From NCBI GenBank assembly GCA_017427285.1, contig JAFRTE010000020.1, positions 30,849-94,848 of the forward strand: 64,000 nucleotides of DNA, read 5' to 3'. This DNA comes from Clostridia bacterium (GTDB lineage: Bacteria; Bacillota; Clostridia; Oscillospirales; UBA644). The notes under the pieces are model-generated. The model saw nothing but the letters and a program-made list of their open reading frames with translations, had not been told where the DNA came from and searched no databases. Below, in pieces: positions 1-64,000 of the stretch. How positions within the stretch are numbered: position 1 is the first letter of the stretch; each line of letters opens with the position of its first letter. The position numbers and the translations under genes were made by a program.

Positions 1-56
1 AATCAGCAAAAACGGGCAGATCCGTTGATATTGTAAGATAAGGAGTGTGCTTTGAG

Positions 57-917
57 ATGAAAGTTGGCGTAAGCTCTTACAGTTTCGGACAGTATATGGG
101 CAACACCCATGCGAATATTTTTCAGGTAATAGACAAGGCGAAGGAGCTCGGATTTTCTTCGATAGAATTTATCGACGTTTACGCTCCCGAGGGCAAGGAT
201 AAAATCGAGCAGGCAAAGGAAATACGCGCATATGCCGCAGATAAGGGACTTGAAATCTCCGCATACACTATCGGCGCGGACCTTTTGAACAACGATCCCG
301 AAGAGCAGTTTGAAGCGCTCAAAAAGCAGCTTGCCATAGCTCAGTCGCTCGGCGCTCCGCGTATGAGACACGATATTACCGGCGGTTTTCCCGCTTCTAA
401 AAAAACGGAACGCGGATTTGACGACTGCATAAAGATCGTTGCTCCCCGCGCGCGCAGAGTTACGGAATACGCGGAAAGTCTCGGCATAAAAACGATGTTT
501 GAAAATCACGGCTTTTTCTGCCAGGACAGCGACCGTGTCGAAAAGCTTCTCAACGCCGTAGCTTCCGATAATTTCGGGCTTCTTCTCGATATGGGCAACT
601 TCCTATGCGCAGACGACGACCCCGCAAAAGCGGTCGGCAAGCTTGCGCCGTATGCGCTCCATGTACACGTTAAGGACTTCTTTGTAAGAAACGGCAATCT
701 GCCGTCTCCCGGTATGGGATGGTTCGGCTCCCGCGCAGGCAACTATCTTCGCGGCACGATAGTCGGCCACGGCGACGTACCCGTAAAGCAGTGCATAAGA
801 ATACTTAAAAACAGCGGATATCAGGGCAATTTCTCGATCGAGTTTGAAGGCTGCGAAGAAAACATCTTTGCGCTCAAAGCCGGCCTTGCAAACCTCAATT
901 CGTATTTCCCCGACTGA
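57..917 (+). CDS. sugar phosphate isomerase/epimerase family protein (xylose isomerase-like TIM barrel)
   Basis: ORF 45..917. ATG at 57 lies 11 nt after AGGAG (41-45). The translation shows the TIM-barrel pattern of this family (GFSSIEF, MFENHG, HVHVKD, SIEFEG). Confidence 0.7.
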   Translation: MKVGVSSYSFGQYMGNTHANIFQVIDKAKELGFSSIEFIDVYAPEGKDKIEQAKEIRAYAADKGLEISAYTIGADLLNNDPEEQFEALKKQLAIAQSLGAPRMRHDITGGFPASKKTERGFDDCIKIVAPRARRVTEYAESLGIKTMFENHGFFCQDSDRVEKLLNAVASDNFGLLLDMGNFLCADDDPAKAVGKLAPYALHVHVKDFFVRNGNLPSPGMGWFGSRAGNYLRGTIVGHGDVPVKQCIRILKNSGYQGNFSIEFEGCEENIFALKAGLANLNSYFPD

Positions 918-932
918 AAAAAATATCAACAT

Positions 933-966
933 AAAAAACAGACCGAATTTTCGGTCTGTTTTTGTC
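933..966. terminator. bidirectional rho-independent terminator between convergent genes
   Basis: Perfect hairpin AAACAGACCGA-ATTT-TCGGTCTGTTT, flanked by an A-run on the left and a T-run on the right. Confidence 0.8.
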
Positions 967-977
967 TTTAAACGTTT

Positions 978-3368
978 TTATTGCGCAAATGCGATCTTTA
1001 TTACTTCGTCAACCGTTTCCACGGGTTTAAAGTCAATGTTTTCCTTTACAACGGCGTCAACTTCGTATAAATCGGGGAGATTGTCCTTCGGAATTATCAC
1101 CGTTTTCATTCCCGCCTTGTATGCAGCCATCGATTTCTCTTTAAGTCCTCCTATCGGGAGCACTCTGCCGCGCAAGGTTATTTCGCCCGTCATTGCAACG
1201 TCGTTTTTTACGGGTTTTTGCGAAAGCTCCGAAATAAGCGCGGTAGCCAGAGTAACTCCGGCGGAAGGTCCGTCTTTCGGTACGGCGCCTTCGGGAATGT
1301 GGATGTGGATATCTTTCGTTTTATAAAAGTCTTCCGCGATCCCGTATTCCGTCGCTTTTGAGCGTATAAAGCTTACCGCCGCATGCGCGCTTTCCTTCAT
1401 AACGTCGCCGAGAAGACCCGTAAGCTCGATTTTGCCCGAGCCCTCCATTGCGTTTACCTCAACGGGCATCGTTTCGCCGCCGACCGTTGTGTATGCAAGG
1501 CCGGTAACAACGCCTATCTGCGGCTGTTTTGCAGGCGCATCGGGCTTGAATTTTTTCGGTCCGAGGTATTTTTCAAGGTTTTTCTGCGTTACGGATATCT
1601 GCTCTCTGCTGTCGTCGGGCATTGAAAGCCATTCTTTGGCGGCTTTTCTGCAAACGGAGGCAATCTCTCTTTCGAGATTTCTTACGCCTGCCTCGCGTGT
1701 GTAAAAATCGATCATATCCCTGATCGCTTTATCCGTAATTTTAAGCATTTTCGGAGTAAAACCGTGCTTTTTGAGCGTTTTTGGGAGCAGATGGCGTTTT
1801 GCGATATGGAATTTCTCTTCCGCGGTGTATGACGAAAGCTCTATAATATCCATTCTGTCAAGCAGCGGAGCGGGGATAGTATCTGAAACGTTTGCCGTTG
1901 TGATGAAGAAAACGCTGCTTAAATCGAACGGCATATCTATGAAGTTGTCGCGGAAAGACTTGTTTTGTTCGGGATCGAGCACTTCAAGGAGCGCTGCGGA
2001 GGGGTCGCCTTTGTAGTCCGAGCCGAGCTTGTCTATTTCGTCGAGCAAAATAACGGGATTGCAGCTTTTCGCTTCCTTGATCGCGTTTATTATTCTGCCC
2101 GGCATTGAGCCGATATACGTTTTTCTGTGTCCGCGTATCTCCGCCTCGTCGTGGATGCCGCCGAGCGAAATGCGGGCAAAGTTTCTGTTAAGCGCTTTTG
2201 CAACGGACATTGCAATCGACGTTTTGCCCGTACCCGGAGGACCGACAAGACAGAGTATCTGCGCTCTTGTGCCTTCCTGACGGGGAAGCCCCGCTGTCAT
2301 CTGTCTTACGGCAAGCACTTCAAGTATTCTTTCTTTAACTTTCGTAAGTCCGTAATGGTCGTCGTTGAGTATTTTTTCCGCGCGGGAGACGGAAAGCGTA
2401 TCCTGCGTAAATTTGCCCCACGGCAGTTCGATGCACTCGTCAAGATACAGGCGGATAACGGCTGCCTCCTGAGAAGCGGAAGGCATTTTCATAAGCCGAG
2501 TTACTTCTTTTAAAAGCTTTTCCCTGTTTTCTTCGGGCAGCGTAAGAGCATCTATCTTATCGTAATACTCGTTGTCTTCGTCGTCGTATACGCCGCCTTC
2601 GCCGCCGCCCTGATCTCCCAGCTCCTCCTGAAGAGCGCGGATCTGCTCGCGGATAACGAAATCGTGCTGATTTTTATTGAGACGCATGCCGACTTTCGTA
2701 TCGATCTTCTTTTCGAGAAGTATCATTTCCGTTTCTCTTTTCATAACGGTAATGATATCGTAAAGTCTTTCAGCGGGGTCAAGCTGTTCCAGAAGACGCT
2801 GCTTATCATCAAAGCTTATTCGGATATTCTGAGCGATATAGTCCGCAAGCTCGCCAGCTTCGTTTTTCATCATAACGTTGGCGGGGACATCGGGAGATAT
2901 CCTTTCCATTACGGCAATCATATCGTCAAAAGTATCTCTCGTTTTTCTGATAAGCGCGTCAGCTTCGGTGCTGTCGTCGGCAAAAAGCTCTTTTTCGGGC
3001 AGGATAGCGATATCCGCGCCTTCATACCCGATATCTCTTACGCTTCCCGCCAGCTCGGCGCGGCAGATGACCTCAAAAGCGGCGCGTGTTGTGTCGCCGT
3101 GAAGCTTTAAAATCTGCTTTACCTTCGCTATCGTGCCGACGGTGCAGATATTCGCGTCGTTAACGTCCTGCGCGGTGAAATCTTTTTGAAGAGTAAGAAA
3201 TACGAAGCGGTTTGATTTCATTGCAAAATTCAGCCCGCTTGCGGTCTTTTTTCTTCCGATTTCAAGGTGAAGCATCGTTTTTGGAAACGCAACTATCCCT
3301 CTCATCGGTACGATGGGAAGGAACGCGGTTTCGCCGAACATTTCTTTCAGTTTATCGTAATTATCCAT
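978..3368 (-). CDS. lon: ATP-dependent Lon protease
   Basis: 796-aa ORF with Walker A GPPGTGKTS and Walker B ILLDEIDK. The C-terminal protease motifs are PKDGPSAG (Ser) and GGLKEK (Lys). Confidence 0.95.
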   Translation of the reverse strand: MDNYDKLKEMFGETAFLPIVPMRGIVAFPKTMLHLEIGRKKTASGLNFAMKSNRFVFLTLQKDFTAQDVNDANICTVGTIAKVKQILKLHGDTTRAAFEVICRAELAGSVRDIGYEGADIAILPEKELFADDSTEADALIRKTRDTFDDMIAVMERISPDVPANVMMKNEAGELADYIAQNIRISFDDKQRLLEQLDPAERLYDIITVMKRETEMILLEKKIDTKVGMRLNKNQHDFVIREQIRALQEELGDQGGGEGGVYDDEDNEYYDKIDALTLPEENREKLLKEVTRLMKMPSASQEAAVIRLYLDECIELPWGKFTQDTLSVSRAEKILNDDHYGLTKVKERILEVLAVRQMTAGLPRQEGTRAQILCLVGPPGTGKTSIAMSVAKALNRNFARISLGGIHDEAEIRGHRKTYIGSMPGRIINAIKEAKSCNPVILLDEIDKLGSDYKGDPSAALLEVLDPEQNKSFRDNFIDMPFDLSSVFFITTANVSDTIPAPLLDRMDIIELSSYTAEEKFHIAKRHLLPKTLKKHGFTPKMLKITDKAIRDMIDFYTREAGVRNLEREIASVCRKAAKEWLSMPDDSREQISVTQKNLEKYLGPKKFKPDAPAKQPQIGVVTGLAYTTVGGETMPVEVNAMEGSGKIELTGLLGDVMKESAHAAVSFIRSKATEYGIAEDFYKTKDIHIHIPEGAVPKDGPSAGVTLATALISELSQKPVKNDVAMTGEITLRGRVLPIGGLKEKSMAAYKAGMKTVIIPKDNLPDLYEVDAVVKENIDFKPVETVDEVIKIAFAQ

Positions 3369-3377
3369 TTTTTTCCT

Positions 3378-4718
3378 TTAAAAATCTGTTTTTCCGTATA
3401 TCTCGTCAAGATATTTTGCGCAGCTACCTTTGAGAGCGTCGAGAGCGGGGATAACGCTTTTATCGCCGATCGACAGCCTGTACATAAGAGCGCCTTCTGC
3501 GGAGCAGAAAAGATCGTGCACCGGGAATACTTCGCGAAGAAGCCAGAAAGCGTATGCAACGTAACGGAATTCGCCGTGTATTCGAGGCATTTCGCCGCCG
3601 ACGGTCTCAAAAGCAACGCTCTTATAATCTTTGATCGCCTGCTTTATGTCTTCAAGGGCGGTTGATTTTGCGAAAACTATCGTGCCGTACCAGTTCATAA
3701 GGTCGTTTCTGTCACATCCGTGAGAATCGGAAACGCCAACTATAGGTATACGATATCCCTGCGCGCGCAGCTCGGCGTATTTTGCAAGCTGCAGCTCGTT
3801 TGAATCGATCTCGTGTTTATGGTATCCGCCGATAAGCTCGTATGCGGTGTAGTCCTTCTTTTTGAGAATGTATTCGGTGAGTCTGTCGCTGATATAATAT
3901 CCGTTTCCGACGCGCCAGTAGGGGTGGCAGAAAATGCTTATGCCGCCGCCTTCGCGTATTTTTTCAAATACCCATTTACAGGAGGCGTACATATATATTT
4001 CGTTTACCGCGGTCGGGTCGGGATAATCGACTACGGTTTTCATTATTTCTCTTACTTCTGCGTAATATTTTTCCTTATCGCTTTCAATGAGCGCGTTGAC
4101 GGAAAACGAACCGCCGAAATTTACCATATGCACGGCGTTTTCAGGAGGATGGACCTCCTCGCCGTGATAAAGCGCCATATCGGTGCCGAAGCTGTCGTAA
4201 AACGCTTTCGCCCTTACGGACGGTTCGTAATTTCTGTGGTCCGTTACAGCCATATAGTCAAAACCGACTCTTCTGTATGACGAAACAACGTAAAGCGCGT
4301 CTTCCCTGCCGTCCGAGCCGTATGTATGAAGGTGCATATCGCCTCTGTACGGGCGCAGCGAAAAAAGATCGTCGTTTAAGGCGTAGATATTGAAGCATTC
4401 TATATCCGAATATCTTTCGCCGTCGGGCTTTCTGAGATATACGTTGTATTCCTGCTCGGGGCCGATATCCGCTGAAAATTTCAGCGCTCCGTCTTTATCG
4501 GGACGAACTGCGACAACTGTTTCCTTTCCCTGACCGTTTTGCATTACGGGACACAGGGTTAAGGAATATTCGCAGTTTTCGAATTTCAGCTTTTCGTAAA
4601 GAGGGATAATGCAAAAGTCCGCCTTAGCGTTTGCTCGGACCGCCTTCGGCAGTATTTTATAGTGAGTCTGCGATTTTTTTATGGGACTTTTTATTGCGTT
4701 GTATGCTTCTATCGTCAT
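3378..4718 (-). CDS. PHP-domain metal-dependent phosphoesterase family protein
   Basis: 446-aa ORF with a His/Asp ligand series typical of PHP domains: GDMHLHTYGSDG, AVTDHRNY, GEEVH, FCHPYW, GVSDSHG. An N-terminal region of about 120 aa has no motif I recognise. Confidence 0.6.
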   Translation of the reverse strand: MTIEAYNAIKSPIKKSQTHYKILPKAVRANAKADFCIIPLYEKLKFENCEYSLTLCPVMQNGQGKETVVAVRPDKDGALKFSADIGPEQEYNVYLRKPDGERYSDIECFNIYALNDDLFSLRPYRGDMHLHTYGSDGREDALYVVSSYRRVGFDYMAVTDHRNYEPSVRAKAFYDSFGTDMALYHGEEVHPPENAVHMVNFGGSFSVNALIESDKEKYYAEVREIMKTVVDYPDPTAVNEIYMYASCKWVFEKIREGGGISIFCHPYWRVGNGYYISDRLTEYILKKKDYTAYELIGGYHKHEIDSNELQLAKYAELRAQGYRIPIVGVSDSHGCDRNDLMNWYGTIVFAKSTALEDIKQAIKDYKSVAFETVGGEMPRIHGEFRYVAYAFWLLREVFPVHDLFCSAEGALMYRLSIGDKSVIPALDALKGSCAKYLDEIYGKTDF

Positions 4719-4733
4719 AATATCACCCCGTTT

Positions 4734-5978
4734 TTATTCGTGCGTTATTTCCGGCTCAGCCGTTCCGTTGATAAATTCTTTTGTGATAACGATCCTGCGT
4801 ATTGATTTGTCGGACGGGGCGTCAAACATGAGCTTTGTCATGAATTTTTCCACGATCGTCCTCAGTCCGCGCGCGCCCGTACCTCTCTTTACCGCCTCGT
4901 CGGCTATCTCTTCAAGAGCGCCGTCGGTAAATTCAAGGTCTACGCCGTCAATGGCAAGAAGCTTTTTATACTGTTTTACAAGCGAGTTTTTCGGCTCTTT
5001 GAGTATCCGCAAAAGCTGATCTCTGCTGAGATTGTCTACCGAAACTATTACCGGCAGACGTCCGACAAGCTCGGGGATAAGACCGTATTTTATAATGTCG
5101 TGAGATTCCGCCTGCTTTAAAAATACGCTCGGATCGGTCTCATTTTTCATTTTGACATCCGAAGTAAAGCCGATCGCCGAGCCCGCGGTCCTTTTTTTGA
5201 TAATGTTTTCAAGGCCTGCGAAAGCGCCGCCGCAGATAAACAGAATATTTGTGGTGTCTATTTTTATAAATTCCTGATTCGGATGCTTTCTTCCGCCCTG
5301 CGGAGGAACGTTTGCGACCGTTCCTTCGAGTATTTTAAGAAGCGCCTGCTGAACGCCTTCGCCCGAAACGTCTCTCGTTATGGACGGATTTTCTGAACGC
5401 CTTGATATCTTGTCTATCTCGTCAACGTATATAATGCCTCGCTGAGCCGCTTCGATATCGAAGTCCGCCGCCTGAATAAGCCGCAAAAGAATGTTTTCAA
5501 CGTCTTCGCCTACATAGCCCGCTTCGGTAAGCGTTGTGGCGTCGGCGATCGCAAAGGGAACGTTGAGCACTTTTGCGAGTATCTGCGCCATAAGCGTTTT
5601 GCCCGAACCGGTAGGCCCGAGCAGAAGAACGTTTGACTTTACTATCTCAACGTCGTCTTCTTTACTGTCGAATATTCTTTTGTAGTGGTTGTAAACGGCT
5701 ACCGAAAGCGTTATTTTCGCTTCTTCCTGCCCTATAACGTATTCGTCAAGCTTCTGTTTGATCTCTGCGGGTGTTTTTATATCCACCCGCATACTGTTTT
5801 TCTTTTCGTCCGTTTTCTGCTTTTTTATTGCATCAAGATACTCAACGCAGGTATCTATGCAGTCGCTGCAGATAAACACGTCGCTGTTTATGCCGGAAAG
5901 AAAGATTTTCTCCCCGTCAATGTTTGTCTGCCCGCAAAACGAACACTGCTTTATATCTGTCGGTGATTTTTTCGGCAT
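4734..5978 (-). CDS. clpX: ATP-dependent Clp protease ATP-binding subunit ClpX
   Basis: Zinc ribbon CSFCG...CSDC, Walker A GPTGSGKT, Walker [11 protein letters not shown] place the start at ATG 5978 ([16 protein letters not shown]), 1 nt after the clpP stop. The longer ORF to 6020 would overlap clpP by 41 nt. Confidence 0.93.
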
Positions 5979-5979
5979 A

Positions 5980-6561
5980 TTATCTCTTTGAGATGACCTT
6001 GTCAACAAGTCCGTATTCAAGAGCCTGCTGCGCAGTCATAAAATTATCTCTTTCGGTATCTTTTTCGATTATTTCAAGCGGTTTTCCCGTATTTTCGGAA
6101 AGAATACGGTTTAAATCGCTCTTTATTTTGATTATTCTGTCCGCATGGATCTTTATATCCGTTGCCTGGCCCTGAAATCCGCCGAGGGGCTGATGTATCA
6201 TTATTTCGCTGTTGGGCAGGGCAAATCTCTTGCCTTTTGCACCGGACGAAAGAAGGAATGCACCCATAGAGGCAGCCATACCGATGCAGATGGTAGAAAC
6301 GTCGCATTTTATATACTGCATGGTATCGTAAATTGCCATACCTGCGGTTATTGAGCCGCCGGGGCTGTTGATATAAAGACTGATATCCTTTTCGGGGTCT
6401 TCGTTTTCGAGGAAAAGAAGCTGCGCGACGACGAGATTTGCCGAAATATCGTTTACCTCTTCGCCGAGGAATATAATTCTGTCTTCAAGAAGACGCGAAA
6501 AAATATCGTATGTACGTTCACTGTGTCCGGTCTGTTTTACAACGTAGGGAACGAGACTCAT
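5980..6561 (-). CDS. clpP: ATP-dependent Clp protease proteolytic subunit ClpP
   Basis: MSLVPYV N-terminus, active-site Ser context [11 protein letters not shown], His context MIHQP. ATG 6561 sits 8 nt after AAGGAG. The GTG at 6570 in the ORF track overlaps that RBS. Confidence 0.95.
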
Positions 6562-6600
6562 AGTAATCACTCCTTTTATTATTTATGCGCGGTTTTGCGG

Positions 6601-7914
6601 TTATTCGGATTTTTCTTCCTTTTCTTCCGCTTTTTCGGTTATTTCGGCGTTTGCCTTAACAAGCTCGAATGCTTTCTGAATGGTAAGGTCTTTTGAGATA
6701 TTGAGCGTAGCGTAATCGCTTACGATATCCTTCATCTCTACCTTCATTTCGTCGGCAAACTTCTTATATTCGTCGTCTATTTCTTCCTGGCTTATAACTA
6801 TGCCTTCAAGCTCTGCGATCTTTTCGAGAGCGAGACGGATCTTAACGTCGCGGTCTGCATTTGCTCTGAAAGCTTTTCTCATCGATTCGGCTGTCTGGCC
6901 CGTGATCTGCATATACTGCTCCATGCTTATGCCCTGGGAAGCCATACGGGACGCGAACTGATTGAAGGCGGTGTCTGTTTCGCTTTCAAACATACATTCG
7001 GGAATGTCCGCTTCGCAAAGATCCGCTATCATTTCGTAAAGCTTGTTTGATACTTCGCTGTCCGCGGCTTTTTCCTTGCGTTCGGCAACTTTCTTTTCGA
7101 TATCGGCTTTAAGCTCGTCAAGAGTGTCAAAATCGCTGACATCCTTTGCAAGCTCGTCGTCTATTTCGGGAAGCTCTTCGCGCTTTATATCGTGAAGCTT
7201 ACATTTGAATTCGGCCGCTTTGCCTTTAAGGTCTTCGGCGTGGTAATCTTCGGGAAAAGTAACGTTAACGGAAAATTCGTCGCCGGCTTTTTTGCCGATC
7301 ATCTGATCTTCAAATCCGGGGATGAACTGACCGGAACCGAGGGTAAGATTGTATTTTTCCGCTTTGCCGCCTTCGAAGGGAACGCCGTCTACGAATCCTT
7401 CAAAATCGAAAACAACTCTGTCGCCGTCCTTTGTAACGTCGTCGTCTTCAACGTCTATTACTCTCGCCTGGCGTTTCTGATATGATTTCAGTTCGTTTTC
7501 GATATCTTCGGGCGTAACGTTGACCGAGGGCTTTTCGACCTTGAGTCCTTTATACTCTTTTACGGATACTTCGGGTTTAACGGTTACTTTTACTTTGAAT
7601 ACAAGGCCCTTCTCGTCGTCGAATACGGGCTCTGCGCTCGGTCTGTCAACGGGGTCTATTCCCGCTTCCTTTACGGCGTCTTCGTATGCTGCGGGGAAGA
7701 GAGCTTCGAAAGCGTCATCGTAAAATACTTCTTTGCCGTACATTTTTTCAATCATTTTGCGGGGTGCTTTTCCTTTGCGGAAACCGGGAATGGCGATTTT
7801 GCCGACATTTTTTCTGTAGGCGCCTTCGACCGCTTTTTCAAATTCGTCGGAAGGAACGGATATTTCCATTTCTACAACGTTTTTTTCTTCTTTTGTTACC
7901 TTTTCTAAGATCAT
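6601..7914 (-). CDS. tig: trigger factor
   Basis: Ribosome-binding signature GFRKGKAP and an FKBP-type PPIase segment GDRVVFDFEGFVDGVPFEGG. Position upstream of clpP-clpX fits. ATG 7914 is preceded by GGAG at 8 nt. Confidence 0.9.
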   Translation of the reverse strand: MILEKVTKEEKNVVEMEISVPSDEFEKAVEGAYRKNVGKIAIPGFRKGKAPRKMIEKMYGKEVFYDDAFEALFPAAYEDAVKEAGIDPVDRPSAEPVFDDEKGLVFKVKVTVKPEVSVKEYKGLKVEKPSVNVTPEDIENELKSYQKRQARVIDVEDDDVTKDGDRVVFDFEGFVDGVPFEGGKAEKYNLTLGSGQFIPGFEDQMIGKKAGDEFSVNVTFPEDYHAEDLKGKAAEFKCKLHDIKREELPEIDDELAKDVSDFDTLDELKADIEKKVAERKEKAADSEVSNKLYEMIADLCEADIPECMFESETDTAFNQFASRMASQGISMEQYMQITGQTAESMRKAFRANADRDVKIRLALEKIAELEGIVISQEEIDDEYKKFADEMKVEMKDIVSDYATLNISKDLTIQKAFELVKANAEITEKAEEKEEKSE

Positions 7915-7943
7915 TTTAAACACTCCTGTACAGTTATATCATA

Positions 7944-8627
7944 TTATTCAATATCTATTTTTAACGGTTTAAAACCGAGAAAATCAGCAGAAACAAGTCT
8001 GAAATCGGTGTTTGAAAAATCTCCGATAAACGCGCCCTTTATCGCTTTGCCGTGAAGATGTCCGTAAAAGCACCGTTTTATCCCGTATTCCGAAATAACG
8101 GAAAGGATCTCTTCGCATTTTGCCGCGGCGGTAATCGGCGGATAATGCAAAAAAACGATTTTTTCGTCGGTTTTCGCGCTTTTTACAGACTCTTTTAGTC
8201 GTCCGACTTCGCGAAGAAGTATTTTTTCGTCCTGCTCTTCGTCGGGATCGGTTATCCAGCCGCGTGTGCCGCAGAGCGAAACGCCGTCGATCTCATAGCT
8301 GTTGTTGTGAAGAAACGATATCGAAGGGAAAGCTGCCGCAAAAGCGGTCATTTTCTTCATCGTGGTCCACCAATAGTCGTGATTGCCTTTAAGGATTATT
8401 TTTTTGCCGGGGAGAGAATCGATAAAAGCGAAATCAGGCTCGAGTTCGTCAAAATTCATCGCCCACGAAATATCGCCCGCAATAACGGTAGTGTCGTCTT
8501 CGGCCGCCTGCCAGTTTTGCCTTATCTGACTGTCGTGACTTGCCCAGTTATCGCCGAAAATATCCATCGGCTTATTGATTTTTTCGGAAAGCGACAGATG
8601 CAGATCAGCAATAACGTATAAAGACAT
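7944..8627 (-). CDS. metallophosphoesterase family protein
   Basis: Ordered calcineurin-like motifs: ADLHLS, AGDISW, GNHDYW, LHYPP, GHLHG. Confidence 0.7.
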   Translation of the reverse strand: MSLYVIADLHLSLSEKINKPMDIFGDNWASHDSQIRQNWQAAEDDTTVIAGDISWAMNFDELEPDFAFIDSLPGKKIILKGNHDYWWTTMKKMTAFAAAFPSISFLHNNSYEIDGVSLCGTRGWITDPDEEQDEKILLREVGRLKESVKSAKTDEKIVFLHYPPITAAAKCEEILSVISEYGIKRCFYGHLHGKAIKGAFIGDFSNTDFRLVSADFLGFKPLKIDIE

Positions 8628-8630
8628 CTT

Positions 8631-9497
8631 CTATTCTCCGATACCGAAAAACCGCGCCGCGTTTGAATACATTATCTTTTCGGCAACGGTTTGCGAAAAC
8701 GCCGAAGCGAACATGGAATAAATATCCCCGTAGCTTCCCACGTCTTTGAAACCTTCGGGGACAGATACTATGCCGTCAAGGTCGCCGCCGATCGCGATGC
8801 AGTCCTCGCCGCCCAAAGCGAGCATTTTTTCTGCGTGTTTGAGCAGATCGGACAGACGGGGTTTTTCGCAGATTATATCGGGATAAAGATTGAGACCGCA
8901 AAGTCCGCCTCTGCGAAATATCTCGCGAAGCTGATCGTCTTCAAGATTCCTCGGTCTGTCAAAAACCGAGCGGCAGTTTGAATGTGTAGCGATAAACGGT
9001 TTTTTGCAGATCTTTACGAGGTCTTCGAATCCCGCGTCGGAAAGATGCGAGCAGTCGGGGGAAATATCGAGCTCTTCGCATATCTCGACCGCTTTTTTGC
9101 CCGTTTCGGTAAGGCCTTTTTTGTTGTCTTTCAGTCCGCCGCAGGCAAGCTCGTTCTCGCCGTTGTGGACAAGGCCGAAAACGCAAAGAGAATATCTGTC
9201 TTTAAGTTTTCTTATGTTTTCGGGGTCGCCGTTTATGCATCTTCCGCCTTCGGACGATACTATGGGGTAAAAATTGCCGACTTTTTTTGCAACGGGAAGG
9301 AAATAATCCATTACCGCGCAAAAATAGTCAAATCCGCTGCCCTGATATTCGTCGGGAGTAAAAACGGCGCAGAGCTGATACGCTTTTTCGAATTTTTTTA
9401 ATCCCTGTTCGTTGATATGCATCGAACAGTCTTCAAAACCGTTCTTTTTTGCATACATGACCGTTGCGGTATCGCAGTGAAGATCGATAAATCTCAT
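8631..9497 (-). CDS. membrane dipeptidase (peptidase M19 / renal dipeptidase family)
   Basis: N-terminal DLHCD metal-binding motif, followed by ATHSN and GGDLDG segments typical of M19 dipeptidases. Confidence 0.65.
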   Translation of the reverse strand: MRFIDLHCDTATVMYAKKNGFEDCSMHINEQGLKKFEKAYQLCAVFTPDEYQGSGFDYFCAVMDYFLPVAKKVGNFYPIVSSEGGRCINGDPENIRKLKDRYSLCVFGLVHNGENELACGGLKDNKKGLTETGKKAVEICEELDISPDCSHLSDAGFEDLVKICKKPFIATHSNCRSVFDRPRNLEDDQLREIFRRGGLCGLNLYPDIICEKPRLSDLLKHAEKMLALGGEDCIAIGGDLDGIVSVPEGFKDVGSYGDIYSMFASAFSQTVAEKIMYSNAARFFGIGE

Positions 9498-9506
9498 TTT
9501 GTCACC

Positions 9507-9953
9507 TTACTTATCCAAACCGTCCGTATCCGTCTCTTTCCGTTCGGAAGGGGCGAAACGGTCGTCGGTGCAGATAAAATAGTTTTCGTAATATTTAAAT
9601 TCAACGGGTTCTCTTTTTTCGTCAAAAGTAATTGAGACGGCGTCGAAGCGTTTTTCGAGCCGTGAAATATTCACGCCTCTTTCTTCGAGCTCTTTCAGAA
9701 AAGCGGCGGCGCCCCTTACGAGAGAAATCATTTTTTCGCGGTCGATATTCTTTTCGGGCGGCTCGTAATTCGATACGTTCGCCGATTTTACCTCGGTAAA
9801 AACGAGAGTTTCGTTTTTAAGAGCGACGATATCGAGCTCGTAAGGATGTTTTACCCAGTTTCTCGCAACGATTTTATATCCGTTTTTCTTCATCCAGTCG
9901 GCGGTCATCTCTTCAAAATAATCGCCTGTGAGACGTTTTTCGGTCTTTTTCAT
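9507..9953 (-). CDS. yraN: YraN family (UPF0102) putative endonuclease
   Basis: GYKIVARNW...YELDIVAL...LVFTEVKS matches the YraN PD-(D/E)xK pattern. ATG 9953 lies 2 nt after the rnhB stop. The rnhB-yraN neighbourhood is conserved. Confidence 0.75.
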   Translation of the reverse strand: MKKTEKRLTGDYFEEMTADWMKKNGYKIVARNWVKHPYELDIVALKNETLVFTEVKSANVSNYEPPEKNIDREKMISLVRGAAAFLKELEERGVNISRLEKRFDAVSITFDEKREPVEFKYYENYFICTDDRFAPSERKETDTDGLDK

Positions 9954-9955
9954 TT

Positions 9956-10549
9956 TCAGTGCATCTTTTTGAGAAACGTTTTTCTGTATATGTCGCAAAT
10001 TCCGTATTCGCGGATTTTTGCGTAGTGCTTTTCGGTAGGATATCCCTTGTGTTCGTCAAGCGCATACATCGGATATCGCTTTGCAAGCCCGTCCATAAAG
10101 CGGTCACGGGTAACTTTCGCTATTATAGACGCGGAAGCTACAGATAAGCTTTTCGAGTCGCCTTTTACGATACATTCAAACGGTATTCCGAGCCCTTCGC
10201 ACCTGTTGCCGTCAACGAGCGCAAATTCCGGTCTCGTTTCAAGACCTTCCACAGCGCGCTTCATTGCAAGAAACGTTGCTTTAAGTATATTCAGACGGTC
10301 TATCTCTTCGGGGGAGGCGAACGCCGCGCACCAGCTTACCGCCTGAGAGGTGATCAGGCCGTAAAGCTCTTCTCTTTTTTTGGGGGACAGTTTTTTTGAA
10401 TCGTCAACGCCTTTCAGTTCGGCGTTTTTCGGCAAGATAACGGCTGCGGCGCATACCGGGCCGCAAAGACAGCCCCTGCCGGCTTCGTCTATTCCGCAAA
10501 ATACGGAATAACGGTTGAAATATGCAAGGTCAAATGCGTTATCCGTCAT
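9956..10549 (-). CDS. rnhB: ribonuclease HII
   Basis: GIDEAGRG catalytic motif and DDSKKL motif. GGAGA RBS upstream. Confidence 0.9.
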   Translation of the reverse strand: MTDNAFDLAYFNRYSVFCGIDEAGRGCLCGPVCAAAVILPKNAELKGVDDSKKLSPKKREELYGLITSQAVSWCAAFASPEEIDRLNILKATFLAMKRAVEGLETRPEFALVDGNRCEGLGIPFECIVKGDSKSLSVASASIIAKVTRDRFMDGLAKRYPMYALDEHKGYPTEKHYAKIREYGICDIYRKTFLKKMH

Positions 10550-10566
10550 GTCTGTCTCCGTTTTTT

Positions 10567-11430
10567 TTACTGTTCGGACCTGTCGAGAGTTATGCGTCCG
10601 ATTTTCCCGCCGCGAAATTCGTCAAGCAAAACGGCTGCGGCTCGCTCTGTATCTATCTCACCGCCCGAAACCACAAATCCGCGCTTTTTGCCGATAAGCA
10701 AAAGCAGGTCTGTATCGGATTCGGGCAGATCGTCTGTTATTTTATATCTTGCTTTGATAAGCGGGGCATAGCCGCAGGAGCGCAGGATACCGAGCAGACG
10801 GACGGCGAGCTCTTCCGAATCGAGTATCTCGTCGCGTATCGCTCCCGTAACGGCGAGCTTTTCAGCGGAGGACCTGTCTTCTATTTTCGGCCAGAGGATG
10901 CCGGGAGTGTCAAGGATATCGAGCCCGTCGGTGCTTATCCACTGTTTGCCGCGCGTAACGCCCGGCCTGTCTTCCGCCTTTGCTCTCTTCGAGCCGCAAA
11001 GACTGTTTATAACTGTGGATTTTCCCGCGTTGGGGATGCCGAGGACCATTATTTTTATCGGTCTTCCCACCATGCCGCGCGCGGCGTTTTTCTCAGTTTT
11101 TTCGGCAAACGCCTTTTTGACCGCGTTTATCAGCTCCGCGTTCGCTTTTGCTCCGGTCTGCTTTGCGTTGAAAAGAATTGCGGCAACGCCGCTTTTCCTG
11201 TATCTTTCAAGCCATTTCTCGTTTTCCGAAGGGTCTGCAAGGTCGCTTTTGTTGAGGACTATCAGCCCCGGGCGGTTTGCCTTTGCAAGCATCGGCGCGA
11301 TATCCGGGTTTCTTGAGGAAAGAGGTATTCTCGCGTCGAGGATCTCAACTGCCATATCGACCTGTTTCAGACTGTCTTCGATCATCCTGCGGGCTTTCGT
11401 CATATGCCCGGGATACCAGTTTATATTCAA
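10567..11430 (-). CDS. rbgA: ribosome biogenesis GTPase A (YlqF/RbgA)
   Basis: Circularly permuted GTPase order: NKSDL (G4) comes before GIPNAGKST (G1) and DTPG (G3). Confidence 0.9.
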   Translation of the reverse strand: MNINWYPGHMTKARRMIEDSLKQVDMAVEILDARIPLSSRNPDIAPMLAKANRPGLIVLNKSDLADPSENEKWLERYRKSGVAAILFNAKQTGAKANAELINAVKKAFAEKTEKNAARGMVGRPIKIMVLGIPNAGKSTVINSLCGSKRAKAEDRPGVTRGKQWISTDGLDILDTPGILWPKIEDRSSAEKLAVTGAIRDEILDSEELAVRLLGILRSCGYAPLIKARYKITDDLPESDTDLLLLIGKKRGFVVSGGEIDTERAAAVLLDEFRGGKIGRITLDRSEQ

Positions 11431-12059
11431 TCTATGGCTCCTATCTTGTTGAACGGGAAAAATCTGACGAATACCTTGCCGAGAAGCGTTCTAACGTCAA
11501 CACTGCCTATCGAGCGACTGTCTACGGAGTCCGTGCGGTTGTCTCCCATTACGAAAACGTGGCCTGCGGGGACGGTATACGGATATTCTATCGGTGCGCC
11601 GGCGCGTTTCGTTGTGATATTGCCCGTAAGGTAGGGTTCGTTGAGGATTACGCCGTCTACAAGCACCTGTCTCGTTTCCTCGTTGATATCCACGACCTGT
11701 CCCTCCGTTGCGATAACGCGCTTTACGAGAAGCTTGTTTTCGCCGTGGATATATCTTCTTGTAAGCTCGCTTGACTGGGGCTGAAAAACAACTATGTCGC
11801 CCTGCTTCGGCGTGTAAAACAGCTCGGAAACAAGATATCTGTCGCCGTCGTTCATCGTGGGGACCATAGACGTCCCGTCAACGTATCCCGTTCTTACAAC
11901 AAGCGTAAGAAGAAATACCGCCGCTACAACGGAGGTTACGATAATATCGACGAAATAGTCGAAAAATCCCTGAACGAAAGTCCTTTCGTTTTCAGGTTTT
12001 TTTTCGGACGGTGACGGAGTTTCGGTTTTCTCGGGGGTAATTACATTGTTTTCGTCCAT
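11427..12059 (-). CDS. lepB: signal peptidase I
   Basis: GTSMVPTM (Ser box), KRVIA (Lys box), GDNRTDSVDSR. ATG 12059 (MDENN) is preceded by CAGGAG. The longer ORF to 12137 would run through a terminator hairpin. Confidence 0.85.
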   Translation of the reverse strand: MDENNVITPEKTETPSPSEKKPENERTFVQGFFDYFVDIIVTSVVAAVFLLTLVVRTGYVDGTSMVPTMNDGDRYLVSELFYTPKQGDIVVFQPQSSELTRRYIHGENKLLVKRVIATEGQVVDINEETRQVLVDGVILNEPYLTGNITTKRAGAPIEYPYTVPAGHVFVMGDNRTDSVDSRSIGSVDVRTLLGKVFVRFFPFNKIGAID

Positions 12060-12071
12060 TTTAGTCTCCTG

Positions 12072-12119
12072 TAAAAAAATAATGCGGTATTCAACCGTCA
12101 AACAGAGTGAACACCGCAT
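12072..12119 (-). terminator. rho-independent terminator/attenuator between rplS and lepB
   Basis: On the minus strand, ATGCGGTGTTCA...TGAATACCGCAT forms a 12-bp stem with one mismatch, followed by TTATTTTTTT. Confidence 0.6.
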
Positions 12120-12206
12120 ATTTACGCTGCCGGACAATGATCGTTATTCACCGTTACGGCGGGGAAAATCAATTCCGGATAACCGGAAACCGGATTCAGG
12201 CCGGAG

Positions 12207-12551
12207 TTAAATTTTCTCTTTGACTTTGGCAGCCTTACCAACTCTGTCACGAAGATAGTACAGCTTGGCGCGACGGACGTTACCGTTACGGACTACCTCA
12301 ACCTTTGCGATGTTGGGGGAGTGGATCGGGAAAGTCTTTTCAACGCCTACACCGTATGCGACGCGGCGAACGGTAACCGTTTCGGACACGCCTCCGTGCT
12401 TTTTGGCAATTACGGTTCCTTCGAATACCTGAATTCTTTCGCGGGAACCTTCTTTGATTTTCACATGGACTTTTACAGTGCTGCCGATGTCAAAAGGCAA
12501 AGCTTCTTCTCTGAGCTGGTCCTTGGTGAAAAGATCAAGTTTGTTGGACAT
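12207..12551 (-). CDS. rplS: 50S ribosomal protein L19
   Basis: 114-aa ORF highly similar to bacterial L19 ([32 protein letters not shown]). Confidence 0.97.
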
Positions 12552-12628
12552 CTTCTCTTCCTCCTGATATTATTCAGTGCGCGAAGCGTTCTTGCAGAGA
12601 GGGCAGAGGACCGCTTCATAAGCACTTA

Positions 12629-12657
12629 ATTATATCACAAAAAACCGCCTAATTCAA
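12629..12657 (-). promoter_or_regulatory. putative sigma-70 promoter of rplS (TTGAAT-17-TATAAT)
   Basis: On the minus strand, TTGAAT (12657-12652), a 17-nt spacer, then TATAAT (12634-12629). The -35 lies inside the upstream terminator loop. Confidence 0.55.
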
Positions 12658-12668
12658 GAGCGGTTTTT
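12634..12668 (-). terminator. rho-independent terminator after the histidine kinase gene
   Basis: Hairpin AAAAACCGC...GCGGTTTTT, with a T-run on the minus strand (TTTTTTGTG). Confidence 0.7.
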
Positions 12669-12701
12669 GAATTTATTGTGAATTATTGATAAAAACGGGA
12701 C

Positions 12702-14492
12702 TTATTCTTCGTCTTCGTCCTCCTCGTAGGGAGGAGCGAGGGGGATCACAACGGTAAACGCCGTGCCTTTGCCCACTTCGCTTTCAACGAGAATGGTGCC
12801 CTTCATCAGTTCTGCAAGCTCCCACGCGATCGAAAGACCGAGGCCGGAGCCGGATTCCGAACCGCCGCGCGCCTTGTCGGCTTTGTAAAACCTGTCGAAA
12901 ATATACGGGATATCCTCTTCCGCTATGCCCACGCCCGTATCCTTTACGGTAAGATACGCGTATCCGTCGTCCTTCTCTTCCGCTGTAACGGTTATCTTCC
13001 CGCCCGGTGGAGTGAATTTTATGGAGTTGTCAAGCAGGATTATTATCATCTGGCGCAGTCTGTCATAGTCCGCGAGAACGTATTCCATTTCGTGCGGCGC
13101 AAACTCGAGAGAAATATCCTTTTCCTTAGCGACGGGACGCAGTTTTTCGACGATATCCGCCGTAAGTCCTATCGCGTCTACGGGCTTTATTTCCATTACG
13201 ATTTTGCCCGCCTTGTATTTTGACGTATCGAGAAGGTCTCTTACAAGACGTTCGAGCGCGAGCGTTTCGGTTTCGATCCTTGAATAATACGCCTGCTTTT
13301 CCTCTTCCGTTTCGGCTGCTCCGTCTATAAGCGCTTCGGCGGAACCTTTTATTACGGTAAGCGGCGTTCTGAATTCGTGGGAAACGTTTGCGACAAAGTC
13401 CGTTCTGAGCTGTTCGAGACGCTCCGACTGGCTTATATCGCGCACTATGACCACAACGCCCTCGGTAATATCGTTATTCTGGATACGCGTTGCGGTAAAT
13501 CGAAGTATGTCTTTTCCGTTAAGCACTACGGTCTGCTTCTGCCCCGTCTGCATTACCTTCATTACCATGCCCGTCACGGCGCTGTCGTCGAGCTGATTCT
13601 GGCTGCAAAGCTGCAAAAGCGCGGTGTTGTAGCTTTGCAGATGCATATTCGTATCGTAAAGGGCAAGACCGTCGGACATGTTTTCGATAATGTTTGCGAT
13701 CTTGTCCTTTTCGTTTTTAAGCCGCGTAAACGTGCCGCCGAGATTGTATGCAAGGTGGTTGAGAGCGTGCGCAAGATCCTGCAGTTCGGTTTTGTCTTTC
13801 GTTCTTACCCGTATCGAAAAATCGCCGTTTGCTATCTCGGTTGACGCGCGGCACATCTCGTTTATCGGTTTTGTGAGGTGGATGCCGAGAAGGACGGCGA
13901 AAACAACGGTCAGGATCACAGAAACAACGAAAGTAAGAGCAAGGATGCCCGCCGAGGCGGAAAACGTTTCGTTTATGTATTTGAGAGGCGAATGCATTAG
14001 CACAACGCCGATTATCTGCGGGTTTTCGGTGTCGTAAGTATCCTTTGCGTATATCGGTACGGCGACAGTGATCGTCCTCTCGCCGAAATTATCCGAAAAA
14101 TCCGTGGAAATGCTCTTTTCTCCCTCAAGGCAGCGCGATATTATATCGCTTTCGGTTTTCGTCAGCTGGCTTGTAGATACGGGCCACGACGCGTATTTTA
14201 CGGGAATGAAAAAACCGTCGGGCTTGCATATCCAGAGGTTTGCGTCAACGATGCTCGAAACGAGGGTCGCGTAGTCGGGAAAGTTTTTTGCCTTGAGAGT
14301 GGGCTCTTCAAGGGAGTTTTCGCTCGATATAAAATTGGCTATTCCGTTTGCGCAGCGCAGAAGCTCAGCGCTTTTTTCACGGTAGGCATAGTTGAAAAAA
14401 AGCGTCATAAAAACCGCGCTGGTGATTAAAACCACCAGCACAGTAACTGATATGAATACGGCGATAACCTTTGACGAAAGGCTTTTAAACAT
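12702..14492 (-). CDS. sensor histidine kinase (HAMP-PAS-HisKA-HATPase)
   Basis: Two N-terminal TM segments, H-box SHEFRTPL, N box LLDNSIKFTP, G boxes DTGVGI and GSGLGLSI. Confidence 0.85.
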   Translation of the reverse strand: MFKSLSSKVIAVFISVTVLVVLITSAVFMTLFFNYAYREKSAELLRCANGIANFISSENSLEEPTLKAKNFPDYATLVSSIVDANLWICKPDGFFIPVKYASWPVSTSQLTKTESDIISRCLEGEKSISTDFSDNFGERTITVAVPIYAKDTYDTENPQIIGVVLMHSPLKYINETFSASAGILALTFVVSVILTVVFAVLLGIHLTKPINEMCRASTEIANGDFSIRVRTKDKTELQDLAHALNHLAYNLGGTFTRLKNEKDKIANIIENMSDGLALYDTNMHLQSYNTALLQLCSQNQLDDSAVTGMVMKVMQTGQKQTVVLNGKDILRFTATRIQNNDITEGVVVIVRDISQSERLEQLRTDFVANVSHEFRTPLTVIKGSAEALIDGAAETEEEKQAYYSRIETETLALERLVRDLLDTSKYKAGKIVMEIKPVDAIGLTADIVEKLRPVAKEKDISLEFAPHEMEYVLADYDRLRQMIIILLDNSIKFTPPGGKITVTAEEKDDGYAYLTVKDTGVGIAEEDIPYIFDRFYKADKARGGSESGSGLGLSIAWELAELMKGTILVESEVGKGTAFTVVIPLAPPYEEDEDEE

Positions 14493-15182
14493 TTACTTGA
14501 CCTCGAACTTGTAGCCGACACCCCAAACCGTTTTTATGTCGAAATTGACGGACTGATTGAGATTGAGCTTCGTTCTGATGCGCTTGATATGCGTATCAAC
14601 GGTCCTCGTATCTCCGAAATACTCGTAGCCCCAGATATTTTCGAGAAGATGGTCTCTCGTAAATACTCTGCCGGGGTTTGAAGCAAACAGCCAGATTATT
14701 TCTATTTCCTTTTTCGTTAACACAACGGGATTGCCGTTTACGTATGCCTCGTAGCTGTTCATATCAACAACAAGGCCCGCGATCTCGATGCGCTTCGAGC
14801 GTTCGTCGGAAATATCGTCGGTAACACGGCGAAGGACAGCTTTTATCCTCGTCATTACCTCTCTGGGGGAGAACGGCTTGGGAATATAGTCGTCCGCGCC
14901 CAGATCGAGACCCATTATGCGCTCCGCTTCTTCGTTTTTTGCGGAAACGATGATTATAGGAACACTGGAAGTCTGTCTGATCTGTCGGCAAACGTCAAAA
15001 CCGTTCATCTTCGGCATCATTACGTCGAGAAGTATAAGGATCGGATTGAACTCCTTGAACATTTTGAGCGTCTGCTCGCCGTCATATGCGCAGATGCACT
15101 TGTATCCTTCTTTCTGTGCATATGCCTTGAGGATATCAACTATATCCTTATTGTCGTCCGCGATGAGTATGATTTTATCCAT
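14493..15182 (-). CDS. OmpR/PhoB-family response regulator
   Basis: Receiver domain (DD..., LLDVMMPKMNG) and a winged-helix C-terminus ending GVGYKF. It abuts the kinase gene. Confidence 0.9.
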   Translation of the reverse strand: MDKIILIADDNKDIVDILKAYAQKEGYKCICAYDGEQTLKMFKEFNPILILLDVMMPKMNGFDVCRQIRQTSSVPIIIVSAKNEEAERIMGLDLGADDYIPKPFSPREVMTRIKAVLRRVTDDISDERSKRIEIAGLVVDMNSYEAYVNGNPVVLTKKEIEIIWLFASNPGRVFTRDHLLENIWGYEYFGDTRTVDTHIKRIRTKLNLNQSVNFDIKTVWGVGYKFEVK

Positions 15183-15223
15183 ACAGCGACCTCCGTAAAA
15201 AAAATTTCACCAATATATTAAAG

Positions 15224-15252
15224 ATTATATCATAAAAAGTCACGATTGTCAA
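15224..15252 (-). promoter_or_regulatory. exact-consensus sigma-70 promoter for the two-component operon
   Basis: On the minus strand, TTGACA (15252-15247), a 17-nt spacer, then TATAAT (15229-15224). Confidence 0.75.
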
Positions 15253-15323
15253 TCTTTTTTTTGAAAAAGTTTGAAATTTCCCGAAAAAAAGTTAAAAAAC
15301 GTCAGAAAAAAACGGTTTGCAGT

Positions 15324-17081
15324 TTATTTAAGGACGTTTATTAGGTCTTCTCTGCCGCATTTCAGCAGGGCTTCTTTGACGAGAGCGCGGTTTTTCGGGT
15401 TTTTATACTGCAAAAGCGCGCGCTGATACGCTTTCTCCTTAGCAGTCCTCGGAACATATACGGGCTCCATGGTAAACGGATCTATGCCGGTATAAAACAT
15501 TGAGGTGGATACCGTGCCGGGCGTAGGGTAAAAATCCTGAACCTGTTCGGGCTGATAACCGATGCTTTTTATGTAAAGGGCAAGATTTACCGCGTCGTTT
15601 AAAGTGCATCCGGGGTGCGATGACATGAGATAAGGGACAAGGAACTGATTGCAGCCGAATTTTTTGTTGAGCGCAAAATACTTTTTATAGAATGATTTGT
15701 AATGTGAAAAATGCGGTTTTCCCATTTTTTCGAGCACTCTGTCCGACGAATGCTCGGGCGCGACCTTGAGCTGACCGCTTACGTGATATTTAACGAGCTC
15801 GTTGAAAAAATCGTCCTTTTTGTCGAGCATAAGATAATCGAAACGTATGCCGGAACGGATAAACACTTTTTTTACCTTCGGCAGTGCCCTTACCGTTCGA
15901 AGAATGTCGAGATATTCCGAATGGTCGGCTTTCGCGGCAGGACACGGTTCGGGGGCGAGACATTTTCTATCTTTGCAAAGCGATTTTTTTGCGCACGCGT
16001 TTTTTCTGAAGTTCGCGGTCGGACCGCCTATATCGTGGATATATCCCTTGTAGTTTTTAAGCGTGGTCAAAAGCTTCGCCTCTTTTACGACCGAGTCTTT
16101 CGACCTTGCGGTGATGTTCCTTCCCTGATGAAAAACTATTGAGCAGAAGTTGCATCCGCCGAAACAGCCGCGGTTGTGGGTGATAGAAAATTCAACCTCT
16201 TTCAGTCCGGGCACGCCGCCGTCCTTTTCATACATCGGATGGTACGTTCTTGTATACGGAAGAGCGTAAACAGCGTCCATTTCTGCCTGCGTAAGCGGTT
16301 TTGACGGAACATTCTGCAAAACGTACCGAAGCGAATGCTTCTGCACGAGCGGCCGTCCCTCAAAAGCGTCCTGCTCGTTATACTGTATAAGCGTGGCCTC
16401 AGCAAATTTCCGCTTGTCTTTTCTTACTTCTTCAAAGGACGGGCAGAAAACGGCGTTTTCGGGAATACTGTCCGTTATAACGCATGTACCGGGGATATCC
16501 GTTATGGATTTTACGTCCTCTTTATTTGCAAGACGGCGGCAGATCTCTTTCATCGATCTTTCGCCCATGCCGAAAGAAAGTATATCTGCAGAAGAATCGA
16601 CGAGGATCGAGCGGCGGACTTCGTTTTGCCAGTAATCGTAATGCGCGAACCTGCGAAGCGAGGCCTCAAGACCGCCTATAACTATCGGGACGCTTCCGAA
16701 CGCCTCGCGGATTTTGTTGCAGTAAACTATGACCGCTCTGTCGGGGCGAAGTCCGGGTTTTCCGCCCGGCGAGTATGCGTCCGTCTCTCTTCTGTTTTTC
16801 GCAACGGTGTAATGCGCCACCATTGAATCAATGTTTCCCGAATTGACGAGAAATCCGTATTTCGGTTCGCCGAGTACCCTGAAAGAATCGAGGTCTTTCC
16901 AGTCGGGCTGAGAAATGATGCCTACGGTATGTCCTTCAGCTTCGAGGACTCTTGAAATGATCGCGGTGCCGAAAGACGGGTGATCGACATACGCGTCACC
17001 CGTTACAAGAATAAAATCGAGCTGAGATATTCCTCTTTCGTCCATATCCGCACGGGATACGGGCATAAAAACACTGTTCAT
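15324..17081 (-). CDS. ygiQ: YgiQ family radical SAM protein
   Basis: N-terminal [13 protein letters not shown] and radical-SAM cluster motif [10 protein letters not shown]. Length is 585 aa. Confidence 0.85.
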
Positions 17082-17084
17082 AAA

Positions 17085-19691
17085 CTACTGTTTGCGGGCT
17101 TTCATTTCAAGCCACTGCGATTTTGTTATAAGTACCTCGCGCGGTGTCGAGCCCTGATAGGGACCGACTATGCCGCGTGCTTCCATAACATCTATAAGTT
17201 TTGACGCTCTTACATAGCCGAGACCGACGAATTTCTGCAGCATCGTAGTTGACGCCTGACCTTTTTCCACAACGCACTGTATCGCCTCGTCAAGCTTCGG
17301 ATCATCGACCTCGTCGTCGTCATCGCCGCCGCCGGCTTTCGCGCCGGTCTTCTGCATTGCGGCGTTCTGTTCTATCTGCTTGATAATATTGTCGTCGTAA
17401 ATGTTTTCTCTGCCGTGTTTTACGGCTTTTACGGCTTTTTCAACCTCCTGGTCCGAAACAAAACAGCCCTGAACGCGTATCGGTTTTACCTCGCCGAGCG
17501 GAGAATAAAGCATATCGCCTTTTCCTATGAGCTTTTCCGCGCCGGATGCGTCGAGAATAATATGAGAGTTTATCTGCGACGATACCGCAAAAGCGATCCT
17601 TGACGGGATATTCGCCTTGATAAGACCGGTAATAACGTCTGCGGAAGGACGCTGAGTAGCGATTACAAGATGCATTCCGGCGGCTCTTGCCATCTGAGCA
17701 AGACGGCATATCGAGTCTTCAACGTCGCCCTTCGCCGCCATCATGAGGTCGGCAAGTTCGTCGATAACTATAACTACCTGCGGCAGCTTCTTTTCGCCCG
17801 GGGGAAGAGTTTTGTTGTAGCCGTTGAAGTCTCTTACGCCCTTATCGGCAAAAAGCTTGTATCTTTGCAGCATTTCTCCCACAGCCCAGCTCAGAGCGCC
17901 TGCAGCCTTGTTGGGGTCGGTAACAACGGGTATAAGGAGGTGGGGGATGCCGTTGTATACGTTTAATTCAACAACTTTCGGGTCTACGAGGATCAGCTTT
18001 ACCTCGTCGGGCGTTGCTTTGTAAAGAAGACTTATGAGGATTGAGTTTATACATACCGATTTGCCGGAGCCGGTAACGCCGGCAATAAGCAGGTGGGGCA
18101 TTTTTGCAAGGTCTATAACCATCGGCTGTCCGCTTATGCTTTTGCCGAGGGCAACGGCGATCTTAGACTTGTTTGACGCAAATTCCTCGCTGCCGATTAT
18201 TTCTTTGAGGTAGACGATGCTCGTTGTTTTGTTCGGTATTTCTATTCCTATCGCCGATTTTCCGGGTATGGGAGCTTCGATCCTTACCGCGGGAGCGGCG
18301 AGATGAAGGGCGATATCGTCTGAAAGGTTTGCGATCTTGCTCGTTTTTACGCCGGTGCCGGGCTGAAGCTCATATCTTGTTACGGTAGGACCGCGCTTCG
18401 CGTCAAGCACCTTTGCGTCTATCTTGAAATCGGAGAGCGTTTCTATAAGACGCGCGGCGTTCTGTTTGAGTTCGTCGCGGTAAAGAGCGGCGTTGTTGTC
18501 GGGAACGAACGACAGCAGATCGAGCGACGGAAATTCGTAACCGTCTGCTTCTGTTTCAAGAAGCTTTTCGGGAGTTTTTTGCGAGGATATTTCAACCGTA
18601 GCTCCGGCAAGAGCTTCGGAAGCGTCGGGTTTTTCCGTTTTTTCGGGTTTTTCTGCAACGGTCGCTTCCGGCTTCGGCTCTTCTTTTTCGGGTACTGCCT
18701 CTGCAGGCGAAACGGGGACGGGATCAGGCTGCAAAACGGGAGGAGTCGTCGTCTGCGGTTTTGCGGGTTTTTGATTCTGACCGAAATTAAGCAGAAGATC
18801 GTCTATATCCTTTGAGGAAAGAGCCGCGGTATTGTCGCTTTTTATCGTCTGTTTTTTCTTCGCCGGCTTTTTGGCTTTTGTGGCGTAGCTTTTCGTTATC
18901 TCGTTTAAGATGCTGTCGACGTCGTCGGTATTGGGCGCCTTTGGAGGATCTTTTTCGAGAACGATTTCGGGTTTTTTGCGCTTTTCTTTAGAGGTCGCGG
19001 GCAGGTTTTCCGCGGGAATGGTCTTTTTAAGCTCGTTTATGTCCTTTTTTATGCCCTGGATATCTTTCGTAAGGGCTTTATCCTGCTTTGCTGTCTGCTT
19101 TGCCGTCTGTTTCTTTTCGGGATATTCGCCGTGACGCGTAAAGAGGGAGAGGGGGTTTATGCCCGTTGCAAGAACGAGGAATACGAGCATTATCGCAACG
19201 ATTATTATACCCGCGCCTATTTTTGAGCAGAGCGCTTCGAACGGAGCGGAAAGCCAGCCGCCTATAACGCCGCCCGAAGCAAGCACCATGCCCTTTTGCC
19301 AGAGATCGGAGGTGTATGACATGAAATATTCCGCAAACGCCTCCGTTCCGCGTTCGGCTGCGGTATACGATACGGTGTTGAAAAACGCCGCGAAGGAGAA
19401 CGTGAACACGGCGGAGAAAATCGATTTTGAAATAACTTTGTTGTCTTTAAGAAATAGCATTACCGCCGAATAGATAAACAGTATCGGGAAAATTATCGCT
19501 CCTGCTCCGAAAAGACCGAGAAAACCGGTTTTCAGAAAATCGCCGAGCGGCCCGAAAAGCGTTGTAATGAGACTTACCGCCGTTATAACGGCAAGCAGAA
19601 CGAGTATAAGCCCCGCTACCGTGTCGTGTATGTACGCTTTTCTTACGGCTTTTTTATCAGTCAGCTTTTTAGCTGTTTTTTTCGTTGCCAA
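17085..19691 (-). CDS. ftsK: DNA translocase FtsK/SpoIIIE
   Basis: N-terminal TM helices and a Pro/Lys/Ala-rich linker. Walker A is GVTGSGKS and Walker B is VVVIDELADL, with a C-terminal gamma-like domain. The likely start is TTG 19691, 8 nt after AAGGAG. The ATG at 19745 has no RBS. Confidence 0.9.
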   Translation of the reverse strand: MATKKTAKKLTDKKAVRKAYIHDTVAGLILVLLAVITAVSLITTLFGPLGDFLKTGFLGLFGAGAIIFPILFIYSAVMLFLKDNKVISKSIFSAVFTFSFAAFFNTVSYTAAERGTEAFAEYFMSYTSDLWQKGMVLASGGVIGGWLSAPFEALCSKIGAGIIIVAIMLVFLVLATGINPLSLFTRHGEYPEKKQTAKQTAKQDKALTKDIQGIKKDINELKKTIPAENLPATSKEKRKKPEIVLEKDPPKAPNTDDVDSILNEITKSYATKAKKPAKKKQTIKSDNTAALSSKDIDDLLLNFGQNQKPAKPQTTTPPVLQPDPVPVSPAEAVPEKEEPKPEATVAEKPEKTEKPDASEALAGATVEISSQKTPEKLLETEADGYEFPSLDLLSFVPDNNAALYRDELKQNAARLIETLSDFKIDAKVLDAKRGPTVTRYELQPGTGVKTSKIANLSDDIALHLAAPAVRIEAPIPGKSAIGIEIPNKTTSIVYLKEIIGSEEFASNKSKIAVALGKSISGQPMVIDLAKMPHLLIAGVTGSGKSVCINSILISLLYKATPDEVKLILVDPKVVELNVYNGIPHLLIPVVTDPNKAAGALSWAVGEMLQRYKLFADKGVRDFNGYNKTLPPGEKKLPQVVIVIDELADLMMAAKGDVEDSICRLAQMARAAGMHLVIATQRPSADVITGLIKANIPSRIAFAVSSQINSHIILDASGAEKLIGKGDMLYSPLGEVKPIRVQGCFVSDQEVEKAVKAVKHGRENIYDDNIIKQIEQNAAMQKTGAKAGGGDDDDEVDDPKLDEAIQCVVEKGQASTTMLQKFVGLGYVRASKLIDVMEARGIVGPYQGSTPREVLITKSQWLEMKARKQ

Positions 19692-19906
19692 TGAAAAAAC
19701 TCCTTTGCTGTGATTTATGTGTGTTTGGCTGAAAACGCATGTCAACGTCTCAAAAATGCGCAGATGTATACTGCGGTCATTCTATTATAACACAGAAATC
19801 GTTAAAAGTAAATATTTTTTACGTGATTTTCCGTAAAAAAATATTGCAATTTTAATTATTTTATGCTATTATATAATAAATAAACATTAAAGGAGCAGTC
19901 AGATTT

Positions 19907-20254
19907 ATGGAAAACGTTTACACAGTAAAAATATACGGCTTCGAAATCACTCTTTATTCGACCGAGACCGAAGAGTATACAAGAAAGATCGCAGCTGCGG
20001 TTGAAGAGAAAATTAAAGAGCAGACCGACGCCAATCCGAGCGCGTCGCTCACAAAGGCAAGCATTCTTGCGCTTATGGAGCTTTACGATCAGCTTATCAA
20101 ACTGCAGGTAGGCGCGGACAACATGCGTCTTCAGCTCAAGGATTATCTTGACGACACCACAAAAGCCATTGCCGAAAGAGACGAAGCGCGCAGAACGGCA
20201 GAAAAACTCAGAGACGAGCTTCTCGCTCTGAAAATAGACCTTTCAAACAAATAA
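19907..20254 (+). CDS. zapA: cell division protein ZapA
   Basis: The N-terminal pattern V.IYG..ITL followed by a coiled-coil tail resembles ZapA/YshA. AAGGAG RBS upstream. Confidence 0.7.
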   Translation: MENVYTVKIYGFEITLYSTETEEYTRKIAAAVEEKIKEQTDANPSASLTKASILALMELYDQLIKLQVGADNMRLQLKDYLDDTTKAIAERDEARRTAEKLRDELLALKIDLSNK

Positions 20255-20269
20255 TCGCAAACGGCATTT

Positions 20270-22276
20270 ATGGAAATACTTTCTCCGGCAGGTTCCCCCG
20301 AAGCGCTTAAAGCGGCCGTGCTTTCCGGCGCAGATGCCGTGTATATGGGGGCCTCCGGATTCAACGCACGGATAAACGCCAAAAATTTTTCCGACGACGA
20401 ACTTCGGCGATCGGTCGTTTACTGTCATGAACGGGGAGTGAGGGTATATATCACACTCAATACTCTTGTTTATGACAGGGAGATCCCCGAGGCGCTTAAG
20501 CTTGCGGAATTTTTGACGGATATCGGCGCCGACGCATTTATCGTGCAGGATCTCGGACTTGCCGCGCTGCTGAAAAAATGCGCCCCGTCGGTCAATCTTC
20601 ACGCAAGCACTCAGATGTCCGTATGCAATCTTGACGGCGTTGAAACGCTCGCCGATCTCGGTTTTTCGCGCGTTGTGCTCGCAAGAGAGCTTTCCGCGAG
20701 GGATATTGCGTTTATCGCGTCGCGAAGCCCGATCGAAACGGAGTTTTTCGTCCACGGCGCGTTCTGCATGTCATACAGCGGACAGTGCTATATGAGCTCG
20801 GTGATCGGCGGCAGAAGCGGAAACAGGGGTATGTGCGCGCAGCCGTGCCGCCTGCCCTACAGAAACGGATACGCTTTAAGCTTAAAGGATAACTGTCTTC
20901 TCGAATACGTCCCCGAACTTATGAAAGCGGGCGTGACTTCGCTTAAAATAGAGGGACGGATGAAGGGACCCGACTATGTTGCCGCCGTAACGGACGCATA
21001 TGTCCGCGCAAAAAACGGCGAAGCGTATTCTGAAGAAAAAAAAGAGTATCTTGCGGGAGTTTTCAGCCGTCAGGGCTTTACCGACGGATATTATACCGGA
21101 AAAACGGGCAGAGAAATGTTCGGAGTAAGACCCGAAAACGCTGCGGCGGCAAAAACCGAACTTCCGAAAGACGAATACAAGCGTTTTCCCGTTGATTTTT
21201 CATTTAAAAGCGAGGGCGGCAAGGCGACGGTATGCGCAGACTGCGAAGACGGTTTTTCGTCTTCTGTCTCGCTCGACGTGCAGAAAGCTGAAAAACGCCC
21301 GACCTCGGCGGAGGATATTTTCGCTTCGCTTTCAAAGCTCGGCGGTACTCCGTATTACGCAAAAGGATTCTCGTGCGAGATCGGTCATGATGAGTTTATC
21401 CCCGTATCTTCGCTCAATGCGGCGCGCCGCGAACTGATAAACGGGCTTACGGAAATGCGCGTAGTAAAAAATCAGTCGTTTACGCTGAGAAAAAACGAGC
21501 CGTATATCTTTCAGCCGTCCGAAAAAATTCAAACCGAAGCCTTTTTTCTCGATTTGAACTCGATACCGGAAAATACCGAAAAACTCTCGAAAATATGGAT
21601 CCCGTCCGAATTTTTCACAAGGAAAAACGCAGAAAAGCTTGCGGAAAAATACGGTGAAAAGCTCGGTATCGCTCTGCCTTCGGTTTTTCACGACAGCGAA
21701 AGCGCAGCCGTCTCAAAACAGCTTGAAGAGGCGAAAAACGCAGGCGTAAAAAGCGCTCTTTGCGGAAATATCGCGCATATACGCTTCGCTTCCGAAAAAG
21801 GGTTTACCGTTTGCGGCGACTACGGACTGAACGTTGTAAATTCAGAGTCCGTCCGCGCATATTCCGATCTTGGTGCCGAAAGAGTCACACTTTCTTTTGA
21901 GCTTTCAATGCGGCGTGCGGAAGACCTTTGCGGTAAAAATACGGGAATCGTCGCTTACGGCAGACTGCCCTTTATGATAATGAAAAACTGCGTCAAGGGC
22001 GGAAACGGCAGTATATGCGGCAGAAAAGGAAAACCCGCGTTTTTGACCGACAGGATGAAAAAGGATTTTCTTTTGACCTGCGATTTCGGCTGCAGAAACA
22101 GACTCTGGAACGCGGACCTGCTGTGGCTTGCCGATAAAAAGCTGCCCCCGTTCGGCTTTATCCGCCTTATTTTTACCGATGAAACGGCGGACGAAGCAAA
22201 ACGCGTTATAGACGCATATTCAGGCAAACAAACGTCTCCGCCCGTCAGTATGACGAGAGGCAGATATTATTCATAA
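20270..22276 (+). CDS. U32 family peptidase-like protein
   Basis: U32 signature region ETEFFVHGAFCMSYSGQC, and an N-terminal MEILSPAGS..GADAVY pattern. Confidence 0.85.
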   Translation: MEILSPAGSPEALKAAVLSGADAVYMGASGFNARINAKNFSDDELRRSVVYCHERGVRVYITLNTLVYDREIPEALKLAEFLTDIGADAFIVQDLGLAALLKKCAPSVNLHASTQMSVCNLDGVETLADLGFSRVVLARELSARDIAFIASRSPIETEFFVHGAFCMSYSGQCYMSSVIGGRSGNRGMCAQPCRLPYRNGYALSLKDNCLLEYVPELMKAGVTSLKIEGRMKGPDYVAAVTDAYVRAKNGEAYSEEKKEYLAGVFSRQGFTDGYYTGKTGREMFGVRPENAAAAKTELPKDEYKRFPVDFSFKSEGGKATVCADCEDGFSSSVSLDVQKAEKRPTSAEDIFASLSKLGGTPYYAKGFSCEIGHDEFIPVSSLNAARRELINGLTEMRVVKNQSFTLRKNEPYIFQPSEKIQTEAFFLDLNSIPENTEKLSKIWIPSEFFTRKNAEKLAEKYGEKLGIALPSVFHDSESAAVSKQLEEAKNAGVKSALCGNIAHIRFASEKGFTVCGDYGLNVVNSESVRAYSDLGAERVTLSFELSMRRAEDLCGKNTGIVAYGRLPFMIMKNCVKGGNGSICGRKGKPAFLTDRMKKDFLLTCDFGCRNRLWNADLLWLADKKLPPFGFIRLIFTDETADEAKRVIDAYSGKQTSPPVSMTRGRYYS

Positions 22277-22315
22277 TAAAGAAAAGCCGCTTACCGCGGC
22301 GGAATGGAGAAAAAT

Positions 22316-23095
22316 ATGAAAATCGGAATTATCGCAGATCTGCATCTGCCGAAAAAGGAATTTCCTCCGCGTCCCGAACCGGGGAAGAGACCCGAACCGC
22401 TGCCCGACGACCCCGTTACGGCGAAAGCCAAGGTGTTTTACGAGAAGGCGAAGGAAGAAAAATACGATTTTGTTATAAATCTCGGAGATCTTATCAACGG
22501 TACCGGAAACGGTGACGACGATTATATGACCGCCATGATGTTTTCCCGTTCGATGATAAGCTCTACGGTAAACACTTATTACGTTCTGGGCAACCACGAT
22601 GCCATGTTCATTCCGAAAGACCTTCTTCTTCACTGTTCGCAGACGCTCGGCGGAGCTTACAGCTTTTTGAAGGACGGCATTCTTTTTATAGCGCTCGACG
22701 CAAACTATTCATGCGACGGAAAAGCTTATGAGCCGGGCTTTGCGGACTGGACCGATTCGTATATCCCCGAAGCGCAGAGAGAATTTCTGAAAAATCAGCT
22801 TGACAGAGAAGATTTCGAAAAAGCCGTGATCCTCTGCCATCACCGTCTCGACCTTTTTATGGACGATCTTGAACGCGTTAACCCCCATGTTGTGGGAAAT
22901 GCCGAGGAGATAAGAGAAATACTTGAAAAGTCCGGCAAAGTTGCCCTCGTTTTGCAGGCGCACTACCACAGCGGAGACGAAACCGTTTTCAACGGTATAC
23001 GTTACTATACTCAGAGAGCGTTTTTCAAAAACGGAGCATACAGCGTAATGAATATAGACGCCAACGGAATTACGCTTGAAAAAGAGGAAATATGA
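22316..23095 (+). CDS. metallophosphoesterase family protein
   Basis: IIADLH, GDLING and LGNHD motifs. ATG 22316 follows GGAG at 6 nt. Confidence 0.7.
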   Translation: MKIGIIADLHLPKKEFPPRPEPGKRPEPLPDDPVTAKAKVFYEKAKEEKYDFVINLGDLINGTGNGDDDYMTAMMFSRSMISSTVNTYYVLGNHDAMFIPKDLLLHCSQTLGGAYSFLKDGILFIALDANYSCDGKAYEPGFADWTDSYIPEAQREFLKNQLDREDFEKAVILCHHRLDLFMDDLERVNPHVVGNAEEIREILEKSGKVALVLQAHYHSGDETVFNGIRYYTQRAFFKNGAYSVMNIDANGITLEKEEI

Positions 23096-23532
23096 AGCTT
23101 GAATATTCAAGGATAAAACGCGACGGAATAACGCCTCCCGAGCCGTTTTATGCATCGGAGGGCGCCGCGGGGCTTGATCTGACCGTATTCGGAAACGACG
23201 TTGCAGTCCCTGCGCAGGGACACGCCATAGTTAAAACGGGCATCTGCGTTGCCGTGCCGAAAGACCATGTCGGACTGATTTTCGTCCGCTCCTCCCTCGG
23301 CGTTAAAAGAGGGCTTATGCTTTCAAACAGCGTAGGCGTTATAGACAGCGACTACCGCGGCGAGCTTCTCGTATCGCTTTTCAATACAAATAAAGAGGAC
23401 GTTTTGCTCAGAAGCGGAGAGAGGATAGCACAGCTTGTTATCGTACCGTGCCTTCGCCCCGAGCTTTGCGAGGTCGAAGAGCTTGAAAAAACGCAGCGCG
23501 GAGACGGCAGATTCGGATCGACGGGAAAATGA
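23092..23532 (+). CDS. dut: dUTP diphosphatase
   Basis: dUTPase motifs GAAGLDL, RSSLG, GVIDSDYRGEL, GDGRFGSTG. ATGA overlap with the upstream gene. Confidence 0.9.
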   Translation: MKLEYSRIKRDGITPPEPFYASEGAAGLDLTVFGNDVAVPAQGHAIVKTGICVAVPKDHVGLIFVRSSLGVKRGLMLSNSVGVIDSDYRGELLVSLFNTNKEDVLLRSGERIAQLVIVPCLRPELCEVEELEKTQRGDGRFGSTGK

Positions 23533-23548
23533 AAAGCGAATAAAATAA

Positions 23549-23581
23549 AACAGGCCGATTTATTTCAGCCTGTTATTTTTT
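23549..23581. terminator. bidirectional terminator between convergent genes
   Basis: Stem AACAGGC/GCCTGTT with an A-run before and a T-run after. Confidence 0.6.
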
Positions 23582-23585
23582 TCGG

Positions 23586-24077
23586 TTATCGGTCCTCTTC
23601 TTCGGTTTCGGTCTCAGTATCTGTTTCTTCGGGAACCGGGATCTCGGGGGCGGGCTCGGGTTTTGTTTCGGTAACGAATATTACTGTGTATTTATCTTTG
23701 CCGTCTTCGTGAGTTTCCGCCGTTACGGTATATCCTTCGGGCGTATTTCCGTCTTTTAGGGACTTATGGAAATTTACGTTCGCTTCCTGCTCCGCTTTGA
23801 TGTAAACGTTGTTTGCAAAAACGAATTCGCCGTTCGAATAAACGCCTATCCCGCAGGATTTCACACCGTTTATCGCTCGCAGTACGGCCTGTGATCTTGC
23901 GTCTTTTGTTTTTGATGCGGCGAAAGCTCCGACTATAAGCGCAAGCAAAAGCAGAACGCCCGAAAAAATAAGCTTGACGGGATAGTCCGCCTGAGTATTG
24001 AGAACGAGAAAATAAGTTCCCGCCGCCGCTGCGAACACCGCAGCGGTAAAAAGTATGCCGTAAAGATGCTTTTTCAT
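23586..24077 (-). CDS. hypothetical membrane protein with acidic Pro/Glu/Thr-rich C-terminus
   Basis: Two predicted TM helices at the N-terminus. No motif I recognise. Confidence 0.45.
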   Translation of the reverse strand: MKKHLYGILFTAAVFAAAAGTYFLVLNTQADYPVKLIFSGVLLLLALIVGAFAASKTKDARSQAVLRAINGVKSCGIGVYSNGEFVFANNVYIKAEQEANVNFHKSLKDGNTPEGYTVTAETHEDGKDKYTVIFVTETKPEPAPEIPVPEETDTETETEEEDR

Positions 24078-24095
24078 GTTTTATCCTTTATTTAA

Positions 24096-24518
24096 CTATT
24101 CAAACATATCTATGCGTCTCTGATGTTTTCCGCCCTCAAAAGGCGTGGTGAGGAAAATATCGGTTATTTCAGCCGCAAGTCCGTCGCCGATGACTCTTGC
24201 GCCCATGCAGAGAGTGTTTGCGTTGTTGTGAAGTCTCGTGAATTTTGCCGAATACGTATCCGAGCAGACCGCCGCGCGTATTCCTTTGATCTTGTTTGCA
24301 GCCATGCTGACGCCTATGCCCGTGCCGCAAACGAGTATCGCTTTTTCGCATTCGCCGTCGATCACCGCGCTGCAGGCTTTTTTAGCGTATACGGGATAAT
24401 CGCAGCTTTCGGTTGAATACGTGCCGTAATCTTTGTATTCAACTCCGATTTCCTCAAGGTGTTTTTTCAGTTTTTCTTTAAGCGCAAATCCTGCGTGATC
24501 AGAAGCTATGGCAATCAT
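24096..24518 (-). CDS. rpiB: ribose-5-phosphate isomerase B
   Basis: RpiB/LacA/LacB family pattern: IAIASDHAGF, CGTGIGVSMAANK. Confidence 0.9.
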   Translation of the reverse strand: MIAIASDHAGFALKEKLKKHLEEIGVEYKDYGTYSTESCDYPVYAKKACSAVIDGECEKAILVCGTGIGVSMAANKIKGIRAAVCSDTYSAKFTRLHNNANTLCMGARVIGDGLAAEITDIFLTTPFEGGKHQRRIDMFE

Positions 24519-24521
24519 GTT

Positions 24522-25268
24522 TTATTCCCCCTGTTTATTATGCTTTTTTTCCGCTTCAAGTTTCTCGAGCCGTTCTCTTTCCGCCTGAGGAGGTCGCAGA
24601 TACACAGCTGAGAGGTTTTCCTGCGTTTTTTCCTCGTAAAGACCGTTTTTTATCGCCTCATAGATCCCTTCGGGACGGATAAACATAACGCTTTGCGCGG
24701 CAAGAGAGAAAGAAAGCCCCTTTTTTTCGCATTCTTTCGCAAAGATCTCCGCTCCGTCGCCCGTAATAAGGATTTTTTTATCCGTTTTTTTAAGCTCTTT
24801 TGCAAGCTCCTCCGCAGAGATCTGTCTGTCGGCGCAAAGTCTTTTCACGCCGCCTTTTTCAGATAAAAACAGCGCGTTGTAAAGCATTCCTCTTCTTGCG
24901 TCGAAAACGGGACAGATCATTCCGTCAAATCCTGCCGCTCCGCACGCCGACGCCGCGGTTGAAGATACCGCAAGACACGGCAGATTTTTTGTAAACGCGA
25001 TACCCTTCGCCGTTGAAACGCCTATTTTAACGCCCGTAAAAGAGCCCGGGCCGACGGTGACGGCAACGGCGGAAACGCCGTCCGCATCAGTCTGAGAATC
25101 GGCTAAAACTTTTTCGATCGACGGCAGAAGCGTTTTTGAATGCGTAAGTCCGTTATTGGAAAAAACGGACGCCGCTGCCTTCCCGTCTTTTATAACGCCC
25201 GCCGAACACGTAAGCGCCGACGAATCGAAAGCGAGGATAACGCCTTTGTTTATATCGTATTCATTCAT
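24522..25268 (-). CDS. tsaB: tRNA threonylcarbamoyladenosine biosynthesis protein TsaB
   Basis: LAFDSS start and GPGSFTGVKIG motif. Located downstream of tsaE. Confidence 0.8.
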   Translation of the reverse strand: MNEYDINKGVILAFDSSALTCSAGVIKDGKAAASVFSNNGLTHSKTLLPSIEKVLADSQTDADGVSAVAVTVGPGSFTGVKIGVSTAKGIAFTKNLPCLAVSSTAASACGAAGFDGMICPVFDARRGMLYNALFLSEKGGVKRLCADRQISAEELAKELKKTDKKILITGDGAEIFAKECEKKGLSFSLAAQSVMFIRPEGIYEAIKNGLYEEKTQENLSAVYLRPPQAERERLEKLEAEKKHNKQGE

Positions 25269-25668
25269 TTATCTCAATCACTCTTTCGTTTTCGGTCCTG
25301 CCGTAGGAGATCTTTATTTTTACGGCGTTTTCGGCGCCGTCGCATTCGTTCCCCGCCCATTCAACGAAGATAAGATCGGCTCTGCTGTCGTAAAAACCGA
25401 TGGAATACAGATCGTCGCTGTCGGTGATCCTGCAAAGGTCGTAGTGAAGCACCGTTTTTCCGTCGGCGCAATACTCGTTGCATAAAGCGAAAGTAGGACT
25501 CGTTACTCTTCCTTCGTATCCGAGCGCCCTCATGCAGCCCTGAACGAATACGGTTTTGCCTGCGCCCATCTCGCCGTCGAGACAAATTACGGCGCCCGGT
25601 TTTATGCCGTTTATGACCTCTGCGGCGATCTCCTGCGTGCGCGCGGCGGAATCGGAAATATATTTCAT
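25261..25668 (-). CDS. tsaE: tRNA threonylcarbamoyladenosine biosynthesis ATPase TsaE
   Basis: Walker A GEMGAGKT, plus SPTF and HYDLCR motifs. Confidence 0.85.
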   Translation of the reverse strand: MKYISDSAARTQEIAAEVINGIKPGAVICLDGEMGAGKTVFVQGCMRALGYEGRVTSPTFALCNEYCADGKTVLHYDLCRITDSDDLYSIGFYDSRADLIFVEWAGNECDGAENAVKIKISYGRTENERVIEINE

Positions 25669-26633
25669 CAGCTCAACTCCATATATCTTACAAGAGTGCT
25701 TACTCCCCAGTAAACGGCGGGGACGGTAACGATATTCAATAAAACGCAGATAAACGTTACCGCGTTGCCGAAAACATAGTCAAGCCCGTATTCCTTATAA
25801 AAAACGGTCATGGAAATCATCGGAGAAGCCGCGAAAACGATCGTTATAACGCAGACCTGAACAAACGAGAAAACACCCGTTACAGCCGTGACAATACCAA
25901 GACAGAGCGGTATCGCAACGCACTTCAGCGGAACGAAAACATACGTCATTTTATCTTTGAATACGCCCTTTACGTCCGCGCCTACGAGCATCATGCCCAG
26001 ATATACCATGGCAAGATACGAAAGCGCCGAGCCGAATTTGTAAAGCGGCGCCTGAATAAACTCGGGAAGATTGAATCCGAGCATTTTAAGAATAAAGGAA
26101 ACAATGAAAACGACCGTAACGGGGTTTATATGTATGCCTTTCTTCTTTTTTTCGCCCGAAAGCTTTTCGCCGCCTGCCGCAAGCAAAGAAACGGTAAGAG
26201 TCCACGAAACAAGGTCGGAGCCGAGCGCAAGTATAGTGCAGCTCAGCGATCCCTCGTCTCCGAAAAGACCCTGGCAGATCGGAAGTCCGAGAAAAATTGC
26301 GTTGGGGGCGGAGCAGAGCGCGAAAAGAACGTATTTTCTTTTGTCATCCGCTTTGGAAATCAAAGCAAACAGGACTCCGAGCCCGAGAAGAGCGAGAGTT
26401 ATCAGCGCTCCTGCTGCAAAAAGCGGGAGCTGAGCGATAATCTGCTGTTTCGTGATGTTTTCCGAAAGGAGCTTTGATGCAAGCCATGCGGGAAACATAA
26501 GTCTTGTTACTATCTTAGATACGGAAGACGCGGCGTCTTTTGATATATATCCCGTTTTTACCGAGACAAAACCTCCCGCCATAAAAAGGCCGAGAACGAG
26601 GACGCACTGTATAACTGTTAAAATTTCATCCAT
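25668..26633 (-). CDS. AEC (auxin efflux carrier) family transporter
   Basis: 321-aa polytopic membrane protein. Its two-lobed hydrophobic pattern is typical of the AEC family. Confidence 0.7.
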   Translation of the reverse strand: MDEILTVIQCVLVLGLFMAGGFVSVKTGYISKDAASSVSKIVTRLMFPAWLASKLLSENITKQQIIAQLPLFAAGALITLALLGLGVLFALISKADDKRKYVLFALCSAPNAIFLGLPICQGLFGDEGSLSCTILALGSDLVSWTLTVSLLAAGGEKLSGEKKKKGIHINPVTVVFIVSFILKMLGFNLPEFIQAPLYKFGSALSYLAMVYLGMMLVGADVKGVFKDKMTYVFVPLKCVAIPLCLGIVTAVTGVFSFVQVCVITIVFAASPMISMTVFYKEYGLDYVFGNAVTFICVLLNIVTVPAVYWGVSTLVRYMELS

Positions 26634-26702
26634 AGCATATAAATTATATCACAGATTCTTTTTAAATACAATACCCGACGGACATTTAATTAAAAAAAGA
26701 TA

Positions 26703-26731
26703 TTGTTTTTTTAAAATTTATGTGATATAAT
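26703..26731 (+). promoter_or_regulatory. putative promoter with extended -10 for the VanY-like gene
   Basis: TTGTTT (26703-26708), a 17-nt spacer ending in TGA, then TATAAT (26726-26731). Confidence 0.5.
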
Positions 26732-26764
26732 TATCCGTAAACACAACATCAACACGAGGCATTT

Positions 26765-27853
26765 ATGGAAACACGCAATTATGTAAGACGCAGACAGGCG
26801 GCAAAAAAGAGAAAAAGAAAGAGAATGATCCGCAGAGTAGTTGTCGCTGCTCTGCTCGTTGCCGCGATCGCCGCCGTGATCGCGCTTGCGGTATGGATAA
26901 TCTCCGCATTTATTGACAGAAATACGGAACCGAAACCGCAGGACGCCCCCGTCTCCGTCACGGAACAGTCCTCCGAACCGACTGTCGGGACCGAAACTGC
27001 TTTGACGGAGCCGACCGAAAGCGAAGAACCGGTCCAAACGGAGCCCGAGACAGAAAAAGAGACGGTCACAGTTACAGCGGAAGACGTTAAAAAAGGTATC
27101 CTTATTCTCGTAAACAGACAGCACCCGTTCGCTTTTACCGCGGATTACGAGCTTATAGACCTTTTTACGTATAAGTCGTCGGCATACAAATTCCGCGATG
27201 ACGGCATGATGTTCGCGCCGTTTGCAAGCGAAAAACTCAACGAAATGCTCGTTGATTTTTACAACAGGACGGGAAACGGCGATATAAACATTATAAGCAC
27301 CTTCCGCGATATCGAAACTCAGCAGAGGATCTACAATTCAAAACTCGAATACTACAACGGCAACGTTGAAACGACCGAAAAATGGGTTGCTCTTCCCGGC
27401 GCGAGCGAGCATCATACGGGCCTTGCCGTTGACTTCGGCATTTACACTTCAGACGGCGAGAGCTATGATTACGACGGCTCGGGCGAATATGCGTGGATAA
27501 ACGAAAACTGCTGGAAATACGGCTTTATCGTCCGTTACGATTCGGCAAAAACGGATATTACGGGCATTGCCTACGAGCCGTGGCATTTCAGATATCTCGG
27601 GCTGCCGCATTCCGAAATACTATCTCAGACGGATTTTTGCTACGAAGAGTATATAGCTTATCTCAAATCGTATCCGCAGGACGGCGAACATCTTTTCTTT
27701 ACGTCGTATACGGGCGATCGGTACGAGATATTCTACGTTCGCAGCGAAGGCGAAAAAACGGAAATCAAGCTTGATAAAGGCGCAGATTACTTTATTTCGG
27801 GCAATAACGACGACGGATTTATAGTTACGGTGACGCTGCATGGTGATTCGTAA
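26765..27853 (+). CDS. D-alanyl-D-alanine carboxypeptidase, VanY/M15B family, membrane anchored
   Basis: N-terminal TM helix and zinc-ligand motifs SEHHTGLAVD and EPWHFRY. Confidence 0.8.
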   Translation: METRNYVRRRQAAKKRKRKRMIRRVVVAALLVAAIAAVIALAVWIISAFIDRNTEPKPQDAPVSVTEQSSEPTVGTETALTEPTESEEPVQTEPETEKETVTVTAEDVKKGILILVNRQHPFAFTADYELIDLFTYKSSAYKFRDDGMMFAPFASEKLNEMLVDFYNRTGNGDINIISTFRDIETQQRIYNSKLEYYNGNVETTEKWVALPGASEHHTGLAVDFGIYTSDGESYDYDGSGEYAWINENCWKYGFIVRYDSAKTDITGIAYEPWHFRYLGLPHSEILSQTDFCYEEYIAYLKSYPQDGEHLFFTSYTGDRYEIFYVRSEGEKTEIKLDKGADYFISGNNDDGFIVTVTLHGDS

Positions 27854-28346
27854 GGGCAAGATCGGAGATATCGGGCAGATACTCTCCACCATAGACGCCG
27901 CAAAAAGATTTTTCCGTGAAAACGGTATAGATCAGTGGCAAAACGGGACACCGAACAGGGAGACTGTTGAAAACGACATAAAAAACGGCGAGAGCTTCGT
28001 TGTAGAAGAAAACGGCGAAATTCTTGCCTGCGCCATGATTTCGCTTCGAGGAGAGCCGACATACGCTGAGATTTACTCGGGTAAATGGCTGAACGGACTG
28101 CCTTACGGCGTTATTCACCGCGTTGCGGTGCGTCCCGACGCGAAAAAAAGCGGTTTAGCCACCGCGCTTGTAAAAGAAGCCGAAAAAATCACGCTTTCCG
28201 CCGGTTTTTCCTCGCTTCGCATAGATACTCACCGCGATAATATCCCGATGCGGAAAATGATAGAAAAAAACGGATTCGTTTTTTGCGGCGGCATTTTCCT
28301 CGCGGACGGTTCGCCGAGGATGGCTTTTGAAAAAATACTTAAATAA
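27840..28346 (+). CDS. GNAT family N-acetyltransferase
   Basis: Acetyl-CoA binding region HRVAVRPDAKKSGLATALV, within a 168-aa GNAT-sized protein. Confidence 0.75.
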   Translation: MVIRKGKIGDIGQILSTIDAAKRFFRENGIDQWQNGTPNRETVENDIKNGESFVVEENGEILACAMISLRGEPTYAEIYSGKWLNGLPYGVIHRVAVRPDAKKSGLATALVKEAEKITLSAGFSSLRIDTHRDNIPMRKMIEKNGFVFCGGIFLADGSPRMAFEKILK

Positions 28347-28352
28347 AAATCG

Positions 28353-28397
28353 GTTGCCCGCATCAAAAAAAGGTTGACATGCGGGCAACTTTAGTTT
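28353..28397 (+). terminator. rho-independent terminator after the GNAT gene
   Basis: 11-bp stem GTTGCCCGCAT/ATGCGGGCAAC followed by TTTAGTTT. It overlaps the next promoter. Confidence 0.65.
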
Positions 28398-28402
28398 ATA
28401 AT
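28374..28402 (+). promoter_or_regulatory. exact-consensus sigma-70 promoter
   Basis: TTGACA (28374-28379), a 17-nt spacer, then TATAAT (28397-28402). Confidence 0.75.
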
Positions 28403-28438
28403 ATAATTGATAATAAACATATGACAGGAGAAAAGACC

Positions 28439-29482
28439 ATGTATAAGTATATGTCCGATATTCCCGAAAAATGCCTTGAATTCAAACCGAGATCGTATGT
28501 CTGCCGCCGCGCGACGCTGCCGCCTCAGATAGACGGAAGACTTGACAAGCCCTTCTGGGACGCCGCAGAGTGGAGTGAGGAATTTGAAGATATAGAGTGG
28601 AATTCCGCCCGCCCCGCGCCGTATCACAAAACGCGCATGAAAATGCTTTGGGACGACAATGCTCTTTATATAGGCGCGTATCTTGAAGAGGATAAGATAT
28701 GGGGTACTCTTACCGAACGCGACTGCGTTATTTTCAACGATAACGATTTTGAGATCTTTATCGACCCCGACAGCGATACTCACGCGTATTTCGAATTTGA
28801 AATGAACGCGTTGAACACGATCTGGGATCTTCTTCTCGTTAAACCGTACAGAGACGAGAGAAACAAGGTTTTCAACGGTCTTGACATTCACGGGATAAAG
28901 ACCGCGGTTCATATAGACGGCGTTATAAACGACCCGACGAAAATTTCCGAAAACAAGGGCTGGTCGGTTGAGGTAATGATGCCGTGGACGACTCTCAAGG
29001 AAGGCAATTACAATAAAATCCCCGTACCCGGCGATTACTGGAGAATAGATTTTTCGCGCGTTGAATGGCGTACGGAGGTAAAGGACGGAAAATACTCGAA
29101 GGTCATCAATCCCGAAACGGGAATACGCTACCCCGAGGATAACTGGATCTGGTCGCCGATCGGGCTCGTTAACATGCATATGCCCGAGCTTTGGGGATTT
29201 CTCTGGTTTACCGACGGTAAGACTGACGAAAAGAATTTCGTAATTCCGAAAAACGAATATCTCAAATGGGAACTCCGCAAACTTTATTATATGGAAAGAA
29301 ACTATTACGCCAAACACGGCAGATTCTGCGCGGACTTCAGAGAGCTTTGCGGCGACGAAACTCCTGCGATAGACCCCGTTATCGAAACCACGAGCCACAC
29401 TTACGAGGCGTATATCCCCGCGGCGGACGGCGGCAGAGTATATATTAGACACGACGGTCTCGTATACGTTTCCGATAAATAA
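28439..29482 (+). CDS. carbohydrate-binding family 9-like (DOMON-like) domain protein
   Basis: The pattern PPQIDGRLDKPFWD...MLWDDNALYIGAYLEE...NDNDFEIFIDP...YFEFEMN is typical of CBM9-like proteins. ATG 28439 lies 8 nt after CAGGAG. Confidence 0.55.
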   Translation: MYKYMSDIPEKCLEFKPRSYVCRRATLPPQIDGRLDKPFWDAAEWSEEFEDIEWNSARPAPYHKTRMKMLWDDNALYIGAYLEEDKIWGTLTERDCVIFNDNDFEIFIDPDSDTHAYFEFEMNALNTIWDLLLVKPYRDERNKVFNGLDIHGIKTAVHIDGVINDPTKISENKGWSVEVMMPWTTLKEGNYNKIPVPGDYWRIDFSRVEWRTEVKDGKYSKVINPETGIRYPEDNWIWSPIGLVNMHMPELWGFLWFTDGKTDEKNFVIPKNEYLKWELRKLYYMERNYYAKHGRFCADFRELCGDETPAIDPVIETTSHTYEAYIPAADGGRVYIRHDGLVYVSDK

Positions 29483-29515
29483 TTGATCTTTAACACTTAC
29501 GGAAGGAAAAAGAAA

Positions 29516-32089
29516 ATGATTATTTTTACAAACGAACAGAAAAAACGGATCGACGACGCTTATGCGGTTGCCGAAAAATATGCCGGCGGCAGAAGATACG
29601 ATATCTGCGAAGATCTGGGCAGATGCGAAAACGAAACGGAAGAATACTGCTTTAAATTCCTTGTAGCGTATCTTCCCATGACGGATATAACAAACTGGAT
29701 GGGCGAGCTCTTTTACAACCACGTCCACACATGTCTGCAAAACTACGAAAAAGTATCGTGGAGAGACGGAATAGATACCGAAACGTTTCTCAATTTCGTT
29801 TTGATGATGCGTGTAAACAACGAAAATCTCGAGCATTACAACGCAATTATCTTCAACGAAGTATGGCCGAGAATAAAAAACCTTACGATAGGCGAGGCGG
29901 CGCTCGAGATCAACCTCTGGTGTTTTGAAAAAGCAACTTACGCCTCAACCGATATCAGAACGGTGTCTCCGCTTACCATGATGAGAAACACAAACGGCAG
30001 ATGCGGCGAAGAGTCTACGTTTTTAACGTCCGCCCTGCGTTCGTGCTGCATTCCTGCAAGACAGTGCTATACCCCGCGCTGGGCGGCCTCCGAGAGCAAC
30101 CATGCATGGGTTGAAGTGCTTGTAGACGGAAAATGGTGTTATATCGGCGCGTGCGAGCCCGACGCGTTCTTGAACAGCGGCTGGTTCCGTATGCCCGCAT
30201 CGAGAGCTATGCTCACAAATACCCGTGTTTTTTCGGGATTTATGCCCGCGGATGCGAAATTCGTTTCAACTTCCGAGAAAATAAAGGAGCTCAACACTCT
30301 CGATATTTACGCTCAGACCCGCGATATTTCCTGCACCGTACTTGAAAACGGAGCGCCGAAAAAGGACGTCAGAGTTGAAATGGCGCTTATAAATTTCGGA
30401 GAGCTTTTCGACTTTTCAGACAGTCTTACCGACGAAAACGGAAAAACGTATTTCCGCACCGGCTACGGCGATCTTTTTATCACCGCAACTAAGGACGACA
30501 AAATCCTTTACGGCAAAATAGACGTAAGAGAGACCGACAACGTTACTCTCAACTGGGAAAACGCGGTATATTTTGAAGGACTGCCCGGTGAATTCGATTT
30601 TGACATCATTCCGCCGGCGCAAAAGGAGCTTCCCGAAATAAAACGTCCCGACAATGCGAAAGAAATCGCCGCGGCGTTCTCGGTCCGTCAGAAAAACGCG
30701 GAAAAAATACGCATAGATTACAAAAACACGTTCTTTAACGAAAACAGCGATTCGCCTCTTTTCAAAAAATACCCCGAATATGCGTCCGATATAAAGCAGT
30801 TTCTTATAGACGCGCAGGGAAATGCCTCAAAGATAGAGGCGTTTATAGACGATCCGAAAAACATCGCTGATAAATGCGCATTTTTAAAGAGTCTCAGCCG
30901 CAAGGACTTCGGCGACGCGGACAATATCATTCTCGAAAAGCAGTTTGCCCATCAGATAAAATATGCGGAGCAGTTTGCAGATAACAGACTGACTTTTGAA
31001 AGATTCGTCCTTCCCATCCGCATAGCTAACGAGTGGCTTTCTGCGTGGGGAGCGCCGATAGAAGCATTTTTCGACGGCGATACAAAGGCGGCTTTCAGGG
31101 CCGATCCGTCAAAAATCCACAAATACGTTGAAAAAGAGATAGAAGACAGCAAAGATTACGATTATGACTCTCTCGTTGCAATGCCTTACAATCTTCTTTT
31201 AACAAAACGCGGCTCGCAGTTTTCAAAGTCCGTGCTCGAAACGGCGATCTGCAGAAGTCTCGGTATTCCCGCAAGAACGTCGTTTACGGGCGAAGTTGAA
31301 TACTGGAAAGACGGCGAATGGTTCAGTATGCGCGGCGTAGCGCTGAGCTCGGAGCGTTCCGCAACTCTTGTTGCGAAATTTACCGGAGCGGAAGACGCTC
31401 ACAGACACGCAAATCTCGAACGTTACGAAAACGGCGAGTTTATACCCGTTCCGCTTTACAGACGCAGAAGAGGCGGCGACGAAAACGCAACCGAAGAGGG
31501 TATTCCTCTCGTACCGGGGAAATACAGGCTGATGACAAATTTCCGTATTAAAAACGGCGGCATTCAGGCAAAAATGTATCACTTCACCATTGCGGACGGC
31601 GAAAAGCTCGAAGCAGAATTTGCCGTTCGCGGTACGGAACCCGCTGAAAAAGGCGAAAAGAAAAAGATTTTTGACGCCGAGATCAAAGACGCGGAAGGAA
31701 AAGCTCACAAGCTTTCGTCTCTTGTTAAGGACGGTGTAACGGTATTTGCATGGCTCGGAGTCCGCGAAGAGCCGACAGAGCATCTTTTCAACGAAATGCT
31801 TTCCGTGACCGACGCGTATAAACCGTTTGCGGACAGGGTTTATTTCATCGTTAAAAACGACGGCGATCTGTCTCACGTAACGCTCAAAAAGCTTCTCGCC
31901 CGTCTGCCCGAAATAAATATTTATTATTTCGATTCGATACCCGAAGAGGTGTATGAGTCGCTTGCAACGAAAGACAAGCGTCTTCCCCTCGCAGTTGCAG
32001 CAGACGACGGTCTTAACGTTTCCGTGATCTCCACGGGATACAATATCGGCAGCGCGGATCAGCTGCTTGCTGCGCTGGAAAACAAATAA
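29516..32089 (+). CDS. large transglutaminase-like domain protein with C-terminal thioredoxin-like region
   Basis: Cys-His-Asp core (GRCGEES, NHAWVEV, GACEPD). The C-terminal roughly 150 aa resembles a TlpA/redoxin fold but lacks CxxC (FAWLGVREEPTEH). ATG 29516 follows GGAAGGA. Confidence 0.65.
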   Translation: MIIFTNEQKKRIDDAYAVAEKYAGGRRYDICEDLGRCENETEEYCFKFLVAYLPMTDITNWMGELFYNHVHTCLQNYEKVSWRDGIDTETFLNFVLMMRVNNENLEHYNAIIFNEVWPRIKNLTIGEAALEINLWCFEKATYASTDIRTVSPLTMMRNTNGRCGEESTFLTSALRSCCIPARQCYTPRWAASESNHAWVEVLVDGKWCYIGACEPDAFLNSGWFRMPASRAMLTNTRVFSGFMPADAKFVSTSEKIKELNTLDIYAQTRDISCTVLENGAPKKDVRVEMALINFGELFDFSDSLTDENGKTYFRTGYGDLFITATKDDKILYGKIDVRETDNVTLNWENAVYFEGLPGEFDFDIIPPAQKELPEIKRPDNAKEIAAAFSVRQKNAEKIRIDYKNTFFNENSDSPLFKKYPEYASDIKQFLIDAQGNASKIEAFIDDPKNIADKCAFLKSLSRKDFGDADNIILEKQFAHQIKYAEQFADNRLTFERFVLPIRIANEWLSAWGAPIEAFFDGDTKAAFRADPSKIHKYVEKEIEDSKDYDYDSLVAMPYNLLLTKRGSQFSKSVLETAICRSLGIPARTSFTGEVEYWKDGEWFSMRGVALSSERSATLVAKFTGAEDAHRHANLERYENGEFIPVPLYRRRRGGDENATEEGIPLVPGKYRLMTNFRIKNGGIQAKMYHFTIADGEKLEAEFAVRGTEPAEKGEKKKIFDAEIKDAEGKAHKLSSLVKDGVTVFAWLGVREEPTEHLFNEMLSVTDAYKPFADRVYFIVKNDGDLSHVTLKKLLARLPEINIYYFDSIPEEVYESLATKDKRLPLAVAADDGLNVSVISTGYNIGSADQLLAALENK

Positions 32090-32122
32090 AACAAAATAAA
32101 AATATAACGGGAGGTTTAAAAA

Positions 32123-32764
32123 ATGGCGGAATTATTCTCGATAACGATTGCCAGACAGTGCGGAAGCCACGGCAGATCGGTTGCAAAAAAAATAGCCGAA
32201 AAACTCGGTATTGATTATTACGACAGAGAGCTTATCTCTCTTGCCGCAAAGAAGAGCGGAATGAACCAGAAAATTTTCGAAGATTTTGACGAAAAGCCAA
32301 CAAATTCGCTCCTTTACTCTCTTGCCATGGGCGCTTACGCCATGGACGGTCAGTACGTTTACTGGGGTGATTCCGCCGTACCTCTTTCAGACAAGGTATA
32401 TAATATCCAGTCTGAGCTCATCCGAAGCATAGCGGCGGAAAAATCGTGCGTTTTTCTCGGCAGATGCGCGGACTATGCGCTGAGAGACAGCTACAGAAGC
32501 GTCCACGTAATGGTTACCGATCTTTTGCAGAACCGTATAGATAATTATATGATAGAAAATGACATCGAAGATCGCAAAAAAGCGGAGGACGAGGTTGTTA
32601 AAATAGACAAAAAGCGCGCAAATTACTACAGCTTCCATACAAACAAAACATGGGGCAGCGCAGACAGCTTCGATCTTTGCGTCCGCACAAGCATACTCGG
32701 CGTAAACGGCACGGCGGATATGATAATCGCTTTTGCCGAGAAAAAGCTCGGAAAGCTTATCTGA
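32123..32764 (+). CDS. cytidylate kinase-like family protein
   Basis: N-terminus ITIARQCGSHGRSVAKKIAEKLGIDYYDRELI is characteristic of the cytidylate_kin2 family. Confidence 0.7.
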   Translation: MAELFSITIARQCGSHGRSVAKKIAEKLGIDYYDRELISLAAKKSGMNQKIFEDFDEKPTNSLLYSLAMGAYAMDGQYVYWGDSAVPLSDKVYNIQSELIRSIAAEKSCVFLGRCADYALRDSYRSVHVMVTDLLQNRIDNYMIENDIEDRKKAEDEVVKIDKKRANYYSFHTNKTWGSADSFDLCVRTSILGVNGTADMIIAFAEKKLGKLI

Positions 32765-32765
32765 A

Positions 32766-33188
32766 ATGAAATGCGTTTTTCAAAACTGCCGCGGTGAAAC
32801 GGATAAATACGTTACGCTCAACAGAGAAGACGAAAACGGAAACGTTCTCAAGGAAACAGTTCCCGTCTGCGACGGCTGTGTAAACGTGTATCTTAATGCG
32901 CAATGGGAAAAATACAGATCTCTGAGAAAAGTCTGCACGGGCATTCTCGGATACGGACTTGCGGCGCTTATCCTGCCCGCTCTGATATTCGAAATAATGC
33001 GCGTTCCGGCATATATTCTCTGTCCGCTTATTGCGGCGGTGTTTATTCCGCTTACTGTATTTTTCAGACGGAAAGAGATAGAATGCGGCAACGACCTTGT
33101 AGACGCGAATCTCGAAAAATACAGGGTGAAAGCCGCGCTTGAAGCGCTCGGCAAGGAAAACGGAACAAAGTATTCCGTAGCTGAATAA
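32766..33188 (+). CDS. hypothetical membrane protein with N-terminal Cys-rich (zinc-ribbon-like) segment
   Basis: MKCVFQNC...CDGC followed by two TM helices. The start at ATG 32766 is chosen to avoid overlap with the upstream gene. Confidence 0.4.
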   Translation: MKCVFQNCRGETDKYVTLNREDENGNVLKETVPVCDGCVNVYLNAQWEKYRSLRKVCTGILGYGLAALILPALIFEIMRVPAYILCPLIAAVFIPLTVFFRRKEIECGNDLVDANLEKYRVKAALEALGKENGTKYSVAE

Positions 33189-33216
33189 ATAAGCGTGCTC
33201 GCGCCGAAACGATAAA

Positions 33217-33262
33217 AAAAACCGGTTGAAACAGAGCTTTTCTGCTTCAGCCGGTTTTATTT
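33217..33262. terminator. bidirectional terminator between convergent genes
   Basis: Long imperfect hairpin AAAACCGGTTGAAACAG...CTGCTTCAGCCGGTTTT with flanking A and T runs. Confidence 0.7.
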
Positions 33263-33300
33263 GACTATACTTGACGGCATCCCGTTGCAGTCATTTCTTT

Positions 33301-33462
33301 TTATTCCTCTTTGCTGAAATCGTCTTTCCCGACTCCGCAGGCGGGGCATTCAAAATCGTCCGGAAGGTCTTCAAATTTCGTTCCGGGAGCTATGCCGTTG
33401 TCGGGATCGCCAAGCGCCTCGTCGTATTCCCAGCCGCATATGTTGCAAACATATTTTGCCAT
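33301..33462 (-). CDS. rubredoxin
   Basis: 53-aa ORF that falls below the ORF-track length cutoff; I translated it by hand. The product is [53 protein letters not shown], with two CxxCG knuckles. A GGAGGA RBS lies upstream. Confidence 0.9.
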
Positions 33463-33478
33463 TTTTATTCCTCCTGTT

Positions 33479-35272
33479 TTACTGTTTTATTTCTTCAAAA
33501 TCCGCCGCGCCGTGTTTGCATAAAGGACATACAAACCCGTCGGGCAGTTTTTCGCCTTCGTAAACGTAGCCGCATACCTTGCAAACGTAACCTTTCTTTC
33601 CTTCCGTTTGCGGTTTCGGTTTCACGTTGTTCTGATAATACGTATATGTCATAGTTTCTCCGTCGGATATAACTCTCGCTTCCGTAACAGAGCAGATAAA
33701 CATTCCGTGAGTGTCGAGATCGACGTATTGCTCAACTTTAAGGGACATAAACGCGTTTATGTATCTTTTCAGGAAAATCAGTCCGTTATCCGAGCGCAGC
33801 GGGTCGCAGTCCGCGAATTTATCAACGTTTCTGCCGCTTGCAAAGCCGAATTTCTCAAAAATCGAAAAAGGAGCGTCGGTTGAAAGACAGTTAACGTTCA
33901 TAATGCCCGTCTGCATTATTATATGATGCGAATAATTCTGTTTGTTTACCGTAACAGCGATCCTGTTAGGCGTATTCGTAACCTGGGATACGGTGTTTAC
34001 GATTAGTCCGTTATCCTTCTTGCCGTCGTTTGACGTTACAACATAAAGTCCGTAGCCGATTTTGAAAAGCGCCGTTAGATCGTTTTTGTTCGCGGTATTA
34101 TCCTGACGCGCAAGATAGTCTTTGCAAAGCTCTTTTGCAAGTTCATCGGTCTTTTTATTGGTTTCGTCGTTTGGGGAGGAGAGGATAGTTACGGAGTTTT
34201 CGGCAAAAGTAATGTTTTTGCATGGCTCGAGCATGTTTTTCATAACTTTTAACGCCATTGGCGCCCACGAGCCGTTTTCTATAAGCGCAACCGTCCTGTT
34301 TTTAAAACCGCGCTCGCAAAGAGCGGATATAAATTCTCGCATATACGGGAATATCTCCGCATTGTAAGTTGTGGTCGCGAGCACGAGTTTACCGTATCTG
34401 AAAGCTTCCGCCACTGCTTTTGACATATCGCACCTTGCAAGATCGTAAACGGATACCGACGGACAGCCGTTTTCGCGGAGCTTTTCGGCAAGACGGGAAA
34501 CAACCTTTTTCGTATTGCCGTAAACGGACGTATAAGCTATTACTATGCCCTCTTTTTCGGGCTGATAGCTCGACCAGGTATCGTAAAGTTTTATATATCC
34601 GTCAAGGTTTTCTGAAAGAACGGGGCCGTGAAGCGGACATATTTTTTTAATAAGAAGTCCTCCCGCCTTTTTAAGGAGGGACTGCACCTGCGCGCCGTAT
34701 TTTCCGACTATACCTATATAATATCTGCAAGCTTCATCGTCCCACGGCTCGTTTGCGTTCAGATCGCCGAATTTTCCGAATGCATCGGCTGAAAACAAAA
34801 CTTTATCCGCAGCGTCGTAAGTAAGCATTACTTCCGGCCAGTGTACCATAGGGGCGGTGACGAATGTGAGAGTGTGCTTTCCGAGAGACAGAGTATTCAT
34901 ATCGCCTACGATTATCTGCCTGTCCTCAAAATCTTTGCCGAAAAAGTTTTTCATCATCGCAAATGCCTTCGCGGTTGCAACAACGGTCGTTGCGGGATAT
35001 ACTTTAAGAAAGTTTACGATATTTGCGGAATGATCCGGCTCCATATGCTGGATTATAAGATAATTCGGCTTTTTTCCGTCGAGGACGGACTGGATGTTGT
35101 CGAGCCACTCGTGAGTGAAAGCGGCGTCAACCGTATCCATTACGGCGATTTCATCATCTAAAATCACGTATGAGTTATACGAAATGCCGTTTGGTATTAA
35201 GTAATGTCCTTCAAAAAGATCGGTTTTTCTGTCGTTTACGCCTACGTATCTGATATCATCGGTAATAAACAA
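33479..35272 (-). CDS. multidomain flavodiiron protein (metallo-beta-lactamase-like diiron + flavodoxin + flavin-reductase-like + rubredoxin domains)
   Basis: Diiron motif QHMEPDHS and flavodoxin segment [13 protein letters not shown] flavin-reductase-like split-barrel segment follows. The C-terminal rubredoxin is [10 protein letters not shown]...CPLCKHG. The start is TTG 35272, 8 nt after GGAGG. Confidence 0.85.
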
Positions 35273-35365
35273 GCTGATCCCCTCCGATTTTATATTTTTT
35301 GTCGATCATAAAAATGCCCAAAAGCCGAAACGCATATGCGACAGGGCTTTCGGGCGGCTTTCGGT

Positions 35366-35632
35366 TTATTTTTCCAGAGACAGGCGGATCTTCGGAAGTT
35401 CGCTTGCCTTGTCTTCGAGAAATTTCTTTATCTTATCCGAATTTTTATAAATAATATAGCCGCATGCCACCGCCGCGCCGACGCAGATAATATTGCGTAT
35501 CATTTTTCTGCGGCGTTTTTTCAGCTCTTTCTGTACTTTCTCTTCAACTGCGGTTTTTACCGCCTCTTTTATCTTTGCTTTCGTTCCTTCTCCGAAATTT
35601 ACGAGCAGCTCGTCGATTTTGCTGTTTACCAT
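35366..35632 (-). CDS. hypothetical small membrane protein
   Basis: 88-aa ORF with an AAGGAG RBS, its own consensus promoter and one TM helix. No motif I recognise. Confidence 0.5.
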   Translation of the reverse strand: MVNSKIDELLVNFGEGTKAKIKEAVKTAVEEKVQKELKKRRRKMIRNIICVGAAVACGYIIYKNSDKIKKFLEDKASELPKIRLSLEK

Positions 35633-35668
35633 GGTTATGCTCCTTTATATTCAAACGTTTTTTATTTA

Positions 35669-35697
35669 ATTATAGCTTTAATTCCGCATATTGTCAA
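35669..35697 (-). promoter_or_regulatory. exact-consensus sigma-70 promoter
   Basis: On the minus strand, TTGACA (35697-35692), a 17-nt spacer, then TATAAT (35674-35669). Confidence 0.75.
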
Positions 35698-35721
35698 GAG
35701 GAAAAACCGTTCTTTTTTATA

Positions 35722-36447
35722 TTAAAACTTTGCGTTTTGAGCAACCTCGAGCCACCTTTTTGCCATCAGTCTGTGACCGACGAACGTCGGATGAATATTG
35801 TCCCATACAAGATATGACGGATGCACTTTTTTTGCCGCTTCGTCGAAAATATCCTGAAACGGCACGTAAACGGCTCCGTATTTTTTTGCAAGCTTCGGCA
35901 GAGCGGCGCTAATCGCGTCAAGCTTTTCCCTGTATTTTTTCATGACTTCTTCAGTATGTTTTTTGTTTCCGAAAACGAAGTCCGGCTCGCAGACGGGATG
36001 CGGGAAAAACTCATATTGGTCTTCGCGGTTTTTCGCGTCGAGGTAAAACGGCTCGCAGATAAAAAATTTAACGTCGGGCAGCGCGTCAAAAGTTCTGCTT
36101 AAAATCGATTCCGCGGCGGCAATATATTTTTCCGTCGCCGCGGCGGTATCTTCGTCAAGCGATTTTGCAACGTCGTTTATGCCCGCAAGAAGACTTATCA
36201 GCGAGGGACGGTATATAAGCGCGTCGTTTTCCCATGCCTCGCATATCTGTATCATTGTCCTGCCCGAAACGCCCTTGTTGAAGAATTTCGGCATGCTTTC
36301 GATATTTTTTTCGGCAAGGTAGCCGCATACGATTTCCTGATAGCCGTGGCCGAGGATGTGGTTGCCGTCCATGCAGTATCCTCTGCCGCCGTGAGTAATT
36401 GAGTCTCCCGTAAATAATACGGTGTCTCCGCTTTTAAGTGTAATCAT
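35722..36447 (-). CDS. SGNH/GDSL hydrolase family protein
   Basis: Block I FTGDSITHG, block III GINDV, and a C-terminal DNIHP (Asp-x-x-His). Confidence 0.75.
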   Translation of the reverse strand: MITLKSGDTVLFTGDSITHGGRGYCMDGNHILGHGYQEIVCGYLAEKNIESMPKFFNKGVSGRTMIQICEAWENDALIYRPSLISLLAGINDVAKSLDEDTAAATEKYIAAAESILSRTFDALPDVKFFICEPFYLDAKNREDQYEFFPHPVCEPDFVFGNKKHTEEVMKKYREKLDAISAALPKLAKKYGAVYVPFQDIFDEAAKKVHPSYLVWDNIHPTFVGHRLMAKRWLEVAQNAKF

Positions 36448-36449
36448 TT

Positions 36450-37784
36450 TTAACCCCCGATATTATATCTGATGTATTCGCAAAATTCGTCGGTAAGCCC
36501 CAGATCGAAAACAAGACGGGAAAGGATGTATTTGTCGCGTATATCCTTCGTTGCGGCAAAAGTTTCGGGAATAACTGACGGGTCGATCCCTATTTCCTTC
36601 GGCGTTTTGGGACACGAAACGCTGTCAAGAAGCTTTTCAAGCGTTTCTGCGGACGGTATCTCTTCCGATACGATCTTTTTTATCCCGTCAAAGTTATCGA
36701 TAATAGAATCTATTCTTTTTTCGTATTTTTCAAGCGAATATTTGTTTTCCTTTTTTTCAAGCCCGATCATCGTTTCCGCGCCTTTTCCGAGAAAACGGCG
36801 AAGGTCCTGCTGATGAGAAGACAGACTGAAATTTTTAACTGCATATACCGCCTTTTCTTTGTCAGGCGTAATACTGCGAAGCTTTTCGTAAAGCTTTGCG
36901 CAAATAAGCGTGCCTATCGCGCACTGTATTCCGTGAGTTGACGAATTTGTACCGAATTCCAGCGCGCGCATATCCCATATATGCGAAAAATAATGCTCGT
37001 TGCCCGAAGCCGGTCTTGACGCGTTTGCAAAGCTCATCGCGGCCCCGGCATATACAAGACCGTTGAATACGGCTTCAACGGCGGCGTCTTCACGCCTTTT
37101 AAGTCCTTCGGCGTTTTCAACACAGAGCTTTACCGATCTGCGGATAAGCGCAGCGATGTCCTCGCAGTAATACTCTCCGTTTATCAGATTCGAAATGCGC
37201 CACTCAGCAATGCTTATATATTTTGCGATGATGTCGCCTAGTCCCGAAACGAGCGATTTTTCGGGCGCGTTTTTCAGTATGTCGGTATCGCCGATAATTA
37301 TATCCGCGCATCTGGACTGCAGCGACAGTTTCAGTCCGTCGCGGTCTACCGACGACGTTGCCGAAGCGTATCCGTCCATGGACGGAGCGGTGGCGACGAT
37401 AACGTATTTTCTTTGCGATACGTTTGCAAGTATCTTGCCTATATCGTTTATAACTCCCGAACCTACGCCGACAACGACGTCGCACGAGGAGTCGAAATGC
37501 ATGATCGCAGACCCAACGGCTTTTTCGTCTGGTTTAATGTCTCCGTAAGGAAAAACGTAGGAAGAAAAAGCGATCTTTTCTTTTTTCAGTATTTTTTCAA
37601 CCTTTTCGCCGCATGCGGCATATGTGTTTTTGTCTGCAAGAACGAACGGTTTTTTTGCCCCGAGAAGTAGCAGTTTTTCGGGCAAAAGATTTATCGCCCC
37701 TATGCCCGTCACTACCTCCAAAACGGCGCAAAGGTGATCTTTGCCGCATTTACATCCGTGCGGCATTATTCCTTCAACAGTCAT
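36450..37784 (-). CDS. iron-containing alcohol dehydrogenase superfamily protein, sn-glycerol-1-phosphate dehydrogenase (AraM/EgsA)-like
   Basis: VGVGSGVINDIGK nucleotide-binding loop, ATAPSMDGYAS, and a His pair in NEHYFSH. The start is set at ATG 37784 (MTVEGIM). Confidence 0.6.
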   Translation of the reverse strand: MTVEGIMPHGCKCGKDHLCAVLEVVTGIGAINLLPEKLLLLGAKKPFVLADKNTYAACGEKVEKILKKEKIAFSSYVFPYGDIKPDEKAVGSAIMHFDSSCDVVVGVGSGVINDIGKILANVSQRKYVIVATAPSMDGYASATSSVDRDGLKLSLQSRCADIIIGDTDILKNAPEKSLVSGLGDIIAKYISIAEWRISNLINGEYYCEDIAALIRRSVKLCVENAEGLKRREDAAVEAVFNGLVYAGAAMSFANASRPASGNEHYFSHIWDMRALEFGTNSSTHGIQCAIGTLICAKLYEKLRSITPDKEKAVYAVKNFSLSSHQQDLRRFLGKGAETMIGLEKKENKYSLEKYEKRIDSIIDNFDGIKKIVSEEIPSAETLEKLLDSVSCPKTPKEIGIDPSVIPETFAATKDIRDKYILSRLVFDLGLTDEFCEYIRYNIGG

Positions 37785-37842
37785 TTGATCCTCGATATCG
37801 TTTTTATCAATAATATCACAAAATCTTAAAACCGTCAAGCGG

Positions 37843-37884
37843 AAAAACAAAAAACGGAAGAAATTTCAAAAGAAATTTCTTCCG
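37843..37884 (-). terminator. rho-independent terminator after ohrR
   Basis: 13-bp perfect hairpin CGGAAGAAATTTC-AAAA-GAAATTTCTTCCG with a T-run on the minus strand. Confidence 0.8.
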
Positions 37885-37889
37885 TTTGT

Positions 37890-38333
37890 TTATTCTTTGA
37901 CAGTCGCAAGCAGCTTGTAAAGCAGGGTGTAAAGATGCAGGGCGTCGTCGGGGGGCAGAGAAACGCATTTTACGATTTTGCTCGGTATTTCTGCCGCGCG
38001 TTCCTTCAGCCGTTCGCCTTTTTCGGTAAGATTTACCGTTACGCTTCGCTCATCGTTTTTGTCTCTTAATTTGGAAACGAAGCCCTTATCTTCAAGACTT
38101 TTTAAAACGGGAGAAAGCGTGCCCGAATCGAGAAAAAGCTTTTCGCCGAGCGTTTTAACGTTTATGCTTTTCTCTTCCCACAGCACCATCATCGCGATAT
38201 ACTGCGTGTAAGTAAGACCTATTTCGTCAAGAAACGGTCTGTATTTCTTGATTATTTCCCTCGACGCGGCGTAAAGGGGGAAACAGATCTGATTTTCAAG
38301 CTTTAAAGCGTTGTATTTTTCTGCGTTTTCCAT
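37890..38333 (-). CDS. ohrR: organic hydroperoxide resistance regulator OhrR (MarR family)
   Basis: Close similarity to B. subtilis OhrR along its whole length, including the sensing Cys in LENQICFPLY (Cys17). A second Cys is at position 123. Confidence 0.85.
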   Translation of the reverse strand: MENAEKYNALKLENQICFPLYAASREIIKKYRPFLDEIGLTYTQYIAMMVLWEEKSINVKTLGEKLFLDSGTLSPVLKSLEDKGFVSKLRDKNDERSVTVNLTEKGERLKERAAEIPSKIVKCVSLPPDDALHLYTLLYKLLATVKE

Positions 38334-38340
38334 CTGGGCT

Positions 38341-38883
38341 TTATCCGACGCACTCGGCTATTTTATCGTTAAGAGTTTTCATATCCGTCGGCTCGAAGCG
38401 CGCTACGATGTTTCCTTCGCGGTCGATAAGGAATTTTGTGAAATTCCATTTGATATTGCCGTTGTTTTTGTAATCCTTGTCGTTTTTCTTTACAACGCCC
38501 GAAAGGATTATGCTCATGGGCGATTTGCCGAAGCCCTCGAATTTAGTGTTTTCGGTAAGCCATTTGTAAAGAGGAATGGCGTTTTCGCCGTTAACGTCGA
38601 TTTTCGCAAACTGCGGGAAAGTTATGCCGAAACGGCCTTTGCAGAAGGTGTGGATCTCTTCGTTGTCGCCGGGTGCCTGTTCGCCGAACTGGTTGCACGG
38701 AAAATCGAGGATTTCAAAACCCTTGTCTTTGTATTCCTCGTAAATCTTCTGAAGCTCTTCATATTGCGGGGTAAAGCCGCAGCCCGTCGCAGTGTTTACC
38801 ACCAAAACAACCTTGCCTTTGTATTCCGAAAGCGCATGGTCTTCGCCTTTTCTTGTTTTAACCGTAAAATCGTATAAATTCAT
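38341..38883 (-). CDS. gpx: glutathione peroxidase family protein (Cys type)
   Basis: VNTATGCGFTPQY active-site Cys region, plus FPCNQFG and WNFTKFLI motifs. Confidence 0.9.
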   Translation of the reverse strand: MNLYDFTVKTRKGEDHALSEYKGKVVLVVNTATGCGFTPQYEELQKIYEEYKDKGFEILDFPCNQFGEQAPGDNEEIHTFCKGRFGITFPQFAKIDVNGENAIPLYKWLTENTKFEGFGKSPMSIILSGVVKKNDKDYKNNGNIKWNFTKFLIDREGNIVARFEPTDMKTLNDKIAECVG

Positions 38884-38908
38884 TTTGTATTCCTCCGTTT
38901 GATTTAGT

Positions 38909-38921
38909 TCAATTTAATTGA
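38909..38921 (-). promoter_or_regulatory. putative OhrR operator (inverted repeat TCAATT-T-AATTGA)
   Basis: Perfect 6-1-6 palindrome located between the -10 box and the gpx RBS. It resembles the B. subtilis OhrR box TACAATT-AATTGTA. A direct repeat AGTTCAATTTA occurs at 38906 and 38921. Confidence 0.6.
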
Positions 38922-38930
38922 GTTCAATTT

Positions 38931-38959
38931 ATTTTAACCGATTCAACCCGATTTGTCAA
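38931..38959 (-). promoter_or_regulatory. putative promoter of gpx-ohrR operon
   Basis: On the minus strand, TTGACA (38959-38954), a 17-nt spacer, then TAAAAT (38936-38931). Confidence 0.6.
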
Positions 38960-39077
38960 CGGCAGAATGTCAACGTAATTGTGAAAAAACTATAAAATCG
39001 TATTATGGCACAAAAATATGTGAAAAATTGCGAAAGATATGATATATTAAAAGAAAATGAAAAGGCGGACAGGATAA

Positions 39078-39923
39078 ATGAACAGAAAGATCACGCTTCT
39101 TGACGGCGCGGTAGGCACCACGCTCTGGGCAATTGCGGAATCTCACGGCGCAAAAAAGGAGCCGGTATGGAAATATAATATCGATCATCCCGAATTTGTA
39201 AGGGAGCTTACGGAAAAATATCTTGAAGCCGGCAGCGAGATAATACTCGCAAACACTTTCGGCGCAAACGGTCCCGCGGTTAAGTATTCGTCGCCGTATG
39301 ACCCGAAAGACGTTATAACGGCGGGCGTAAACATCGCAAAAGATGTGCTGAAAGGATCATCCGCAAAGCTTTGTATGGCTGTAGGACCGCTTACGCAGAT
39401 ACTCGAACCTTACGGCGACCTCGAAGAGGACGAATGCTTCGCAATTTATGAGGAAATGATCTCCGCAGGCATGGAATCGGGCTGCGAAATGATAATGGTC
39501 CAGACTTTTATGGATCTTGCCATGATGCGCATTGCCGCAACGGTGGCAAAAAGATACGGAGTACCCGTATTTTGCACGATGACTTTTGAAAAAGCGGGCA
39601 AAACCATGTTCGGCAACTCCGTTTCGGACGTTATAGATACGCTCGAACCGCTCGGGATCGACGCGATCGGACTAAACTGCTCTCTCGGCCCCGATCTTGC
39701 GCTGCCAATAATAAAGGAATTTGCCGAAAAAACGACGCTGCCCATAGTTTTCAAGCCAAATGCAGGCAAACCGATACTCAGTGCCGACGGCTCGACTTCA
39801 ACTGCGTACAGCGCGGAGCAGTTTGCGGAGGACATCAAGCCCGCACTCGAATACGTTTCGTATATCGGCGGCTGCTGCGGCTCCGACGCAACATATGTTA
39901 AGGAAATAAAGAAGCTGCTGTAA
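39078..39923 (+). CDS. homocysteine S-methyltransferase family protein
   Basis: ITLLDGAVGT start, ANTFGAN, and a C-terminal GGCCG zinc-binding motif. Confidence 0.8.
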   Translation: MNRKITLLDGAVGTTLWAIAESHGAKKEPVWKYNIDHPEFVRELTEKYLEAGSEIILANTFGANGPAVKYSSPYDPKDVITAGVNIAKDVLKGSSAKLCMAVGPLTQILEPYGDLEEDECFAIYEEMISAGMESGCEMIMVQTFMDLAMMRIAATVAKRYGVPVFCTMTFEKAGKTMFGNSVSDVIDTLEPLGIDAIGLNCSLGPDLALPIIKEFAEKTTLPIVFKPNAGKPILSADGSTSTAYSAEQFAEDIKPALEYVSYIGGCCGSDATYVKEIKKLL

Positions 39924-39950
39924 AGCTGTAAAAGCGTAATAAAAATAATT

Positions 39951-39988
39951 CCCTCTTTGTATTAAATTGCAAAGAGGGTCTATTTTCT
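39951..39988 (+). terminator. rho-independent terminator
   Basis: Stem CCCTCTTTG/CAAAGAGGG followed by TCTATTTTCTG. Confidence 0.75.
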
Positions 39989-40021
39989 GAATGCGGTCAT
40001 AATTATTTCATAATTGTTTTA

Positions 40022-40050
40022 TTGACAAAACGCAATGATTATTGTATAAT
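40022..40050 (+). promoter_or_regulatory. exact-consensus sigma-70 promoter of tRNA-Ser
   Basis: TTGACA (40022-40027), a 17-nt spacer, then TATAAT (40045-40050), about 30 nt upstream of the tRNA. Confidence 0.8.
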
Positions 40051-40079
40051 ATATATCGCCGAAGCAAAAGTGAATATTT

Positions 40080-40167
40080 GCAGGAATATCGAAGCGGTCA
40101 TAACGAGGCGGTCTTGAAAACCGTTTGGCCAAAAGCCACGGGGGTTCGAATCCCTCTTCCTGCGCCA
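40080..40167 (+). tRNA. tRNA-Ser (anticodon UGA), class II with long variable arm, CCA encoded
   Basis: I folded it by hand. Acceptor is GCAGGAA/TTCCTGC. Anticodon arm is GCGGT-CTTGAAA-ACCGT. The variable arm is GGC-CAAAA-GCC. T arm is GGGGG-TTCGAAT-CCCTC, discriminator G, then CCA. It is very similar to Bacillus tRNA-Ser(UGA). Confidence 0.9.
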
Positions 40168-40335
40168 GAATTAAATGACAGCCATTTGGCTGTCATTTAA
40201 TTATTTGTATTGAATATGGGATTCGAACCCGAGAGAGTTTCGGCGTTAAGCAAAGTCTCCTGCGGAGAGTTTGCAGTCGAAATCGCGAAGAGCATTGCTC
40301 TGAGCGGACAGTATGCGAGCAAAGCGAAGCAGACG
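40146..40335 (+). repeat. tandem unit 1 (190 bp): tRNA 3' end + terminator block R1 (40146-40206) plus spacer S1 (40207-40335)
   Basis: It repeats at +190 with 4 mismatches that I found by eye (40207, 40226, 40261, 40328). Confidence 0.9.
40171..40207 (+). terminator. terminator hairpin after tRNA-Ser (copy 1)
   Basis: 13-bp perfect stem TTAAATGACAGCC-ATTT-GGCTGTCATTTAA followed by TTATTT. Confidence 0.8.
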
Positions 40336-40525
40336 TCGAATCCCTCTTCCTGCGCCAGAATTAAATGACAGCCATTTGGCTGTCATTTAATTATTTTTAT
40401 TGAATATGGGATTCGGACCCGAGAGAGTTTCGGCGTTAAGCAAAGTCTCCAGCGGAGAGTTTGCAGTCGAAATCGCGAAGAGCATTGCTCTGAGCGGACA
40501 GTATGCGAGCAAAGCGACGCAGACG
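40336..40525 (+). repeat. tandem unit 2 (190 bp): R2 (40336-40396) plus spacer S2 (40397-40525)
   Basis: R2 is an exact copy of the last 22 nt of tRNA-Ser (TCGAATCCCTCTTCCTGCGCCA) plus the 39-nt terminator region. Confidence 0.9.
40361..40397 (+). terminator. terminator hairpin copy 2
   Basis: Identical hairpin, 190 bp downstream. Confidence 0.7.
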
Positions 40526-40588
40526 TCGAATCCCTCTTCCTGCGCCAGAATTAAATGACAGCCATTTGGCTGTCATTTAATTATTTTT
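40526..40588 (+). repeat. terminal partial unit R3 (63 bp)
   Basis: Exact copy of R2, after which the sequence diverges into unique DNA. Confidence 0.9.
40551..40588. terminator. terminator hairpin copy 3, also positioned to terminate the convergent rubrerythrin operon
   Basis: Identical palindromic hairpin followed by TTATTTTT. It lies 26 nt from the rubrerythrin stop on the other strand. Confidence 0.7.
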
Positions 40589-40613
40589 CAGTTTAATACT
40601 ATTACAGTTTAAC

Positions 40614-41150
40614 TCAATAATTCTCTGCTTTAACTTCGAAATATGCCTGCGGGTGATTGCATACGGGGCAGACGTCGGGAGCGGCCTCGCCGTAGTGGAT
40701 ATGTCCGCAGTTTGCGCATTTCCATACGGTCATCGTCGGTTTTTTGAAAGCTTTGCCCGAATTGATGTTTTCAAGAAGCTTTAAATATCTTGCTTCGTGC
40801 TCTTTTTCAATTGCCGCTACGCCTTCGAAAAGCGCCGCGATGTCGTCAAAGCCCTCTTCTCTTGCGGTCTTCGCAAAATCCGCATACATCTGAGTCCACT
40901 CAAAGTTTTCGCCCTGAGCCGCGGCGAGCAGGTTTTTATCCGTTTTTGCAACGCCGCCGTTAAGAAGCTTATACCAGAGTTTTGCATGTTCTTTTTCGTT
41001 TGCCGAAGTTTCCGCAAAAATGTTGCTTATCTGAACGTAGCCGTCCTTTTTTGCCTGTGAAGAATAATACTGATATTTAACGCATGCCTGAGATTCGCCC
41101 GCAAATGCGGTTTCGAGATTTTTTTCGGTTTTACTGCCTTTGAGTTCCAT
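40614..41150 (-). CDS. rbr: rubrerythrin
   Basis: N-terminal ferritin-like diiron domain (two ExxH motifs: [16 protein letters not shown]) and a C-terminal rubredoxin-like CANCG...CPVC. Confidence 0.9.
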
Positions 41151-41176
41151 TGTTTTTATCCTCCGTTCGTTTTATC

Positions 41177-42700
41177 TTATTTTTCGGTTATAAATCTGTG
41201 CGTGCTTACTCCGTCTATTTCCTCTGCTTTCGCATAAACGACTTCTCCGTCAAAGCCGAGCTTATCCTTTAACTGCGAAAGATGCTTTTTCATATCGGGA
41301 AGGTGCGTTACGGAAATAACCCTTGCTTTGTAAAGCGCGGCGACGGCAATAAATTCGCTTAAGGCGACGGACGCTTCGTCAAACGATGTAGACTGATAAA
41401 CCTCGTTGAAAAGCAGCATGTCGTTCGGCTTTAGCATGTCAAGGAAGCCCGAAACGGTTTCGACCTCTTCTTCAAAACGTCCCTGACCGACGTCGAGAGC
41501 CGTAAAGTATGCGTATACGCCGGCAACGGGCGTGATTACTGCTTCTGTGCAGGGGACGGGCAGAGCCGCCTGTCCGAGCAGCTGAATAATGCCGACAGCC
41601 CTTAAAAATACGGTCTTTCCGGCGTTGTTTTTACCCGTTATGATATACGCCGCGCAGTCTTTGCCGAAAATTGCGTCGTTAGGGACAAGCACGTCGCCGG
41701 GACGTTCGTTTCTGTTTTTCTGATACTGTTTGAGCGAGAACCACAGATCGTATATGTTTTTGCACTCGAATCTGTTGCCTTCCGTGCAGAATTCGGGAAT
41801 GCACATCGGAAGACCGAGCCGCTCGTAAGTACGTTCGAGTATCGCCGCAAAGTCGTAAAAGTAAAATCCGTCGCGTATCTTGTCAAACGGTTTTTTCATC
41901 TGATAAGTTACCGATTCCATAAATGAAACGAGCTTTATCATGCTTCTTTCCGCAAGGAACTGGAGCTGCTGATCGGAATCGACGTCAAAACCGATCGAAA
42001 TAACGGTTTTGTCCTTGTCTTTAAGTACGGGAGTGTCAGGACCGTAATTGTAAGGATCGGAAGTAAGCGCAAACATCTCGCAGTCCAGGATACGGATATA
42101 TTTGTCAAGCTTTGTTAAAATAACGAACGACGTGTTGAGATTGAGCGATTCGGCAAGCTCGGAAGCGACTGCTTTAAGCTCTGCGAATGCGGGATTTTCG
42201 ACCTGCGCATTGACAAATTCGCGCATTTTCAGCATAAGCTCGGAGCGAAGGTCTTTTTTGGCGAGCGTTTTGCCGTACTGTTCGTAAATTTCCTGTATCT
42301 TCAAAATACAGTCGGCAAGTGTCTGGACGGTGAATATGGAGGACTCTCTGTCCGAAGTGGTGGCTCTGCCGCCGGTTGTTGTGATTATAGACGACGCGGA
42401 CGTTTTAACGATCTTGAGCGCGTCTTCAAGCTTGAGATTAAGTCTTTCGATAAGCTCAAACTCGTGAAGAAGCGAAGCGTTTCGTCTGAAATCGTCGAGT
42501 ATCTCTTTTCTCCAGATAAGATTTTCCATATCCTGTTCGGGATGGCTTAAAAGCGCAAACATCTTTTTCTGAAGGATTATATCTACCGTAACGCCGCTTA
42601 CGACCTCGTCAAGCAGCAAGCTTTTCATGGACATTTCAAGCTGTTTTGACGATTCGGTTTTTGAAGGGTTTTTGTAAAGAAGATCAAATTCGGGATACAT
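41177..42700 (-). CDS. MutS domain V-like ATPase, paralog B (no mismatch-binding or Smr domain)
   Basis: Walker A ITGKNNAGKT, Walker B-like MLLFNEVYQSTS, His-loop SVTHL. ATG 42700 lies 1 nt after the upstream stop, with GGGAGG inside the upstream gene. Confidence 0.7.
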   Translation of the reverse strand: MYPEFDLLYKNPSKTESSKQLEMSMKSLLLDEVVSGVTVDIILQKKMFALLSHPEQDMENLIWRKEILDDFRRNASLLHEFELIERLNLKLEDALKIVKTSASSIITTTGGRATTSDRESSIFTVQTLADCILKIQEIYEQYGKTLAKKDLRSELMLKMREFVNAQVENPAFAELKAVASELAESLNLNTSFVILTKLDKYIRILDCEMFALTSDPYNYGPDTPVLKDKDKTVISIGFDVDSDQQLQFLAERSMIKLVSFMESVTYQMKKPFDKIRDGFYFYDFAAILERTYERLGLPMCIPEFCTEGNRFECKNIYDLWFSLKQYQKNRNERPGDVLVPNDAIFGKDCAAYIITGKNNAGKTVFLRAVGIIQLLGQAALPVPCTEAVITPVAGVYAYFTALDVGQGRFEEEVETVSGFLDMLKPNDMLLFNEVYQSTSFDEASVALSEFIAVAALYKARVISVTHLPDMKKHLSQLKDKLGFDGEVVYAKAEEIDGVSTHRFITEK

Positions 42701-42701
42701 T

Positions 42702-44264
42702 TTACTTTTCCTCCCTCTTCTTCTGTATGCGTTCAAGCATCTGCTCTACCGTCATATCGTATTTCAGAAGAATATCTCTTGCAAACGATGAGTTCTGAGT
42801 GCTGAGCGGTACGATCTTGTATAGCCGTTTTCCTGTTTTTTCGTCGTTTAACGCCGTAAGTACGCCGGCGCTGTGCGGTCTGTCCGCCGTTTCCGCGGCA
42901 TAGTCTTTAAGACTGTGAAGGTGCGTTACGAAAAGCCCCGAAATATCGTGTTTGAGCACTTTGTCCACAAGTTCGGTCGAAAGCTTATAAGCGATATCCG
43001 CTTTTGTTGACGAATAAGTTTCGTTGAAAAGCGCAAGACTCTGTCCGTCCGTAACATCCCGCAAAATTCTTTCAACTCTGCCCTGTTCCTCAACAAGTCT
43101 GCCGGAGTTGTCGTTGTATTCCTCAACGGGGAAGTGAGTAAACATGCGCTTCATTATTTTTATCTTCGCCCTTTTTGCGGGAACGTGGCCGCACGCCTGG
43201 AAAAACAGCTGGCAAAGACCGACTGCGGAAAGATAAATCGTTTTTCCGCCCGCGTTCGGGCCGGTGATAAAGAAAAACGAGCTTTTTTCGTAAACGTAGT
43301 CGTTATATACGACCTGATCGGGCGCAAGACCTCTTTTGACAAGGAAAAGACTGTAAAAATCAAGGATATCCGTTGTCTCGGCAGGCGTTGCCTTTACGCA
43401 GGCAAAGCCCTTTTCGTTTATTTCCCTGAAAATTCTCGCAAAGCCGATAACCGCGTCGAGTTTTTTTATCAACCCGAGCCATGCGGTATCGAAAACGTCT
43501 TTGTATTTCTCGTGGAACGTATCGATATTTTTGAAAATATCGTAATATAGAGTGTAAAGCGATTTGAAAACGGGGCGCGTAAACTCTCTCGGCTGATGTA
43601 CTGCCGGCGCATACGCCTCCGAAACGTCAAGCCCGAGTCTGCCGGTAATTCCGGCAAGGTTCATCATAAGCGATTTGTCCTCGGTTTTGGGGATTATGCT
43701 GTTTTCTATATTCTGTCCGCGCGAAAAATATCTGTTTAAGCGTATTTCGCCTATCGTTTCAAGACTTTCGCGAAGACCCGCCATATCTTTGAGTATCGCT
43801 GCAAGCTCCTGTTTTTTGCTGTCGGAATACGCTTGAGAAAGAATTGCTTTTACTGATTCGGAAAGATCGCTTTTGCCCAGCGCTTCCGCGCCGTCCATAA
43901 ATTTCCTGTATACTTCCGTAAATTTCTCTATTATGAGAAATGTTTTCATCGTTGCCATTTCGGGGACGTTTTTAAACATTTTAAGCTCGTAAAGCAGGTT
44001 GAGATCCCACAGATCGGAGCGCAGATCGCAAAACAGCGAGAAAAATCCGTCGTTTTTGATAAGATCGCCGACGATATCCGCGCGGTAAGAGATTATTTCG
44101 CTGTCGCTGCAAAACTGATTGAGTATTTCGAGCGTTGCCTCTTCCTGCTCTTTTGACGAGAGAAAAGCGTTAAGAAGCTCCTCAAGCTGCATGTCAACGG
44201 CAACGCAGTAGTCAAGCGGTTTTACATCCGGCTGAGCTTTTATCGGATCGAAAAACAGTTTCAT
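42702..44264 (-). CDS. MutS domain V-like ATPase, paralog A (domain III-like N-terminus, no domain I, no Smr)
   Basis: Walker A ITGPNAGGKT, Walker B-like LALFNETYSSTK, His-loop FVTHL. The N-terminus carries the MutS core-like segment ISYRADIVGDL. Confidence 0.7.
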   Translation of the reverse strand: MKLFFDPIKAQPDVKPLDYCVAVDMQLEELLNAFLSSKEQEEATLEILNQFCSDSEIISYRADIVGDLIKNDGFFSLFCDLRSDLWDLNLLYELKMFKNVPEMATMKTFLIIEKFTEVYRKFMDGAEALGKSDLSESVKAILSQAYSDSKKQELAAILKDMAGLRESLETIGEIRLNRYFSRGQNIENSIIPKTEDKSLMMNLAGITGRLGLDVSEAYAPAVHQPREFTRPVFKSLYTLYYDIFKNIDTFHEKYKDVFDTAWLGLIKKLDAVIGFARIFREINEKGFACVKATPAETTDILDFYSLFLVKRGLAPDQVVYNDYVYEKSSFFFITGPNAGGKTIYLSAVGLCQLFFQACGHVPAKRAKIKIMKRMFTHFPVEEYNDNSGRLVEEQGRVERILRDVTDGQSLALFNETYSSTKADIAYKLSTELVDKVLKHDISGLFVTHLHSLKDYAAETADRPHSAGVLTALNDEKTGKRLYKIVPLSTQNSSFARDILLKYDMTVEQMLERIQKKREEK

Positions 44265-44267
44265 TTA

Positions 44268-44984
44268 TCAAAATCCTTTCTTCATCTCAACATAATGTTT
44301 CTTTCTCATGGCGCGGCGCGCGGCTTTGAATACCGCCCTCGCTTCCTTGCCCGAAAGCGCGCTTTTTGCGGGTTTGGACGGGAAAAAGCTGTTTGCAACG
44401 GCTATGCCGTAATAGATAGTGTCTCCGTCAACGATATCTATATTGCTTTTAGTCCTTACGAATTTTACGGAAGGATTGATCAGCACAACAGGCACGCACG
44501 ATACGGGCATATCTTTTATCGCGTAGTTTACGCTCGCCGCATATTTAACGAGCCCGACAGGCGATTTTCTTTTGCGTTTATGTACGGTAAAATTGTGAAA
44601 AGCCATCGTCATCGTGCCGATAATACCCTCGTTTTCCGTGGGAGCAAGACCTCGGTGGCTCGATATCTCCCAGTAATCGGGGTCGGAAAACATTACGGTC
44701 GATTTCAGCTTGCGGTAGCTTCTGAGTTTGATAAGGTAAAGCTTGTTTCCCGAAAGAAGCATATAGTCGGGTTTATGATTCCAGAAATGGGGGATAATAA
44801 ACCCCGGCCAGCCGACCTTTGCGAATTTTGCGCCGCAGAAAAGGCATCTGAAAAAAAGAATGATCCTTAATACGATATATCTTGTCAGCGGTATTATAAC
44901 AAAACACAGCAAAGCGACCGTTGTTGCCGAAATGAGGATAACAAGCCCGAAAACCTGAAAAAACGACATCGCCAGAGGCAGCAT
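44268..44984 (-). CDS. hypothetical membrane-anchored protein (weak NERD-like pattern)
   Basis: One or two N-terminal TM helices. The segment KPDYMLLSGNKLYLIKLRS loosely resembles a NERD / PD-(D/E)xK core but lacks the acidic residue. The stop is 3 nt before the next gene. Confidence 0.45.
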   Translation of the reverse strand: MLPLAMSFFQVFGLVILISATTVALLCFVIIPLTRYIVLRIILFFRCLFCGAKFAKVGWPGFIIPHFWNHKPDYMLLSGNKLYLIKLRSYRKLKSTVMFSDPDYWEISSHRGLAPTENEGIIGTMTMAFHNFTVHKRKRKSPVGLVKYAASVNYAIKDMPVSCVPVVLINPSVKFVRTKSNIDIVDGDTIYYGIAVANSFFPSKPAKSALSGKEARAVFKAARRAMRKKHYVEMKKGF

Positions 44985-45019
44985 CTTTATTCAATCTCCG
45001 TTTCATATTGTCTCATTAT

Positions 45020-45048
45020 ATTATATCATATCTTATTTGATAATTCAA
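45020..45048 (-). promoter_or_regulatory. putative promoter of the membrane protein/MutS-like operon
   Basis: On the minus strand, TTGAAT (45048-45043), a 17-nt spacer, then TATAAT (45025-45020). Confidence 0.6.
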
Positions 45049-45111
45049 CAGTTATTTTATGTCATTTATCGTAAAAAGAAAAAAAGAGTTTGGGGTATAT
45101 CCGATTTTATA

Positions 45112-45140
45112 TTGATATTTGGATTTTTTTGTGCTATAAT
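45112..45140 (+). promoter_or_regulatory. putative promoter of the ABC exporter operon
   Basis: TTGATA (45112-45117), a 17-nt spacer ending in TGC, then TATAAT (45135-45140). Confidence 0.6.
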
Positions 45141-45188
45141 TAGACAATGAAAATTCTTGCCTTGTCTGGCGGATAAAGGAACAGGGAT

Positions 45189-46901
45189 ATGATAAAGCTT
45201 CTGCGTTATCTTAAAGGACACCGCGCTGAAAGCATTCTCGGCCCGCTTTTCAAGTTTCTTGAAGCGTGCTTTGAGCTTACCGTGCCGGTCATAGTGGCGA
45301 ATATGATAGACGTCGGCATCAAAAACGGAGATGCAAATTACGTTTTGATGTGCGGCGGCATTGTTGTTTTTATGGGACTGCTCGGCTTTGTAAGCGCGAT
45401 CACCGCGCAGTATTTTGCCGCGAAGGCGTCAATGGCTTTCGGAACGGAGCTGAGAAACGATCTTTACAGACATATCGCGTCTTTTTCTTCCGCCGAACTT
45501 GACAGATTCGGCGCGTCGTCGCTGATAACGCGTCTCGGCGCGGACGTTATTCAGACGCAGTCGGGGATCAATCTTATTCTGCGGCTTTTGCTTCGCTCTC
45601 CGTTTATTGTTGCGGGCGCGGTCGCAGCGTCGTTTATTATAAACGTCCGTCTTGCGCTGATACTGCTTTGCGCGGTGATATGTCTTTCCGCAACGGTGTG
45701 GATTATAATGAGAAAGCTCCTGCCTCTTTATACAAAAACAAGAAAGAATCTTGACAGAATAACCGTAAAAACGAGGGAAAACCTTACCGGCGCAAGAGTA
45801 GTGCGTTCGTTTGCGGCTCAGGACGGCGAAAAAGAAGAATTTGACGCCGCCGCGGAAGGGCTTTATACTTCGCAGATAGTTTCGGGCAAAATATCGGCGC
45901 TTTTAAATCCGCTTTCGTATTCGGTCGTAAATCTCGCGGCCGCCGCGCTCATGTGGTTCGGGGCGTTTTCGGTCAATATCGGAGACGTTACTCAGGGACA
46001 GATAATTGCGCTTCTCAATTACATGACTCAGATACTCATCGCGCTGCTTGCGCTTGCCAATCTGATAGTAATGATAACAAAATCCACGTCGTCCGCCGCA
46101 AGAATAAACGAAGTGTTTGACGTTTCCCCGTCGCTTGAGGACGGAAGGGAAACTCTCGGCGACGTAGAAAAAATAGAGTTTAAAAACGTTTCATACAAAT
46201 ATCCAGGCGCGTCGGGATATTCCGTTAAGGATATTTCTTTTACCGTAAAAAGGGGAATGACGGTAGGAATAGTGGGCAGTACGGGCTCGGGCAAATCGAC
46301 AGTTGCGTCTCTGATCCTGCGCGAAGCGGACCCGACTGACGGGGAAGTTGAGGTGAACGGACGTCCGCTTAAGGATTATACTTTTCGGTCTCTTCACGCA
46401 GCTTTCGCCGCAGTGCCTCAGAAGGCGTCCCTTTTTTCGGGAACCGTGCGTGAAAATCTTTGCTGGCGCGATAAAAACGCAACTGACGAAGAGCTTTTTG
46501 CCGCTCTTAAAACCGCAATGGCATCGGATTTTATAGGCGACGATCTTGACAGACGCGTTGCAAAGGCGGGCGCAAATTTTTCCGGCGGACAGAGACAGCG
46601 CCTGACGATCGCGCGCGCTCTCGTAGGACGTTCCGACGTGCTTTTGCTTGACGACAGCGCTTCCGCGCTCGACTACGCTACGGATGCGGCGCTTCGAAGG
46701 GAGATATCTGCTCTTCCCGGAAATAAAACGGTATTTATCGTTTCACAGCGTATTTTTGCGGTCAAAAATGCGGATATGATAATCGTGCTTGACAACGGCC
46801 GCCTTGCGGGAACGGGCACGCACGAAGAGCTGCTCGGGTCTTGTCCCCTTTATGCGGAGATATGCGCTTCACAGACGTCGGAGGTGCGGAATGAAAAATA
46901 A
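45189..46901 (+). CDS. ABC transporter ATP-binding/permease protein (type I exporter half-transporter)
   Basis: Six-TM domain followed by an NBD with GSTGSGKST, the signature FSGGQRQRL, and LLLDDS. Confidence 0.9.
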   Translation: MIKLLRYLKGHRAESILGPLFKFLEACFELTVPVIVANMIDVGIKNGDANYVLMCGGIVVFMGLLGFVSAITAQYFAAKASMAFGTELRNDLYRHIASFSSAELDRFGASSLITRLGADVIQTQSGINLILRLLLRSPFIVAGAVAASFIINVRLALILLCAVICLSATVWIIMRKLLPLYTKTRKNLDRITVKTRENLTGARVVRSFAAQDGEKEEFDAAAEGLYTSQIVSGKISALLNPLSYSVVNLAAAALMWFGAFSVNIGDVTQGQIIALLNYMTQILIALLALANLIVMITKSTSSAARINEVFDVSPSLEDGRETLGDVEKIEFKNVSYKYPGASGYSVKDISFTVKRGMTVGIVGSTGSGKSTVASLILREADPTDGEVEVNGRPLKDYTFRSLHAAFAAVPQKASLFSGTVRENLCWRDKNATDEELFAALKTAMASDFIGDDLDRRVAKAGANFSGGQRQRLTIARALVGRSDVLLLDDSASALDYATDAALRREISALPGNKTVFIVSQRIFAVKNADMIIVLDNGRLAGTGTHEELLGSCPLYAEICASQTSEVRNEK

Positions 46902-48645
46902 AAACATAAAATCCGACGGCGTTGTAAAAAGAATAATCGCGCTCGTTTTTCCTTACCGCATTCAGCTCGTTTTTTCTCTTGTTTTCGCAGCGGCTTACGT
47001 AGCGCTTTCGCTTTTCGCTCCCATTGTTTCGGGCAGGGCGGTTGACGCGATGGTTACGAAAAACACGGTCGATTTCGACGCGGTATTCAGATACGCGGTA
47101 ATTTACGCTTGTGTGGTGGTCGGGGCGTCGGTCTGTCAGTGGCTGATGACTCATCTTACAAACATTATTACTTACAAAACGGTTCTGAAACTGAGAAGAG
47201 ACCTCTTTTACAAAATAACCGATCTTTCCGTAGGATATATCGATTCACACGCTCACGGAGATATATTATCGAGAGTAATAAACGATGTTGAGCAGCTTTC
47301 CGACGGACTTCTGATGGGATTTTCACAGCTTTTTACCGGAATACTCACCATTGCGGCAACGATAGGGTTTATGATCTCAATAAATATCCCGATCGCGCTC
47401 GTTGTGGTCGTGTTTACTCCGCTTTCGCTTTTTGTAGCGTCGTTTATAGCCAAAAATACGTATTCGATGTTTAAAAAGCAGTCCGAAATACGCGGAGATA
47501 TGACTTCGCTTATAGAAGAATCGATAGGCGGCGCAAAAACAGTAAACGTTTTCGGGAGATTTGACGAGACGGCGGAGAAAATCGCAAAAACGGGGGAGGA
47601 GCTTCGCAAGTGCGGCGTAAGAGCGCTGTTTTTCTCTTCGATAACAAACCCCGCAACGCGTTTTGTCAACAACGCCGTGTATGCCGCCGTTGCGATTCTC
47701 GGCGCATTTTCCGCAATAAAGGGCGGAGGAATAACGGTAGGCCAGCTTTCGTCGTTTTTAATGTATGCAAATCAGTATACAAAGCCGTTTAACGAAATAT
47801 CCGGAGTAATAGCGGAGTTTGTGGGCGCAAAAGCTTCCGCGGAGCGTATTTTCGACTTGCTTGACGAAAAGAGCGTTGAATCGTCGCTTTCGGGCAATAA
47901 AATACCCGAAAAAGCGCAGGATATCGATTTTTCGTCCGTATCTTTTTCGTATTCTCCCGAAAAGCCGCTTATAGAGGACTTCTGCCTGTCTGTTCCGTAC
48001 GGAAAAATGATCGCGATCGTAGGGCCTACGGGATGCGGAAAAACAACCCTTATCAATCTGCTGCTGCGTTTTTACGACGTAAATTCGGGTGAAATACGAC
48101 TTGGCGGCGTTCCCGTAAAAGAGCTTGAGCTCAACTCTCTTCGCAGAAGCTTCGGCATGGTCTTGCAGGATACGTGGCTGAAAAACGGAACGGTCGCGGA
48201 AAACATAGCATACGGCAGAAAAAACGCAACGCGTGAAGAAATAGTCGCCGCAGCGGTGCGCGCTCACGCAGACGGATTTATTTCAAGTCTTGAAAACGGT
48301 TACGATACCGTAATTAACGAGGACGGAGACAACCTATCTCAGGGACAGAAACAGATGCTTTGCATAAGCAGGGTAATGCTTTCGCTGCCGCCGATGCTTA
48401 TACTTGACGAGGCAACGTCATCGATAGACACGATGACGGAGCTTCGGATAAGACGCGCGTTTGACGAAATGACGGAGGGTCGCACGAGCTTTGTTGTTGC
48501 TCACCGCCTTTCCACGATAACGAAAGCGGATCTTGTGCTTGTAATGAAAAACGGAAAAATCGTTGAAAAAGGCACTCACGAAAAACTGCTTGAAAGCGGC
48601 GGATTTTATAAAACGCTTTATGAAAGCCAGTTTGAAACGGAATAA
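46891..48645 (+). CDS. ABC transporter ATP-binding/permease protein (heterodimer partner)
   Basis: TMD plus an NBD with GPTGCGKTT, the signature LSQGQKQML, and LILDEAT. ATG 46891 overlaps the upstream stop (ATGAAAAATAA). Confidence 0.9.
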   Translation: MKNKNIKSDGVVKRIIALVFPYRIQLVFSLVFAAAYVALSLFAPIVSGRAVDAMVTKNTVDFDAVFRYAVIYACVVVGASVCQWLMTHLTNIITYKTVLKLRRDLFYKITDLSVGYIDSHAHGDILSRVINDVEQLSDGLLMGFSQLFTGILTIAATIGFMISINIPIALVVVVFTPLSLFVASFIAKNTYSMFKKQSEIRGDMTSLIEESIGGAKTVNVFGRFDETAEKIAKTGEELRKCGVRALFFSSITNPATRFVNNAVYAAVAILGAFSAIKGGGITVGQLSSFLMYANQYTKPFNEISGVIAEFVGAKASAERIFDLLDEKSVESSLSGNKIPEKAQDIDFSSVSFSYSPEKPLIEDFCLSVPYGKMIAIVGPTGCGKTTLINLLLRFYDVNSGEIRLGGVPVKELELNSLRRSFGMVLQDTWLKNGTVAENIAYGRKNATREEIVAAAVRAHADGFISSLENGYDTVINEDGDNLSQGQKQMLCISRVMLSLPPMLILDEATSSIDTMTELRIRRAFDEMTEGRTSFVVAHRLSTITKADLVLVMKNGKIVEKGTHEKLLESGGFYKTLYESQFETE

Positions 48646-48701
48646 TACCTTCAAAACGGTTTTATTAATTTAAATCGAACATATATAAAACGGAGGAAAA
48701 G

Positions 48702-49799
48702 ATGAAAAAAACATTTTCCATATTATTGGCGCTTCTTATCGCCGCGTTTGCCCTCGCTTCCTGCAGTACGGAAGGACAGTCAAACGTAGTTACCGATCCC
48801 GTAACAGGGCAGAAGATCGATTACGATCTTACCAATTATTCCGACAGCGACGGACTTGACGTCAACGGATTTTTCAAGGATATCACCGCTCTCGACTATG
48901 TTACGCTTCCCGAATACAAGGGTGTAAGAATTTCTGCGGAAGTCCTTGAAGCAAACGAAGCAGACGTTGAAGAGCAGATAGCCGGCATACTTGATGAATA
49001 CACGACGTATGATGAAATTACCGACAGAGCCGTTGAGGACGGGGACACGGTAAACATAGATTACGTAGGTTCCGTAGACGGCGTTGAGTTTGACGGAGGT
49101 TCAACAGGCGGAATGGGTACGGAAGTTACGATAGGCGTTACGAATTACATAGACGATTTTCTCGAACAGCTTATCGGTCATATGCCGGGAGACAGATTTA
49201 ATGTTTACGTAACTTTCCCCGTAACTTACGGCGTTGATTCTCTCAACGGCAAGGACGCGGTTTTCGACGTTACCGTAAACTACATTTGCGGCGATCGGAT
49301 AGATGCGGAGCTTACCGACGAGATCGCTGCGGATTACGGATTTGAAACGGTTGAGGATTTGAAACAGGATATAAGAGACTGGCTTGTTACCCAGCAAAAG
49401 TCGGATTTCTTTACGGAGCTTATCTACGAAAGCGAGCTTAAAAATGATGTTCCGCAGCAGGTACTGAGTTTTGTTGTTAAATCCGACCTTTCAAACTATA
49501 AATATTACGCAGACGCCTACGAAGTTACGCTTGACGAGTTTATGTATTCTTACCTGGGCTATGAAAACACGGATGTTTATATAGAATACAATATGGACTC
49601 ATACAGAAACAATGCGCTTTACTGCCTTGCGATTCAGGCGATAGCTGAAAAAGAAGGGCTTACCGTAACGGATATGGACGTTTCCGACGCGGGACTTTCC
49701 GATTATGTCGAAAGCTACGGTATGCCGTTTTTGAAGCAGTATGTATTGCAGACAATTACCGTCCCCACGTTCGTTACAGACAATGCGATCGTCGAATAA
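48702..49799 (+). CDS. lipoprotein, trigger-factor-like FKBP-type peptidyl-prolyl isomerase
   Basis: Lipobox LALASC after a signal peptide. The PPIase and C-terminal regions are paralogous to the tig product in this window (DGDTVNIDYVGSVDGVEFDGG). Confidence 0.7.
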   Translation: MKKTFSILLALLIAAFALASCSTEGQSNVVTDPVTGQKIDYDLTNYSDSDGLDVNGFFKDITALDYVTLPEYKGVRISAEVLEANEADVEEQIAGILDEYTTYDEITDRAVEDGDTVNIDYVGSVDGVEFDGGSTGGMGTEVTIGVTNYIDDFLEQLIGHMPGDRFNVYVTFPVTYGVDSLNGKDAVFDVTVNYICGDRIDAELTDEIAADYGFETVEDLKQDIRDWLVTQQKSDFFTELIYESELKNDVPQQVLSFVVKSDLSNYKYYADAYEVTLDEFMYSYLGYENTDVYIEYNMDSYRNNALYCLAIQAIAEKEGLTVTDMDVSDAGLSDYVESYGMPFLKQYVLQTITVPTFVTDNAIVE

Positions 49800-49820
49800 A
49801 AGAGCGTTTTCGGAAATAAT

Positions 49821-50915
49821 ATGAAAAAATACGATATTGCCGCTTATATCTGGCCGTCGTATACGGGAAAAGACGACAGGAGTCTTATTTTCTGGCCGGA
49901 CGGGGAAGGCGAGTGGCAGACCGTGAGGAACGCCGAGTCGAAATTTGACGGACATCTTCTTCCACGTATTCCTCTTCTCGGGTATAAAGACGAAGCGGAG
50001 AGCGAAACTATGGAGGAGCAAATAGAGCTTGCGTCCTCGCACGGCGTAAACGTATTTATTTATGACTGGTATTGGTATGACAGACGGCCGTTTCTCGAAT
50101 GCTGTTTAAACGACGGGTTTTTAAAGGCGAAAAACCGCAGTAAAATGAAGTTTTATCTCATGTGGGCAAATCACGACGCCGGATACACCTGGGATAAACG
50201 ACTTGCTGGCGGACGCGACGTTCCCGTCTGGCTCGGTTTGGCGGACAGAGCGCAGTTTGACATAATTGCAGACAGAGTGACGCAGCGCTATTTCAGTCTG
50301 CCCGAGTATTATTTGACCGACGGGAAGCCCGTATTTGCGATATACGATATAGACAATCTTATAAACGGGCTCGGAGGGATCGAAAATACAAAATCCGCCC
50401 TCGACTCTTTCAGGGAAAAAGCCGTAAAGGCGGGACATAAGGGACTGAATCTTCAGCTTATACTCTGGGGCGAACGCATCCACAATTTTTCCGGCATTGA
50501 CAAAAAATGGATGTATTCAAGCGAAATTGCAAAAACTCTCGGGTTTGACAGCGTTACAAACTATCAGTACGTCCATTTCGTCGATATAGACAGAGATTAT
50601 TGCGACGTGATGAAGGATGTTGAAGCGTGCTGGGAAAAATTTGCGTCGTTTGGCTTAACGTATTATCCGCACGTCTCTCTCGGATGGGATAATAACCCGA
50701 GGTTTAACTCTTTTCGCGGCGGAATTCTGAAAAACAATACCCCCGAAAACATTGAAAAAGCGCTTGTAGCGGCGAAGGATTTTGCGGACAGACACGGAGT
50801 AGGCCTAATAACCGTAAACAGCTGGAACGAGTGGACGGAGATGAGCTATCTTCTTCCCGATAACGTTTACGGCACGGGCTACCTTGACGCTATAAACCGC
50901 GTGTTCAACGAATAA
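49821..50915 (+). CDS. glycoside hydrolase family 99-like / WbsX family protein
   Basis: GEWQTVRNA..KFDGHLLPRIP.LGY...HGVNVFIYDWYWY matches the WbsX-family N-terminal pattern as I remember it. Confidence 0.55.
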   Translation: MKKYDIAAYIWPSYTGKDDRSLIFWPDGEGEWQTVRNAESKFDGHLLPRIPLLGYKDEAESETMEEQIELASSHGVNVFIYDWYWYDRRPFLECCLNDGFLKAKNRSKMKFYLMWANHDAGYTWDKRLAGGRDVPVWLGLADRAQFDIIADRVTQRYFSLPEYYLTDGKPVFAIYDIDNLINGLGGIENTKSALDSFREKAVKAGHKGLNLQLILWGERIHNFSGIDKKWMYSSEIAKTLGFDSVTNYQYVHFVDIDRDYCDVMKDVEACWEKFASFGLTYYPHVSLGWDNNPRFNSFRGGILKNNTPENIEKALVAAKDFADRHGVGLITVNSWNEWTEMSYLLPDNVYGTGYLDAINRVFNE

Positions 50916-50926
50916 AGACAGTAAAA

Positions 50927-50955
50927 AAACAGCAGGGTTTGATTCCCTGCTGTTT
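50927..50955. terminator. bidirectional terminator between convergent genes
   Basis: 11-bp stem AAACAGCAGGG/CCCTGCTGTTT. Confidence 0.75.
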
Positions 50956-50971
50956 GCGCTATATGTTTTGA

Positions 50972-52699
50972 TCATTCAACAACTTCAACAACTATAGATC
51001 TTGTTGCGGTATTTCCGTGACCGTCTGTGCCGGTGAAGATGAGGATCGATGTTCCTGCTTTTTGCGGGGTCAAAACCGCGAGAGTGTTGCAGGAGCCGGT
51101 AAATACGGAAGTATCGTAAATCCAGTATCCGTTTACGTTCGGAACGAGGATAAGTCTTTCACCTACTTTGGCGCGGATGAAATAAGACGCTTTCTTTACG
51201 CCGTTGAAGATGATATCGTCGGAAGTAAAGCTGCCGTCTTCAGATGCGGGGACAGGTCCGGGAACGGGTGCAGGTCCGGGAATAGGTGCAGGAGAGGGAG
51301 TTACGGTATCTGTAAGCATATCTTCGGTTACGGTAAGAATGTCTGAAGCTACAGGTCTGTAATAAAATTCACTTGAAAGAATTACTCTGTATTTATCTCC
51401 GGTCGAGGGAGCTACCGAGAGAGTTTCGGTATTGTAACCTACGTTCTGCCAGCTGTCGCCAACGTATTTCTGCCACTGATAGTTTACGGAAGTTTCTTTT
51501 ACATCGGGAGCGGTAAGAGTTAAAACGCCGCCCTTGGTATTGCTGCGGATTTCGGAGCCGTAAACGAATTTAAGAAGATCGCCGAAGAAATACTGATATG
51601 CAAGGATGTTTTCGCTGATATTAGTATCGGTAAGAGGACTCTTTCCGCCGTTAAGGATATAATAGAAGAGGGTCGGGTTCATTTCGAGGTCTTTGCCTCT
51701 GAGCAGATACCAGAGATAATTCGATCCGTCAAGTTCGCCGAGTTTGCCCGAGAAGAGAGAGTAATAAAGGAATTTCTCGGAGGGAGTCATATTTTCGTTG
51801 CTGTTGATGAAACTGTAGAAATAGAACCAGTTCTGGTTGTCAACGAGATTTGAAACGGTTTCCTGAGTAGCGGTATTGTTCTGATTCAGGAGATACCAGA
51901 AAAGCCATGAATCGTCGATAACGTCTTTGTTATAAAGTCTCATGTAGTAGTAAAGCTGAGGATTGTACTTGTAGAGGGAAGCAAGACCGGTCGTATAGTC
52001 GCCTGTCCAGAGGTTCCCGTACGCGGGTGAGGTGATGCTGTCTACCGTTGCGGTGGAGCTGTCTGCGGTGAAGGTAACGGTTGCAACGCTGATGTTGCCC
52101 GCAATATCGGTAACGGATACCATATATGTTCCCACTGTGAGAACTTTGTGGTTGATGGCAAAAATCTTTTTGTCTTTAATCGTTTTGCTGTCGGCAATCG
52201 TTCTTCCGTTTACGGCAATTCTGTCGATTCCGTAGTTGTCGGAAGCGGCGATCGATATAACGCCTATGGCGTCAAAGCCGTTTTGATATTTGGTTCCGGA
52301 AACGCTGAGCACGGGACGCGTCGGGTCGGTCATGAATTTAACAACTTTTTCAAACGTTGCGCTGCCCTTCTGATGAAGGTCGTAAACGTAGAATCTGAGG
52401 CTGGATTCGGTAAGACCGAGAACATAGGAACCTCTGTAAATGTAAGTGTCGCTGCCGATCTTTTTGAAATCGGAAGTTGACAGTGATTTGCTGCCTACTC
52501 TGATTATGCTTGCGCCGAGACCGTGAAGGGTGATTTCATACTCGATTACGGCGCCGGGGAAATTGTAGCCGTCCGCATTGCCGTTTATTATAACAACTTC
52601 GGGCGCGTCGTACGTGCCGGTCAACTGTTCGGCAAAAGCCGGAACCGCAAACGCCACGATCATAACGAGCGTAAGGGCAAATGCAATTGTTTTTTTCAT
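50972..52699 (-). CDS. secreted protein with aromatic-rich repeats, Pro-rich linker and C-terminal Ig-like domain
   Basis: Signal peptide MKKTIAFALTLVMIVAFAVPAFA, the linker PSPAPIPGPAPVPGPVP, and a C-terminal beta-rich segment that looks Big_2-like. Confidence 0.55.
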   Translation of the reverse strand: MKKTIAFALTLVMIVAFAVPAFAEQLTGTYDAPEVVIINGNADGYNFPGAVIEYEITLHGLGASIIRVGSKSLSTSDFKKIGSDTYIYRGSYVLGLTESSLRFYVYDLHQKGSATFEKVVKFMTDPTRPVLSVSGTKYQNGFDAIGVISIAASDNYGIDRIAVNGRTIADSKTIKDKKIFAINHKVLTVGTYMVSVTDIAGNISVATVTFTADSSTATVDSITSPAYGNLWTGDYTTGLASLYKYNPQLYYYMRLYNKDVIDDSWLFWYLLNQNNTATQETVSNLVDNQNWFYFYSFINSNENMTPSEKFLYYSLFSGKLGELDGSNYLWYLLRGKDLEMNPTLFYYILNGGKSPLTDTNISENILAYQYFFGDLLKFVYGSEIRSNTKGGVLTLTAPDVKETSVNYQWQKYVGDSWQNVGYNTETLSVAPSTGDKYRVILSSEFYYRPVASDILTVTEDMLTDTVTPSPAPIPGPAPVPGPVPASEDGSFTSDDIIFNGVKKASYFIRAKVGERLILVPNVNGYWIYDTSVFTGSCNTLAVLTPQKAGTSILIFTGTDGHGNTATRSIVVEVVE

Positions 52700-52845
52700 G
52701 TTCTACACTCCTATCTGTTTTGTTGTGTACTTAATTAAAGCGGGTATTAAACCATTTTGATTATAATATGCAAATTTGACAAAACTGTGTCGATTTTGAC
52801 CGAAAACGAGAAAAAAGCCGCAGTTTCAGCAAATTTTTAAAATAA

Positions 52846-54222
52846 TTAACAGCAAAAATCAAGAATTACCTGCGCATAAACCTCCGCAAGGGTTAAAAGC
52901 GCCTCTTCGGTGATGAATTCGTCGGGGCCGTGCATATTGCCGCAGACGGTTTTGTCGCTTTCGTCGGCAGGGCCGAAAGCAACGCATTTTCCGTCAAACG
53001 CTTTTGCGTATGTGGAGCCGCGTTCGCAGACGAATCCGCACGGTTTGCCCGTAACTTTTTCGTAGCTTTTTGCTACGGAGCGCATAAACGGACTGTCTTC
53101 GGGGATCCTTATGCCGTTGCCTGTTCTGTCGGGAACGTATTCCGCAGAATTTTGAGAAGCGGTTTTTTTCAGCTTTTCAACGGTGTCGAAGGCGTTGACG
53201 CTTATGGGCACTCTGCTGTCAAGAGATATTTCAGCGCTGCCGTTTTCGTAAGAGCATATCCCGAAATTGACCGAAAGCGCGCCTGAAAATTCGTCTTTGC
53301 AGTTTATGCCGAGCAAAGCTCCGTCCGTACCTTTGATATATTTTGCGGTAAAATCAAGAAAACTGTTTTCGCAGCCGAAACGGGCGTAAGTTTTTTCGAG
53401 AAGAGAGAGCATGTCGAGCACGGCGCTTCTTCCTTTTTCCGGAACCGAGCCGTGAGCGGAAATTCCGCGGCAAAGTACGGTGAGCGTATCGCCGTCATAT
53501 TTTATTTCCGGTTCAAGCAGCGTATCGGAAAGGGAAGTAACGTAGTCCGCAACGTCTTTATCCGCGCAAAGCACGCATTCGCATTTTTCCGCAACACAGT
53601 TTACCGCTCTGCCCCCGTTAATTCTTTTAAGCTTGATATTTCCTTTTTCGCTTATGTTTGCAAAAACGAACTTTCCGAATATAAAACCGAGTTCGGCATT
53701 GGTTACGGGGAAGCTTGCGTCGGGAGTAAGCGCGTAATCGGGCAGACCGTGGTCTTTAACGTACATGTGCATGTCTTCCATGCCGCACTCTTCGTCACCT
53801 CCGACAACGAGCGATATCTTCATTTTAGGCTCTTTGCCGGAATTTTTAACCGCGGCAAGCGAATACATTGCCGCAACTGCCGCGCCCTTGTCGTCAAGAA
53901 CGCCTCTTCCGTATAAAACGCCGTTTTCTCTTGTAAGCGCATACGGGGGCCTTGTCCAGCCGTCGCCAGCGGGAACAACGTCTCCGTGGGCGACCGCAAG
54001 AAACGTTTTGTCTCCGCTTCCGACCGAGATCTTTATAGCATAGCCGAGGTTTTCCGTTTCAAGGTCGAGGGCTTTTGCCGAAGACGACAAAACATCGAAA
54101 GCGTCCGCAACGGGCTTGCCGAATATTCCGTATTCGTCGGCTTTGCCGCTTACGCTCGGCACGGCTACGAATTTTGCAAGATCGTTTATCAGATTTTCTC
54201 TGTTTTTGCGAATAAAATCCAT
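52846..54222 (-). CDS. pepV: M20 family dipeptidase (PepV/Sapep-like)
   Basis: AHGDVVP, GRGVLDDKG and GGDEECG motifs of M20 dipeptidases. Length is 458 aa. Confidence 0.8.
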   Translation of the reverse strand: MDFIRKNRENLINDLAKFVAVPSVSGKADEYGIFGKPVADAFDVLSSSAKALDLETENLGYAIKISVGSGDKTFLAVAHGDVVPAGDGWTRPPYALTRENGVLYGRGVLDDKGAAVAAMYSLAAVKNSGKEPKMKISLVVGGDEECGMEDMHMYVKDHGLPDYALTPDASFPVTNAELGFIFGKFVFANISEKGNIKLKRINGGRAVNCVAEKCECVLCADKDVADYVTSLSDTLLEPEIKYDGDTLTVLCRGISAHGSVPEKGRSAVLDMLSLLEKTYARFGCENSFLDFTAKYIKGTDGALLGINCKDEFSGALSVNFGICSYENGSAEISLDSRVPISVNAFDTVEKLKKTASQNSAEYVPDRTGNGIRIPEDSPFMRSVAKSYEKVTGKPCGFVCERGSTYAKAFDGKCVAFGPADESDKTVCGNMHGPDEFITEEALLTLAEVYAQVILDFCC

Positions 54223-54224
54223 GT

Positions 54225-55685
54225 TTATCTCACTTTCATATAATCGGCGTATTTCTTTTCCCAGAGTTCGGCGTCTTTCGGGAGATATTCCTTAACGTCG
54301 CCGAGAAGCGTCCTTGCCTCGTCAATATCCTTAATCTCGCCTTTCGCAATAAGCTGAACGGCAATATTGCCGAGCGCCGTTGCTTCTACCGGACCTGCCG
54401 TAACTCTTTTTTTCGTAGCGCAGGCGGTAAAGCGGCAAAGATTTTCGTCTTTTGTGCCTCCGCCTATAAGGTGAATGGTGTCTATCCTGTGACCGAGAAG
54501 CTTTTCAAGGTTTTCGATATAAAAGCGGTAGGTAAGGGCAAGACTTTCAAGAATACAGAGCGCCTGCTGTCCTTTTGTCTTCGGCAGGGGCTGATTTGTT
54601 GCCGCAAGATATTCCTCGATCCGTTTCGGCATATTTCCGGGAGAAGAAAACGCGTCGTTGTCTGGGTTTATGTAAACGTTTGCGGAAACTTCGGTTTCAA
54701 GCATCCTGTCGATATCTTTGAAAGAAATGTCGTTTCCTTCTCTGTTCCACTGGCGGCGCGTTTCCTGAATGAGCCACAGACCCGAAATGTTTTTAAGGAA
54801 TCTTATTGTTTCGGCATAACCGCCCTCGTTTGTAAAATTCTCGGAAAAACTCTGATCGTTTATAAGCGGACTGTCGAGCTCAGCGCCGAGAAGAGACCAT
54901 GTTCCGCAGGAAATATAGCAGCTTTTTTCTCCCTTGACTATCGGGGCTGCAACAACTGCGGACGCCGTATCGTGTGACGCGCACGCAATAACGTCTACGG
55001 GTCTGTCAAATCCCGCTTCCTCCGCTATTTCGGGAAGGAGCTGTCCCGTAACGGTGCCGGGCATGCGAATTTGCGGGAAAATCGATTTGTTTATTCCGAG
55101 CTTTTCGATAAGCCCGTAATCCCAGTCGCGCTTTTCGGCGTTGAGCAGCTGAGAGGTCGAGGCGATAGTATACTCAACGCTCATTTTGCCGGTGAGAAAA
55201 TATGCGAGCAGGTCGGGCGTAAAAAGAAGGGTTTCTGCTCTGTCGAGCAGCTCTTTTCTGTTTTGAACAAGCGACGCGAGCTGGAAGATCGTGTTAAGTT
55301 TAACGAACTGTATGCCGGTGGACGAATAGATTTCGTCCTTAGGTATTATTTCAAAAACCTTTTCCATCATTCCGTCGCATCTTGCGTCACGGTAATGGAC
55401 GGGATTTTCAAGGAGCTTTCCGTCTTTGTCGAGCAGTCCGAAATCAACGCCCCACGTATCTATGGCGATGCTTTCGATATCTTTGTGGCCTGAATTGACG
55501 CACTTTAAAAGTCCCGTCTTTATCTCGTAAAACAGGCGTAGAATATCCCAGTAAATCGTACCGTTTACGTTAACGGGATCGTTTGAAAAGCGGTGGATCT
55601 CTTCCATCTGAAGCTTTCCGTTTTCGTAAATGCCGAGTATTGCGCGGCCCGAGGAGGCGCCGAGGTCAAAAGCGAGTACTTTCAT
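54225..55685 (-). CDS. rhaB: rhamnulokinase (FGGY carbohydrate kinase)
   Basis: N-terminus AFDLGASSGRAILG...EIHRFSN is closely similar to RhaB. ATG 55685 lies 8 nt after GGAGA. Confidence 0.75.
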   Translation of the reverse strand: MKVLAFDLGASSGRAILGIYENGKLQMEEIHRFSNDPVNVNGTIYWDILRLFYEIKTGLLKCVNSGHKDIESIAIDTWGVDFGLLDKDGKLLENPVHYRDARCDGMMEKVFEIIPKDEIYSSTGIQFVKLNTIFQLASLVQNRKELLDRAETLLFTPDLLAYFLTGKMSVEYTIASTSQLLNAEKRDWDYGLIEKLGINKSIFPQIRMPGTVTGQLLPEIAEEAGFDRPVDVIACASHDTASAVVAAPIVKGEKSCYISCGTWSLLGAELDSPLINDQSFSENFTNEGGYAETIRFLKNISGLWLIQETRRQWNREGNDISFKDIDRMLETEVSANVYINPDNDAFSSPGNMPKRIEEYLAATNQPLPKTKGQQALCILESLALTYRFYIENLEKLLGHRIDTIHLIGGGTKDENLCRFTACATKKRVTAGPVEATALGNIAVQLIAKGEIKDIDEARTLLGDVKEYLPKDAELWEKKYADYMKVR

Positions 55686-55720
55686 ATTAAAATCTCCAGA
55701 CATACAATATGTTTTTCTAT

Positions 55721-55749
55721 ATTATATCATCCGAAAGACGATTTGTCAA
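55721..55749 (-). promoter_or_regulatory. exact-consensus sigma-70 promoter upstream of rhaB
   Basis: On the minus strand, TTGACA (55749-55744), a 17-nt spacer, then TATAAT (55726-55721). Confidence 0.75.
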
Positions 55750-55832
55750 TTATATAGACGATAAAAACGGCGAAATGTTCCCGCAACTGTTATATTGACA
55801 AACGCTTTTTCATATGTTAAAATAAAGGAAGG

Positions 55833-57047
55833 GTGATGAAAATGATTTATTCCGGTATCCTGCTGAACGGTTTGATGACCGATATCCTCGTAAAAGACGG
55901 AAAAATAAAAAAGATAGGCGATATAACCGAGCGTGATGAAATAATTGACTGCTCGGGGCTTGTTGCGCTCCCCGCGTTTACGGATCTTCACGTTCATCTC
56001 CGCGAACCGGGGTTTGAACATAAGGAAACCGTTTATACGGGTACGCTTGCCGCAAGAAACGGCGGTTTTTCCGACGTTTTTTGCATGCCGAACACAAAAC
56101 CGGTCTGCGACAATATCGAAACTGTAAAGTATATTCTTTCAAAAGAGGCGAACGTGCGCGTTCATCCTATCGGCGCTGTAACAAAGGGACAGAAATGCGA
56201 AGAGATATGCGATTTTGCCGCCTACCGCGAAGCGGGGCTTCTCGCCGTTTCCGATGACGGAATGCCCGTTCCCGACAATGAGATCCTGGAAAAAGCGATG
56301 ATCTCGGCAAGGGAAAACGGACTTCTGTTTATCTGCCACTGCGAAAACCGCTCACTTGTGACCGACAGACTCAATATCCCGTCAGCAGCGGAATACAGCG
56401 ACGTTGAAAGGGTCATTGAAATTGCCGCAAAAACGGGCGTTAAGCTGCATATAGCCCACGTAAGCACAAAAGAGAGCGTTGCGGCGGTAAGAGAAGCGAA
56501 AAAAGCGGGAATTGACATTACGGCAGAAACCTGTCCGCATTATTTTACGCTTACTGCCGACGCGGTAAAAAAATACGGCGCAAATGCTATGATGAATCCT
56601 CCGCTGAGGTTTGAAGAGGATATAGCCGCCGTAACCGAAGCTTTATGCGACGGTACTCTCGATATGATCTCTACGGACCATGCTCCGCACTCCGCAGAAG
56701 AAAAAGCCGTTGAAATGAGCAAGGCGCCTTTCGGGATAACCGGGCTTGAAACCGCGTTTCCGCTTTCGTATACATACCTTGTAAAAACGGGGATCATCAC
56801 TCTTGACGCTCTTATGTTCCTTATGAATGACGCTCCGTCAAAAAGAGCGGGAAAAGAGGTCAACGAGATAAAAGAAGGCAAGGAAGCAAATTTCATTGCC
56901 GCAGATCTAAACACGGTCTTTGTTTTTAACGCTAAAAAAAGTCTTTCAAAATCAAAAAACACGCCTTTCGACGGCACGGAGATGACGGGACGGGCGGTTT
57001 ACAGCATACTAAAAGGAGAATTATTCAAATGTCAACCGATATTTTAA
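55833..57047 (+). CDS. pyrC: dihydroorotase
   Basis: DLHVHLREPG metal-binding motif, a later TDHAPH motif, and the context with pyrF. The start is ambiguous among GTG 55833, ATG 55836 and ATG 55842. Confidence 0.85.
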   Translation: MMKMIYSGILLNGLMTDILVKDGKIKKIGDITERDEIIDCSGLVALPAFTDLHVHLREPGFEHKETVYTGTLAARNGGFSDVFCMPNTKPVCDNIETVKYILSKEANVRVHPIGAVTKGQKCEEICDFAAYREAGLLAVSDDGMPVPDNEILEKAMISARENGLLFICHCENRSLVTDRLNIPSAAEYSDVERVIEIAAKTGVKLHIAHVSTKESVAAVREAKKAGIDITAETCPHYFTLTADAVKKYGANAMMNPPLRFEEDIAAVTEALCDGTLDMISTDHAPHSAEEKAVEMSKAPFGITGLETAFPLSYTYLVKTGIITLDALMFLMNDAPSKRAGKEVNEIKEGKEANFIAADLNTVFVFNAKKSLSKSKNTPFDGTEMTGRAVYSILKGELFKCQPIF

Positions 57048-57883
57048 TAGAAAAAATAATCGAAAAGAAAAACCCCACCGTCGCCGGGCTCGACCCGCTT
57101 TGCGACTATCTGCCGCAGTCGATGCTGAGAGGAGACTCGCCGTCCGAAAAGGCGGAGGCGATACTGCAATTCAACAAAGAGCTGATAGACGCGCTTTGCG
57201 ATATCGTTCCCGCGGTAAAACCTCAGGCGGCGTATTACGAGCTTCTCGGCGCGGATGGCTACAAAGCTTTCTGCGAAACGGTTAAATACGCTAAAAGCAA
57301 AGGACTTTACGTTATTTCCGACGGCAAAAGAAACGATATAGGTTCGACGGCGTCGGCATATTCAAAAGGTTTTTTTGACTGCATAGGCACGGATGCGCTT
57401 ACGGTAAACGCATATCTCGGCTTTGACGGCGTAGAGCCGTTTCTCGTTGAAGGAAAGGCGATATATATACTTGTCAAAACGTCAAACAGGGGCAGCGGAC
57501 AGCTTCAGGATCTCGAGCTTGAAAACGGAAAAAAGGTTTATGAACATATGGGCGATCTCGTTGCCGAATGGGGCGAAAAATCCGTCGGAAAACACGGATA
57601 TTCAGACGTCGGAGCCGTTGTAGGGGCAACGTATCCCGAACAGCTCGCCGCTTTGCGCGAAAGACTTCCGCATACGTTTTTCCTCGTTCCCGGCTACGGA
57701 GCGCAGGGAGGGGGAGCAAAGGACGTTGCGGGAGCTTTCAGAAACGGACTTGGCGCAATAGTCAATTCGTCAAGAGGCATAATGTGCGCATATAAAAAGC
57801 AGGGACTTCCCACCGAAAAGTTTGCGGAGGCGGCAAGGACGGAAGCGATAAGAATGCGCGACGAAATTATGGGCGAGATATAA
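57029..57883 (+). CDS. pyrF: orotidine 5'-phosphate decarboxylase (long, type 2)
   Basis: VAGLDP, KPQAAYYE and DGKRNDIGST motifs. AAAGGAG RBS inside the pyrC 3' end. Confidence 0.85.
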   Translation: MSTDILIEKIIEKKNPTVAGLDPLCDYLPQSMLRGDSPSEKAEAILQFNKELIDALCDIVPAVKPQAAYYELLGADGYKAFCETVKYAKSKGLYVISDGKRNDIGSTASAYSKGFFDCIGTDALTVNAYLGFDGVEPFLVEGKAIYILVKTSNRGSGQLQDLELENGKKVYEHMGDLVAEWGEKSVGKHGYSDVGAVVGATYPEQLAALRERLPHTFFLVPGYGAQGGGAKDVAGAFRNGLGAIVNSSRGIMCAYKKQGLPTEKFAEAARTEAIRMRDEIMGEI

Positions 57884-57913
57884 AACTGTTTATCCTCATA
57901 ACAGCATAAGAAA

Positions 57914-57950
57914 GAACAGACTGAAAAAAATCAGTCTGTTCCTTTTTATC
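57914..57950. terminator. bidirectional terminator between pyrF and htrA
   Basis: 11-bp stem GAACAGACTGA/TCAGTCTGTTC followed by CTTTTT. Confidence 0.8.
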
Positions 57951-57970
57951 TGCGTGTTTTTTTTCTTTTA

Positions 57971-59359
57971 TCAGCCGACCGAAGGCGCCTGCAAAACGAC
58001 CTTTGTTACAACAACGTCAACGTCGCGCAGAAGAGTCAGTTCGACCTCTTCGCCTATTTCGCACTTGCCGAGCTTTGATATAAGTTCGTCAATGGATCTT
58101 ACTCTTTCGCCGTTGAGTTTTGTAATGATATCGCCTATCTGAATATCCGCTTGTTCGGCAGCTCCGCCGGGAATGATTTCGGCAACATATATGCCGCCTA
58201 TCATTTCATCGGTCGCGCCTTTGATGCCTATCTGCGGACGCTGGACCTTGCCCTCGTTGATTATCTGCTCAACTACGGGAAGTGCCGCCTCGATCTGAAC
58301 TGCAAAGCCGATATCTTCGTATGTTTCGTAATAATCCGTCATGATTTTAACGGAATTTATGCCTACGACCTGTCCGTACATATTAACAAGCGGACCGCCC
58401 GAGTTTCCGGGGTTGATCGTTGCGGAATGCTGAATAAGATCGAGCGTAAGCCCGAGATCGTCAAGCTTGTATGCGTCTCTTCTGGAGGATACTATGCCTT
58501 CCGTAATGGTATATGCGAGATCGCGCTGATACGGAGTGCCTATCGCAACTACCTGTTCGCCCGGAACGAGCTTGTGAGACTCGCCAAATTCCGCTGCCGG
58601 CAGACCCTGAAGGTCAACTTTCAGCACGCCTATATCCGTATAGGTGTCAAATCCGATAACTTCTGCGGGATATGCTGTTTTGTCGTCTCCGTAAAGGTAT
58701 ACCGAAACGCTTGTTGCGTCGTCTATAACGTGAGCGCAGGTGATTATATATCCGTCTTCCGTGAAAATAACGCCCGTGCCGAGACTTCCGCCCTCCGCGG
58801 ATTTCGTGAGAATTACAACAACGCTTTTATTTACCTTTTCGGCAACTCCGGGAACGTCAAGTCTGCCTTCGGCGGTGTTTTGCGAGGCGGGAACGTAATC
58901 GGGAGTTGTGACCGTTACTATCCTCGTTGTCTGTTCAGTTGCCGGAGCGACTGATTTTTCGGCGTTTGCTCTTCCGAAAAGAGTGCCGACAGCAAAGGAC
59001 GACGTCATTATGCAGATCGCGGCAAGGACCGCCGTTGCGGCTATCCAGAAGCTCTTTCCGCTTTTCTTCTTTTTCTGTTCGGGGGCCTGAGTATATACGG
59101 GCACCGACGAATAATAAGAAGGCGCTTCGTATCTCGGCGCGTAATAACCGTTTTGCTGCGGCTGAGAATACTGCGGCTGCTGCTGATAAACGGCTTCCGC
59201 TGTCTCCTCCGCTTTATCCGCCGTTTCTTCCGTGATTTCGGCGGTATCTTCAATAAAGTCCGCCTCGATCTCCTCGTTTGCCTCGGCTTCGCCGGCAGAG
59301 GTTTCTTCGGTGTTTGTCTGTTCGGTTTCGTTTATTTCGTTTGTGTCTTCATAATCCAT
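57971..59359 (-). CDS. htrA: HtrA/DegP-family serine protease with PDZ domain
   Basis: Catalytic motifs TCAHV, TDIGVLK and GNSGGPL, with a C-terminal PDZ (GDIITKLNG). There is an acidic/Gln-rich N-terminal tail followed by a TM helix. Confidence 0.85.
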   Translation of the reverse strand: MDYEDTNEINETEQTNTEETSAGEAEANEEIEADFIEDTAEITEETADKAEETAEAVYQQQPQYSQPQQNGYYAPRYEAPSYYSSVPVYTQAPEQKKKKSGKSFWIAATAVLAAICIMTSSFAVGTLFGRANAEKSVAPATEQTTRIVTVTTPDYVPASQNTAEGRLDVPGVAEKVNKSVVVILTKSAEGGSLGTGVIFTEDGYIITCAHVIDDATSVSVYLYGDDKTAYPAEVIGFDTYTDIGVLKVDLQGLPAAEFGESHKLVPGEQVVAIGTPYQRDLAYTITEGIVSSRRDAYKLDDLGLTLDLIQHSATINPGNSGGPLVNMYGQVVGINSVKIMTDYYETYEDIGFAVQIEAALPVVEQIINEGKVQRPQIGIKGATDEMIGGIYVAEIIPGGAAEQADIQIGDIITKLNGERVRSIDELISKLGKCEIGEEVELTLLRDVDVVVTKVVLQAPSVG

Positions 59360-59440
59360 AACATAAAACCTCCTGTTCGGTATTTACACGGTAATTATAA
59401 CCCGTTTTTTTGTTTTGCGGGTGACGCATCTGTGGCAGGA

Positions 59441-59983
59441 TTACGGGAAAATTGTATACATAAATACGTCGGAAAGCTTCGATCTGTCAACGTTCAGTCT
59501 TACGTATTTTTCAAGCAGCGCCTCTTTTTTCATCCCCGCTTTTTCGAGCACTTTTACGGACGGAGCGTTTTCAACTGCGCAAAGAGATTGGATACGTTCA
59601 AAGCCGAGGGACGAAAAACCGTAGTCTATCATCGCCTTTGCCGCTTCGGTGGCGTAGCCCAAATTCCTGTATTTTTTTACGATCCAGAATCCCAGATCGG
59701 CGCGCGCGTGAAGAGGATATATATCGTGAAAGGATATCATGCCAACGGGAGCTTTATCCGAGCGGCGTTCGACGGTCCAGTCAAAATAAATGCCTTTTTC
59801 GTATTTTTTAAAGATGTTTGCGAGAAAATCCTGAGTGTCTTCATACGTCCTGTGCGGCTCCCAGAATTCGTAGCGGGAAGTTTCGGGGTCTGAAAGAGTG
59901 TTGTAAAAAACAACGTCCTCCGGCTTTACCCTGCGCATAACGAGATTTAATGTTTTAATTTCGGGAAATGCGCTTCTGAACAT
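59441..59983 (-). CDS. GNAT family N-acetyltransferase (RimJ/RimL-like)
   Basis: GFWIVKKYRNLGYATEA acetyl-CoA binding region. The start is set at ATG 59983 (MFRSAFPEIKT). Confidence 0.7.
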   Translation of the reverse strand: MFRSAFPEIKTLNLVMRRVKPEDVVFYNTLSDPETSRYEFWEPHRTYEDTQDFLANIFKKYEKGIYFDWTVERRSDKAPVGMISFHDIYPLHARADLGFWIVKKYRNLGYATEAAKAMIDYGFSSLGFERIQSLCAVENAPSVKVLEKAGMKKEALLEKYVRLNVDRSKLSDVFMYTIFP

Positions 59984-59994
59984 TTTTGAACCTT

Positions 59995-60624
59995 CTATTC
60001 TTCTTTCATTTTTCCCACGATCAGCTCTTTTGCATACGGCAGAGTTTCTATCCACGCCGCATATTCGTGCCATTCGTCGAGCTTGTGATTTTTTCTCAGG
60101 GCGTACATGCCGATAAGATTTTCGTAATTCATCGTGCAGGTTCGCATCTGATTATAGCTTGACGGCAAAAACTGAATTATATCGTACCAGTATTTTTTAT
60201 CTTTGTTTTCGAGATATTTAAGACGCAGTTTTTCGAGATATTCAATGTTTCTGTCAAGCATTTCAAGCGTTTCGGGGGTCATTTTGTCGTGGGAAAAATC
60301 GTCCCGCGAAAACTCTTTTGAATGTATTTTATGCATTGTGCTCGTTGAATTTGCAACGGTGCCTACTTTATACGTGTCAAACTCCTTCCACCAGTAAAGC
60401 GGTGCGGTTATATCGACCGAAACGAATACCTGCCGCAGAAATTTTCTGTGTGTGCTGCCCGCGGAAGCGAGACGGACCGCAAAATCAAGGTCTGCGGGAC
60501 CTAAAACGAATTTGCCCGACTCATCGTAATAGCTGTCGCTTTTCGCCCAGCTGTTCATCGGATTTCTTGCGCCTCTTACGGCGTTGTCAAAATTCATTAC
60601 GGATGTTCTTTCAAGCTTTATCAT
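59995..60624 (-). CDS. ThyX-fold (Thy1-like) protein lacking the canonical RHR motif
   Basis: My by-eye alignment to T. maritima ThyX matches AVRGAR, the beta-strand FVSVDITAPLYWWKEF, and ALRKNHKLDEW. At the RHR..S position it reads FDTYKVGTVANSTS. Confidence 0.5.
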   Translation of the reverse strand: MIKLERTSVMNFDNAVRGARNPMNSWAKSDSYYDESGKFVLGPADLDFAVRLASAGSTHRKFLRQVFVSVDITAPLYWWKEFDTYKVGTVANSTSTMHKIHSKEFSRDDFSHDKMTPETLEMLDRNIEYLEKLRLKYLENKDKKYWYDIIQFLPSSYNQMRTCTMNYENLIGMYALRKNHKLDEWHEYAAWIETLPYAKELIVGKMKEE

Positions 60625-63600
60625 TTTCTTTTCCTCCGTTTAATTCGATTTTAATTGCCTGTGAAAGATAAAAAGACCACAGATATATTTCTTTTACGGG
60701 CTTTGCAAAGCTCTTCTCGGCAGCAAAGGCGTAATATTCAAGCTGTTTTTTATATCGGTTTATCAGCTCTTCGCGCGGCGCTCTGTCGGTTTTGTAATCT
60801 ATGATCATCAGTCCGTCGATATATTCGCAAAGCACGTCTATAGCGCCCTGAAGTATGATCTCGCCGTTTTCGTCCGCATCGGCAGAATATTCTTTTGCGG
60901 GGATACGTGCAACGAAATATTCTTCTTTTCTTATTATTTCGGCGGACATCATTTTTGCGTAAAGCTCGCTTTTTGCAAACGCCTCGGCCTTGTTTCTGTT
61001 TTTGCGTATCACGTCCGCCTGATTATCGGCGATAAACTTTTCGTTAATAAGCCGTGAAAGCTCATCGTCAAACGGCAGCGAAAGATCCGCAAGCGAGAAA
61101 AACAGGTGGATCGCCGTACCCGCCTGCGCACCGGTAAGCTCCCCGCTTTCCGTCATGAATTTCGGCGGACGCATATCGCTTCCTCCTTCCGACGGCAGTT
61201 TTATAAGCTCTTCGCTGTCTTCGGAGGCAAGTTTGTTTTTAACAAGCTCCGTAACGCTTATTTTTGCGGGGATACGGGCGGTTCTTTCTGCTGGGGTGCA
61301 TCTGCGGCGTATTTCTTCGGGAGTGATCGGAATGTCGATCTCCTCTTCGCCGTGATCCTCCTGCGTAAATTCGGGAAGATCCTCGTTTATAAAAACGTCA
61401 ATCTTTTCGCGTCTGTTTTCTGTAACGTCCGAAAAATCCGTGATCAGTCCTTCGCACATCGGATGGCAAGTCAAACAGCTCAAAAGCAGTTCTTCGGGCT
61501 TTGACGCGTCAAATGTCTTTAACGGACTGACCTTGCCGTTTTCACAAAAAAGAGATTCGGAAAGAAAAAGGGTTTCATCGTATTTTTTTCCGCCCGAAAC
61601 GAGAATAAGCTTTTCTTTTGCGCGGGTAAACGCAACGTATAAAATCCTGAGCGTTTCTGAAAGCTCTTTTCTCTTTTTTTTGCGAGAAACAAGCTCGCGC
61701 ATGAAGGTCGTTTGCTCAAAAACCATTTCCTTATCGCGCATTTTTGTGGCAATTCCGGCTCCGATATCTATAATGAGCGGAGAGGTGAGCGATCTGTAAT
61801 TAAAGCTTTTGTTGAGCTGCGGCAGCAGGACTATCGGGAATTCGAGCCCTTTCGAGGCGTGAACGGTCATTATTTTAACGAAATTGCCCGACGGCATACC
61901 CTCGTTTGTTTTTACGCTTCCCGTTTCAACTGCATTTTCGGTAAATTTGATAAATTCGTAGAGCGTTCCGCCCTTGCTTTCCGAAAACGAGCGCGCAAAA
62001 GCGTAAAACATATCCAGTCTTTCTTTTTTAAGATAACCGAGCGGCATCGTTGACACGAAAGACGGGTAACCGGTGCGGTCGTAGATTTCGAGCACAAGAC
62101 TGTGGACGGGAAGATTCCTCGCAAGAAGGCGCATTTTTGAAAAGAATGAAAGAAATTCCGCGGCGTGGGCGTTTTCTTCCGCCGCCTTTAAAAGATTGGC
62201 GTAAAGCGGCGCGGATTTATCCCTCAAGCGGATTTTTGCGTTTTCTTCCGCGGAAAAACCGCCTATCGGGGAAAACATCGTCGCAAAAAGCGAAAGATCG
62301 TCGTATGGATCGTCTATCGCTTTCATAAAGGCGAATACGGTCGAAGTTTCTGGCGCGTCAAGAAACGTTCCTCCGCCCGAGCCGTAGCAAGGCACACCTT
62401 CTTCGAAAAATATACGTTCATAGTCCGCGAGGTTTGCGCGGTCGCGGATAATTATTGCAAAATCGGAAAAATCGGCTCGCCTTTCGGGAAACGAGAGAGT
62501 AACCCCGTCCCTTATCATCCGTTTTATCTTTCTTGCGCAGAATCTCGCCTGCGTTTCATAATTGCTCTCGTCTTCGCTGTCTTTGAGAAGGTGAAGCTCA
62601 ACGTCCGCTCCGTCGTTTTCCGGATATTCCGCCCCGGGGTTGAGCGCCTCGCTCTCGCCGTATTCCATTCCTCCCGTGCGAAGGGAAAAAAGACGTTCGA
62701 AAACAAAATTGCAGAAATCAAGGATCCCTTTGCGGCTCCTGAAATTCTTATTAAGATAAATAACGGGGAAAACACCGAGCTTTGCCGCAAAATTTTCGGG
62801 GTTTGCCTGGCGGAACATATAAATGCTCTGCTTTATATCTCCGACCGCGAAGCAGTTGTTTTGCGATACGGAAGCAAAAAAGCATTCCTGCAAATCGTTT
62901 ACGTCCTGATATTCGTCTATAAGTATTTCGTCGAAAGACTCCGCAAGCTTTTTTGCGTATTCCGTGCGTTCCGGTATTCCGTTTTCGTCTCTTTTAACGG
63001 TGAGTTCGAGCGCAAAATGCGCGATAGCGTCAAATGAATATGCGTTTCTGCGTTTCATTTCGCCGTTAACGAGCGAAATATATTCGAGAGTTATATCTAT
63101 CAGCGCAAAAACTCCCTGCTTGACCTCGTCAAGGTCTGAGCGGAGTGTATCGCCGGACATCGAAAAGATCGGCTTTGCCAGAAAGTTTTTTAACCTGTTT
63201 CGGTACGTTTTGTATTTCTGCTTCGTTCTGTCGTCTGCGGAACACGGAGGACTTGTTTTGAAGGCAAATCCGTTTATTTTTCTCTGCGCCCCGTCCCAGT
63301 CGTTTTTTTCAAGCAGGGAAACTACTCCCGAAAGAAAATCCGCCTCTTCTTCCACGGTTTCCGCGCCTTTTTCGGTGAACGGATCTTCATTTACGATTTC
63401 TTTGTATATTCCGAGATATTCTTTAAAATCGGGCAGGAATTCGGCGCATGCTTCGCAAAGCCATTTTTCGGGATCTGAATATTCCGCTTTCTGCCCTTCC
63501 GCCCAGTTTTCGGGGAACGGGAGCGACTGTAAAAAAGAATAAAGAGCGTTTATCTGCTTTGAAAGCTCTTCGTTTTCGCCTTCTCCTCCGAAAAGGCGCA

Positions 63601-64000
63601 GCAACTCCGCAAAACCTTCGGGGAAGTCTTTATAGCGCTTTTCGAGGATCGAGCTTAAAACGTCCGATTTAATAAAACCGTATTCGGCGTCGTCAAGCAT
63701 GCGAAAATCGGGTGAGATACCGAGCGTTTTGAAATTTTCGCGGACTATTTCCCCGAAAAAACTGTCTATCGTTGAAATCCTGGCTTTGTAAAGCAGCAGC
63801 TTCTGGCGGCGGAGAGCTTCTTTGTTTTCAAAATCTGCTTCTGATAAAAGCTTGCCTATTCTTTCGCGCATTTCGCTTGCCGCAAGGCGCGTGAAGGTAA
63901 CTACGAGCAGTCTGTCGAGACTTCCGCCCGCAGCGGCATACTCAACCACTCTGTTTGTAAGCACCGCGGTCTTTCCCGATCCCGCAGCCGCACTTACAAG
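60611..64000 (-). CDS. addA: ATP-dependent helicase/nuclease subunit A (AddA), 5'-truncated by the window edge
   Basis: UvrD-like helicase motifs: a Walker A AAGSGKT can be read at 63970-64000 beyond the track ORF, and DEYQD is present. The C-terminal RecB-type nuclease motif is IIDYKTD. The reading frame stays open to the window end. Confidence 0.85.
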   Translation of the reverse strand, partial: LVSAAAGSGKTAVLTNRVVEYAAAGGSLDRLLVVTFTRLAASEMRERIGKLLSEADFENKEALRRQKLLLYKARISTIDSFFGEIVRENFKTLGISPDFRMLDDAEYGFIKSDVLSSILEKRYKDFPEGFAELLRLFGGEGENEELSKQINALYSFLQSLPFPENWAEGQKAEYSDPEKWLCEACAEFLPDFKEYLGIYKEIVNEDPFTEKGAETVEEEADFLSGVVSLLEKNDWDGAQRKINGFAFKTSPPCSADDRTKQKYKTYRNRLKNFLAKPIFSMSGDTLRSDLDEVKQGVFALIDITLEYISLVNGEMKRRNAYSFDAIAHFALELTVKRDENGIPERTEYAKKLAESFDEILIDEYQDVNDLQECFFASVSQNNCFAVGDIKQSIYMFRQANPENFAAKLGVFPVIYLNKNFRSRKGILDFCNFVFERLFSLRTGGMEYGESEALNPGAEYPENDGADVELHLLKDSEDESNYETQARFCARKIKRMIRDGVTLSFPERRADFSDFAIIIRDRANLADYERIFFEEGVPCYGSGGGTFLDAPETSTVFAFMKAIDDPYDDLSLFATMFSPIGGFSAEENAKIRLRDKSAPLYANLLKAAEENAHAAEFLSFFSKMRLLARNLPVHSLVLEIYDRTGYPSFVSTMPLGYLKKERLDMFYAFARSFSESKGGTLYEFIKFTENAVETGSVKTNEGMPSGNFVKIMTVHASKGLEFPIVLLPQLNKSFNYRSLTSPLIIDIGAGIATKMRDKEMVFEQTTFMRELVSRKKKRKELSETLRILYVAFTRAKEKLILVSGGKKYDETLFLSESLFCENGKVSPLKTFDASKPEELLLSCLTCHPMCEGLITDFSDVTENRREKIDVFINEDLPEFTQEDHGEEEIDIPITPEEIRRRCTPAERTARIPAKISVTELVKNKLASEDSEELIKLPSEGGSDMRPPKFMTESGELTGAQAGTAIHLFFSLADLSLPFDDELSRLINEKFIADNQADVIRKNRNKAEAFAKSELYAKMMSAEIIRKEEYFVARIPAKEYSADADENGEIILQGAIDVLCEYIDGLMIIDYKTDRAPREELINRYKKQLEYYAFAAEKSFAKPVKEIYLWSFYLSQAIKIELNGGKENDKA

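Follow-up and report, generated by a model that had tools for sequence, protein, structure and literature searches.

A probable RtT-like trailer RNA module repeated in tandem behind tRNA-Ser(UGA) in gut Clostridia

In a 64,000-nucleotide stretch of a Clostridia genome (hereafter the window), the gene for tRNA-Ser(UGA) is followed in the assembly by two tandem units of 190 bp, which probably represent a tRNA-trailer RNA module built like the RtT repeats of Escherichia coli and amplified by recombination between copies of a shared block, R. Each unit follows the same order: after a terminator comes the reverse complement of the tRNA T loop and T-stem 3′ strand, then two to four hairpins, and finally the tRNA's closing 22 nt, repeated exactly, together with the same terminator. 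An initial annotation had read the array as att-S-att-S-att, a row of integrase-less mini-elements, and had listed a family of small RNAs reusing the tRNA 3′ end and terminator as an alternative. The latter reading is favored by the evidence: in the sequences searched the unit interior (S) occurs only at the 3′ end of tRNA-Ser(UGA), it is vertically inherited, and it has a conserved RNA fold.

The array lies between a homocysteine S-methyltransferase gene on the left (39078-39923, + strand) and a rubrerythrin gene on the right (40614-41150, − strand). The tRNA-Ser cassette has a TTGACA-17-TATAAT promoter on the + strand (40022-40050), which matches the consensus at 12 of 12 positions and is the sole strong promoter-like site in 39800-40800. 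The tRNA-Ser(UGA) gene itself, with a gene-encoded CCA, occupies 40080-40167 on the + strand and is recovered by ARAGORN as well as by the Rfam tRNA model (53.7 bits), so that promoter and tRNA are both as first described. Likewise confirmed is the repeat structure: R is a 61-nt block comprising the last 22 nt of the tRNA (T loop to CCA) and an intrinsic terminator, and it occurs exactly at 40146, 40336, and 40526 with a period of 190 (2.3 copies). The tRNA-tail copy TCGAATCCCTCTTCCTGCGCCA is thus found three times in the array, whereas 100 shuffles gave 0 matches to the 22-mer. R copy 1 (40146-40206, +) includes a terminator hairpin at 40169-40202 with 15 pairs and a T-rich tail; the stem, earlier put at 13 bp, has 15-16 pairs. 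The first unit begins 40 nt past the CCA of the tRNA, on the same strand, with the 129-nt S1 (40207-40335, +), which differs from S2 (40397-40525, +) at four positions, as had been counted before. R copy 2 (40336-40396, +) supplies the 3′ arm of the closing helix P1 (40336-40344), a single-stranded tail of 13 nt, UCUUCCUGCGCCA (40345-40357), and a terminator (40359-40392). The 5′ arm of the second unit, a2, lies in S2 at 40408-40416, and R copy 3 (40526-40586, +; terminator 40549-40582) has no such arm after it. The terminators are computed to function on the + strand only. No further unit copies were found elsewhere in the 64-kb window and no second tRNA by ARAGORN, and no Rfam family other than tRNA was found in 39800-40800 or, at the gathering threshold, in 18 related loci.

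A feature absent from the initial annotation is that the T arm of the tRNA recurs in inverted orientation at the start of S. The variable arm and T arm of the tRNA, the terminator, and the 5′ end of S together form a long imperfect palindrome (40128-40244), centered at ~40186 in the terminator loop, with 27-nt arms (40128-40154 and 40218-40244) that are 78% complementary and symmetric about that loop. Within the right arm, a1 (GGGATTCGA, 40218-40226, +) corresponds to the reverse complement of the 9 nt that open R (TCGAATCCC). Because S begins with the complement of the R start, the unit is predicted to form a closed RNA of several hairpins, from which a tail ending in CCA stays free. Folding of the isolated unit pairs a1 with 40336-40344 to form P1 (94% paired in alignment A2), and the unit as a whole closes in this register, termed a:R, with a z-score of −7, terminator included. 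P1 is followed by P1b (40228-40237, +; alignment A2), a small hairpin with a GNRA-type loop that reads GAGA in the window and GGAA or GGGA in relatives; in the window copies a C-A mismatch takes the place of its middle pair. The long hairpin P2 (40238-40282, +) consists of P2a (40238-40245 with 40275-40282) and P2b (40250-40260 with 40264-40274), with 96% of cells paired and four pairs in which both partners differ between the lineage of the window and its relatives. P3 (40285-40305, +), GCGAAGAGC-AUU-GCUCUGAGC with tandem G-A/A-G mismatches, is 100% paired but identical in all seven sequences and therefore uninformative on covariation. Of the differences carried by S2, A-to-G at 40417 turns a P1 A-U pair into G-U, and T-to-A at 40451 falls in the P2 loop.

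Comparison across relatives supports this fold. In the alignment of window-type units, 96.2% of cells are paired, compared with at most 53% once the pairing partners are slid, and four pairs show compensatory change, all in P2b, though covariation for this type rests on essentially two lineages. A separate alignment of types A and D holds 33 predicted pairs, 12 of them with compensatory changes, and in type A units a hairpin equivalent to P2 stands after GCGTTAAG. On the strength of these alignments, the hairpins are maintained by compensatory changes in two independent unit types. In a tally over the type A/D and window-type pair tables, G-U cells outnumber A-C cells by ~27 to 10. The type A covariance model also matches the window from end to end of 40216-40357 (21.3 bits, E = 0.011), a score to be read against the 14.4 bits that a bare tRNA T arm obtains with the same model. 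In addition, 19 of 31 units contain an exact complement of at least 8 nt to their own last 22 nt, located 38-61 nt into the unit in every case, where shuffled tails give a mean of 5.7 nt.

The units are widespread in related Clostridia. The tRNA-Ser(UGA) 3′ end is present in 109 species-level loci, with 90 of its exact copies ending a predicted tRNA-Ser(UGA) gene and 19 standing as orphans, and the a1 motif lies 40-63 nt past the tRNA in 26 of the 109. Of 95 species-level loci, 51 show evidence of units behind tRNA-Ser(UGA), in every case on the strand of the tRNA; since units are missing at the other 44 and truncated in some, they are dispensable. The S of the window is homologous to the units of L018, L042, L102, L252, L253, and L255, where it occupies the same locus with ~80% identity, compared with 85-90% for the flanking genes. 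Judged by this shared position and divergence, S is inherited vertically in the window's clade across six related lineages. Throughout the sequences searched, homologs of the interior all lie behind a tRNA-Ser 3′ end on the tRNA strand. Interiors are modular and of many types, in units of 100-370 bp, while a 16-nt 3′ end stays exact in many species. The same design occurs behind tRNA-Met and tRNA-Arg, with arms that match their own tRNA; one interior module is common to tRNA-Met and tRNA-Ser units. Behind tRNA-Met and tRNA-Arg, the left arm consists of the full inverted tRNA 3′ end, TGG first, directly after the T-tract, and some tRNA-Ser units also have a left arm that is the full complement of the cognate 3′ end, starting with TGG. 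Apparent copy number varies, as the initial annotation had suggested examining, with one or two units in strains and relatives. The concern that the array is an assembly artifact can be set aside, since independent assemblies of the window species also carry one or two units, or break within the repeat, and one related species has two diverged tandem units whose terminators differ.

The closest known counterpart is the RtT RNA, or rttR repeats, of the E. coli tyrT-tyrV operon, Rfam family RF00391 (Bosl and Kersten, 1991, as cited in PMC3318445). The E. coli units follow tyrV and also occupy the interval between tyrT and tyrV, with a period of 178 bp, and each ends in AATCCTTCCCCCACCACCA, an exact copy of the tRNA 3′ end from the T loop. 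In both systems the units come immediately after a tRNA gene and share its strand, are arranged head to tail (178 vs. 190 bp), and end in the exact tRNA 3′ end from the T loop (19 vs. 22 nt). In both, the RNA is closed by a helix between a 5′ segment and the T-stem and acceptor 3′ strand that it complements, beyond which a CCA tail stays free; the Rfam structure of RtT pairs GGGGAAGGAU with AUCCUUCCCC and has a tail ending in CCA, which is the a:R register, although the fold of the full read-through transcript of the window prefers another register. Each also holds a small doubtful ORF (tpr in E. coli, a 50-codon ORF in the window). There are also differences. There is no detectable sequence or covariance-model similarity, the RtT model being silent on 39800-40800 at E up to 10, and with no match to the model the units are filed as RtT-like and not as members of RF00391. 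The tRNAs are Tyr in E. coli and Ser (in the clade also Met and Arg) in a different phylum; the free tail is 8-9 nt in RtT and 13 nt in the window; a strong intrinsic terminator follows each R in the window, whereas none is evident on reading the E. coli stretch from tyrV to the first unit; and the modular interiors of many types in Clostridia are unlike RtT. As compared here, the likeness is architectural, and homology is not demonstrated. A looser parallel is 3′ETS-leuZ of E. coli, an RNA from a tRNA 3′ external transcribed spacer that acts as an sRNA sponge. It too comes from the trailer of a tRNA transcript, the function of the window units being putative, but it has no tRNA 3′-end copy, closing helix, or tandem repeats.

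Under the favored RtT-like trailer RNA reading, transcription of the units probably comes from the very strong tRNA promoter by read-through, since they have no recognizable promoter of their own. Upstream of units, sigma-70-like sites that match at least 9 of 12 positions show no enrichment (8% vs. a background of 5.5%), and a 9-of-12 promoter-like site inside the terminator is weak. With the 3′ end and terminator copied, the trailer RNA would share the 3′ maturation of the tRNA, and pairing of the 5′ arm with the copied 3′ end would produce a compact multi-branch fold with a free CCA tail. Unit number would shift when the 61-nt R copies undergo unequal homologous recombination or slip during replication, and not through site-specific integration. 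The inverted 5′ arm probably arose by inverted duplication or template switching at the terminator and the palindromic T-loop sequence TTCGAA. As to their role, our best guess is an RNA that acts in cis or in trans and is linked to the maturation of tRNA-Ser or to factors recognizing the tRNA 3′ end. Points that count against an RtT-like RNA include the strong intrinsic terminator that separates the tRNA and each unit, the lack of promoter enrichment, the minimum-energy fold of the full transcript, which favors pairing of R with the next arm, the few lineages behind the window-type covariation, the 44 loci that lack units, and the silence of the RtT model on the window.

To our knowledge, RtT has so far been an enterobacteria-only, unexplained oddity, described decades ago; an RtT-like design is now seen in gut Clostridia behind Ser, Met, and Arg tRNAs. 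The occurrence of this architecture behind three tRNAs in a distant phylum, with folds supported by covariation, points to a general design or a general origin. A more ambitious and only tentative proposal is that RtT-like units form a widespread, unrecognized class of tRNA-cognate RNAs. Each unit would carry the 3′ end of its tRNA (Ser, Met, Arg; Tyr in E. coli) in both sense and antisense orientation and would serve as a conformational switch or decoy that couples 3′-end maturation, or protection from factors targeting tRNA 3′ ends, to read-through. Such units would arise repeatedly via template switching at the T-loop and terminator palindromes. The Clostridia units also offer a large set of independent sequences for studying what such trailer RNAs do.

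The units might instead be a non-functional by-product, left by an inverted duplication at the terminator palindrome together with a partial tandem duplication of the tRNA, which persists and amplifies solely because R copies recombine and whose RNA has no role. We regard this as possible but rather unlikely. Such an origin would suit the symmetry of the inverted arm about the terminator loop, as well as the tRNA-Met and tRNA-Arg units, whose left arm repeats the full inverted 3′ end right after the T-tract; the 5′ 70 nt of type A units also align marginally with the inverted tRNA (p about 0.02-0.04). A lack of function would fit the unit-free state of 44 of 95 loci, the many units that are truncated or have decayed 3′ ends, and the missing promoter. 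Against this reading stand the compensatory changes in two independent unit types, the retained GNRA form of a hairpin loop, the 16-nt 3′ end that is exact in many species while interiors diverge, and the tally of more G-U than A-C pairs on the tRNA strand.

It is less likely again that the array acts as a cis-regulatory switch, in which, in read-through transcripts, the 5′ arm reaches back over the terminator to pair with the T arm and acceptor 3′ strand of the tRNA, blocking or marking the precursor, and the downstream R is a decoy that frees the tRNA. This proposal draws on the minimum-energy fold of the whole 536-nt read-through transcript, in which R1 pairs with a1 and R2 with a2 across the terminator and the tRNA T arm is opened. 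It also accords with the truncated units of L018, L024, and L056, which keep the 5′ arm next to the terminator, and with the last R copy never having a 5′ arm after it. Yet the tRNA folds during transcription, ahead of synthesis of the arm, and in L252 and L253 intact units lie on the far side of a 1.2-kb insertion from the tRNA. The curated Rfam structure of RtT takes the a:R register, and the conserved interior hairpins would be left without a role.

The reading preferred initially, in which an integrase acting in trans led to the accretion, at a T-loop att site, of cis-mobilizable elements that are 190 bp long and lack an integrase, now seems very unlikely. Integrase att sites in tRNA genes are said to have been assigned by Williams in 2002 to anticodon-loop, T-loop, and 3′-end sublocations, and the array resembles them in its identity block, which runs from a tRNA loop, here the T loop, through CCA. 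Apparent copy numbers of one or two among strains, unlike unit types in tandem in L035, L120, and L107, and the status of tRNA-Ser(UGA) as an integration hot spot in the clade are also in keeping with mobility. However, the block from T loop to 3′ end, which had been taken as an att signature, is found in the E. coli RtT repeats as well; they share the T-loop junction, and we know of no integrase for the repeats of tyrT/tyrV. The integrases of the clade, unlike R, use a block from the anticodon loop. In L043, an integrase-bearing element spanning kilobases is confirmed at tRNA-Ser(UGA), and its identity block of ~55 nt starts in the anticodon loop at CTTGAAAACCG, where genuine att blocks begin; orphan 3′ halves starting at the same position occur in at least 15 other species, and where insertions precede units, it is on the chromosomal (attR) side that units of the 190-bp type are found. 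The window block differs from these genuine att sites in its T-loop start, its 190-bp spacing, and its inverted partner in S. That partner of the R start lies ~110 nt upstream, at the start of S, and no inverted core-type half-site stands directly upstream of R in the window, where copies 2 and 3 are preceded by GCAGACG (running into TCGAAT) without a counterpart of the T-stem 5′ strand.

Neither an integrase nor a transposase is encoded within about 5 kb of the array, as the initial annotation had said of recombinases, although its accompanying statement that no coding sequence is present is qualified by gene callers, which predict 50-codon ORFs. A search for S beside an integrase, which had been recommended, returned S only behind tRNA-Ser 3′ ends in the sequences searched, and neither a copy away from that of tRNA-Ser(UGA) nor one beside an integrase. 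Scanning viral contigs for the 3′-end sequence ATCCCTCTTCCTGCGCCA gave four unrelated, high-GC chance matches and no phage attP. Further points against att-flanked elements are the inheritance of S at the same locus in six related lineages and its conserved RNA fold with compensatory changes. Cis-mobilizable elements (CIMEs) are kilobases long, derive from integrative elements, and need the cognate integrase at the same att, as with ICESt1/ICESt3. The array shares with them direct repeats of a gene 3′ end that flank, in tandem, a recombinase-less segment, but its units are vertically inherited structured RNAs of 100-370 bp. For annotation, the lesson is that direct repetition of a tRNA 3′ end from the T loop onward does not on its own constitute evidence of an integrase att site.

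No more credible is a new kind of non-autonomous mobile element that homes to tRNA 3′ ends by nucleic-acid complementarity, with the left arm as a primer-binding-site-like complement or guide and arms that adapt to each host tRNA. The full cognate 3′-end complements, TGG first, of tRNA-Met, tRNA-Arg, and some tRNA-Ser left arms would suit it, as would the interior module shared by tRNA-Met and tRNA-Ser units and the patchy distribution. Against it stand the lack of a reverse transcriptase, recombinase, or transposase near any unit examined and the vertical inheritance within the window's clade, and local inverted duplication explains the terminator-centered symmetry of the arms more simply. 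The units also recall MITEs and REPINs as short, ORF-less units with inverted-repeat bounds and stable hairpins, but in the sequences searched they are not dispersed, their arms match the adjacent tRNA (Ser, Met, Arg) and not an element, and neither a target-site duplication logic nor a transposase partner is seen for them.

That each unit encodes a 50-aa small protein, analogous to the Tpr ORF of the E. coli repeats, can be dismissed almost entirely: gene callers predict the ORF (40216-40368 in unit 1, with a twin at 40406-40558 in unit 2, both +) and it is intact in both, but inspection of the sequence before it shows no Shine-Dalgarno motif, the three S1/S2 differences inside it are all non-synonymous, and its ATG start is ATC or TAG in relatives, so it is probably not coding. 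In practice, the units disrupt short-read assemblies and draw such spurious gene calls.

Several other candidates were considered and rejected. The patchy similarity of S to the 5′ part and leader of the tRNA, pointed out earlier, is at chance level, with 128 of 500 shuffles as good in global and 158 of 500 in local alignment, and S is thus not recognizable as a diverged leader and tRNA 5′ part. Tandem tRNA duplicates with replaced 5′ parts, another of the original alternatives, may be a distant origin of the units, but no significant similarity is left. Nor does a unit qualify as a tRNA or pseudogene, as no tRNA match over the units appears at E up to 10 and the tRNA 5′ similarity is at shuffle level. 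An extension of the inverted tRNA beyond the T arm through the unit 5′ half gave p ~0.14 in the window and is kept only as an idea about origin. A metagenome scan with the S-internal 16-mer CGAAATCGCGAAGAGC returned 120 chance matches and no homology, and loci reached through orthologs of the S-methyltransferase (81% identity or less) have another context and no tRNA. Finally, BLAST against L018, L042, L102, L252, and L255 indicates that the whole cassette of promoter, tRNA, and array (39959-40599) is inverted in the window relative to related species, and a short inverted repeat (39959-39973 and 40585-40599) borders the inverted segment.

The single tRNA gene that ARAGORN finds in the window, tRNA-Ser(UGA) at 40080-40167 (53.7 bits with the Rfam tRNA model), is preceded by a TTGACA-17-TATAAT promoter at 40022-40050 that matches the consensus at 12 of 12 positions, confirming the initial annotation. 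Behind the gene lies an array that is best described, by analogy with the RtT repeats of Escherichia coli (Rfam RF00391), as an RtT-like tRNA-trailer RNA repeat, a kind known but poorly understood, of which the form in the window is best described as a new variant. The 61-nt block R, consisting of the 22 nt at the 3′ end of the tRNA, from the T loop on, and a terminator, occurs in three exact copies starting at 40146, 40336, and 40526. This spacing, noted earlier, was recovered by Tandem Repeats Finder (period 190, 2.3 copies), and the 22-mer of the tRNA 3′ end has zero occurrences in shuffled sequence. The reported four differences between the 129-nt spacers S1 and S2 were likewise upheld by alignment. 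The terminator stem is longer than the 13 bp first described, with 15-16 pairs, and the "patchy similarity" noted between the spacers and the leader and 5′ part of the tRNA is at chance level, 128 of 500 shuffles being as good. The description of the array as free of coding sequence needs qualifying, as gene callers predict one 50-codon ORF per unit.

The array is a real feature and not an assembly artefact. Copy number was checked on contigs from other samples encoding identical flanking proteins, of which one (L011) also holds two units, another (L012) holds one unit, for which short-read collapse is possible, and the remainder have a scaffold gap or contig end inside the repeat. Despite possible collapse, a genuine array is supported by S1 and S2 being distinguishable from each other, and the contig of a related species (L252) carries two diverged units with three different terminators. 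A further contig (L253), whose methyltransferase protein is identical to that of L252, has one unit, and unit number may vary between strains.

Overlooked at first was an inverted 5′ arm at the start of each spacer: GGGATTCGA (40218-40226) is the reverse complement of bases 1-9 of R. A wider inverted repeat, 40128-40154 versus 40218-40244, is 78% complementary and has the terminator loop at its centre. In the predicted fold of an isolated unit, the 5′ arm pairs with the R copy at the 3′ end of the same unit, and this closing helix (P1) contains several hairpins and leaves UCUUCCUGCGCCA single-stranded. In the minimum-energy fold of the whole read-through transcript, each R pairs with the next 5′ arm across the terminator at the cost of the T arm of the tRNA, and thus a switch or decoy role of the units in tRNA maturation is a live variant.

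Structural constraint on the units is evident from comparative alignments. In the commonest unit type (10 species), RNAalifold predicts a closing helix and two hairpins, in which 12 of 33 pairs keep pairing through changes on both sides. The window type was aligned with loci from the genome scan (L018, L042, and L102) and loci reached via orthologues of the neighbouring methyltransferase (L252, L253, and L255), and the proposed structure comprises P1, a small GNRA-loop hairpin, the long hairpin P2, and P3. Here 96.2% of cells are paired, compared with at most 53% when the partners are slid, four pairs of P2b are changed on both sides, and variants of the small-hairpin loop are restricted to GAGA, GGAA, and GGGA. 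Of the four differences between S1 and S2, one replaces an A-U pair of P1 by G-U and a second falls in a loop. Since G-U pairs outnumber A-C cells by about 27 to 10 across both alignments (manual tally of pair tables) and the terminators have T-tails on the + strand only, the predicted RNA has the same sense as the tRNA. Run against the window, a covariance model built on the common type gives a full-length but weak match at 40216-40357 (21.3 bits, E = 0.011), compared with 14.4 bits on a bare T arm.

Inspection of the tyrT-tyrV region of E. coli K-12 showed an architecture that is alike point for point. The RtT units of 178 bp terminate in AATCCTTCCCCCACCACCA, which repeats the 3′ end of tRNA-Tyr from the T loop on, and four of them are matched by the Rfam model, in whose curated structure GGGGAAGGAU closes with AUCCUUCCCC and leaves the tail ending in CCA free. 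The E. coli unit contains an annotated small ORF (tpr), as the window units contain the called 50-codon ORF. The rtT RNA derives from one repeat unit (PMC3318445). No similarity of the window array to RtT was found in sequence or with the Rfam RtT model. Other tRNA genes were present by chance in the retrieved loci, and of these, tRNA-Met(CAU) in four species (L047, L053, L093, and L115) and tRNA-Arg(ACG) in one (L033, tRNA at 696-771, minus strand) are followed by units built in the same way, three in tandem in the case of tRNA-Arg. Their 5′ arms are complementary to the 3′ end of their own tRNA, sometimes up to TGG opposite CCA. An interior module, GAAAACAGTTGATAACTGTTTTC ... GACTATGCGACTTGACAGGGCA, is common to Met units (L047 and L053) and Ser units (L041 and L054), lying about 240 nt past tRNA-Ser in the latter.

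As the units have no detectable promoter of their own, transcription of such RtT-like trailers would depend on read-through from the consensus promoter of the tRNA gene. With its copied 3′ end and terminator, a trailer would mature at its 3′ end as the tRNA does, the helix between 5′ arm and R would stabilise the unit RNA, and unequal recombination between copies of the 61-nt repeat would alter the number of units. The arm is symmetric about the terminator, and the T-loop palindrome TTCGAA contains the junctions; both features suggest that the arm arose by inverted duplication or template switching, which would account for the T-loop junction with no integrase involved.

Five relatives (L018, L042, L102, L252, and L255) carry S in the same neighbourhood, between methyltransferase and rubrerythrin genes, at about 80% identity compared with 85-90% for the genes; S is therefore inherited vertically. 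The promoter-tRNA-array cassette (39979-40607) is oppositely oriented in all five, indicating an inversion in the lineage of the window, and is bordered by a 15-nt inverted repeat (39959-39973 and 40585-40599). In L018 (about 5050-6770), an unrelated 1.7-kb insertion carrying a 382-aa HTH-type gene occupies the terminator-hairpin loop, and S is cut down to 35 nt. In L252 (about 4710-5880) and L253, an unrelated 1.2-kb insertion with 23S_rRNA_IVP and DUF3784 genes lies directly past CCA.

Gut Clostridia carry a sizeable family of such units, to which those of the window belong. An exact 22-mer search of one genome per species matched 109 loci, nearly all gut MAGs labelled Clostridia, Eubacteriales, Candidatus Scatosoma, or Christensenellales (the exception being one Bryobacteraceae MAG), and 90 of the copies end a predicted tRNA-Ser(UGA). 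By combined criteria, units are present at 51 of the 95 loci with enough downstream sequence. The short units of the window kind measure 100-370 bp, begin 40-60 nt past the tRNA, open with (GAA)GAGGGATTCGA, and close with ...GAATCCCTCTTCCTGCGCCA and a terminator. Their interiors form about ten types, partly mosaic, related chiefly by common ends and a module of GCGTTAAG plus hairpin.

The initial annotation had read the array as att-S-att-S-att, a series of integrase-less, cis-mobilizable mini-elements. In this clade, tRNA-Ser(UGA) is indeed a hot spot of integration: in at least 15 species, foreign DNA precedes an orphan 3′ half (L043, 800-7820; L019, L020, L029, L032, L044, L046, L073, L086, L097, L100, L101, L104, and L114 among the loci). 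In L043, tRNA and orphan are 6.9 kb apart, and the DNA between them carries genes for an HTH_17 protein and a tyrosine integrase (PF00589, 78 bits), which is the appearance of a real att duplication at this tRNA. The variable arm of the current tRNA differs from that of the orphan, and the working 3′ half was therefore supplied by the element. These real att blocks start in the anticodon loop (CTTGAAAACCG...), and after such integration (L043, L032, L073, and L097) the units still accompany the original 3′ end, on the chromosomal side, so they are no part of those elements. The proposed search for S copies elsewhere or beside an integrase returned, from the sequences searched, interior homologues each of which follows the 3′ end of a tRNA-Ser on the same strand as that tRNA. 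With integrase logic absent, S inherited vertically, and the fold conserved, the mini-element reading is unsupported.

The acceptor stem of the working tRNA-Ser in L041 and L054 is compensated (GCAGGCT/AGCCTGC) and mismatches the orphan half that follows the gene. In L117, about 110 nt before an exact R copy (position 2271, reoriented), the T arm of an orphan half of the tRNA is directly interrupted by a 75-nt unit interior, with the junctions CACGGG / insert / TCGAATCCC and neither terminator nor 5′ arm between. An 8-nt tandem duplication just past the methyltransferase stop codon of the window (39915-39940) distinguishes strains (CTGCTGTAAAGCTGTAAAAGCG versus CTGCTGTAAAAGCG). Beside the rubrerythrin gene, at 41177-44264 on the minus strand, adjacent 519-aa and 520-aa genes overlap by 35 nt, and their sole Pfam match is MutS domain V.

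Follow-up and report, generated by a model that had tools for sequence, protein, structure and literature searches.

Two adjacent genes for MutS-like ATPases in a Clostridia bacterium, A and B, together with a third gene, X, may encode a membrane-tethered heterodimeric ATP switch that does not act in mismatch repair, a reading to which we give a probability of about one half. The three genes lie within the window, the 64,000-nucleotide stretch of contig JAFRTE010000020.1 that was analysed, and coordinates below are positions in that stretch. An earlier note on this DNA dealt with A and B; the conserved third gene linked to them, which it does not contain, is new here.

Layout and conservation of the X-A-B locus

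Genes A, B and X and the rubrerythrin gene described below are on the minus strand. Gene A (42702..44264) starts with an ATG and encodes a MutS-like subunit of 520 aa, and gene B (41177..42700) encodes a paralogous subunit of 507 aa, counted from the ATG at 42700; the listed open reading frame of B reaches upstream to a TTG at 42736, and its homologues all begin with MYPEF. The stop codon of A (TAA, 42702-42704) is separated from the ATG of B (42700-42698) by the single base 42701, and a ribosome-binding site for B, GGGAGG (42710..42715, minus strand), is read within the 3' end of A, 9 nt before that ATG. Both proteins with their sizes, the 1-nt gap and the internal ribosome-binding site were found as the earlier note had described them. 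Among relatives, the A/B junction is abutting in locus L001 and a 1-nt overlap in L004 and L017. Gene X (44268..44984) encodes an orphan protein of 238 aa and ends in a TGA, 3 nt upstream of the start codon of A; A, B and X would be translated from a single transcript.

Upstream of X, a promoter-like site recognised by consensus match only (TTGAAT, a 17-nt spacer with TG, TATAAT; 45020..45048, minus strand) falls within a 204-nt gap that also serves a divergently transcribed ABC exporter pair. At the other end, a rubrerythrin gene identified by Pfam (40614..41150) lies 26 nt downstream of B. No terminator is predicted between the two on the minus strand, and rubrerythrin is probably co-transcribed with B, in this lineage only: it adjoins the triad in relatives of at least 70% identity and is absent beside more distant triads. 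Just past the rubrerythrin stop, a perfect palindrome with a 15-bp stem (40549..40582) is likely to be a two-way terminator closing the operon. A role in oxidative stress, prompted by the nearby genes for rubrerythrin, glutathione peroxidase and MarR, was rejected, given that rubrerythrin is adjacent only at 70% identity or more, and neighbouring genes other than X gave no functional hint. Recent horizontal acquisition is not indicated either, since the GC content of the operon equals that of the neighbouring genes.

In each of the 23 close loci with sufficient flanking sequence, which come from 18 species-level genomes, the genes stand in the order X-A-B; the lowest identities across close loci are 35% (A), 41% (B) and 26% (X). 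A and B are thus co-conserved across genomes, a point that the earlier note had proposed to check. X is also found in distant triads (L010 and L031) belonging to two distant clades, and no relative has a disrupted reading frame. Close relatives of the locus retain synteny with housekeeping genes around it, and in different genera the module is found in differing chromosomal contexts. The family is a small one: among 5.8 billion proteins, A has about 24 clusters of homologues, B about 16 to 20 and X only 14.

Domain architecture and the altered ATP site

MutS_V is the sole Pfam match of A and of B (E values of 5e-15 and 1e-14); MutS_I, II, III, IV and Smr gave no match in either protein even at E<=1. 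Comparison of profiles and folds extends the homology much further, as about 500 residues of A and B align with MutS domains III to V (lever and ATPase), the N-terminal 330 or so corresponding to a domain III-like lever. The family profile aligns with MSH2 residues 333-832, homology beginning at the lever, and a Foldseek search with the AF2 model of A (pLDDT 82.9) returned MSH3, MSH2, the MutS2 core and MutS as best matches, over more than 500 columns. The label 'MutS-domain-V-only', given to the pair before, therefore describes the Pfam matches but not the homology, which includes the lever and a vestigial clamp. The accompanying statement that the mismatch-binding and Smr domains are lacking agrees with the profile searches, and as neither domain I, domain II nor Smr is present, we concur that mismatch repair is unlikely.

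A consists of the lever, a short tip loop replacing the clamp, the ATPase (domain V) and a C-terminal helix-turn-helix; B has the same architecture but lacks the helix-turn-helix, a truncation common to all B-type second genes. In both, the DNA clamp, which is the beta-rich domain IV in MutS, is shrunk to a loop of about 25 residues. The lever-tip motif found at this position in A, RLNRYFSRGQNIENSI (residues 175-190; 43695..43742, minus strand), hardly varies within the close A family and belongs to a low-confidence region of the model. Both proteins are acidic throughout (pI 5.7 for A and 5.0 for B) and lack the beta-rich clamp, so that a nucleic-acid substrate is not indicated by sequence.

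When aligned with hhalign, A and B match with a probability of 100% over 490 columns, and are therefore full-length paralogues. Together with their translational coupling, their co-occurrence in 23 of 23 loci and the existence of fused two-copy proteins in the wider superfamily (P0093 and P0094), this makes it likely that they form a heteromeric ATPase, as had been proposed. X would be their tether or adaptor, a role suggested by operon logic: its N-terminus carries a hydrophobic anchor (residues ~5-50), and a very basic alpha/beta domain (pI 10.1) follows. No match to X was found in Pfam, NCBIfam, PADLOC or PHROGs, and its AF2 model (pLDDT 69) has no recognisable fold.

The Walker A motifs, GPNAGGKT in A (residues 335-342; 43239..43262, minus strand; G335, N337, G340 and K341 invariant) and GKNNAGKT in B (residues 356-363; 41612..41635, minus strand; from sequence and alignment), are those of MutS-type ATPase cores, as previously reported. 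The Walker B motif departs from the canonical hhhhDE with its Mg2+-coordinating Asp: both proteins have LFNE, within LALFNE in A (residues 410-415; 43020..43037, minus strand) and MLLFNE in B (residues 428-433; 41402..41419, minus strand), which upholds the earlier reading of these residues. In the alignment Asn414 of A falls on the Asp of DELGRGTS, the Walker B motif of MSH2, and the corresponding residue of B is Asn432. A second change concerns the 'STF' signature motif of MutS, whose Ser-Thr contacts the gamma-phosphate of the ATP bound by the partner subunit; Gly388-Arg389 of A (43098..43103, minus strand) occupy the position of this Ser-Thr.

These changes are systematic. The Walker B Asn-Glu is invariant in the A and B families and is found in all 122 related reading frames (91 loci). 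Among the top 150 representatives of the superfamily, 139 of 146 motifs have Asn-Glu, and GR[LF] or GK[LF] replaces the signature Ser-Thr in 139 of 146, as against Asp-Glu in 27 of 27 outgroup MutS1 and MutS2 proteins from the same searches. The Walker A Lys, the catalytic Glu, the H-loop His and the Walker B Asn are strongly conserved across phyla. The Asn is thus no peculiarity of this pair but is shared by a superfamily of about 3,000 clusters at 50% identity.

In trees, all built by neighbour joining (bootstrap values are given for two trees), this Asn-Walker-B superfamily forms one clade (100/92), within which A-type first genes (94/70) and B-type second genes (99/100) are separate clades. 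From this well-supported separation it follows that the duplication is an old one and that neither copy was lost afterwards. The sister group of the B-type clade is MutS4B, a placement that is weakly supported (66/40). A-type genes cluster with solo genes and not with MutS4A; no neighbourhood theme is shared around the solo relatives (Ruminococcus flavefaciens, Pseudobacteroides cellulosolvens).

A possible ATP switch and its alternatives

We propose that A and B pair as a heterodimeric ABC ATPase of the MutS family, one belonging to the Asn-Walker-B superfamily, alongside MutS4A and MutS4B. Each subunit would comprise the MutS lever with its vestigial clamp, followed by the ATPase, and have no mismatch domain, connector, Smr or KOW. 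In this lineage rubrerythrin would probably be made from the same transcript as the triad. Two composite ATP sites are expected across the A-B interface, as in all MutS dimers, both keeping the Walker A Lys, the catalytic Glu and the H-loop His, and both carrying Asn for the Mg2+-coordinating Asp and Gly-Arg for Ser-Thr.

What such a site may do is suggested by the D693N mutant of E. coli MutS, which has the same Asp-to-Asn substitution: ATP is still hydrolysed, with a wild-type kcat at 10 mM Mg2+ and a higher one at higher Mg2+, whereas Mg2+/ATP binding is weaker and coupling to DNA is lost (PMC2857095). By analogy with this mutant, which is one of a distant relative and does not carry the accompanying change of Ser-Thr to Gly-Arg, the sites of A and B would still turn over ATP, hold Mg2+/ATP weakly and be coupled to each other differently, and would work as a slow switch gated by ATP instead of being catalytically dead; the altered hydrolysis chemistry put forward in the earlier note is in this respect plausible. 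The acidic A-B dimer would be held at the membrane by X, where its task may be to clamp or remodel nucleic acids or nucleoproteins, with no part in mismatch repair.

Three other functions are considered, of which the first follows from MutS4. Adjacent genes whose stop and start codons overlap were named MutS4A and MutS4B in 2007 by Lin, Nei and Ma (PMC2190696), and one such operon has been studied for recombination (PMC5742357), so that pairs of this kind, which the earlier note describes as commonly annotated simply as MutS, do have a name of their own. X-A-B could be a halide- or ion-stress module like MutS4, differently regulated here, for example one rescuing Mg-fluoride-poisoned complexes thanks to a fluoride-tolerant ATP site. 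MutS4 pairs share Asn-Glu, G[RK]L and full-length similarity with A and B (250 to 324 bits against the family profile), and B is sister to MutS4B in both trees, albeit weakly. The plasmid-borne pairs in this comparison are bona fide MutS4, Rhodococcus WP_064074690.1 being listed as MutS4B. Among the seven MutS4-type loci examined, five (L093, L094, L095, L097 and L098) have a fluoride riboswitch (Rfam RF01734) directly upstream of the pair and a sixth has a riboswitch-crcB unit nearby; the neighbours of the riboswitch-linked pairs include crcB, eno, gpmA, CLC and DUF190. That mutS genes occur downstream of the crcB motif, the fluoride riboswitch, was noted by Weinberg in 2010 (PMC2864571).

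None of this regulation is seen with the triads, however. The window has no fluoride riboswitch according to Rfam, either at the gathering threshold or, over 40000-46000, at E<=10, and 17 further X-A-B loci gave none; an IUPAC pattern of our own was not relied on, because it recovered only about 6 of 9 true riboswitches. No gene for crcB, CLC-F, enolase or pyrophosphatase lies beside any triad, and MutS4 pairs lack X. MutS had reportedly also been listed among the riboswitch-associated genes in the work of Baker et al. in 2012. On balance we consider a halide module unlikely for X-A-B.

Alternatively, A and B may modulate recombination or repair by clamping DNA and thereby favouring or limiting homologous recombination, a role proposed for mycobacterial MutS4 and at one time for MutS2; X would then be a DNA-binding or nuclease partner. 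The M. yongonense MutS4 operon increased the recovery of recombinants in M. smegmatis, to 27 of 36 sequenced colonies versus 5 of 16 (Kim et al. 2017, PMC5742357); this is a single small experiment, and the gene island concerned resembles a fluoride regulon. The lever and ATPase scaffold of MutS would suit such a role, as would the strongly basic X, whose fold neighbours include RuvC, a resolvase and the UvrC C-terminal domain, all non-significant (E>0.1). Since the DNA-contacting domain IV is cut down to the tip loop, A and B are acidic throughout, and Pfam, NCBIfam and PADLOC detect no nuclease motif or domain, we find a recombination role improbable.

In the third scenario the triad is an anti-phage or abortive-infection cassette: A and B would be the sensor, an ABC ATPase, and infection would release X as an effector that acts on the membrane or as a nuclease. 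A compact three-gene unit found in varied contexts, with a narrow and patchy distribution, would be in keeping with such a cassette, and the pairing of a transmembrane protein with ATPases recalls some defence systems. However, no PADLOC model gave a significant match to A or B, nor any match to X: the hits to PtuA, AbiL and AriA span only the P-loop (about 20 residues; E of 0.006 or worse). Defence, integrase and transposase genes are absent from the flanks examined, GC content is native, close relatives keep their synteny with housekeeping genes, and relatives are rare in phage records, all of which makes a defence function quite unlikely. Finally, that A and B are inactive scaffolds or future pseudogenes, in which loss of the canonical Walker B Asp from both subunits killed catalysis, is very improbable given the intact reading frames, the purifying conservation of the Lys, Glu, His and Asn across phyla, and the activity of D693N (PMC2857095).

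The ATP switch that we favour can be carried one step further, in a tentative extension that we hold to be rather doubtful. The Asn/Arg site of the whole superfamily could be a Mg2+-sparing switch resistant to metal-fluoride, with X-A-B rescuing or remodelling stalled or poisoned complexes instead of repairing DNA. This would define a new functional class of MutS, to which the riboswitch-controlled MutS4 pairs would belong as one branch and the triads with X, from Clostridia of the gut and rumen, as another.

MutS is the textbook DNA-repair protein, and one of its relatives, MutS2, has since been found to split collided ribosomes. That finding, and the naming by NCBI of another relative, KamC, as a reactivase, reopen the question of what other short MutS proteins do. 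X-A-B belongs to a superfamily of thousands of clusters in which the ATP site is systematically altered, a large and barely studied group for which we know of no curated model and no biochemistry. Once the function of X-A-B is shown, a gene pair widespread among gut and rumen bacteria would have one, and the idea that the altered site is adaptive, for instance to low Mg2+ or to fluoride, would be put to the test. This could explain the 'mutS' genes behind fluoride riboswitches, known since 2010. If the pair is just another slow DNA clamp, the gain would be a useful re-annotation and little more.

Comparison with known systems

MutS4 is among the known systems closest to A and B. That coupled pairs of this kind exist is already known from the 2007 definition; the link of riboswitches to pairs in five loci is drawn here. 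In addition to the motifs, the full-length similarity and the weak grouping of B discussed above, the resemblance covers two adjacent paralogues of about 500 aa with MutSac/MutS_V and without MutS-I and MutS-II, coupled in translation at the stop/start junction. Besides the presence of X and the missing riboswitch, several features set the triads apart: the H-loop His that A retains has been lost from MutS4A (VTF[IV]D), with which A does not group; the A/B junction is a 1-nt spacer, whereas the MutS4 pairs examined overlap by 4 nt; and the C-terminal helix-turn-helix is wholly lost in B.

KamC (NCBIfam NF052383), the reactivase ATPase of lysine 5,6-aminomutase, is also a short MutS-like protein (about 508 aa) whose ATPase domain is placed as in A and B, and it has a named role outside DNA repair. 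A and B are not members of this family (45 bits each, for a cut-off of 300); ten other proteins of the superfamily do not reach the cut-off either, scores overall being 45 to 88 bits, and no aminomutase genes are found near the locus.

MutS1 and MSH proteins are dimers with composite ABC sites, and the eukaryotic MSH proteins are obligate heterodimers of paralogues, an organisation that the A-B dimer would share. Homology covers domains III to V, but A and B lack domain I, with its Phe-X-Glu mismatch wedge, and domain II; their clamp is vestigial, Asn replaces the Walker B Asp, and their scores against the NCBIfam MutS models (40 to 52 bits) compare with cut-offs of 480 to 642.

MutS2, formerly regarded as an anti-recombination nuclease, is a homodimeric sensor and splitter of collided ribosomes that needs its KOW and Smr domains for recruitment to the ribosome. 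It differs from A and B in having the canonical Asp-Glu and STF, where these have Asn-Glu, and in its KOW and Smr domains, which both lack, ending at or before the ATPase helix-turn-helix; against the MutS2 model TIGR01069 they score 44 to 59 bits (cut-off 400). Like them, however, MutS2 combines a lever and an ATPase core without mismatch-binding domains I and II, and the fold search returned the MutS2 cores of T. thermophilus and B. subtilis among its best matches. It also provides a precedent for a MutS ATPase acting on a substrate other than a mismatch.

Organization of the locus

Genes A (42702-44264, minus strand, 520 aa from an ATG start) and B (41177-42700, minus strand, 507 aa counted from the ATG at 42700) encode two MutS-like ATPases, as read from the ORF listing and the raw sequence. 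In the latter, a single base separates the TAA of A (42702-42704) from the ATG of B, and a GGGAGG lies 9 nt upstream of this ATG (42710-42715, minus strand); none of the homologues uses the in-frame TTG at 42736 ahead of B as a start. The Walker A motifs are GPNAGGKT (A) and GKNNAGKT (B), the Walker B motifs LALFNE (A) and MLLFNE (B). MutS_V is the sole Pfam match of each protein (E = 5e-15 for A, 1e-14 for B), with no match to MutS_I to MutS_IV or Smr even at E ≤ 1. From ORFs, raw sequence, Pfam and motif readings, all sequence statements of the earlier note (ORFs, junction, ribosome-binding site, motifs and Pfam content) are therefore correct. The feature is real and was correctly observed, although its interpretation was right only in part.

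Upstream of A lies a third gene, X (44268-44984, minus strand, 238 aa), whose end is 3 nt from the start codon of A. Its product combines a hydrophobic N-terminus with a domain of pI 10.1, the pI of A and B being 5.7 and 5.0, and its homologues form 14 clusters only. The order X-A-B is found in 23 of the 23 close loci with enough flank, among them 18 species-level genomes, from uncultured rumen and gut Clostridia/Oscillospiraceae. It holds while the surrounding genes vary, and at identities as low as 35% for A, 41% for B and 26% for X; A and B are thus kept together. Weaker X-like genes precede two distant pairs (L010, E = 3.6e-6; L031, E = 3.8e-4 with the X profile). In both loci the reading is a 4-nt overlap with the first MutS gene, which is conditional in L010, where the ORF scan also permits an earlier start of that gene.

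A promoter-like site is located upstream of X, and no terminator is predicted between it and a palindrome beyond the rubrerythrin gene (40614-41150, minus strand; translation and Pfam), which starts 26 nt past B. The adjacency of B and rubrerythrin is limited to relatives of at least 70% identity. The GC content of the operon is that of its neighbourhood.

Several other features surround the operon. Downstream, a same-strand run of oxidative-stress genes (37890-41150) comprises, besides rubrerythrin, a glutathione peroxidase (38341-38883, minus strand) and a MarR-type regulator (37890-38333, minus strand), both named from translation; adjacency in relatives was compared for rubrerythrin only. 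A tandem repeat (40080-40588; 190-bp unit, 2.3 copies, 98% identical) begins within the 3' end of tRNA-Ser(TGA) (40080-40167). The tRNA 3' end recurs in each unit, together with a perfect palindrome with a 15-bp stem, AATTAAATGACAGCC-ATTT-GGCTGTCATTTAATT, at 40169, 40359 and 40549; these repeats could represent remnants of an attachment site that was duplicated, or a terminator present in several copies. On the other side, a divergent pair of ABC exporter genes (45189-48645; 570 aa and about 580-618 aa) shares a 204-nt promoter region with X and is syntenic in relatives of at least 70% identity. The listed start of the second exporter ORF gives a 113-nt overlap with the first, and is probably over-extended. 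At a related locus (L018, 11611-11678), a Gut-1 sRNA (Rfam RF01706; 52.3 bits, gathering score 50) lies downstream of a tRNA.

The Walker B asparagine and the domain architecture

The Asp-to-Asn change is not peculiar to the pair. It is a trait of a whole family, which we call the Asn superfamily: Asn-Glu is invariant in the A-family and B-family alignments, members at about 25% identity included, and is found in all 122 related ORFs taken from 91 loci (Clostridia, Limnochordia, Chloroflexota, Deinococcales, cultured Ruminococcus flavefaciens, Pseudobacteroides and Herbivorax among the groups sampled). When 1.84 billion representative proteins were searched exhaustively with a profile, 2,978 matched at E ≤ 1e-30. 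The best 150 of these were all full-length, at more than 360 bits, with Asn-Glu in 139 of 146 Walker B motifs and Asp-Glu in four. As an outgroup control, Asp-Glu was found in all 27 MutS1/MutS2 proteins from the same searches. The asparagine is accompanied by a second systematic change, the position of the MutS 'S-T-F' signature reading G-R-[L/F]; in MutS, this signature touches the ATP held by the partner subunit. A small subclade inside the superfamily (proteins P0186, P0214, P0222 and P0233) has Asp-Glu and keeps GR[LF]. It groups in trees with an R. flavefaciens solo gene, that is, one without a paired copy, and so looks like an Asn-to-Asp reversion.

The description of A and B as reduced to domain V does not hold. 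The family profile aligns to residues 333-832 of human MSH2, which correspond to domains III, IV and V, and in fold comparison the alignments of an AlphaFold2 model of A (pLDDT 82.9) with MSH3, MSH2, the MutS2 core and MutS extend beyond 500 columns. In A, all that is left of the beta-rich clamp of domain IV is a loop some 25 residues long (174-197), which in the close A family carries the nearly invariant motif R-x-N-R-x-F-S-R-G-x-N-x-E-N-S. A and B align with each other as paralogues over their full length (hhalign probability 100%, 490 columns); a C-terminal helix-turn-helix is present in A and missing from all B-type proteins.

A possible mechanism

In E. coli MutS, the same substitution (D693N) leaves a wild-type kcat at 10 mM Mg2+ and one above wild type at higher Mg2+, with poor Mg2+ binding, about 15-fold weaker ATP binding and loss of stimulation by mismatched DNA (PMC2857095). 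By analogy, the A and B sites would be active and differently gated rather than dead. Translational coupling, the fact that two paralogues of ancient divergence are strictly retained together, the asymmetric loss in B of the helix-turn-helix of the dimer interface, and natural fusions elsewhere in the superfamily all point to a putative A-B heterodimer. Operon logic and the charge complementarity between X and A/B suggest that X may tether the two proteins to the membrane. X itself has no match in Pfam, NCBIfam, PADLOC or PHROGs, and its predicted model (moderate pLDDT, 69) has no significant fold neighbour. That the triad is a defence cassette seems to us improbable.

Comparison with MutS4

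Paired proteins of this kind were named in 2007: Lin, Nei and Ma defined MutS4 as MutSac-only proteins of then unstudied function, usually encoded by two adjacent genes, MutS4A and MutS4B, with overlapping stop and start codons (PMC2190696). In the literature searched, two papers treat MutS4 at any depth. A tblastn search of plasmids with A yielded pairs in Enterobacter, Klebsiella, Citrobacter, Rhodococcus, Tsukamurella, Burkholderia, Alicyclobacillus and Rubrobacter. Table S3 of Kim et al. 2017 (PMC5742357) gives the second gene of the Rhodococcus pair (WP_064074690.1) as MutS4B, so that the plasmid pairs belong to MutS4 as published. Like A and B, these pairs carry Asn-Glu and G[RK]L, and they match the A/B profile over their whole length (250-324 bits).

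In neighbour-joining trees (bootstrap for ATPase-only/full-length alignments), the Asn superfamily separates from MutS1 and MutS2 (100/92), A-type first genes (94/70) and B-type second genes (99/100) each group together, as do MutS4A (100) and MutS4B (100), and the B-type clade is, with weak support, sister to MutS4B (66/40). These groupings indicate that the window pair is a distinct branch within a superfamily of MutS4-like proteins. The Asn superfamily is not covered by any NCBIfam model, and membership of A and B in KamC was rejected on NCBIfam model comparison. MutS4A has no H-loop histidine, VTF[IV]D replacing VTH in the first genes of L092-L094 (Tsu_1, Ent_1, Ali_1), whereas MutS4B retains it, so that the MutS4 pair may combine a competent ATP site with a degenerate one. 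A and B, in contrast, both keep the histidine.

A role in fluoride or ion stress, as may apply to MutS4, is another reading. The presence of mutS genes downstream of the crcB motif was noted by Weinberg et al. 2010 (PMC2864571). Rfam places fluoride riboswitches directly upstream of MutS4-type genes in L093 (3220-3280), L094 (3371-3432), L095 (3222-3284) and L097 (5119-5180), and, in L098 (4695-4757), upstream of a natural fusion of 1,026 aa; in L096, a riboswitch-crcB unit and an enolase gene lie in the vicinity. With crcB, eno, gpmA, a CLC channel, DUF190, a cation/proton antiporter and USP as neighbours of MutS4-type genes, the riboswitch-linked pairs and the fused version occupy fluoride-resistance islands. 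The window X-A-B, however, has neither such riboswitch nor such neighbours: Rfam found no fluoride riboswitch in the window, in 17 other triad loci or in 11 loci with solo genes or other pairs, and we consider this role unlikely for the triad.

The MutS4 recombination island of M. yongonense also holds hydrogenase and NADH-dehydrogenase genes (PMC5742357). Since formate hydrogen lyase genes are reported downstream of fluoride riboswitches, this island may be another fluoride island, and its recombination interpretation may be open to revision. That X-A-B modulates recombination seems unlikely. MutS4-like pairs, though uncharacterised, are already known; what is new here is the triad in which such a pair is linked to X.
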